This document shows positions 1 through 29,177 of a stretch of DNA of 29,177 nt, in pieces (within the stretch, counting starts at the first letter, position 1; every line of letters starts with the position of its first letter). The notes beneath the pieces were generated by a model. The model was not told the DNA's origin, did not search any database, and saw nothing but the letters and a program-made list of their open reading frames with translations. A program made the translations under genes and the position numbers. Origin of the DNA: a virus (Duplodnaviria > Caudoviricetes); the IMG/VR virus record IMGVR_UViG_3300030708_001743, positions 1-29,177 of that record. The stretch is one strand, 5' to 3'.

Positions 1-932
1 CACATTGGTTGTAAGTTTTCTAACGCCCAACACTTCTTGAAGTCTTCACAATCTGTTGTTGTGTAGTTAAAAGAAGCCACAGGTCTTATGTGGTCTATTT
101 GCCAGTCATTTATATTATCCCAAGACATACCATCTTTGAATAATGACTCGATATAATTACATAAATCCTCTTTAGTATAACCTAGAGTCTTAAATGACTT
201 ATTTGTTTTTCTTGCTCCCTTCAAAAGATTTTGTCTGTTAATTAAAATTCTAAATCTTGCTGATAACCTATTCATAGGATTACTCATTCTACTCGCTGTC
301 CCACATTTACTGCTACAAAACTTAGTTTGATTATACACTCTAAGTCTGTTATCATCAGCATCTTTGAAGCAAATATGTTTTCCACACCATTGACAATGTT
401 TTCCTTCTTTTCTTCTCTTTTCTTTTATTTCTCTAGTTATTGTTTTATAAGGCATACATTTACGGCTACAATATTTACCGTCACGACCATGTCCTTTTTT
501 ATTCCTTCGGGAAAGAAATGAAGTTTTACAAGTAGCACAGACTATAGTTTTTTGCCCTTTTAATTTTTTATTTCTATTGTAATAATCCTTCTTATCCTTA
601 AGTCTTTTTTCCCTTCTAATTGCTCTTTCTTCTTCGGATAAATTCTGTTCAAATATCTTTTTTCTTTTTCTTTCATGTTTTAATTTATAATCTCTTTTAC
701 ATTTGTCATTACAATATTTAGTTCTATGAGAATCACAGGTAAAACTAATATCACACCCTCTGCAAATTTTAGTATAAGTCTTTTTTACTTTATATTTATG
801 TGTTCTATTCGGATTACCATTAGGGTTATTGTAATAATTACGCATATAATCTGCACGTTTTTTTCTACAAGGATAGCAATTGACATAAGGCTCATTAAAC
901 TCTGAACCACAGGTCTTACAATTCTTTTTCAT
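1..932 (-). CDS. HNH endonuclease with multiple CxxC Zn-ribbon repeats (3' end outside the window)
   Basis: Not in the ORF track; translated by hand. ATG at 932 overlaps the polB stop (ATGA). MKKNCKTCGSEF...CYPC...CRGC...YCNDKC... and, in the same frame at the window edge, GMSWDNINDWQIDHIRPVASF...CWALENLQPM, the HNH motif typical of viral homing endonucleases. Confidence 0.85.
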   Translation of the reverse strand, partial: MKKNCKTCGSEFNEPYVNCYPCRKKRADYMRNYYNNPNGNPNRTHKYKVKKTYTKICRGCDISFTCDSHRTKYCNDKCKRDYKLKHERKRKKIFEQNLSEEERAIRREKRLKDKKDYYNRNKKLKGQKTIVCATCKTSFLSRRNKKGHGRDGKYCSRKCMPYKTITREIKEKRRKEGKHCQWCGKHICFKDADDNRLRVYNQTKFCSSKCGTASRMSNPMNRLSARFRILINRQNLLKGARKTNKSFKTLGYTKEDLCNYIESLFKDGMSWDNINDWQIDHIRPVASFNYTTTDCEDFKKCWALENLQPM

Positions 933-2551
933 GTTAACTCCCTCACTTTAAATGCCGCTTCTCTAATTGCTTCTCTAGCACTGGCTGTAATAGATGCGGC
1001 TAAATCTACATCATACCAACCGAATCCTTGTAATGCTACAACTCCATAAAAAGATGCTAACAATCTTTTAGTAGCCATTTGCATTGAATTCCATTTTACA
1101 TATTCTTTCTTATTTCCTTCTTGTAATGCTTCTAACATTTTTAACTTGTATTCTTTCCTCAAAGGTTTTAACGTAGCAATAGCATTTGGTAATAATCCTA
1201 ACTTATCTGTTCTATAATATTTCCAATCCTCAACTGTAACATCAGAAAAGTCTCTAGGTATTTTTAAATTAACAGCGAAATCAGTTTCAGTTTCACTTTT
1301 AGTTTCCCAAGAAATATTCCTTGCTAATATACAAGACGGATATAGAGAAGCAAAATCAAACGCCGCTACATTAAGATGTAATCCGTTTGTTTCTTGGTCT
1401 AATGGGTCATAGATTAACGCTCCATCGTATTCTTTCTTCTCAGTCTTTTTACCAGTTGGTGCTTTCCAATATGCATTACGCATGAAATATGTGCTACCCA
1501 TGTGAGATACAAAGAAACAATCTTCGAAAGGTGCTTTAATCAGTTTTTGAATTGCTAATACACCTTCACTCAATCCCATTTCTTCATCTATCTTATAGAG
1601 TAATTCAGCATCTTGCATACAGTATTCTAAATAGTTTTGAGTATCTTCTTCCCATGCTTTCATAAAGAATTCATTTCTATCTGTAAACTTAGAATCTTTT
1701 TTCTTAGTTTCTCCAACAGAAACACTTGCACAATAATCTAATGATGCACTTGGTAAAGTTCCCCTCTGTGCGTCATTCCATTGACGTTCAAATGCTAAAT
1801 CTAAATTTAAGCATAGTCTACCTTTAATGGGTTGTTCTATATTACTAAAGTTTAGTTTACCAATAGCATTGAATCCTACTTGTTTAACTTCTTTATACGG
1901 AGATAACTTTCTTGGGTCTATATCATTCTCAAATAACCTTTCTATTAATTTAGGAACATCAGACTTTAATCCCCACCATGCTACTAACATATCAGGGTCT
2001 TGTTCTTGTATATCTTTTACAAATTCTTCAAGCATTTCTTTTTCTGATTTATCTTCATAAGACCATGTGTATAACTTAGACTTGTTAGTATAATTATCAT
2101 ATACACCAATAGCAGTTATAGCCCCTTCATCTTTATGACCATTAGGCAACCACTCCATATCCCAATACCATTTTCTCATTTCATATTCAGGAACTTTATC
2201 TAATTCATCCACACAATATCTTCTAAGTATCGGCACATCTCCTTCCCATGTATTCTCAAAAGGTTTCCTTGCATCTCTCATATCTTTAGGATGAGTATAG
2301 AAAACTTTAGTTAAGTTATAACCTTCTAGGTTTCTCCAATCACCTTTCTTATATTCATAGAACCCAGTTTGGTCTACAGGTTTACTACCTACCATATGAT
2401 GTTTAGTCTTGTAAGTAGCGGGTTGATTATCAATGGAACGTATAAAGAAATAGGGTTTGAAATTAGAGATAACCTTTTCTTTTCTCTCTCTATTCTCATC
2501 TCTCCATCTTATCTTAATAGACTTGTCTTTATCTATCCATGTTATTATCAT
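929..2551 (-). CDS. polB: Family B DNA polymerase, N-terminal part of a split enzyme (3'-5' exonuclease plus motifs A and B)
   Basis: ExoI WDMEW, ExoIII YCMQDA, motif A AAFDFASLYPS, motif B KRLLASFYG. The ORF stops just before where motif C (YGDTDS) is expected. Confidence 0.93.
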   Translation of the reverse strand: MIITWIDKDKSIKIRWRDENRERKEKVISNFKPYFFIRSIDNQPATYKTKHHMVGSKPVDQTGFYEYKKGDWRNLEGYNLTKVFYTHPKDMRDARKPFENTWEGDVPILRRYCVDELDKVPEYEMRKWYWDMEWLPNGHKDEGAITAIGVYDNYTNKSKLYTWSYEDKSEKEMLEEFVKDIQEQDPDMLVAWWGLKSDVPKLIERLFENDIDPRKLSPYKEVKQVGFNAIGKLNFSNIEQPIKGRLCLNLDLAFERQWNDAQRGTLPSASLDYCASVSVGETKKKDSKFTDRNEFFMKAWEEDTQNYLEYCMQDAELLYKIDEEMGLSEGVLAIQKLIKAPFEDCFFVSHMGSTYFMRNAYWKAPTGKKTEKKEYDGALIYDPLDQETNGLHLNVAAFDFASLYPSCILARNISWETKSETETDFAVNLKIPRDFSDVTVEDWKYYRTDKLGLLPNAIATLKPLRKEYKLKMLEALQEGNKKEYVKWNSMQMATKRLLASFYGVVALQGFGWYDVDLAASITASAREAIREAAFKVRELT

Positions 2552-2552
2552 A

Positions 2553-3329
2553 TTAAATCCCCAATCTTGGCGCTCTAATTAATGCGCTATTTTCTGTAAC
2601 CATTATGATAGGTTGGTTATCCCCAATAAATATGTTTATTATTTCATCTTTGTTAAAGAACTTATGTAGTGGTCCACTGAATATAACAGTGGATGATTCA
2701 CCTACTGAATTACTAAATTCCATTTCTTCTCTATAAGCAGAAACAGTAGCGGAAGAAGATATAATAAATTTAGGATTACTTAATTCATCGGACTCATGAA
2801 AGTCTAACTTATATATTCCGTTGTTTAATATCTCACAACCATCTATAGCATTATGAAATTCTTCTCCAGTAACTTGAACTCCACACCTTACATCTATAAC
2901 TCCTAACTTTAATACTTCTTCCAAATCACTATCAAAGTTTAACGGCCATCTTTCTATGAATCTATTTACTCTACCTTCGAATGGGTGATGAACTACAATA
3001 GGCATTGTTGCTCTTTTACCATCTGATTGCATTACTACTGTATCTCCTACTGTTAAACTTATATCTTCATTCATCTTAGATAGATACTTTTTAAATGTAT
3101 CAATTTCTAATACGAAAGAACCTTCATCATCTGTATCTACAGATATAGATTTAATAACAGTTGTAGATTCATCTGAATTAACTAATAATAAATTGTTATC
3201 TTGTATTTGAAAATGAATATAGTTACCCAAAGACTTTGAAGATAATCCTCCAGTGCTGGCCCATTTCCCTTTTAATTCTACATTTTTCAATGCTTCTATA
3301 ATATCTTTCTTTTTAACTTCTATTTGCAT
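2553..3329 (-). CDS. Sliding clamp (PCNA-like)
   Basis: 258 aa, acidic, clamp-like pattern ending ALIRAPR. Lies between polB and RFC genes. Likely start is the ATG at 3329, behind an AGGTGA RBS. Confidence 0.75.
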   Translation of the reverse strand: MQIEVKKKDIIEALKNVELKGKWASTGGLSSKSLGNYIHFQIQDNNLLLVNSDESTTVIKSISVDTDDEGSFVLEIDTFKKYLSKMNEDISLTVGDTVVMQSDGKRATMPIVVHHPFEGRVNRFIERWPLNFDSDLEEVLKLGVIDVRCGVQVTGEEFHNAIDGCEILNNGIYKLDFHESDELSNPKFIISSSATVSAYREEMEFSNSVGESSTVIFSGPLHKFFNKDEIINIFIGDNQPIIMVTENSALIRAPRLGI

Positions 3330-3344
3330 TTTAATCACCTTGCT

Positions 3345-3445
3345 CTCGCTAATGAGGAATGACAGGACCACCACAGCCCCTTACTAATGCCGAAAACACA
3401 ACCTAACGTTTGTCATTTTTATTTAGTAAACCTCACTCTTGCGAG
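3345..3445 (-). ncRNA. Structured intergenic motif, copy A (stem / 13-nt bulge / stem)
   Basis: Plus-strand pairings CTCGC/GCGAG, TGAGG/CCTCA, AATGACA/TGTCATT; bulge TTTATTTAGTAAA at 3418-3430. Confidence 0.55.
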
Positions 3446-3446
3446 T

Positions 3447-4331
3447 TTAAATTCCCCTGTTTTTTAGGTCGGGAATACCATTCCATTTGGCTTCTTTAGA
3501 GTTAGACTCAAAGATAGTCCAAGTTTTACCAACTAAGTTGGGATTTGTTTTACTTGCTTTTAATCTTGCAACATATTTAGTATTGTTACCTACAGATTCA
3601 TCCCGAATCGTAATCATTTGCATCATTTTATCGGGAACATCTTTATTCCAATTAGCAACAAATCCAGTTGGTGTAGGATTCATATGGTCGCTAAAAGTAG
3701 CCTTAAGATGTGTAATAAATACTTTATCACATTGTAATCTTAAAGCACTAATAAACACTTCATTATGGTCAATATTTCTAGCCCCGTATGCTGTTGGGGA
3801 AATAGGGTTAGTCATTTTCTTTCTATCCCCTTTATTGATTTCATATCTAAGTTTATTAGTAGCACAATCATTCCATTTATCCATACCATCCATAACAAAT
3901 GCTCTAACATTAGTATTTTTATCTGCAATCATTTCTTCTGTTTCTCTAATGAAGTTTAATGCATTTTGCATAGTTAAAGCATAGTTTTCTGTTCCATCAG
4001 AATTATAATGATTAGGGCAGTAAACATAAATGTTAGGGTCTGAATCCCAACATGTTTTCCAAGTTACTTCCGCACCATCATCAAAATCTAAGAAACGTAA
4101 TATAGCGCCATCTTTAATTTCTTTATCGGTTCTTATATCAAGACCCAATCCTGACTTACCTTGTTTTGCTTTACCTTCGATGGATAAAACTAGAAAGGAA
4201 TGCTTTCTTGCCAATTGTGCTTTTCTTGCTTCTTGTGTTAACTTTTTCCACTGTTGGTATTGTAGTTCCTTTTGAACCTCTGGACCAACAGCGTGTTGCT
4301 GTTTTGGTTTATTCATAGTTTTTAAACTCAT
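3447..4331 (-). CDS. RecA-superfamily P-loop ATPase (AAA_24/Sak4-like recombination protein)
   Basis: Walker A GKAKQGKS, FLDFD strand, Walker B FVMDG; adjacent to an SSB-like gene. Confidence 0.65.
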   Translation of the reverse strand: MSLKTMNKPKQQHAVGPEVQKELQYQQWKKLTQEARKAQLARKHSFLVLSIEGKAKQGKSGLGLDIRTDKEIKDGAILRFLDFDDGAEVTWKTCWDSDPNIYVYCPNHYNSDGTENYALTMQNALNFIRETEEMIADKNTNVRAFVMDGMDKWNDCATNKLRYEINKGDRKKMTNPISPTAYGARNIDHNEVFISALRLQCDKVFITHLKATFSDHMNPTPTGFVANWNKDVPDKMMQMITIRDESVGNNTKYVARLKASKTNPNLVGKTWTIFESNSKEAKWNGIPDLKNRGI

Positions 4332-4350
4332 AATAATCTCTCCTTGATAA

Positions 4351-4448
4351 ATAAACGTAGGGAGGGAATGAAGTTAGGAAAAAAGTAAAGAAAATCTAAG
4401 ATAAGATACCTACTTCATTATTACTGTGAAAACCCCCCATGAGTTTAT
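4351..4448 (-). ncRNA. Structured intergenic motif, copy B
   Basis: ATAAAC/GTTTAT, GGAGGG/CCCCCC, AATGAAGT/ACTTCATT; bulge ATTACTGTGAAAA at 4420-4432. Confidence 0.55.
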
Positions 4449-4452
4449 CTAT

Positions 4453-5670
4453 CTAAAACCAATCAAAGTTGTCCTCCACTGGTGCTTCAACTACTTCTGC
4501 ACTTCCATGTCTATCAATAACATATAATCCTAATACATTGATTGTAACATTTCTTAGTTCTCCTGTTTCTTTATCAGTTCCTTGTGAAGTTCTACCACAA
4601 ACAATTACATTACTACCGATACCAAAATCAATATCTACATAACTTGGAACCCAACAAGCAACAGCATTAGATGAACCATCATAATCATAATCTACATTTA
4701 AATCACTTAAGAATAACGTTTGATTACCATTAGCAGTTTGTTGTAAGTTCATACCTGTAACATTTCCATCTGTAATCATAATTCTTTCATGTGAAGGTTT
4801 ATGTGAATTATCAGAATGGAATGCATCTAAAGCAACTAGTTCGGATATATTATCTCCTAACTGAGATTGAATTATAGTAATCATTTCTTCATCAGAATCT
4901 AAATAAGATAATGATGTTGTAGTGCTTCCATCTTTTCTTGCGCTTAATATATTAGGATTATTAGAATTAGGCACACAAGTAAATGAACACCAACTAAATG
5001 TATTAGGAGCAAAATCTTTACATTGTGGTCCATTCACTCTTAGTTGATATTTTTGGTATTCACTGCCTTCATCTAATTTACCTACAAAGAATAATCTTCT
5101 TGACCAGTTTTCAGCAGGTAATGGTTTTCCATAATTAGGATTTGCTTGACCACTTCCCCATGCTTTTCTTGAATCAATTGGGATTATCCATTTGTCATCA
5201 TCAACAGCCATAGCACTATCAGGAATTTTCTCTAAAACTTTAGTAGCCAATTCATCATTAGCGAATCTAGTTACTTCATATCTTCCATCTCCTAATTGAA
5301 CAGCAACAGCAACATTACCTGCATTTAAACTAGCAGTTGAATCTCTTTGGTATTCTGCCAATAGATTTGTCCTGTTTCTTTCTTCCCAGTCTCTTGCATC
5401 TTCAACAGCGTAAAAGAAACCAGTAGCAGTTTTAGTGTAAGTTGTACCTGTAAATTCTTCCTTATCACCATTCTCTTCTTTTTTCTTTATAGCAACTTGT
5501 TGACCAAATCTAGCCCTAAAAAGACTTCTAGCGATTTTAAAACCGTTTTCATCTTCTAGGTCTAAACTGTGTTGTGCAACAATATTATCGAAGTCTGCTT
5601 GCGCTTGTTCAACAGTTATGCCTAACTTTTCAGCGTATTTTTCTATTTCATTTTTCATTTCTTCTTTCAT
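4453..5670 (-). CDS. Putative RPA-like OB-fold ssDNA-binding protein
   Basis: N-terminal helical segment as in archaeal RPA, C-terminal OB-like strands (ITDGNVT...FLSD...FGIGSNVIVCGR), acidic-aromatic tail EDNFDWF; replication context. Confidence 0.55.
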   Translation of the reverse strand: MKEEMKNEIEKYAEKLGITVEQAQADFDNIVAQHSLDLEDENGFKIARSLFRARFGQQVAIKKKEENGDKEEFTGTTYTKTATGFFYAVEDARDWEERNRTNLLAEYQRDSTASLNAGNVAVAVQLGDGRYEVTRFANDELATKVLEKIPDSAMAVDDDKWIIPIDSRKAWGSGQANPNYGKPLPAENWSRRLFFVGKLDEGSEYQKYQLRVNGPQCKDFAPNTFSWCSFTCVPNSNNPNILSARKDGSTTTSLSYLDSDEEMITIIQSQLGDNISELVALDAFHSDNSHKPSHERIMITDGNVTGMNLQQTANGNQTLFLSDLNVDYDYDGSSNAVACWVPSYVDIDFGIGSNVIVCGRTSQGTDKETGELRNVTINVLGLYVIDRHGSAEVVEAPVEDNFDWF

Positions 5671-5742
5671 ATATATTCCTCTTTTTATTTTTTATTTATT
5701 TTATACTAGTCGCTAGACTAGATGTATTATCCGTTGGGATTA

Positions 5743-6654
5743 TTATTTTAATTGTGCAACCAACCAAGAAACTAATACTCTTGGGGTCATTGAATTTCCT
5801 CTCCACTCTGCTTCACCTACTGCTCTAAGATATTTGTATTTTGAATCATCACTCATATCGCTTTTAACAATAACTTCATGTAATCCATAACATATATCTT
5901 TGACAGTTTTTCCTGAATAAAGTGCATTATGTAATTCTTCTAGTGCTTTCCTGTGGTTGTCGCTTTCTAACAGTTGTAAAATGTCATCGTACCTCTCTAA
6001 ACTTTTATTCACCTGTCTTTTCAAACTTGTTCCACTTGCAAGTGCGGCTTGCAATTCCGTTATTGTTCTACGAACATCACCGTTGTAATGACTTATAAAC
6101 TGACCCAAATCAACATCAGAAGGATGTGAAATATCTTCTCTTGATAAAATCGTCTTCAATAAAGTTGAAATTGTAGTGCTATCTAGTTTAGTAAAGAAAT
6201 AGTTAGCGCACCTAGATTGTAAAGGATAAATGATTTTACTTCTATCGTTAGCAGTAATAATAAATCTAACATTAGAAGCATATCGTTCCATAACTCTCTT
6301 TAAAGCATTTTGAGCATCAGTCGTCATTCCATCCATTTCATCAAGTAATATAATTTTGAATGGAACATCGCCGATTGCTTTCTGTTGTGCTATATCTTTA
6401 ATCGTAGTTCTAACTACTTCGAGTCGCCTATCATCACTAGCATTTATCTCAAAATAATTAGAGTCCATTTCGGATTCTAACATCTCATTTGCTAAGATAC
6501 CTGCGGCGGCAGTTTTACCTACACCCGCTTGCCCATATAATAATATATTAGGCATATCTTTTATTTCTATCCAGTTTTCAGCATCGAGTTTAAATATCTC
6601 TTGCCCTATCAATTCGTGTATATTCTTTGGTCTGTATTTTTCCGTCCATAACAT
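5743..6654 (-). CDS. rfcS: Replication factor C small subunit
   Basis: WTEKYRP, GQAGVGKT, EINASD, IILLDEMD, AQNALKR, LQSRC, GDVRR motifs. Confidence 0.95.
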   Translation of the reverse strand: MLWTEKYRPKNIHELIGQEIFKLDAENWIEIKDMPNILLYGQAGVGKTAAAGILANEMLESEMDSNYFEINASDDRRLEVVRTTIKDIAQQKAIGDVPFKIILLDEMDGMTTDAQNALKRVMERYASNVRFIITANDRSKIIYPLQSRCANYFFTKLDSTTISTLLKTILSREDISHPSDVDLGQFISHYNGDVRRTITELQAALASGTSLKRQVNKSLERYDDILQLLESDNHRKALEELHNALYSGKTVKDICYGLHEVIVKSDMSDDSKYKYLRAVGEAEWRGNSMTPRVLVSWLVAQLK

Positions 6655-6655
6655 T

Positions 6656-7507
6656 TTAAAACCACCTATCTAATTTTAAGGTTCTATTTGGAGTTATAGG
6701 AGCGTTTCTAGGTCTTGCTCTATCTTTCATTCCTAATACTCTCGTTTCTTCACTTTTCAATCTCTTTTTTGCCCACTTAGCAAACTCTTCATCTTTTAAT
6801 AATTGAGGCAGTAAATAGCCCTGATTTGGTTTTATTCTTAATTTCCTAAGAATAGTAGGCACTTTAGAATAACTACCCCTTTTAGGATAATTAATCTTTG
6901 AATATATTCTTCCATCATGTGCATATGCTAATAACTCATAGAAGTAATCAGAAGACCATCTTCTCTTTACTCTACCATCTATAAATACTAACTTGTTCGG
7001 ATTAAGATTTAATCCCAACCAAGTCATAATTTGCACATCGGCGGGTTTATTGAATTTTAAATTCTTAAGCACTTCTTTACGATTAGTGTTTTTAAGATAA
7101 TCTCCTACCAACTCAAACACACTTAATTCTATTTTATGTGGTGGTTGACTTCTAGGCGCTATCCTTTTTATTTCTTCTAACGCATATGCTTTAGTCCCTG
7201 CCCTTCTAATCTTACAACAATTCTTAATATCTTTCGGAACATCTTTTTCATTATTAGAAGTTAATACAATTTGACTTTTACAATTTCGTATTACATCCAT
7301 TATAATATCCTTATTGGCCTTATAATGTACTTCTTCAATAATAATATCTTGTTCAACGGATTTCCAATCTTTGTTTTCTATCTCATTAGCATAGTAAATT
7401 AATACGTCTTCTGCTACTAAAGTTTTAGCAAGTGTAGATTTTCCTGTTCCGCTTTTTCCTGTTATTAATATTGGTCTTTTCTTTTCTCCCATATTTATTA
7501 AACTCAA
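6656..7507 (-). CDS. Divergent clamp-loader large subunit (RFC-L-like AAA+)
   Basis: Walker A GKSGTGKS, IIIEEV Walker B, adjacent to rfcS, PIP-like C-terminus LKLDRWF. Confidence 0.6.
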   Translation of the reverse strand: MSLINMGEKKRPILITGKSGTGKSTLAKTLVAEDVLIYYANEIENKDWKSVEQDIIIEEVHYKANKDIIMDVIRNCKSQIVLTSNNEKDVPKDIKNCCKIRRAGTKAYALEEIKRIAPRSQPPHKIELSVFELVGDYLKNTNRKEVLKNLKFNKPADVQIMTWLGLNLNPNKLVFIDGRVKRRWSSDYFYELLAYAHDGRIYSKINYPKRGSYSKVPTILRKLRIKPNQGYLLPQLLKDEEFAKWAKKRLKSEETRVLGMKDRARPRNAPITPNRTLKLDRWF

Positions 7508-7905
7508 GTTATTAACCCCTTTATCTCTAATATTTTATCAAAGCCTTTTTGCGTTAAATGATGTTTATTAGAAACAATAGTTAATACTTCTAAAAATGAT
7601 TCAAATTTATTGCAATGCTTTGGTATGTTTGGTATAAGTTTATAAAACTGTAATAGATTATTAATACTAGTAATCCTAAGTATAGGATATTTTCTATTAC
7701 AATGTTCTGTTTCCTTTAAGTAGGAATCTATACCATATTCCTCTAAAGTTTCTTGTAGTACAGATAAGAACTCTATATTCATCGCTCTTATTTTAACCAC
7801 TAATCTTATTCTATAACCGATAGACTGTTTGCTATCTTTTTCTATTGATACTTCTGGACTAGCCAGTGATACCAATATTCCTTCAAGTTGTTCTTTCGTA
7901 AACAT
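7504..7905 (-). CDS. Single-motif LAGLIDADG-fold protein, probably catalytically inactive
   Basis: Contains GYRIRL, and KHHLTQKGFDKILEIK as in LAGLIDADG_1 proteins. The motif helix reads LEGILVSLA, with no catalytic acidic residue. Confidence 0.7.
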   Translation of the reverse strand: MFTKEQLEGILVSLASPEVSIEKDSKQSIGYRIRLVVKIRAMNIEFLSVLQETLEEYGIDSYLKETEHCNRKYPILRITSINNLLQFYKLIPNIPKHCNKFESFLEVLTIVSNKHHLTQKGFDKILEIKGLIT

Positions 7906-8236
7906 CTGTTGACACTCCTATACATTCATGTTTTAATCTTTGGAAACTCAATCCATCTGAAATAGTTTCTTTAATTTCTTCTATATTATCTAACTTATCG
8001 GGGAATATCCATTGAACACAAATCCCTCTATATGTATTTAATAACTCTGCTTTCTCTAAATCTATATCCTCTATAAACTGAGCAAATCTTTTCATATTTA
8101 ATAAATCACCAATCGCATGATTAATAATTAAATTATCTTGTTTTCCCATCTCACTATAAATAATAAAAGTCACAGTAGTTACTGAACCATATTCTTCAGT
8201 CCATTCCGCTTTAACGTTTTCATCATAAAACTTCAT
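7883..8236 (-). CDS. Hypothetical protein
   Basis: 117-aa ORF, co-oriented and tightly packed. Confidence 0.7.
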   Translation of the reverse strand: MKFYDENVKAEWTEEYGSVTTVTFIIYSEMGKQDNLIINHAIGDLLNMKRFAQFIEDIDLEKAELLNTYRGICVQWIFPDKLDNIEEIKETISDGLSFQRLKHECIGVSTDVYERTT

Positions 8237-8245
8237 TAAAAAACC

Positions 8246-8542
8246 TCACTTGTTTAGTTTCCTCATATCTTCGGAACCCATTTTTGCTTTCTTTTGCATA
8301 TTCCTAGTTATTTGACAACCCAATCTAATTTTAGATGTAGATGGTAAATTCCAAAACACATCTTCATCTAATCCATATGTAATTTCCATCTGTCTGCATA
8401 GTTGTCTTCTATTTAAATTCTGTAATGATTCATCTATCTTTATCCCTGCGATTTCGTCTGTTGGATATTTAACAAACGTATCTATTATTACATAAACTAC
8501 TCCCATGATGTAAAGTAGTTTTTTTAAAACCCATTGTATCAT
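8246..8542 (-). CDS. Hypothetical protein with N-terminal hydrophobic segment
   Basis: LLYIMGVVYVII near the N-terminus. Confidence 0.65.
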   Translation of the reverse strand: MIQWVLKKLLYIMGVVYVIIDTFVKYPTDEIAGIKIDESLQNLNRRQLCRQMEITYGLDEDVFWNLPSTSKIRLGCQITRNMQKKAKMGSEDMRKLNK

Positions 8543-8568
8543 ATTTGGTGCTACTAATAGCCCCTTAC

Positions 8569-9171
8569 TTATACATTATGTAACGCATTCATTTCTGATG
8601 CTAAATCTTCAAGAGTAAGTTTACCTTCAATTAAAGAATCTAGTAAATCTCTTAGTTCTTGATTTGTTTTATATTTTAAATAACCATTAACTAATCTCAT
8701 AGGATGACCTAATTCTACAAATATACCTCTTAAAATAAAACGTTTTAAATCTTTAGTTCCCCAAACCGCAGAAAAACAGTGTTTACAAGTTGTTTTGGAT
8801 GGGTCATTTGTTACTTTCCACCAAGATTTTATTTCGCCACTTTTAATTTTACACATAGGAGTTGCTTCTGAAGAAAGATATTCTTTATCTTCAAAAGATA
8901 TAACTATTTTATTTTTTATCTCTAATTTCCCAGTATAAATATTCTTAACTTCATATGGAACTGCGCTAACTTTGAGATTTTCATTAGATAGAAAATCAAC
9001 GTTTAAATGAACGCTTCTATGTTTAACAAGTTTGTGGTATCTACTATTAAATAATCTTATACAATCAACACAGGTTGCTAAATGAACATCAGTAGTAAAA
9101 ATTGTATCTCTAGGATTTTTACCACAAATGATACCTCCTTCTTTTGCTGTTCCTTTCCACATACATGTCAT
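8569..9171 (-). CDS. Hypothetical protein with two Cys-rich repeats
   Basis: ICG...TTDVHLATCVDC and MCK...TNDPSKTTCKHC; start overlaps the ligase stop. Confidence 0.7.
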   Translation of the reverse strand: MTCMWKGTAKEGGIICGKNPRDTIFTTDVHLATCVDCIRLFNSRYHKLVKHRSVHLNVDFLSNENLKVSAVPYEVKNIYTGKLEIKNKIVISFEDKEYLSSEATPMCKIKSGEIKSWWKVTNDPSKTTCKHCFSAVWGTKDLKRFILRGIFVELGHPMRLVNGYLKYKTNQELRDLLDSLIEGKLTLEDLASEMNALHNV

Positions 9172-10703
9172 ATCATTCCCTCTACATCTTGTATTGTATT
9201 AATATCTGATACTGGTTTATCACTTCTTATTCTTAGTAATCTAGGAAATCTTAATCCTAAGTTATCATTAGCATCTCTAGTTACTAAATCAGCAGTAACC
9301 TCTAACACTATTCTAGGTAGTAATTCATATGTTCCGTTCTCGACTCTTTGAATTATCTTTTTACCTTGTTGAGTTAAGGATATTAAATCTATATCTGAAA
9401 ACCCAGTTCCTATACTACCAACAGGAACAAACTCCGTTCCATCTTTAACTGCTATATCATATGAACCAAACACTGTAGCCCTTTTACCTTCACCATACCT
9501 TGCTCCAGTAACTACAACGTCTAACTCTATTCTTGGTGGTTTATACTTAACCCAAGAACGTTTACCACTTTCATATGAAGCGTTAAGGTCTTTAACCATT
9601 ATACCTTCATAACCATCATTGATTGCTCTGTTATAGAAAGCATCTTGTTCCCACTTAAACTCTTGAGTATCTTCTATAATCCTAACTGCTTGTTTATGAA
9701 ATTTAAGGATAAATGGTAATCTTTCTCTTAATGAGTTATCCATTAGATTTTCACCATTAAACATCATGCAATCGAACACAGCCAGTTCTACAGGACATTT
9801 TTCAACTGCTTCCTCAATATTCTTAGAATGAATACGAGTTCCCATCTTCTTGAAAGGGGCAGGTCTGCCGTCACTTTCAACAGGATATATTTCTGTATCA
9901 ATAATAAATGATTCTTTCATTTCCCATGCATTTATCATAAGAACAATATCGGGAAACTTATCTGTAACTACCTTACCTTTACGATTGAATATAAGAACTG
10001 AATCTCCTTTGTGTATTTGATACCTAGCACCATCATACTTGTATTCGATAATAGATTCTTTAGGCCACTTCTCTTTAGGAACTTCTTTCGCTAACATAGG
10101 TTTAATAAATCTACCAATTACTAAATCATTAGGTGGTGTTTGATTTGTTGTATAATACACGACTATATCAGATAAGGAATGTAATTGCATATGTTTTTTA
10201 ACTTCTGTTTCCTTCTTATCATATACTTTAGCAACTAATTTTCTAACTAGTCCTTCATTAATTCCGTTTCTTGGCGTCCTTAACCAATATCTCAAGAACC
10301 ATTTTCTTTCTAATGATGACATTTGATTAAAATAAGTATTAAATATTCTAAATGCTTCTCCATCACTTTTACTACAATCCATTTGTAATAAAGAATACAT
10401 TGGGCCTAAACCGTACTCGGAAGATTCATCACTATTATCAAAATGATATACTGCTTCCCCAATATCTCCATGATTATAAATAGAAGTTTCTATTTCTTCT
10501 TCGAACACTTCCAAAGATTTAGTAACCCATTTTAATGCCTTCTTACTTGCTAGATTATTTGGTCCTAAATTTAAAGATAATATATCAATAAACCCTGTTT
10601 TATTTTCTATTTCTTTAAATTCTTTAGCCAATAAACTAACCTTTTTAGTTGGTGTTTTATATTCTACTGCTTGCATCAATCGGCTAAATTCTATCCATTT
10701 CAT
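9168..10703 (-). CDS. lig: ATP-dependent DNA ligase
   Basis: PMLA, motif I EYKYDGAR, EGIMVK, WVKYK, GSIGTGFSD, LRFPRLLRIRSDK. Confidence 0.96.
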   Translation of the reverse strand: MKWIEFSRLMQAVEYKTPTKKVSLLAKEFKEIENKTGFIDILSLNLGPNNLASKKALKWVTKSLEVFEEEIETSIYNHGDIGEAVYHFDNSDESSEYGLGPMYSLLQMDCSKSDGEAFRIFNTYFNQMSSLERKWFLRYWLRTPRNGINEGLVRKLVAKVYDKKETEVKKHMQLHSLSDIVVYYTTNQTPPNDLVIGRFIKPMLAKEVPKEKWPKESIIEYKYDGARYQIHKGDSVLIFNRKGKVVTDKFPDIVLMINAWEMKESFIIDTEIYPVESDGRPAPFKKMGTRIHSKNIEEAVEKCPVELAVFDCMMFNGENLMDNSLRERLPFILKFHKQAVRIIEDTQEFKWEQDAFYNRAINDGYEGIMVKDLNASYESGKRSWVKYKPPRIELDVVVTGARYGEGKRATVFGSYDIAVKDGTEFVPVGSIGTGFSDIDLISLTQQGKKIIQRVENGTYELLPRIVLEVTADLVTRDANDNLGLRFPRLLRIRSDKPVSDINTIQDVEGMI

Positions 10704-10948
10704 TACCTAAGCCCCCATAAAGCAGGTCGTTCATTTCTACTATTAATCCTAATAAACTCAGGGTATCTAGTTAGAATGTTAACTACCCGTTGTTGTGACG
10801 GAGAAGAATTCTTCCATGTTTTATTTAGATTATCCATTATTTCTTTAGTGCTTAATACATCATCTGATAATAACTCATTTAATCTTTTAACTAGCCTTGT
10901 GTGTTTACTTCTTCGCCTTAGTGTACCATCTACTAATTTAGCACTCAT
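10703..10948 (-). CDS. Small winged-helix-like DNA-binding protein
   Basis: LSTKEIMDNLN...PSQQRVVNIL...F pattern; resembles 18254-18580. Confidence 0.55.
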   Translation of the reverse strand: MSAKLVDGTLRRRSKHTRLVKRLNELLSDDVLSTKEIMDNLNKTWKNSSPSQQRVVNILTRYPEFIRINSRNERPALWGLR

Positions 10949-11325
10949 TCTTCTTCACCAACTGGTGCGGAAAACATTTGTAACATTAATGCATTAGATA
11001 GACCAATAGCATGTAATGTCTTTTCATCACCTGCTCTATTAGCCATGCCCATCATCATTGTGTTAAACGCTTGGACCATAGGCAATGCTAGATTCCATAC
11101 GTTTTGTGCTTCCTCCCAGTAAGAGTAGTTATCATCTTTATTTAGTGTGGACATATGTAATAGATGAAAGAGCATAAACCCATGTTTATCTTTAATAGAG
11201 ATTAAAGATTCTAGTTCATTCTCAAAAGATTCTACCATTTGTACTGGTAAGTTCTTTCTCATCCATTCTGCATGTGCTTCGCACCAATCATTAAATTCTT
11301 TTTCATTATATTTTTCTATTCCCAT
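10945..11325 (-). CDS. Hypothetical protein
   Basis: 126-aa ORF with GGTGA RBS. Confidence 0.7.
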   Translation of the reverse strand: MGIEKYNEKEFNDWCEAHAEWMRKNLPVQMVESFENELESLISIKDKHGFMLFHLLHMSTLNKDDNYSYWEEAQNVWNLALPMVQAFNTMMMGMANRAGDEKTLHAIGLSNALMLQMFSAPVGEEE

Positions 11326-11528
11326 TGTTTCACCTTCTCTAATATTTCTTGTAATACTTTTATTTCTTCTAAGTTTAATCTTATTCCTTTCTTTGTTGGT
11401 TTATCGTTATTGTATAATCTAATATCAACTACATCTAATTTCCAATAAACACCTTTAGTTACTTTCCATTCGTTCTTTGAATCTCTAGGTATTCTACCTA
11501 GTAATTCCCATTCAGTTTCTTCTGTCAT
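11316..11528 (-). CDS. PC4/p15-like ssDNA-binding protein
   Basis: VDIRLY...KPTKKGIRL signature. Confidence 0.85.
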   Translation of the reverse strand: MTEETEWELLGRIPRDSKNEWKVTKGVYWKLDVVDIRLYNNDKPTKKGIRLNLEEIKVLQEILEKVKQWE

Positions 11529-11537
11529 TTTATCACC

Positions 11538-12062
11538 TCAAAAATTAAATTCATCATCAGTCGCTACTGAATCAGAAGACCATATTCCTATCTCTTGTGG
11601 TTCTTTACTTCCACCTTCAATTAATACTGGACTAAATGTAACTTCAACACTTGCTGAATAGTAGTTATTCGGGTCAACCGAATGCATCTTTTCTGCAACT
11701 TCTTTTGCTAATACACTATTATAGATAGCATCATCATACTCAGCAATTACTTCATTATTCCTTTTAACATAATACTTAGTGTCTAAGTTTTTAGTATCAG
11801 TTAATGCTTTTGCTATTCCAAAATTCTTTAAGATATATTTCATATCTTTAACATTGGAAGGCTCTTGCCACATTTCGGGCAATCTTGTTTCCATTGCTTT
11901 AATAGAATTAGCAAGTGCTTGACCGATAATCAATTGGCCTCGCATACTCATAATAAACTCTAAACATTTCTGTTGTTTAGTTAAATCATCTTCTCCCTTT
12001 TCTAATGTTATCTTTAATTTGGGTTCTTCTTTCTTTTCTTCTTTCTTATCCTTCGTTTTCAT
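11538..12062 (-). CDS. Hypothetical protein
   Basis: 174 aa, acidic-aromatic tail DDEFNF. Confidence 0.7.
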   Translation of the reverse strand: MKTKDKKEEKKEEPKLKITLEKGEDDLTKQQKCLEFIMSMRGQLIIGQALANSIKAMETRLPEMWQEPSNVKDMKYILKNFGIAKALTDTKNLDTKYYVKRNNEVIAEYDDAIYNSVLAKEVAEKMHSVDPNNYYSASVEVTFSPVLIEGGSKEPQEIGIWSSDSVATDDEFNF

Positions 12063-12270
12063 TTACTTCATCCTCCATTTGTTTCATTAAATCTTCTGTC
12101 ACTAAACCATAAGTTATGTTTAGTCCACAGTTATATTTCGCATTTATCATAGCGCCGATGTGCATACAGGTTTCTAACCAATCATCAGGCATATCATATG
12201 GTAATCCCATATCATTAGACAATTGTATTGCTAATGTTGGGTAAACTAATTTATCTTTATTCTTCTTCAT
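12046..12270 (-). CDS. Hypothetical protein
   Basis: 74 aa, GGAG RBS. Confidence 0.65.
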   Translation of the reverse strand: MKKNKDKLVYPTLAIQLSNDMGLPYDMPDDWLETCMHIGAMINAKYNCGLNITYGLVTEDLMKQMEDEVNENEG

Positions 12271-12352
12271 TTTTTACTCCCCCTATAGGGCATGAAGGTC
12301 GGCAATAATAATGACCGCAACATATTTTTATTTCTTCTTCATTCTTCTTCAT
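12257..12352 (-). CDS. 31-aa Cys-rich microprotein
   Basis: Hand-translated MKKNEEEIKICCGHYYCRPSCPIGGVKNEEE; AGGAGG RBS. Confidence 0.5.
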   Translation of the reverse strand: MKKNEEEIKICCGHYYCRPSCPIGGVKNEEE

Positions 12353-12455
12353 CTTTATTCCTCCTTTTATCTGGTGTATTTCCTTTTAAACATTCTAAAC
12401 ATTTTCTAAATCCTCTATGTGTAAAATCCATGCAATCTTTAACTATGCATATCAT
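12339..12455 (-). CDS. 38-aa Zn-finger-like microprotein
   Basis: Hand-translated MICIVKDCMDFTHRGFRKCLECLKG...; GGTGA RBS. Confidence 0.55.
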   Translation of the reverse strand: MICIVKDCMDFTHRGFRKCLECLKGNTPDKRRNKDEEE

Positions 12456-13971
12456 CTAATTCACCAACTAATACTTCTGACGTTAATACTAATGCCGCAA
12501 CACTAGCCGCACTATTCAATGATGATAGTGTAACTTTAACTGGGTCAATAATACCTTCTTCTAATAAGTTAACTGATTCTCCAGTCTTAGCATTTATACG
12601 AATAGGGACTCCATTGGCTAATAGCGTTGCATTGGTTGTAATCCCTGCATTTGCTAATATCTGAAGATAAGGTTTATTTAAACATTCAAAAAATGAATGT
12701 CGGTATTGCCCACCATCCTTCATATTGGCTAATGTAAAACCACCACCCTCTATTACTCCTAAATCCATAGCGGCTCTAGTAGCATTCAAGGCATCATCTA
12801 CTCTTTCCATAGTATCTCTCATTTCTATTTCGGAAGCCGCACCAATTTTCATTACTGCTACTCCACCTAGTAGTTTAGCAACTCTAGTTTTCATCTTGTC
12901 TAACTGAAAATCATTTTTAGCCATATCATAATGGCTCTCAATCATTTTAGCCCTTTCTTCTACTTTCTCTTTAGTTCCCGCACCATTAACTATGATTGTC
13001 TTGGCTTCTCCTACAGTTATCTTTTCACAAGTTCCTAAATCTTCTATCTCCACTTCTTCTAATTTATCGTTAGCGTGGTAATCTACAAATTTAGCACCTG
13101 TAACTATAGCAATATCTTCTAATAAAGCATCAGAGATATGACCATAATCAGGAGATTCTATAGGACATACTTTGACTATACCATTTAATACATTCATGAT
13201 TAAATTAGCCATAGCGTGTTCTTCTAGTAATCTTGATATTAGGATTAAAGGTCTTTTAGTTTCTGCTACTTTTTCTAATAATGGTAACATCTCTTGGAAT
13301 CTAACTATCTGTAAATTAGATACTAAGATTAATGGATTCTCCATAACTGTTTGGTTCTTTTCTTTATCGGTAGTAAAATGATGATGCCTATAACCTCTTT
13401 CTATCTCTAAACCATTTACTACTTCTACTGTAGTATTCATATCTTGAGATTCCGAAACTGTTACTACTCCACTTTTACCTACTGTCTCTATCGCCTTAGC
13501 AATTAAAGAACCAATGTCTTTATCGTTATTAGCGGCTATGGAAGCCACATTAACTATATCACTAGATTTTTCTATTGGTTTGGCAAGTTCCAGAAGTTTC
13601 GAAGATATTTCATCAACTTGTAATTTTAAGTCATTTGAAACATCAACGGGATTAGCACCTTCTTTAATTAAATCCATTCCTCTTTCGCAAAATGCTTGTG
13701 CTAAAACACAGGCAGTAGTTGTTCCGTCACCTGCTAAACTTTGTGCTTGTGTTGCTACTTCTATGAGTAATTTAGCACCCATATCTACAAACTCATCTTC
13801 ATGATGAACTGCCTTAGCAACTGTAACACCATCATTAACAATAATGGGTCTACCATTTTCTTTTAGAACTACGGTCTTAGCCATTGGTCCTAAAGTTGGT
13901 TTAACTGCATCTGCAACTAAATTAATTCCTTTCAACATTTTATCTCTTGCTTCATCTCCTATCACTATCAT
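12439..13971 (-). CDS. groEL: Group I chaperonin GroEL (viral)
   Basis: TLGP, NDGVTVAK, AGDGTTTA, GGVAVMKIGAASEIE, DDALNATRAA, GIIDPVKV; no GGM tail. Confidence 0.95.
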   Translation of the reverse strand: MIVIGDEARDKMLKGINLVADAVKPTLGPMAKTVVLKENGRPIIVNDGVTVAKAVHHEDEFVDMGAKLLIEVATQAQSLAGDGTTTACVLAQAFCERGMDLIKEGANPVDVSNDLKLQVDEISSKLLELAKPIEKSSDIVNVASIAANNDKDIGSLIAKAIETVGKSGVVTVSESQDMNTTVEVVNGLEIERGYRHHHFTTDKEKNQTVMENPLILVSNLQIVRFQEMLPLLEKVAETKRPLILISRLLEEHAMANLIMNVLNGIVKVCPIESPDYGHISDALLEDIAIVTGAKFVDYHANDKLEEVEIEDLGTCEKITVGEAKTIIVNGAGTKEKVEERAKMIESHYDMAKNDFQLDKMKTRVAKLLGGVAVMKIGAASEIEMRDTMERVDDALNATRAAMDLGVIEGGGFTLANMKDGGQYRHSFFECLNKPYLQILANAGITTNATLLANGVPIRINAKTGESVNLLEEGIIDPVKVTLSSLNSAASVAALVLTSEVLVGELDDMHS

Positions 13972-14195
13972 TCTATCACCTTACAACATATTACATTCAT
14001 ATGCACAGCGAAATAATCGCCTAACTTAATTATCTTATTCGGTTGATAATATATCTCATCACCAACTTCTATTTCTTCTACATCTTTTCCTACAGAAATA
14101 ACTTTACCCTTATGGGTTTCAGTCATAGTAAACTGACCCATATTTGTTTTAGTTTCCTGTAATACTACAAATTCTCCTATCGCTTCTAATTTCAT
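13968..14195 (-). CDS. groES: Co-chaperonin GroES
   Basis: GKVISVG...IEVGDEI; directly upstream of and overlapping groEL. Confidence 0.85.
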   Translation of the reverse strand: MKLEAIGEFVVLQETKTNMGQFTMTETHKGKVISVGKDVEEIEVGDEIYYQPNKIIKLGDYFAVHMNVICCKVIE

Positions 14196-14681
14196 TTATT
14201 CTTCCTCCTTTAATTCTTTAAATTCTATATACTCGGTTTTTTGATAACTATGATGTTCCATATAATCTACATTCTTAAACCAAGTTTGATGTTCATTATC
14301 TCCTAATACAATTGCACTAAGCATTCTAGTTTTCCATGTATTAATTGTTCTCATATCTGTTCCGCTAAAGTAAGCCTTACCAAATGGATGAGTATGAATC
14401 CAACATTTAACTGGTAACTTCATTCCCACTGGGTCTTCACTGAATTCCACAAAAGAAAACGTTCCAAAACTAATGAACAATCTATTATTGTTATCAATTA
14501 CAACTTGAATTTCTCTTGGAGAATCGAATGCTTCCATACTCATTTCCCATATTTTTTCAAGAAAAAAGTGTCTCTTGTAAACTTCTGTACCTTTTGGTTT
14601 TTGAAATATACCTCTTAAAGCCTCACCATCTTCAAACGCTTTAATAATTTCTTCTTTCCAATTTCCATTTAATATTATCAT
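14196..14681 (-). CDS. JAB/MPN+ metalloprotease
   Basis: REIQV glutamate, then WIHTHPFGKAYFSGTD (HxH-x7-S-x2-D). Confidence 0.88.
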   Translation of the reverse strand: MIILNGNWKEEIIKAFEDGEALRGIFQKPKGTEVYKRHFFLEKIWEMSMEAFDSPREIQVVIDNNNRLFISFGTFSFVEFSEDPVGMKLPVKCWIHTHPFGKAYFSGTDMRTINTWKTRMLSAIVLGDNEHQTWFKNVDYMEHHSYQKTEYIEFKELKEEE

Positions 14682-15241
14682 ATATTCACAACCTTATAAT
14701 CACAAACATCATCATTATCCACAAACCATCTTTGCATCCATTCTGCGGCCATACCTGCTATTGCTACATGAGTAAAATGTATCCCTTCTTTCTTACCTTC
14801 CCAACTATCTCCTTGACATGAAAAACTTCCATCTGGTCCTGTTAATACTGTATCAAACATATTCTTTGGAGTCTTATAACTAATTAAAGCACCATTCCTT
14901 GCTTGAGCCCTCAAGTCTAACCATTGCACTGATGACCTATAAAGTAACCTTCTTACATCTAAGTTATCTGCACAACAAATCACTAAATCGTATCCTTCGA
15001 TTTGTCTTTGTGTTAGTACTAAGTATGGTTCTGCTTTAACTATTGATTTGTAGCGAGTTTTCATAGCGTAAACTTTCTTGTCTTCCACTTCATCTTGTTC
15101 ATAGTTCTGATAAGTTAAGTTCTTAGTCTCGACAATATCGGGGTCGAAAGCCGTTATCTTATACAGTCCTGTTTTATCTAAAAGAGGGATTAGAAAACTA
15201 CCAATTCCTCCCGTTCCTATTATCATTATTTTTCTTTTCAT
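14678..15241 (-). CDS. ThiF/MoeB/E1-like Ubl-activating enzyme
   Basis: IIGTGGIGS, DPDIVETKNL, DLVICCADNLDVRR. Likely start is the ATG at 15241, behind GGTGA. Confidence 0.9.
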   Translation of the reverse strand: MKRKIMIIGTGGIGSFLIPLLDKTGLYKITAFDPDIVETKNLTYQNYEQDEVEDKKVYAMKTRYKSIVKAEPYLVLTQRQIEGYDLVICCADNLDVRRLLYRSSVQWLDLRAQARNGALISYKTPKNMFDTVLTGPDGSFSCQGDSWEGKKEGIHFTHVAIAGMAAEWMQRWFVDNDDVCDYKVVNI

Positions 15242-15242
15242 T

Positions 15243-15517
15243 TTATTCACCTATATCTTTATAATTTTCTATTCCATAATCTATATGTTCTTCTGTTAAA
15301 TATTTAATTCTACTATCAATCATATTACCTAAAACATTCTTTACTATTTATCTTTTACTTTATCATTCTCAGGTTTTAGTAGATGTCCTTTATCGTTACA
15401 GACACCTCCTAAACTTTTGAATAAATCTGTTAATCCTTGAAAGTTTCCGTATTCATTAAACATTATATATTTTAAAATCTCATATTCTACTTCTTTTATA
15501 CTTCGTGGTCTTGCCAT
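15243..15517 (-). pseudogene. Frameshifted ORF (about 91 aa if repaired)
   Basis: MARPRSIKEV... stops at TAG 15344-15346. The -1 frame continues IVKNVLGNMID... to a TAA overlapping the E1 RBS. Confidence 0.5.
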
Positions 15518-16350
15518 CTTATTCCCTCTATTATATCCCCTATTGTTAATCCAAACGTGCTTTTAATTCCTAGTTTGGATAATATATTTTTATAGTTATT
15601 TCTAACTGTTTTTGCTTCCTTAATATCGAAAGCAGTTGCCACTTCTTTTTGTGTTGTTGTTTTACTTGGTTGCGTTGTTTCTACACAATATACTATTCCC
15701 GCTAAATATGCAGAAGTAGGATAACGTGTTTCTATACCATCTAAATATGTGTAAAGACTAATACAATCATTAGTAAAGGAAAGGTCTTTGTCTAAATTTT
15801 GACAAAACTTTCTGAGTAAAGCATTTGCATTTCCCATTGAAAAAACATGGCTCTTACCCAGATGTCTAGCAAACAATCTTGAAAGTTTACTCACTCTCTT
15901 GGGTGTAACTTCTAAACGTTTAGCAACTTCTAATAAAGTATAACTGTAGTTATACTCTCTTAATACTAAATAAGTTATAGCCGCACTTCTTTCTTCTAAT
16001 TCCATTTTAGAAGTAAAAATACCTTTACTCTTTAACTTGTTATAATATTCCATAACAGTTAACTTAGACGCTTCACACATTGAAAATTCAGAGGCGGCTA
16101 CATTACAATAAAACTGGGCTTTTTTCATCGTCCTTTCTTCTGACGACATTCTACTAGTTACAGCAAGCCTTCGCAATTTGTATGACCCCTTCTCTTTTCC
16201 AATAACGCTTCCTAAATCGTTATTATCTTTATGTCTGTCTTTTAACAGCACTTCGTTCTCTAATATATCACTACAAACTAACCCACAATTAGGGCATTCA
16301 TAGTGAATATCGCTTCTAACAACATCTACATTACATTCATCGCATTTCAT
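15496..16350 (-). CDS. tfb: Transcription initiation factor B (TFB/TFIIB-like)
   Basis: N-terminal CDEC...ECPNCGLV Zn ribbon, then two cyclin-like repeats (TLLEVA, TQKEVA...TVRNNYK). Confidence 0.85.
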   Translation of the reverse strand: MKCDECNVDVVRSDIHYECPNCGLVCSDILENEVLLKDRHKDNNDLGSVIGKEKGSYKLRRLAVTSRMSSEERTMKKAQFYCNVAASEFSMCEASKLTVMEYYNKLKSKGIFTSKMELEERSAAITYLVLREYNYSYTLLEVAKRLEVTPKRVSKLSRLFARHLGKSHVFSMGNANALLRKFCQNLDKDLSFTNDCISLYTYLDGIETRYPTSAYLAGIVYCVETTQPSKTTTQKEVATAFDIKEAKTVRNNYKNILSKLGIKSTFGLTIGDIIEGIRWQDHEV

Positions 16351-16439
16351 TTTTGTCACCCGAAAGTGACCGTTTTATTTCTCTGAACCTTTTGGAACAG
16401 CGAATTGTTTGGTCTGACAATTCCTTATAGTGATGGTAC

Positions 16440-17687
16440 TTAAAGTTCTCTGACTCTAAAAGTTCGGTCAGGTATTCTACACTGTGTTTGGTCCAATGTG
16501 TGGACATCTCCTAAGTAGCCTTTGATTGTTGAAACTCTACTGACTAACATATTATCATTCAATAGGCCCATTGCTCTAGTTACGAATTGGTCGCCAGTAG
16601 GTGATTTATTATCCAAGTTATCTACACAAATTGGACCTGCCCACCTGCCTTTATCTTCACCTTCAACCCAAACATAAGTAGATACGTTCTGTTGTCCTTG
16701 AGATTTAAGCCCTCTATCAGTTAGTTTCCAATCTGCTAATTTACCTCTAATATACATTACAGTTGGATTCTCTGAAACATCTAATAGTTTATCGGGACTA
16801 CCCCAATTGATAGCAATTCTATCGGGGAATCTTCTACCAATATGAATCATTAAATCTCTTGCTCTTTCTTTAACAACTTTAGATGTTCTATTCTGATTTA
16901 AGAATGCTACCATTAATGCTTCTTCGGCAGGGGTAGGTTTTTCTCCACCCATAGTTTTAGCCCATAACTCTGACGGACTTAGATTAGACCAATTACCTTG
17001 TTTCTTTTTCTTGAGATAACTATTCATATAGACATTCATCTGTTTAATGGTTAGTTCTCCCCAAACACCGTCTGATATTTCTATGGCTACATTCTTTTCA
17101 CCAATCAAATTAACCTTTAATCTACATTCTATTCTCTTACCATAATTACCATATTCATCTTCTAAGTAGAAGTAATAAGGCGCTCTGTTTTCTAGTGCGT
17201 AAGAAACGTTCTCTGGAATATGAATATGTTTATACAAGAACTTCTCTAGTTCTACTGTATCATCAGTAAAACAAGATTTGAATATAGTTCTTGCTAATGC
17301 GGCAAGAAGAACGGATTTGTTGCCCATAATTCCATTAACATAATATCTAGTTTTTACTTTATTGAAGTGGACCATATATCCTTCTTCTCCAATGTAAATA
17401 TTATATGCGAATTGCTCTCCTTCTTTAATATCATCTTTCGGTTGTTCCCAAGATGGAGTATAGTATCCCCTACTTCTACGATATGTATTTCTATACATAT
17501 TTCTCCTAGATATTTTTAGTTTGCTACTAAGCCAACTTTTTACTGCTTCAATCATAGGATTGTTAGCATTTCTAAAACTTCTAGGGTTTATATTGGCAGT
17601 ATTGTATTCTTCATCTTCTGAAAATCTTACTATTGTTGAATCGTATTCTCTCGAATCATCGGGTCTTTGTATTAATAATTCTGTCAT
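16440..17687 (-). CDS. Hypothetical protein; C-terminal domain is a candidate E2/UBC-like domain
   Basis: C-terminal WAGPICVDNL resembles the G-x-I-C-[LV] E2 active-site motif. Sits between the Ubl and E1/JAB genes. The function is inference. Confidence 0.4.
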   Translation of the reverse strand: MTELLIQRPDDSREYDSTIVRFSEDEEYNTANINPRSFRNANNPMIEAVKSWLSSKLKISRRNMYRNTYRRSRGYYTPSWEQPKDDIKEGEQFAYNIYIGEEGYMVHFNKVKTRYYVNGIMGNKSVLLAALARTIFKSCFTDDTVELEKFLYKHIHIPENVSYALENRAPYYFYLEDEYGNYGKRIECRLKVNLIGEKNVAIEISDGVWGELTIKQMNVYMNSYLKKKKQGNWSNLSPSELWAKTMGGEKPTPAEEALMVAFLNQNRTSKVVKERARDLMIHIGRRFPDRIAINWGSPDKLLDVSENPTVMYIRGKLADWKLTDRGLKSQGQQNVSTYVWVEGEDKGRWAGPICVDNLDNKSPTGDQFVTRAMGLLNDNMLVSRVSTIKGYLGDVHTLDQTQCRIPDRTFRVREL

Positions 17688-17691
17688 TTTA

Positions 17692-17844
17692 TCACCTTAA
17701 TTTACTCTTATAATTTTGTACACATTTAGGGTGTACTTCCTCTTTAATGTCTTTCGGATGGGTTAGTTGACCACCACAAATTCGACAACTTGTTGCTATA
17801 TTATTGCCTTTTCTATCTTTTGTATATTTAGGATTCTTTGTCAT
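17692..17844 (-). CDS. 50-aa Zn-finger-like protein
   Basis: Hand-translated MTKNPKY...SCRICGGQL...VHPKCV. Confidence 0.6.
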   Translation of the reverse strand: MTKNPKYTKDRKGNNIATSCRICGGQLTHPKDIKEEVHPKCVQNYKSKLR

Positions 17845-17973
17845 CTTTAATCACTCTCTGTCGTGATACTAATAGATGTGGATGTTTAAGAAGTAACTCT
17901 TTTAGAGCATCTGAGACAGATTGAATATCTTCATATTCTTCCATCCAAACGCTACCGTTTTGTTTACATATGC

Positions 17974-18267
17974 TTATTCGGAATTTATCCAATTGGATTC
18001 CCTCTCAATATAAGCCATTAATTCCCTATAGTTATTCCTTTCGTCTATTAGCCAATCTTTGAATGTATAACTTTTAGTTATATTGTTTTTTAGTATAAAA
18101 TGCCTTATCCATTTTACACATAAATGTTGTTTATTTATATCATCTAAATCATAAGTCTTAGAATTATCTATTCTTTGTAATAACTCTATATAATCATCGT
18201 GAGATAATATTTCTCCCCATTCCATAACACAGTTTTTTAATTCATTTATATCTTTAAATATCGTCAT
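17974..18267 (-). CDS. Hypothetical protein
   Basis: 97-aa co-oriented ORF. Confidence 0.6.
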   Translation of the reverse strand: MTIFKDINELKNCVMEWGEILSHDDYIELLQRIDNSKTYDLDDINKQHLCVKWIRHFILKNNITKSYTFKDWLIDERNNYRELMAYIERESNWINSE

Positions 18268-18580
18268 TTAACTCAAACCTTACATAATTATCATTAACGG
18301 AATAGGTTGGTGCTTCATAGGAACCACCCATAACTGTAGATACTACAGTGCTACCGACTATTTTGAAAATCTTGTGACCATTTATTAGATTGCTTAACCT
18401 TTGATGAGTAGTAGAATATCTTCTATATTCTTCGTTTAACTTCTCAGCAATAGTTTGTATTGGTATGGGTTCTGATTCCCATAAAATTTTTAATAAGGCC
18501 ATTTTGGTATAAACGCCCTTTGGTTTAGATTCAAAAAATAATCTACCATTTTTTAATTTTACATTATATTCCTTCTTCAT
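18254..18580 (-). CDS. Winged-helix-like protein, apparent paralog of 10703-10948
   Basis: IPIQTIAEKLN...TTHQRLSNLI...F. Confidence 0.55.
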   Translation of the reverse strand: MKKEYNVKLKNGRLFFESKPKGVYTKMALLKILWESEPIPIQTIAEKLNEEYRRYSTTHQRLSNLINGHKIFKIVGSTVVSTVMGGSYEAPTYSVNDNYVRFELNDDI

Positions 18581-18643
18581 ATCTTCACTTCCTTCTCTAT
18601 TATAGAGAGGTAAAATTAATCTTTAATTTCGTCTATATTAATG

Positions 18644-18850
18644 TTAACCTAAATTTGGTTTAGGTTTATAACGCTTAAGTATTTTCTTACCTAGATAATA
18701 ACTTAATCCAGACCAAAATAATATTTCTACTGTTATTAGTATAACTCCAACGGTATTACCGAATTTCCAAATATCTCCATTTAGACATCCTTCAAACTCC
18801 ATACAGAAATCGGAGAATTTCATATCCATTTCATAATCTGGAATATCCAT
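18644..18850 (-). CDS. Small membrane protein
   Basis: One TM segment (VGVILITVEILFWSGLSYYL) followed by a basic tail. Confidence 0.65.
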   Translation of the reverse strand: MDIPDYEMDMKFSDFCMEFEGCLNGDIWKFGNTVGVILITVEILFWSGLSYYLGKKILKRYKPKPNLG

Positions 18851-18851
18851 A

Positions 18852-19022
18852 TTATCTCCACAGTTTTCTTAATCCGTTTTTAAAATCGTTGTTTATTTCT
18901 TCTTTTTCTGTTTCATTAAATGATATTTCCCCTACATCAAACGTTATTACGTTTAATAGAAAATACCAAGTTAATGATAGTAATAATATCGCTGTTGTTC
19001 CCGCTATAATTAATGTGGACAT
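18852..19022 (-). CDS. 56-aa membrane-anchored protein
   Basis: Hand-translated MSTLIIAGTTAILLLSLTWYFLLNVITF... Confidence 0.55.
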   Translation of the reverse strand: MSTLIIAGTTAILLLSLTWYFLLNVITFDVGEISFNETEKEEINNDFKNGLRKLWR

Positions 19023-19048
19023 AACTAGCCCATAACGGTTTAAAAAAT

Positions 19049-19152
19049 AAACTTAGTGGAAAAACTAAGGAGCGAAGACCCCTTTTCCTAGCCCGCAAGG
19101 GAATTGCTGAAATTAAGATTTAGTTTTATTACTTGGAAAAACCACTGAGTTT
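19049..19152 (-). ncRNA. Structured intergenic motif, copy C
   Basis: AAACTTAGTGG/CCACTGAGTTT, AAAACTAA/TTAGTTTT; bulge ATTACTTGGAAAAA at 19128-19141. Confidence 0.55.
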
Positions 19153-19187
19153 TGGTGAGACACGTAAAGTGCCGAGTTTTATTTTAT

Positions 19188-19388
19188 TTAATTCCCGCCA
19201 ACGATTGCGGGAACTAATTCTACATCTGAAACATCATCCCAGTTTACAGCATTGATGTCACTACGATTAATCATTTCTCCATCAACAAACACCCAATGTG
19301 TAGCATGTTCGTTTATATGGTCCATAATTTCAGTAGTGGCTACTGATATTTCTGTATGTCCTGTTTCATTTAATATTCTTAGTTTCAT
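19188..19388 (-). CDS. Ubiquitin-like beta-grasp protein (ThiS/MoaD/SAMP-like) with C-terminal GG-N
   Basis: VFVDGE...DVELVPAIVGGN; the diglycine is followed by one extra residue. Confidence 0.85.
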   Translation of the reverse strand: MKLRILNETGHTEISVATTEIMDHINEHATHWVFVDGEMINRSDINAVNWDDVSDVELVPAIVGGN

Positions 19389-19390
19389 AT

Positions 19391-19627
19391 TCAATCAACC
19401 CTCCTATTTATTTCACTGTTTTGTTCGTTTATAAGCGTACCCTTTTCTTGTAATCTTTTACCCATTACTAATATTGTTTTCTCGTAATGTTCTACGATAG
19501 CCCCTACTTCTTGCATTTTAGTCTGTAACTGTTTAGCATATAAAGTAAGGGTTTGGTTGTTTTGTTCAAGATTAGAGTTTAACGCCTCTAGTTCTTCTAT
19601 TCTTGTTTTCATATCCTTTTTTAACAT
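19391..19627 (-). CDS. Coiled-coil protein
   Basis: Heptad-rich; likely start at 19627. Confidence 0.65.
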   Translation of the reverse strand: MLKKDMKTRIEELEALNSNLEQNNQTLTLYAKQLQTKMQEVGAIVEHYEKTILVMGKRLQEKGTLINEQNSEINRRVD

Positions 19628-19776
19628 ATTATTTCCTCTTTTATATTCAATTTGCATCCTGTTGGATTTTTATTTCTAAATATTTCCATACATTTCTTAG
19701 AACACATGACTCTACCGAATATTGTATATCTTTTTTCGGCCCACTCAATATTAAGTTTACAAATGTAACAGTTCAT
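19621..19776 (-). CDS. 51-aa Zn-finger-like protein
   Basis: Hand-translated MNCYICKL...VMCSKKC. Confidence 0.55.
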   Translation of the reverse strand: MNCYICKLNIEWAEKRYTIFGRVMCSKKCMEIFRNKNPTGCKLNIKEEIIC

Positions 19777-19806
19777 GCATCCAAGTTATAATATAGACTT
19801 TTAACT

Positions 19807-21213
19807 TTATTCTTCTCCTCCCGCTTCAGTTTCACTTTTGGGAAGATTTTTCAATCTTTCAATCTCTCTACTTGCTTCTCTCTTAGACCAATCTTTATTT
19901 GGTTGGCCTCCTAAACTTCTTACATATGCAAGTTGTTTTTCTGTAGCAGGTTCGGAAACTCGATTAACTATTTTAATGACTCTTGATTTTTGTTTTGAAG
20001 ACATAACTCGTAAACTATTTATCTTACGAATCATATCTCTCAAGAACGTTTTCTCCCAATTATTTTCCCCATAATCGGAGTTAAATAACGGTAAATCGTT
20101 TTCATCACAGAATACCTCAAATGCTTCATCTAATTTCTTTTGATGTTCTATTTGTTCTAGTCTTCTTTTCTCTCTACGAATGGCCTCTCTAGCCTCGTAT
20201 TCCTCTTGTTCCTTACGTCTTCTCTCTGCTTGTTCTTCTCTCTCTTTAACAACAAAGGCAACTCTTTCTGCTCTTTCTTCATCTTTAGCCGCAAGTATTC
20301 CTTTTTGTCTTTCTAAATCAAAGAAGAAAATCTGTAAGTCATTCCATAATCTTTGATTAGGCCACCCTCTTGTATCTTTTTGTGCAACACTTTCTTGTTC
20401 ATCGCCTCTTGAATAATTCCACCTTTCGGAGTAACTTAATTCTTGATATTTAGATTTCTTAATTCTTTCTCCAGTTTCATCATGATAATAAAACCATTTT
20501 TTGTTATCGGGATGATTCCATCTCCAAACAATAGAGGCCATAGCATAATCAGGTTCACCCATTTGACTTACAGCCTTTTTACGAATTAACTGTTGATGCT
20601 CATATCTGTTAGTATCGCTATCCCAATAGGATTCGCCATTTCTAACATTAACTCGTAAATCTGTTTCCTTAACAGCATTGAACCATTCTTCGAATTGTTC
20701 TCCCCATTGATTCCACCACCATTCTGCCTTCATAGTTTTCACTGATTCCTTAATCCATTCTCCGATTCTTTCTTGAGTAATCATATCGGCAGGTACATTC
20801 AAATCGGCTAATAGATGTCTTGCGACCATCCAAAAACCGATATGCTCACTACCCACTATTTCTCTTGTGTTGTTTTCAGTGTTTACTATCTCAAAATGCC
20901 AAGCGATTTTATGTCCACAAACACATTCATGTGGGTGTTTCTCTTGGTGGATAGCGGGTAATATATCATCGGCTGATTCTCTCATTGGAACATACCAAAT
21001 ATTACCAGTTGCTTTCCATTCAAGTTTTGCTTCTGCCCAATCATCTGATACGGATAGATTAGTTAGTCTTTCCTTCAATGCGATGTTATATGCACCAGTA
21101 GGATTAACCCACTTCTCATCTACCACATCTCTAAGAATTTGACCTACATCTATGTGGTCATTCGCTCCAACTCTTTCTGCTATTCCTCTTAATTCATTTA
21201 TATCATCAACCAT
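19807..21213 (-). CDS. Hypothetical protein with CxCGH metal-binding motif and coiled coil
   Basis: HECVCGHKI...VGSEHI; charged helix; C-terminal PATEKQLAYV...SKREASREI module. Confidence 0.75.
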   Translation of the reverse strand: MVDDINELRGIAERVGANDHIDVGQILRDVVDEKWVNPTGAYNIALKERLTNLSVSDDWAEAKLEWKATGNIWYVPMRESADDILPAIHQEKHPHECVCGHKIAWHFEIVNTENNTREIVGSEHIGFWMVARHLLADLNVPADMITQERIGEWIKESVKTMKAEWWWNQWGEQFEEWFNAVKETDLRVNVRNGESYWDSDTNRYEHQQLIRKKAVSQMGEPDYAMASIVWRWNHPDNKKWFYYHDETGERIKKSKYQELSYSERWNYSRGDEQESVAQKDTRGWPNQRLWNDLQIFFFDLERQKGILAAKDEERAERVAFVVKEREEQAERRRKEQEEYEAREAIRREKRRLEQIEHQKKLDEAFEVFCDENDLPLFNSDYGENNWEKTFLRDMIRKINSLRVMSSKQKSRVIKIVNRVSEPATEKQLAYVRSLGGQPNKDWSKREASREIERLKNLPKSETEAGGEE

Positions 21214-21476
21214 ATTATCCCTCCTACTAAAGTAACTTGTATTACCTGCATCATGAAACTAACTATTCTTACTGCTTCATATTCTGCCTTTTTATCATAA
21301 TAATCTTCTAAAACACCTTCATCTATATTATCCCAATCATTCATTATTTCATCAGGAGAATAAGGAAATTTTGGTCTATGGCCTTCTAATTTCCAACCTA
21401 ATTTTCCCCACTTTAATCTATATGGGGGTTGAGAAAAGGGTTTTACATATCTCTTTCTGTCATCCCATTGCATCAT
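21198..21476 (-). CDS. Hypothetical protein with C-terminal TM segment
   Basis: IVSFMMQVIQVTLVGGIIWLMI. Confidence 0.6.
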   Translation of the reverse strand: MMQWDDRKRYVKPFSQPPYRLKWGKLGWKLEGHRPKFPYSPDEIMNDWDNIDEGVLEDYYDKKAEYEAVRIVSFMMQVIQVTLVGGIIWLMI

Positions 21477-21630
21477 TCTTCTCCACCTTTAATCGCTTTT
21501 TGTTACGAAGGGTCTTTGCTATTTCTTTGAGAATCTTACCGCCACTTTTACCTGCTATCTTCCCTTCTTTATTAGAATAATATACTAAGTTACCATTTGA
21601 ATCAGTAAAGGCATGTCTATTTTTACCCAT
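21460..21630 (-). CDS. Small basic protein
   Basis: Likely start at 21630 (MGKNRH), overlapping the upstream stop. Confidence 0.55.
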   Translation of the reverse strand: MGKNRHAFTDSNGNLVYYSNKEGKIAGKSGGKILKEIAKTLRNKKRLKVEKNDAMG

Positions 21631-21959
21631 TACCAATCCCTCACTATAAATCCACCATCTTCGTATTCCCAAGTTTTAGAGTTTAATTTTCTAACTGGAA
21701 TAACTGATGTATAATCACTTACTTCATCTAAGTCTTCAAACTCTTTTCCATATGCTTCATTCAGTTCATCAAGACTTTCATATTCTGTATATTCACAACA
21801 AATTGCTATAGGGTCAAATTCTATTTGTTCTCCTAAATCTTCTTCTAGTTGTTCGAAGTATTCAAAGAGAGCAATCCTTCCCCAATAAGAAAAGTTATTC
21901 TCTCTATCTATCTTTACGAATCTATCTACGAATTCTGTTTGTGTTACTGTGTCAATCAT
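21630..21959 (-). CDS. Acidic hypothetical viral protein
   Basis: NFSY...LFEYFEQLEED...EFDPIAICCEYTEY; GAGGTGA RBS. Confidence 0.7.
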   Translation of the reverse strand: MIDTVTQTEFVDRFVKIDRENNFSYWGRIALFEYFEQLEEDLGEQIEFDPIAICCEYTEYESLDELNEAYGKEFEDLDEVSDYTSVIPVRKLNSKTWEYEDGGFIVRDW

Positions 21960-22099
21960 TTTCTCACCTCTAAAATAATATCATCATCTAAGTATCCTAA
22001 TAACCTTTGAATTAATGCATCTTTATTTCTGAAGATATAAACATGGGGCTCATCATCTTCATCGCATCCTTTCCAATCTGTTAGTATATATTTAGCCAT
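21956..22099 (-). CDS. 47-aa hypothetical protein
   Basis: Hand-translated MAKYILTDWKG...; fills the gap with start/stop overlaps on both sides. Confidence 0.55.
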   Translation of the reverse strand: MAKYILTDWKGCDEDDEPHVYIFRNKDALIQRLLGYLDDDIILEVRK

Positions 22100-22350
22100 T
22101 AAACATCCTCTCCATATTCAGTGTCCATAACATGAAATGCATGTTGGTCTGCTAAGTAAGCATCTAATAACTCATCTATTTTATCATAGAGACTTTTTGC
22201 TACTCCACCTATCATTTTTCTTTTCCAACCCATCCATATTTTATGGTGTGAGTTAAGTATTACTTTTGGTTCTGTATCCTCTCCAATAGTGATAACTATT
22301 GGCGGCATATCTTCTTCATCTATTAATCTAAATTCTATTTGTCTTTCCAT
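22099..22350 (-). CDS. Hypothetical protein
   Basis: Likely ATG at 22350 behind GGTGA. Confidence 0.65.
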   Translation of the reverse strand: MERQIEFRLIDEEDMPPIVITIGEDTEPKVILNSHHKIWMGWKRKMIGGVAKSLYDKIDELLDAYLADQHAFHVMDTEYGEDV

Positions 22351-22355
22351 TTTAA

Positions 22356-22595
22356 TCACCCAAACAATTGTGAATTATCCATTTGTCTTTCACCGTTAAA
22401 CTTACCATTCATAATTCTATGTAAGTTACCAGCGGCAGTAGGATGAATCGTTTTTACGTTATCCATAATTGCCCCTGCGGATAGTAGAACTGCTTCCCAT
22501 TCATTATTGTTAATAGCATCTACCATATTGTTTGCCAGTCGTTGTATCATGGAATTAAGTTCCATTTCTATATTCTCAAAGTATTCTTGTTTCAT
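22356..22595 (-). CDS. Hypothetical protein
   Basis: 79-aa ORF overlapping the upstream stop. Confidence 0.65.
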   Translation of the reverse strand: MKQEYFENIEMELNSMIQRLANNMVDAINNNEWEAVLLSAGAIMDNVKTIHPTAAGNLHRIMNGKFNGERQMDNSQLFG

Positions 22596-23233
22596 TTTAA
22601 TCTCTCCTTTTGTATTTGTTTTAATCTTTCATTTTCTAAATGTAATTTGTTTTGTCTTTCTATTAGTTTATTGAACTTATGTCCTTTAGGCCACCAACTA
22701 GGTTCTCTCGATTGAGGCCATTCGGCAAACTCCCATTTACCCTCTAAGTAGTAGTGCCTGTAAGAGTCTATCACATACTCCCAACAGTGACTATCATAGT
22801 TATTAGGTATTCTGTATTTATCTAACATTGCTATGTTAACTGGGGTTGCTTCATGTATGTTACCACTTACTAACTTAGATATATCTTGTATTCTTTTTTC
22901 ACTTCCATGAACTTTATTATATCTAAAAGTGAACTCTTCACATAAAGCCATACCATGCTCATATAACCACTTAGTATTGTGATTACTTTCTCTAGCCCAT
23001 ATAGTGCTAGGATGATTGAGCATTGCTGGTTTCATCAATGAAGAATCTATATCTGTATGATATTGTTTTAATTGTCTTAATGATGGTTCTTCACCATACT
23101 TATCTACATACTCGTTAAACAACACATTCGTGTGTAACATCTGACAAGTCTCTGTTGGCATTTTAACCACATGTTTATTCAGCATTTCTTTAGCCGCTTT
23201 TACTGGATTTTCCGATAGTGCAAATATATTCAT
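22592..23233 (-). CDS. Pyrimidine-dimer DNA glycosylase family protein (T4 endonuclease V-related)
   Basis: MNIFAL...KHVVKMPTETCQML...NHPSTIWARES...YRHYY...K. Confidence 0.75.
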   Translation of the reverse strand: MNIFALSENPVKAAKEMLNKHVVKMPTETCQMLHTNVLFNEYVDKYGEEPSLRQLKQYHTDIDSSLMKPAMLNHPSTIWARESNHNTKWLYEHGMALCEEFTFRYNKVHGSEKRIQDISKLVSGNIHEATPVNIAMLDKYRIPNNYDSHCWEYVIDSYRHYYLEGKWEFAEWPQSREPSWWPKGHKFNKLIERQNKLHLENERLKQIQKERLK

Positions 23234-23454
23234 TTTGTCTCACCTTTTTCTATAGAAGTTAATACCGCCCTTTCATGCAGAGGTCCAATTGGTCAACCAA
23301 AAGGTTTTAGGTGCAATCAAGATTATCTATCCCTAAACAATAGTTTTGTACCTTTTCTATAGAATGTTTTACTGCTATTCATTACTCGGTTTTAACGCCT
23401 TTCAATCCTTTTCCGTTACTCGTTCTATAGATAAGTGGTGGCATAACTTATTCT

Positions 23455-23718
23455 TTAACCTCTAATCGCTATTAGTAATAATACTAAATAGCCTATTAAA
23501 TCTAATATAACATCCTCATCACTTTCTATAGAATCGTCACCTTGTAACAACCTATTCAACTTATCATCAATTCTTATTCGGATTAAATCCTCTGCTGAAC
23601 CCTTAGCAAATATACCAGTTGGGTTTAGCGCCGAATCGCCATATTGTTTGTTTTTAGCGATAAGTAAGTCTAATACTTCTTTCATTGTTTTTCTAATTTT
23701 ATCTTGTGTTTCTTTCAT
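23455..23718 (-). CDS. Nucleotide-modification-associated domain 1 (DUF1599-like) protein
   Basis: KNKQYGDS...IRIDDKLNRL...ESDEDVILDLIGYLVL. Confidence 0.75.
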   Translation of the reverse strand: MKETQDKIRKTMKEVLDLLIAKNKQYGDSALNPTGIFAKGSAEDLIRIRIDDKLNRLLQGDDSIESDEDVILDLIGYLVLLLIAIRG

Positions 23719-24059
23719 ATTATTGTCTCCTTTATAGGTTTCTTTTCTGTGTATTTTTCATATTCTTCATAGAATTCTAAAGTAGTTTCGTAACCCACCC
23801 ATTTAATCATAAATTGTTTAAGATGAGTTTCTTTTTGTTTCATTAATTTTTCTTGTTCTTTTTTCCATTCAATCCAACTTATAGTTTGTTGTAAGTTCAT
23901 ACCTTTTGGTTTTGATAATGCTCCTCTTAGTTGCTTGTAAGTTATATTATATCGGTTTTTTAATTTTCTGAATTTTAATTCTAAATCAAGCACTTGTTCT
24001 TTCCATTCATTGTTTTCTCTTTTGAGATTTACAATTTGTTCTTTTAGGTTTTCTTTCAT
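23715..24059 (-). CDS. Coiled-coil hypothetical protein (first gene of the leftward block)
   Basis: ATG at 24059 behind AGGTGA. Confidence 0.65.
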   Translation of the reverse strand: MKENLKEQIVNLKRENNEWKEQVLDLELKFRKLKNRYNITYKQLRGALSKPKGMNLQQTISWIEWKKEQEKLMKQKETHLKQFMIKWVGYETTLEFYEEYEKYTEKKPIKETII

Positions 24060-24071
24060 ATTAATCACCTG

Positions 24072-24592
24072 TAGGTGGGAAGGTAGGGATGACGACCTAA
24101 CATCTCGTGGTGTTAGTCTAAACGGAGTTCCCTAATTTACTACCCTACCTCCCCTGTAAACTAAGGAATGTAAAGTGGAATGGGGGGAGTCATAAAAGGC
24201 TATAAACGGGCCTATCCACACTCTCCCCCCACCCCTTAAAGGATGTATAATAGTGTGGACTTTAATATCTTATGATTGATAGTTAATAAAGTTGGGGTGG
24301 TATCACAACATGAATTCTGTAATGCCTCAAACACATCATACCGCAAAAAAAATAGTCTTAAGGCATTTCTACGGATGATACCGAATTACCTAGAATTTCG
24401 GGCCATTTAACTCCCGATATACTAGAACCCTTGAATATAACCAATAAGGAAAAGGGAAAGAACCAATGACATGAATTCTGTAATGTCGCCAACTCATCAT
24501 ACCGCATTAATACAATCTTTACGACATTCCTACGGATTAGTTCTCTGCTTGAAAGGAGATGTTCTCCCTTTATTACTTTGCAAACCTTATTG
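24072..24592 (-). ncRNA. Long structured leader or ncRNA
   Basis: No ORF and successive stems: 24077-24153, 24181-24231, 24299-24382, 24442-24592. The last is copy D of the bulge motif, bulge ATTACTTTGCAAA at 24572-24584. Confidence 0.6.
24308..24537. repeat. Two 69-bp imperfect direct repeats with compensatory stem changes
   Basis: 24308-24376 and 24469-24537; AATGCCT/AGGCATT versus AATGTCG/CGACATT. Confidence 0.9.
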
Positions 24593-24607
24593 AAATATAA
24601 TTTATTA

Positions 24608-24873
24608 TTCTCAGACGTTTCTCACATCTTTCTCAAAACTTTTCACCGATTATGTTTGAAATTTCAACACAATCAAATGTTTCTCACTTATTCTCATTAT
24701 TATCATTATTCTCACTTCTCACTCTATATATACAGTGTAATAGAAGTATAGTATGTAATATAATAATAATAAATATATAATAATAATAATAATAATGATA
24801 ATAATAAAAAAATCATACTATATGACTCAGAATCGCAATGATAATTCTCAAACGCATTGAGAATAATTGAGAA
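24608..24873. other. Candidate replication origin (TTCTCA iterons flanking an AAT-repeat unwinding element)
   Basis: TTCTCA at 24608, 24619, 24630, 24681, 24691, 24709, 24716, 24845; TGAGAA at 24858, 24868; almost pure A/T tract about 24757-24813; lies at the coding-strand switch. Confidence 0.5.
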
Positions 24874-25237
24874 TAATACGAATCTTATGAATATTTTATA
24901 CTAGGTACTAATATCTATATTAATATAATATATTATATAATATATAACCAATTGAATTTGATATAGTAAAATGGCTAACTATTTAGGTAGGTATAACTAT
25001 TACCATTTTGGGTGGTAGTAATTATATTTGTGTTAGGTTTTACTTAGATAAAAGAGGTCACTCTCCATGTGAGATATACTGTAATGGATAATCATTTCTT
25101 TTGTCTACCTACGGGATGTTAAATTGCTTATAAAAAAGCCGCACGGTCGGATTTTGCAAATTTACAACTTTAATGAAAAATCCATTCAAGTTTAACTACG
25201 TAACAACCATATGGTACGAGTTACTTTGTTAAGGAGA

Positions 25238-25246
25238 ACCTTAACT
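25238..25246 (+). promoter_or_regulatory. TATA-like box ACCTTA, cassette 1
   Basis: TTA lies 25 nt before ATG 25266, and no RBS is present. Confidence 0.65.
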
Positions 25247-25265
25247 AATTACGCTTGGCATAGGT

Positions 25266-25472
25266 ATGGACAAACAATGGGAAAATTTTCACGTAGTGAA
25301 CACAAAAGACGTAACGAACTTTAAACTTGTAGGTTGGGAAGGACCAGAACCAACAATAAGAAAATTAATGAAAAGATTAAGAACACAATTTCCACATAAA
25401 GAATGGAGAGTTGAACCATATAGTGCATATGGCTCTATAAAATGGATTCAATACAGACGGAGGGATTACTAA
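25266..25472 (+). CDS. Hypothetical protein (cassette 1)
   Basis: 68 aa, leaderless spacing from the promoter. Confidence 0.7.
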   Translation: MDKQWENFHVVNTKDVTNFKLVGWEGPEPTIRKLMKRLRTQFPHKEWRVEPYSAYGSIKWIQYRRRDY

Positions 25473-25643
25473 ATGTTTCAAAGAAGACATTATACTAAAA
25501 TCGCTGAAGTTTTAGCAGAAACTAAACCTGATAGCACCACTTTAGAATATTTAATGCAAATGTTCGAAAAAGATAACCCTAATTTCAATAGGGGTCGTTT
25601 TCTGAAAGCCTGTAAGGTGGAAAATGACGAAGTTGCGGGGTAA
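25473..25643 (+). CDS. 56-aa viral protein with DNPxFxxxRF motif (cassette 1)
   Basis: Hand-translated MFQRRHYTKIAEVL...FEKDNPNFNRGRFLKAC...; GGAGG RBS. Confidence 0.7.
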   Translation: MFQRRHYTKIAEVLAETKPDSTTLEYLMQMFEKDNPNFNRGRFLKACKVENDEVAG

Positions 25644-25726
25644 TACTCGCTTCACTTCTTTCTTGCAAAGCCTTCATTTAGTGAAACGAAAATGTATTAC
25701 CATATGGTTTGGCACTTTGTCCGCAG

Positions 25727-25735
25727 ACCTTAATA
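25727..25735 (+). promoter_or_regulatory. TATA-like box ACCTTAATA, cassette 2
   Basis: Same motif and position relative to the junction as in other cassettes. Confidence 0.6.
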
Positions 25736-25754
25736 CTAATTTGAATTACAATAG

Positions 25755-25995
25755 ATAGTCAAGTGGTGATTGAACCTTCGGGGAATATCATCATGCGATT
25801 AGAGCAGGGTAAACGAAATTAACCAATGCGACACGATGTATCACAGGGTGAGCCGTAAGATTGCAATTATATTACTAGTGTGTAATTGATGCACTTTCGA
25901 GAAGGCAACAGACTTGTAGAGCCGTCCCTCCGATTGCGATTAAAAGTAAGTTACTAAGGATAGATGCGCATAAACCTAAACTGTTCGGCTTAAAT
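25755..25995 (+). ncRNA. Putative structured RNA at the head of cassette 2
   Basis: About 260 nt without a plus-strand ORF after the promoter. TGGTGAT/ATCATCA stem capped by CC-TTCG-GG; CAATTATAT/GTGTAATTG stem with G-U pairs; GAGCCG/CGGCTT. Confidence 0.5.
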
Positions 25996-26019
25996 TCAAA
26001 AAATGTTAAAGGTGATAAA

Positions 26020-26166
26020 ATGAAATACCCTGAAAAATTTATAATGAGTGAATTGATTAAAATGACAAGTGCTGAATTAAGTGAACTTGAGTCATCATTA
26101 TACGAGGACTGGAATAGAGTAAACAAAGCACATCAAGTAGTGTCAAAAATAGAGGAGGAAGAATAA
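26020..26166 (+). CDS. 48-aa hypothetical protein (cassette 2)
   Basis: MKYPEKFIMSEL...; AGGTGA RBS. Confidence 0.6.
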   Translation: MKYPEKFIMSELIKMTSAELSELESSLYEDWNRVNKAHQVVSKIEEEE

Positions 26167-26268
26167 ATGGATGAAATATTAAAAGGGTTGTTAGAAGAAG
26201 TGGTTGATTTACATGCGTCTTATGACCATTTGATTAAACAGATATTACAAGTATTAGAAGGTGAATAA
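26167..26268 (+). CDS. 33-aa hypothetical protein (cassette 2)
   Basis: MDEILKGLLEEV...; GAGGAGG RBS. Confidence 0.55.
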   Translation: MDEILKGLLEEVVDLHASYDHLIKQILQVLEGE

Positions 26269-26270
26269 TT

Positions 26271-26474
26271 ATGAAATGGTTTAACAGAAAAAATACAGTT
26301 GAAGAAGTAGTTGAAAATACAGAACAAAGATTTGTTATTGAGGTTGGTCATAACCGTAATAATGAATTAATCATCAAGAAGATGAGAGTAAGTGGTGATG
26401 ACTTAGAACAATGTATTACCGATTTACAGTTAGCCCTGCAAGATTTCAAAGTCTTAAGGGCAACAGAACAATGA
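26271..26474 (+). CDS. Hypothetical protein (cassette 2)
   Basis: 67 aa, AGGTGA RBS. Confidence 0.7.
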   Translation: MKWFNRKNTVEEVVENTEQRFVIEVGHNRNNELIIKKMRVSGDDLEQCITDLQLALQDFKVLRATEQ

Positions 26475-26498
26475 CCCCACCTTCGGGCGAGTTCTGTT
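26462..26498 (+). terminator. 3' hairpin of cassette 2
   Basis: AACAGAAC/GTTCTGTT stem with CC-TTCG-GG. Confidence 0.5.
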
Positions 26499-26550
26499 AT
26501 GTAAGGTTCGGGCAAAGCGCAACCATATGGTAAGGCACTTTGTCAGTCGC

Positions 26551-26559
26551 ACCTTATAA
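26551..26559 (+). promoter_or_regulatory. TATA-like box ACCTTATAA, cassette 3
   Basis: 8 nt after the ACTTTG arm. Confidence 0.65.
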
Positions 26560-26618
26560 CCAATTAGACTTACAATGAGTGGAGGTCAAACAAGTTGAAT
26601 TAACTTAATTGACAGGAG

Positions 26619-27152
26619 ATGAAAAATATGGCAGATTATACAATGGACGAAGAAAAATGGAATGCCCGAGTTGCCCTAATCGAGAATGATTTATCAATTA
26701 ACGATAGAGGTAGCATGGAAGCAGTTCTAAGATGGAATTTAGAAACAGGAACTACTGATGTAGAAAACCGTAAAAGATATTGGACTAACGTTTCCAATCT
26801 TTACGCTACTGTTGACAACTCACCAATTAAATTTGGTAAGCAATCAACACTCCCCCAAGTAGTTCAGGATTCACTTGCAACATTAAAGGCAATTTATGCC
26901 GAAGGTCACTCTGCGCTTTTTGCGACTCACCCGCTCTTTGGTGAAGTCGAATCAAAAAGAGGTGCTTACTCAACACCATACGGTGACAGTGAATCTTACG
27001 TGAGTGCAATGGTAAGTTTATTCGTTGATAGGATGACTGAATATTACAAAAACCACAGAGATAACGTTGCAGGTAAAAAGCAATGGGATGGAACTTTAAA
27101 TAAAAACGGATTACCGACAATCGTAATCCCAACTAAGGAGGTCGAAGGTTAA
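26619..27152 (+). CDS. Hypothetical protein (cassette 3)
   Basis: 177 aa (start may be 26628); AGGAG RBS; followed by a CCCC-TTATGT-GGGG hairpin. Confidence 0.8.
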   Translation: MKNMADYTMDEEKWNARVALIENDLSINDRGSMEAVLRWNLETGTTDVENRKRYWTNVSNLYATVDNSPIKFGKQSTLPQVVQDSLATLKAIYAEGHSALFATHPLFGEVESKRGAYSTPYGDSESYVSAMVSLFVDRMTEYYKNHRDNVAGKKQWDGTLNKNGLPTIVIPTKEVEG

Positions 27153-27257
27153 ACCTAACGGTTTGGCCTCCACCCCCTTATGTGGGGTTCTGACAAAGTG
27201 CAACCATATGGTAATGATACTTTGGAGTAATTACCCTATAAAATAATAGTAGAGAGA

Positions 27258-27277
27258 TATAGGGGCTCCCCCCTATA
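27258..27277 (-). terminator. 3' hairpin of cassette 4
   Basis: TATAGGGG-CTCC-CCCCTATA. Confidence 0.5.
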
Positions 27278-27293
27278 CCTCCCCACGTTTAAG

Positions 27294-27533
27294 TTATATC
27301 AACTCGAGTTCTTCACATGTTGTTCTCCAAGATTGCTCACTTATATTATGTGCATCTAAAAACCATGTTACCTCCATAGTTACTTCATTAATAGGCACAG
27401 TAAATTCAAACCAAGTTGTTCTATTTGTAAAATCTCCCGAAGCCATTTTATATTCACCCATAGGATATAATTTCTTTAGGCCAATGAATTCTTCTACAGT
27501 TGTGTTATATTGTGACATTTCAAATTTCCCCAT
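27294..27533 (-). CDS. Hypothetical protein (cassette 4)
   Basis: Likely start at 27533 (MGKFEM), TAATG overlap with the upstream ORF. Confidence 0.7.
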   Translation of the reverse strand: MGKFEMSQYNTTVEEFIGLKKLYPMGEYKMASGDFTNRTTWFEFTVPINEVTMEVTWFLDAHNISEQSWRTTCEELELI

Positions 27534-27637
27534 TATAACCACCCCCACCAAAAGTCAATCCAATTTGTATTTTTGGCTTCTCTTATTTCTCTTAATAGTT
27601 CTTCGTCTTCTCTTTCTTGTCTTTCTTCTTTATTCAT
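27533..27637 (-). CDS. 34-aa microprotein with Trp-rich tail (cassette 4)
   Basis: MNKEERQEREDEELLREIREAKNTNWIDFWWGWL; GGAGG RBS. Confidence 0.55.
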   Translation of the reverse strand: MNKEERQEREDEELLREIREAKNTNWIDFWWGWL

Positions 27638-27841
27638 TTATTCCAACCTCCTTACGATATCACTCACATATACTGAGCCCATTTCATCATAAAAGCCAAT
27701 GTCAGAACCGAAGACATGCATTAAAACTACACGTTTAAATCCTCGTCCTTGTTTTGGACTTTCTAATAGTTGCGCTCTTAAGTCATAACCAAAGTTATTG
27801 ATTATATACCATTCTCCCTTTACTAAATCACTTGCGTTCAT
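27638..27841 (-). CDS. Hypothetical protein (cassette 4)
   Basis: 67 aa; ATG 27 nt from the TTA of the ACCTTA box at 27866-27871. Confidence 0.75.
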   Translation of the reverse strand: MNASDLVKGEWYIINNFGYDLRAQLLESPKQGRGFKRVVLMHVFGSDIGFYDEMGSVYVSDIVRRLE

Positions 27842-27936
27842 ACCATTTGTAAACTAAGTTATACATAAGGTAGTTCACAAAGTTACCTACCATATGGTCT
27901 TAACTTTGTAAAAATGGCCCCGAAGGGCGCTAACGA

Positions 27937-28419
27937 TTAGGAATAATCGTATTTTGCCTCTTGTCTGCAAAATATCATCCATCCCGAATCCATCTTTTTA
28001 ACCCAAAACCCTGCATCTTTGATGGTTTGTTTTTCTGCCTTCCAAAAATCCCAAAAAGCAGAAGTAGCATGAGCCCACATAACTTTACCAGATTTAGCAG
28101 TTTTGAATTCTGCCCCAAATGCATTCCATTTGTTATATTTCATTCTAGGAGTTTCATGATATTGAATTGAAACCGCATCCCAAAAGTTACTTTCAACTAA
28201 CTGGTTAAATGTATCTGTAGCCTTTTCAAGAGCATCAGTTAAGGAATGTGCTAAGTTCTGTCGGAAGTCGCAGAAACCATTAGTGCCAAATTCTTTTTTA
28301 ATTACCCCTTCATGATACAATGTATAAAACTGCTCCTTTTTACCAGTTCTACAAACATGTAAAACACTAATATTGTTTATTTGTTCTTTATCTCTAATAT
28401 AACTAGGTAGGTCGTCCAT
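27937..28419 (-). CDS. Hypothetical protein (cassette 5)
   Basis: Start re-assigned to 28419 (MDDLPSY), 27 nt from the ACCTTA box at 28444-28449. Followed by a CCC-TTCG-GGG hairpin near 27916-27930. Confidence 0.8.
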   Translation of the reverse strand: MDDLPSYIRDKEQINNISVLHVCRTGKKEQFYTLYHEGVIKKEFGTNGFCDFRQNLAHSLTDALEKATDTFNQLVESNFWDAVSIQYHETPRMKYNKWNAFGAEFKTAKSGKVMWAHATSAFWDFWKAEKQTIKDAGFWVKKMDSGWMIFCRQEAKYDYS

Positions 28420-28511
28420 GCTAATATTAGTAACTAGTGCATATAAGGTATATAAGTTACAAAGTATCATACCATATGGTCATAACTTTGAGATTATTGA
28501 CCCGAAGGCCG

Positions 28512-28742
28512 TTAATTTAATTGGTCAAAATACCACCTTCCATTAACCATTAATTCATGTAATGGTATTCCTGTAACGATTGATAATTGGCAACAAGGGG
28601 TGCAGTATTTTGGTCCGTAAAAACCTTCAGGGTGTCTACTATCCATCGTAAGGTTATTACATACATCACATACTGTAAATTCATCTAATGCGTCTTCTTT
28701 TCCTCTTTTATATCCATTCCAAAACATCTTTGCTTCTGTCAT
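28512..28742 (-). CDS. Zn-finger-like protein (cassette 6)
   Basis: Start re-assigned to 28742 (MTEAKM), 27 nt from the ACCTTA box at 28767-28772; CDVC...CTPC. Confidence 0.75.
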   Translation of the reverse strand: MTEAKMFWNGYKRGKEDALDEFTVCDVCNNLTMDSRHPEGFYGPKYCTPCCQLSIVTGIPLHELMVNGRWYFDQLN

Positions 28743-28832
28743 GATTATAGTAATTATGAGTAAGTATAAGGTGTAGCATCCAAAGTTACACACCATATGG
28801 TCATAACTTTGTTGTTAGTGACCCGAAGGCCT

Positions 28833-28961
28833 TTATTCTTCTTTCTCTTTTTCTTTTTCTGCATCTATTCTTGCCCAATATGCTTTCCACAAGGGACTTT
28901 CAAACCCATTATTATCAAACCTTCTGCGTCCTTTCTTAGCCATATATTGTTTCTTCTTCAT
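28833..28961 (-). CDS. 42-aa basic microprotein (cassette 7)
   Basis: MKKKQYMAKKGRRRFDNNGFESPLWKAYWARID...; GAGGTG RBS, ATGA overlap. Confidence 0.6.
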   Translation of the reverse strand: MKKKQYMAKKGRRRFDNNGFESPLWKAYWARIDAEKEKEKEE

Positions 28962-29083
28962 TCTACCACCTCACATCGAGGACATCTGCATCCGTTTCTC
29001 ATTCCCATTAATTCAAACATTCTTCTTTCACATCCATCAAATTCATCCAATGCTATCTCTGCTAATACTACTCCTACGTGCAT
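28958..29083 (-). CDS. 41-aa Cys-containing microprotein (cassette 7)
   Basis: MHVGVVLAEIALDEFDGC...GCRCPRCEVVE; ATG 27 nt from the ACCTTA box at 29108-29113. Confidence 0.6.
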   Translation of the reverse strand: MHVGVVLAEIALDEFDGCERRMFELMGMRNGCRCPRCEVVE

Positions 29084-29177
29084 ATTAGTATAATTAGTCA
29101 ATTGCTATAAGGTGTTTCATACAAAGTATAACACCATATGGTATGATACTTTGTGGAATACCTCATAGAGAACTAAT

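Follow-up and report, generated by a model that had tools for sequence, protein, structure and literature searches.

Gene Units at the Locus

The window, a stretch of 29,177 nt of viral DNA, contains eight exact copies of the palindromic sequence ACCATATGGT, at 25206, 25699, 26522, 27203, 27889, 28471, 28792, and 29133, and none in the remainder of its length. With at most one mismatch allowed, 13 matches were found in the window vs. 0.89 expected from 100 shuffles. Neighboring sites are 321–823 bp apart and split positions 25206–29177 into seven units, with open reading frames (ORFs) on the plus strand in units 1–3 and on the minus strand in units 4–7. Site search and ORF strands thereby confirmed the layout given in an earlier note on this DNA. 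The same note had credited each unit with its own ACCTTA box and a 3′ hairpin; the box was found behind the 5′ end in all seven units, and cUUCGg-type hairpins lie at four positions (26480, 27919, 28501, and 28822). No tRNA was detected in the window.

Core site 1 (25206..25215) is the outermost on the replication-gene side, and its right half consists of a CTTTG hairpin and an ACCTTA box (25238). Unit 1 (25216..25698, plus strand) has two plus-strand ORFs, one of 68 amino acids (25266–25472) that is replaced in the near-identical relative G001 and one of 56 amino acids (25473–25643) whose family occurs in 15 of 53 arrays; its long 3′ hairpin runs into site 2 (25699..25708). Unit 2 (25709..26521, plus strand), with its box at 25727 and its cUUCGg hairpin at the 3′ end, carries plus-strand ORFs at 26020–26166 and 26271–26474 (the latter from a family found in 14 of 53 arrays) and a likely structured non-coding RNA at approximately 25750–26000, for which no Rfam match reached threshold. 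Site 3 (26522..26531) is followed by unit 3 (26532..27202, plus strand), whose 177-aa ORF (26619–27152) belongs to family F0, a near-universal cassette gene present in 46 of 53 arrays, often as two paralogues. Site 4 (27203..27212) is a tail-to-tail junction with both hairpins kept, the right one comprising GGT at 27210, CTTTG at 27220–27224, and ACC at 27233. Unit 4 (27213..27888, minus strand) has ORFs at 27638–27841 and 27294–27551 and a minus-strand box at 27871. Site 5 (27889..27898) is empty in the window. Unit 5 (27899..28470, minus strand) contains one ORF (27937 to about 28419), with its box at 28449 and 3′ hairpin at 27919. Site 6 (28471..28480) precedes unit 6 (28481..28791, minus strand; a 76-aa ORF from 28512, box at 28772, 3′ hairpin at 28501), and site 7 (28792..28801) precedes unit 7 (28802..29132, minus strand; two ORFs of ∼42 amino acids at 28833–28961 and 28958–29101, box at 29113, 3′ hairpin at 28822). 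Site 8 (29133..29177) is a head-to-head junction, where ACCTCA at 29160 opens unit 8 on the plus strand. The array had been described as leaving the window edge, and in G001 it continues past the window's last site for two more units, followed by a distinct anchor site.

Magroviruses are abundant ocean viruses whose hosts are uncultured. Judged by gene content against two published descriptions (PMC10768690; PMC5434244), the virus fits Magrovirus group B (Aoguangviridae), a group with genomes of 90–100 kb, a split PolB, GroEL plus GroES, a ligase in the structural module, and a major capsid protein (MCP) related to those of the HCTV/HVTV haloviruses. Its hosts are likely marine archaea.

Anatomy of the Joint

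The core had been taken for an invariant 10-bp palindrome. Its palindromic nature stood, and across relatives the invariant part shrank to CCATATGG, an 8-letter palindrome (CC-ATAT-GG). Of 377 twin-hairpin contexts examined, 368 have a core-like 8-mer, and in 367 of these it is exact. Where the base after the core had changed from T to A, its hairpin partner had turned to T in 6 of 9 cases and its palindrome partner in 0 of 9. The CAAAG/CTTTG elements once read as arms of the palindrome are present, but the better interpretation is that each forms the loop of its own hairpin, with one hairpin belonging to each adjoining unit; nor do they occur at every site, since on the left side site 1 has no CAAAG and site 2 has a long stem as its hairpin.

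The hairpin pattern GGT-n-C(TTT)G-n′-ACC fits 394 of 518 dereplicated unit ends, and the first stem pair is Watson–Crick in 311 of these 394 (152 expected). The two arm lengths of a hairpin correlate (rho 0.64), and fold energies average −2.58 kcal/mol for a hairpin's own arms vs. −1.19 ± 0.06 kcal/mol for permuted arms. In isolation the hairpins are weak, and at several ends in the window the predicted minimum-energy fold does not include them. A hairpin was found at 155 of the 167 5′ ends and at 146 of the 167 3′ ends; of 15 tail-to-tail junctions, 12 keep both. Because the motif is retained at terminator ends and at tail-to-tail junctions, which need no promoter, a role as promoter-side operator alone is refuted.

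On the TTT strand, G·T pairs exceed A·C pairs in the stem at both 5′ ends (33 vs. 16) and 3′ ends (38 vs. 7). Since the excess on this strand extends to 3′ ends, it is the non-coding strand that is under selection there, and the asymmetry favors DNA over mRNA as the folded form. It bears on a reading that we regard as very improbable, namely that the sites serve RNA processing, with cuts in read-through transcripts at the AUAU that lies between the two hairpins, and that DNA rearrangement is incidental. The stems do tolerate G·U-compatible wobble pairs, and the joint may be likened to archaeal bulge-helix-bulge sites, as its helix is two-fold and each strand has a looped-out element on the 3′ side. 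Against such processing, however, the wobble asymmetry at 3′ ends favors the antisense strand, the 5′-end hairpin lies upstream of the TATA-like box, and DNA breakpoints occur exactly at the core (see below).

Other structures were tried and set aside. A single long cruciform spanning the junction is contradicted by facing ends being least alike (0.06, vs. 0.97 for other pairs and 1.88 within a cassette); for true terminal inverted repeats, the excess within a cassette is real yet small; and an excess of GC-GNA-GC mini-hairpins on a single strand was unconvincing, at 13 vs. 7 among 516 ends.

The TATA-like box lies within the foot of the 5′ hairpin, where ACC is followed by T/C, T, and A in 85, 79, and 86% of ends, respectively. 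This box (ACC-YT-A) may represent a decayed half-core, and because of its position the joint probably doubles as a promoter scaffold. A box built into the hairpin also speaks for an alternative that we consider less likely, in which core and hairpins form a symmetric binding or insulating transcription element resembling the promoter-early stem-loop (PeSL) cassettes of the T4-type phages RB49 and phi1 (PMC2839356, in the portion available). Rearrangement would then be a side effect: the general repair enzymes of the virus would carry out hairpin-stimulated microhomology recombination, and its products would persist because units stay intact. The hairpins at terminator ends and tail-to-tail junctions count against a purely regulatory element, as do gene-less units of 19–40 bp and fold-backs of 72–158 bp that lie between full cores.

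Rearrangements Among Relatives

Comparison with relatives, as suggested in the earlier note, showed that cassette content, order, and orientation vary, with some breakpoints at the core; gain and loss, reordering, and inversion there rule out a fixed order and orientation. At site 27889, the relative G001/L152 carries an 85-bp fold-back insert with duplication of the core, and an insert of equal length co-exists with the empty site in three of four sequencing runs (X1, X2, and X4). Loss of a fold-back unit between 10-bp direct repeats is possible without a recombinase, by replication slippage. Between two relatives, a 606-bp cassette of 98% identity is flipped between two cores with its flanks in place. 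Orthologous cassettes with different neighbors share an identity of 0.78 inside vs. 0.51 across the core (46 ends), and those with the same neighbor 0.91 both inside and across (30 ends). Cassette order is changed in 8 of 43 pairs, and a cassette that has moved retains its own hairpins. Polymerase stalling at template hairpins was therefore rejected as the cause of the breakpoints, since it would place them at the inner ACC and hairpins instead stay with their cassette.

In 14 close pairs, 69 alignment ends were placed relative to the cores: 15 are no more than 12 bp from one (chance at most 9.8%), and the remaining 54 lie away from cores; most breaks between close relatives are inside cassettes, and the window differs from G001 by one core event and three changes within cassettes. 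Inverted cassettes were seldom seen: none in 46 pairs, 3 in 194 orthologue matches, and 3 in 415 comparisons, the last three all from one event. Random re-ligation of palindromic ends would yield more. The preponderance of off-core breaks and the rarity of inversions fit a PeSL-like element shuffled by general repair, yet one inversion and one insertion are core-exact between sites that share only 8–10 bp. Thus, of the site-specific shuffling originally proposed, gain and loss, reordering, and in-place inversion at the core are borne out, but not the action of a dedicated enzyme, as none was found and most breaks fall within cassettes.

Three apparent joints (27217>28470, 27217>28792, and 28497>27194) proved to be matches from other viruses, with sides of 21–31 letters and diverging loose ends. 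Short units are not supported as captured spacers: among the array loci compared, units <165 bp had no match outside arrays. As for excised circles, none was seen, with terminal repeats in 0 of 200 metagenome loci; these loci are partly not whole contigs, and rare forms are dropped from contigs.

Search for a Recombinase

No recombinase had been apparent in the window, and Pfam and PHROGs searches of its 47 ORFs agreed. The search was extended to co-occurring enzymes in virus records, where tyrosine recombinases (PF00589) were absent from all 24 records (18 of them at least 90% complete) and serine recombinases (PF00239), telomere resolvases (ResT/TelK catalytic domain, PF16684), and IS110 DEDD recombinases (PF01548) from all 20; HUH Y1 (PF01797) gave one sub-threshold match in 20 records (15 bits vs. 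a cut-off of 23). There was also no recombinase among 81 shared proteins, and magroviruses have been described without integrases or transposases (PMC10768690). The negative result in 20–24 virus records is in line with the PeSL-like alternative.

Structure searches were largely blank. F0 is predicted to be helical (pLDDT 93) and had no informative fold match, the best (Z 7.1, rmsd 1.7, 57 aligned) being a generic helical bundle; a viral structure library returned only its own homologue and the atlas no match. A conserved 468-aa ORF (19807–21213), which is absent from the complete relative G040, had no match at E <0.001 and none at Z ≥5. For a conserved 430-aa protein adjoining the anchor there was no PDB match, and atlas leads were all below 0.9. 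These blanks are compatible with the existence of an enzyme.

Array Polarity and Distribution

The array is common among magrovirus-like contigs of 60–100 kb, has about 4–13 sites, and lies between the replication arm and the terminase/portal arm; it may be missing from magrovirus groups A, C, and E. Each of 86 loci has one conserved, stem-less anchor site on the structural-gene side, with a core outside the anchor in only six; at least two further cores were found in 69 of the 71 anchor loci with enough inner sequence. Of 32 arrays whose ends are symmetric or mixed, 20 have classifiable units in both orientations and 12 in one only. A polarity with the newest units at the anchor was not seen: orthologues were found for 24 of 26 first, 100 of 144 inner, and 18 of 26 last units.

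The position of the array allows a further reading, which seems improbable: that the cores mark genome ends or serve packaging or ejection, being nicked or processed in a programmed way at a divergent early/late switch near probable termini. Shuffling would then be mis-joining on resealing, perhaps by a ligase encoded among the head genes. The location between the two arms and the single conserved anchor on the structural side would suit this, as would a second ligase, its KxDG motif intact, whose gene adjoins that of the prohead protease. However, an essential packaging signal would hardly be expected to vary in number or to be gained and lost freely, no clean doubling is seen in the depth steps along the array, and no pile-up of molecule starts or ends is reported, although contigs cannot show such.

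G040 has an asymmetric, one-sided site and co-oriented genes, a pairing in line with exchange at the site. The promoter-side half of its site is a fixed 20-bp repeat at constant spacing to TATATA, a point in favor of a PeSL-like element. Among the 80 listed of 83 loci, a single IMG/VR contig has this asymmetric motif in array form, so the link of the motif to co-orientation rests on G040 and L153. In GTDB genomes the twin motif occurred in 45 stretches, all single except one array on a bacterium-binned contig, and none of the 45 was titled Poseidoniales.

Comparison With Known Systems

Cutting near a hairpin foot is hairpin-guided in the IS200/IS605 and REP/RAYT HUH systems, shufflons invert at short sites, and telomere-resolvase fusion sites are palindromic junctions. 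The corresponding enzyme families were not found in the 20–24 virus records, including the serine or tyrosine recombinase linked to serine invertases and shufflons (PF00239, 0 of 20; PF00589, 0 of 24). Because the stems vary, a fixed duplex binding geometry is ruled out.

The likeness to PeSLs suggested earlier fits in part. As far as the available text of PMC2839356 goes, both systems place small ORFans, each unit equipped with a promoter and terminator, in a hyperplastic region with boundary indels, and in neither has a dedicated recombinase been identified; here, too, a (predicted) promoter and stem-loop lie upstream of ORFans. PeSLs are promoter-plus-terminator repeats proposed to recombine by homology (PMC2839356), whereas only the 8-bp palindrome and CTTTG loop are common here. 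In place of Sigma70-like promoter repeats long enough for homologous exchange there is a TATA-like box, and such exchange is not supported because identity across cores is 0.51 where neighbors differ, with 8–10 bp shared. The joints also differ from PeSLs in their two-fold symmetry, their persistence at ends that need no promoter, the exact inversion they permit, and the unique anchor that terminates the array. PeSL mini-circles have been demonstrated (PMC2839356), whereas the present array is known from assembled contigs.

The intergenic repeats of halovirus HF2 are likewise repeated promoter elements in an archaeal tailed virus with early/late arms, according to the part of PMC8707807 available; they are sequence repeats of 29–58 bp with conserved position, and that part makes no mention of a palindromic core, twin hairpin, or shuffling. 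PeSLs and HF2 repeats are both experimentally supported promoters (same sources, same portions), which lends weight to the regulatory alternative.

With integrons, in the accessible part of PMC5027507, the array shares a crossover motif that is short and conserved and lies at the base of a strand-selected hairpin whose sequence varies. It also shares one distinct end site, the anchor loosely resembling attI. The joint is indeed a strand-selected site with little sequence conservation, as indicated by covariation and G·T over A·C, its folding being predicted. The earlier term "integron-like" is therefore apt as an analogy but not as a classification. IntI and other tyrosine recombinases are absent from the 24 virus records; instead of one attC per cassette with RYYYAAC/GTTRRRY boxes there is a GGT/ACC-closed hairpin pair around CCATATGG, two per unit and travelling intact; and instead of promoterless, co-oriented cassettes there are units with a TATA-like box at 5′ ends, in both orientations. 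The anchor-adjacent unit is the most conserved rather than the newest. We found no published description of this joint; term searches of PMC11706807, PMC5434244, PMC10160649, and PMC5332604 returned no passage on the motif.

Proposed Mechanism and Implications

We interpret the sites as exchange joints at whose palindrome units are gained, lost, moved, and flipped, likely by a structure-guided enzyme, and give this reading a probability of roughly 0.55. It draws on features that were observed: the anatomy, the covarying stems with their strand asymmetry, the joint movement of each cassette and its hairpins, a unit whose presence or absence is precise to the site, a single clean inversion in place, and the one anchor site that is fixed. 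Each gene unit would end in its own predicted DNA hairpin, two standing back to back around CC-ATAT-GG, and a putative enzyme would cut within the palindrome and rejoin any two ends. The strand with the TTT loop 3′ of ATAT would be the folded, recognized form, and a staggered cut across ATAT would leave self-complementary ends, allowing both orientations. Most moves may be imports from co-infecting relatives. Candidates for the activity are a conserved ERCC4/XPF-like nuclease with either viral ATP-dependent ligase, and also a LAGLIDADG protein with a single domain (7504–7905), the F0 cassette protein, or a host recombinase. At slightly less than even odds, the system would be a dedicated one, with hairpin-guided cutting and joining at two-fold symmetric sites, an anchor, cassettes that bring their own promoters, and gene-less fold-back mini-elements. 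Its enzyme would lie outside the tyrosine, serine, HUH-Y1, IS110, and telomere-resolvase families, and the system would be an archaeal-virus counterpart of the integron with an independent origin.

The joint is a synthesizable substrate for finding new recombination or end-joining chemistry, and its eight invariant bases, tolerant stems, and acceptance of both orientations are potentially useful in DNA assembly. Even as a regulatory element it defines magrovirus promoter architecture and offers a case in which modular shuffling can be tested in archaeal viruses. If the exchange reading is true, a conserved joint for accessory-gene exchange would explain the evolution of the magroviruses' most variable region.

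Array composition and distribution

ACCATATGGT is present as eight exact copies in the window, all within 25206–29142, and at one mismatch has 13 matches against 0.89 expected, bearing out the eight-site array proposed in the earlier note. Its layout also proved correct: of the seven units between these cores (311–813 bp), units 1–3 read on the plus strand and the four others, 4–7, on the minus strand, and an ACCTTA box marks the 5′ end of every unit. Outside the array, the window consists of a replication module (PolB, clamp loader, ligase, GroEL/GroES-like and ThiF/JAB genes). Relatives are tailed viruses of 90–97 kb, whose nearest capsid proteins in the phage collection are those of HCTV/HVTV haloviruses, and from gene content we infer a match of the window virus to magrovirus group B, Aoguangviridae (PMC10768690; passages of PMC5434244).

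In relatives, the array has the replication genes on one side and the terminase/portal arm on the other, and exact cores are confined to one cluster per record in eight records examined over almost their full length. The 184,733-bp record L187 (G039) has two separate arrays and is probably two virus genomes joined in one contig. The core-plus-arm pattern matched 153 stretches in the scanned part of IMG/VR (∼670 estimated), and ∼1700 are estimated for metagenome contigs. GTDB genomes yielded 45 stretches with the twin motif, all single except for one twin-hairpin array (L283:2127-4176), whose contig was assigned to a bacterial (Altibacter) MAG and is probably a mis-binned magrovirus fragment. 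Cassette gene content was highly variable among 287 units cut from 53 loci, with one gene family, F0 (158–210 aa; window 26619–27152), present in 46 of the 53 arrays. Lineages with other cores are under-sampled because arrays were found by exact cores. Structure and atlas searches with F0 and two other core proteins of no assigned function were uninformative.

Anatomy of the joint

Unit ends self-pair. The pattern GGT-n-C(TTT)G-n′-ACC fits 394 of 518 dereplicated ends, with a Watson–Crick first stem pair in 311 of these (152 expected), and many of the remaining 124 show a longer stem, a different loop or closure by GGT/GCC. The lengths of the two hairpin arms correlate, and arms fold better with their own partners than when permuted. 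One cruciform spanning the joint was rejected: the least similar end pairs are those facing each other across a core, and the site is therefore two hairpins. The invariant part, CCATATGG, is exact in 367 of 368 core-like cases among 377 twin contexts; where a base beside it has changed, the hairpin partner follows in 6/9 cases and the palindrome partner in 0/9.

The hairpin pattern is found at 155/167 promoter ends and 146/167 terminator ends, and both hairpins are retained at 12 of 15 tail-to-tail junctions. On the TTT-loop strand, G·T pairs outnumber A·C pairs at promoter and terminator ends alike, which points to selection on DNA, since at terminator ends this strand is not mRNA. We accordingly regard RNA processing as a very improbable role for the sites.

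The outermost site on the structural-gene side (the anchor) has a stem-less outer half, reading core-CTTTG-few bases-AATTTTTTATTT. This pattern matched 86 IMG/VR loci, once each; a core lies outside it in 6 of the 86, and of the 71 anchor loci with 2.5 kb or more of inner sequence, 69 contain two or more further cores. In most loci the adjacent unit starts with TTGT and ends with ACAA; in some it is no more than a bare hairpin of 24–35 bp. Gene-less fold-backs of 72–158 bp with their own terminal motif occur inside arrays of the window's lineage. That the sites are signals for genome ends or nicks, for which a once-per-locus anchor might be considered, seems improbable to us.

Twin sites are absent from the complete relative G040. 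Its one-sided site consists of a long hairpin followed by ATATG-CTTTG-GCAA, with TATATA at a fixed distance, and its array genes are all co-oriented; locus L153 resembles it. These arrays fit a need for symmetric ends in orientation freedom, but in the G040 form the motif also serves, to judge from its sequence, as a promoter repeat. Two paralogous G040 cassette genes (L377:6363-8431, minus strand; 181–193 aa) gave no F0 match by tblastn, while an F0 gene of G040 lies outside its array.

Rearrangement at and away from the core

At site 5 (27889–27898), the near-identical relative G001 differs from the window in carrying one additional unit of 85 bp together with a second core. Assembly graphs of sequencing runs X1, X2, and X4 contain a bubble exactly there, with an empty path of 49 nt and a 144-nt path whose insert equals G001's unit in length (49-nt/144-nt depths of 11.2/5.05, 18.5/16.3, and 16.7/16.7, respectively), and run X5 has the empty form only; these runs come from two studies, and the window itself may derive from X1. 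Between loci L154 and L158, two cassettes exchange places, their hairpins complete as far as the core. Compared with L549, L507, and L608, locus L589 carries a 606-bp cassette (98% identical) flipped between two cores while the flanks on either side stay put, and G010 and G025 differ by a further inversion, at 86%. Content, order and orientation thus do change at the core, as the earlier note had anticipated. Over 46 ends with changed neighbors, identity was 0.78 inside vs. 0.51 outside the core. Reordering was found in 8 of 43 anchor-oriented pairs; in the two closest, the unit that changed place has diverged most (83–84% vs. 85–99%), which suggests import from a relative, and the other six are uninformative on this point.

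Several results weigh against a dedicated system. Across 415 comparisons between cassettes sharing 93% identity or more, neighbors were unchanged in 393 and changed in 19, and the other 3 were inverted (one single event). In 14 close pairs, which are not independent and whose alignment ends are fuzzy, only 15 of 69 such ends came within 12 bp of a core, roughly double the chance rate. One core and three positions within units distinguish the window from G001. Because most alignment ends and window/G001 differences lie off cores, the region is plastic by other routes as well. A deletion in G001 and run X7 (window 25999–26270), between two similar ribosome-binding/start sequences, is a microhomology event inside a unit. 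No excised circles were seen among metagenome loci, which are not always whole contigs.

Other features of the window

In unit 2 (25709–26521), positions 25750–26000 (plus strand) likely encode a structured non-coding RNA, with four homologs, 7 of 53 predicted pairs changed on both sides, and no Rfam match at threshold; ORF-less units of 460–560 bp occur in other arrays too. The non-coding, AT-rich stretch at 24070–25205 is origin-like, with a sign switch in GC skew and a 69-nt direct repeat at 24308/24469, and a comparable stretch adjoins the G040 array. The minus-strand region 14196–19388, with ThiF (E1-like) and JAB genes, a conserved 415-aa ORF (16440–17687), and a conserved 66-aa ORF ending in GG (19188–19388), may encode a viral ubiquitin-like system, its E2 and ubiquitin labels coming from motif reading rather than database hits.

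Known systems and a possible mechanism

The co-occurring recombinase or HUH enzyme that the earlier note proposed to look for did not emerge: tyrosine recombinases were not found in 24 virus records, nor were resolvases, telomere resolvases, IS110, or over-threshold Y1 transposases in 20. Among the 81 shared proteins are an ERCC4-HhH nuclease, a Cas4-like nuclease, a stand-alone single-domain LAGLIDADG protein (window 7504–7905, minus strand; 7/9 compared sequences, first helix degenerate), and two ATP-dependent ligases. The second ligase (L216:2005-4488, minus strand; 827 aa, motifs intact) lies among head genes in 8/8 records read, and a ligase in the structural module is noted for magroviruses in part of PMC5434244.

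The "integron-like" label holds as an analogy for the use of a strand-selected fold whose crossover is short and conserved (sections of PMC5027507), but the array fails three integron features. Similarly, it resembles the PeSL arrays of T4-type phages in its self-contained expression units (excerpts of PMC2839356) but fails their homology feature. Among archaeal viruses, the closest analog is provided by the HF2 repeats (PMC8707807). Neither literature searches nor keyword checks of four magrovirus papers, with subscription papers and supplements outside their scope, returned a description of the array.

A regulatory scaffold with recombination as a by-product, to which the promoter-repeat form of G040 is relevant, is in our judgment rather unlikely. 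Structure-guided cutting and joining within CC-ATAT-GG fits best, because eight bases are invariant while the stems are free but covarying, because the site is retained where transcription has no use for it, and because inversion and insertion are exact with 8–10 bp of shared sequence. We put at slightly better than even (about 0.55) the probability that such cutting and joining, its cut, stagger and enzyme all presumed, drives cassette exchange in these viruses.
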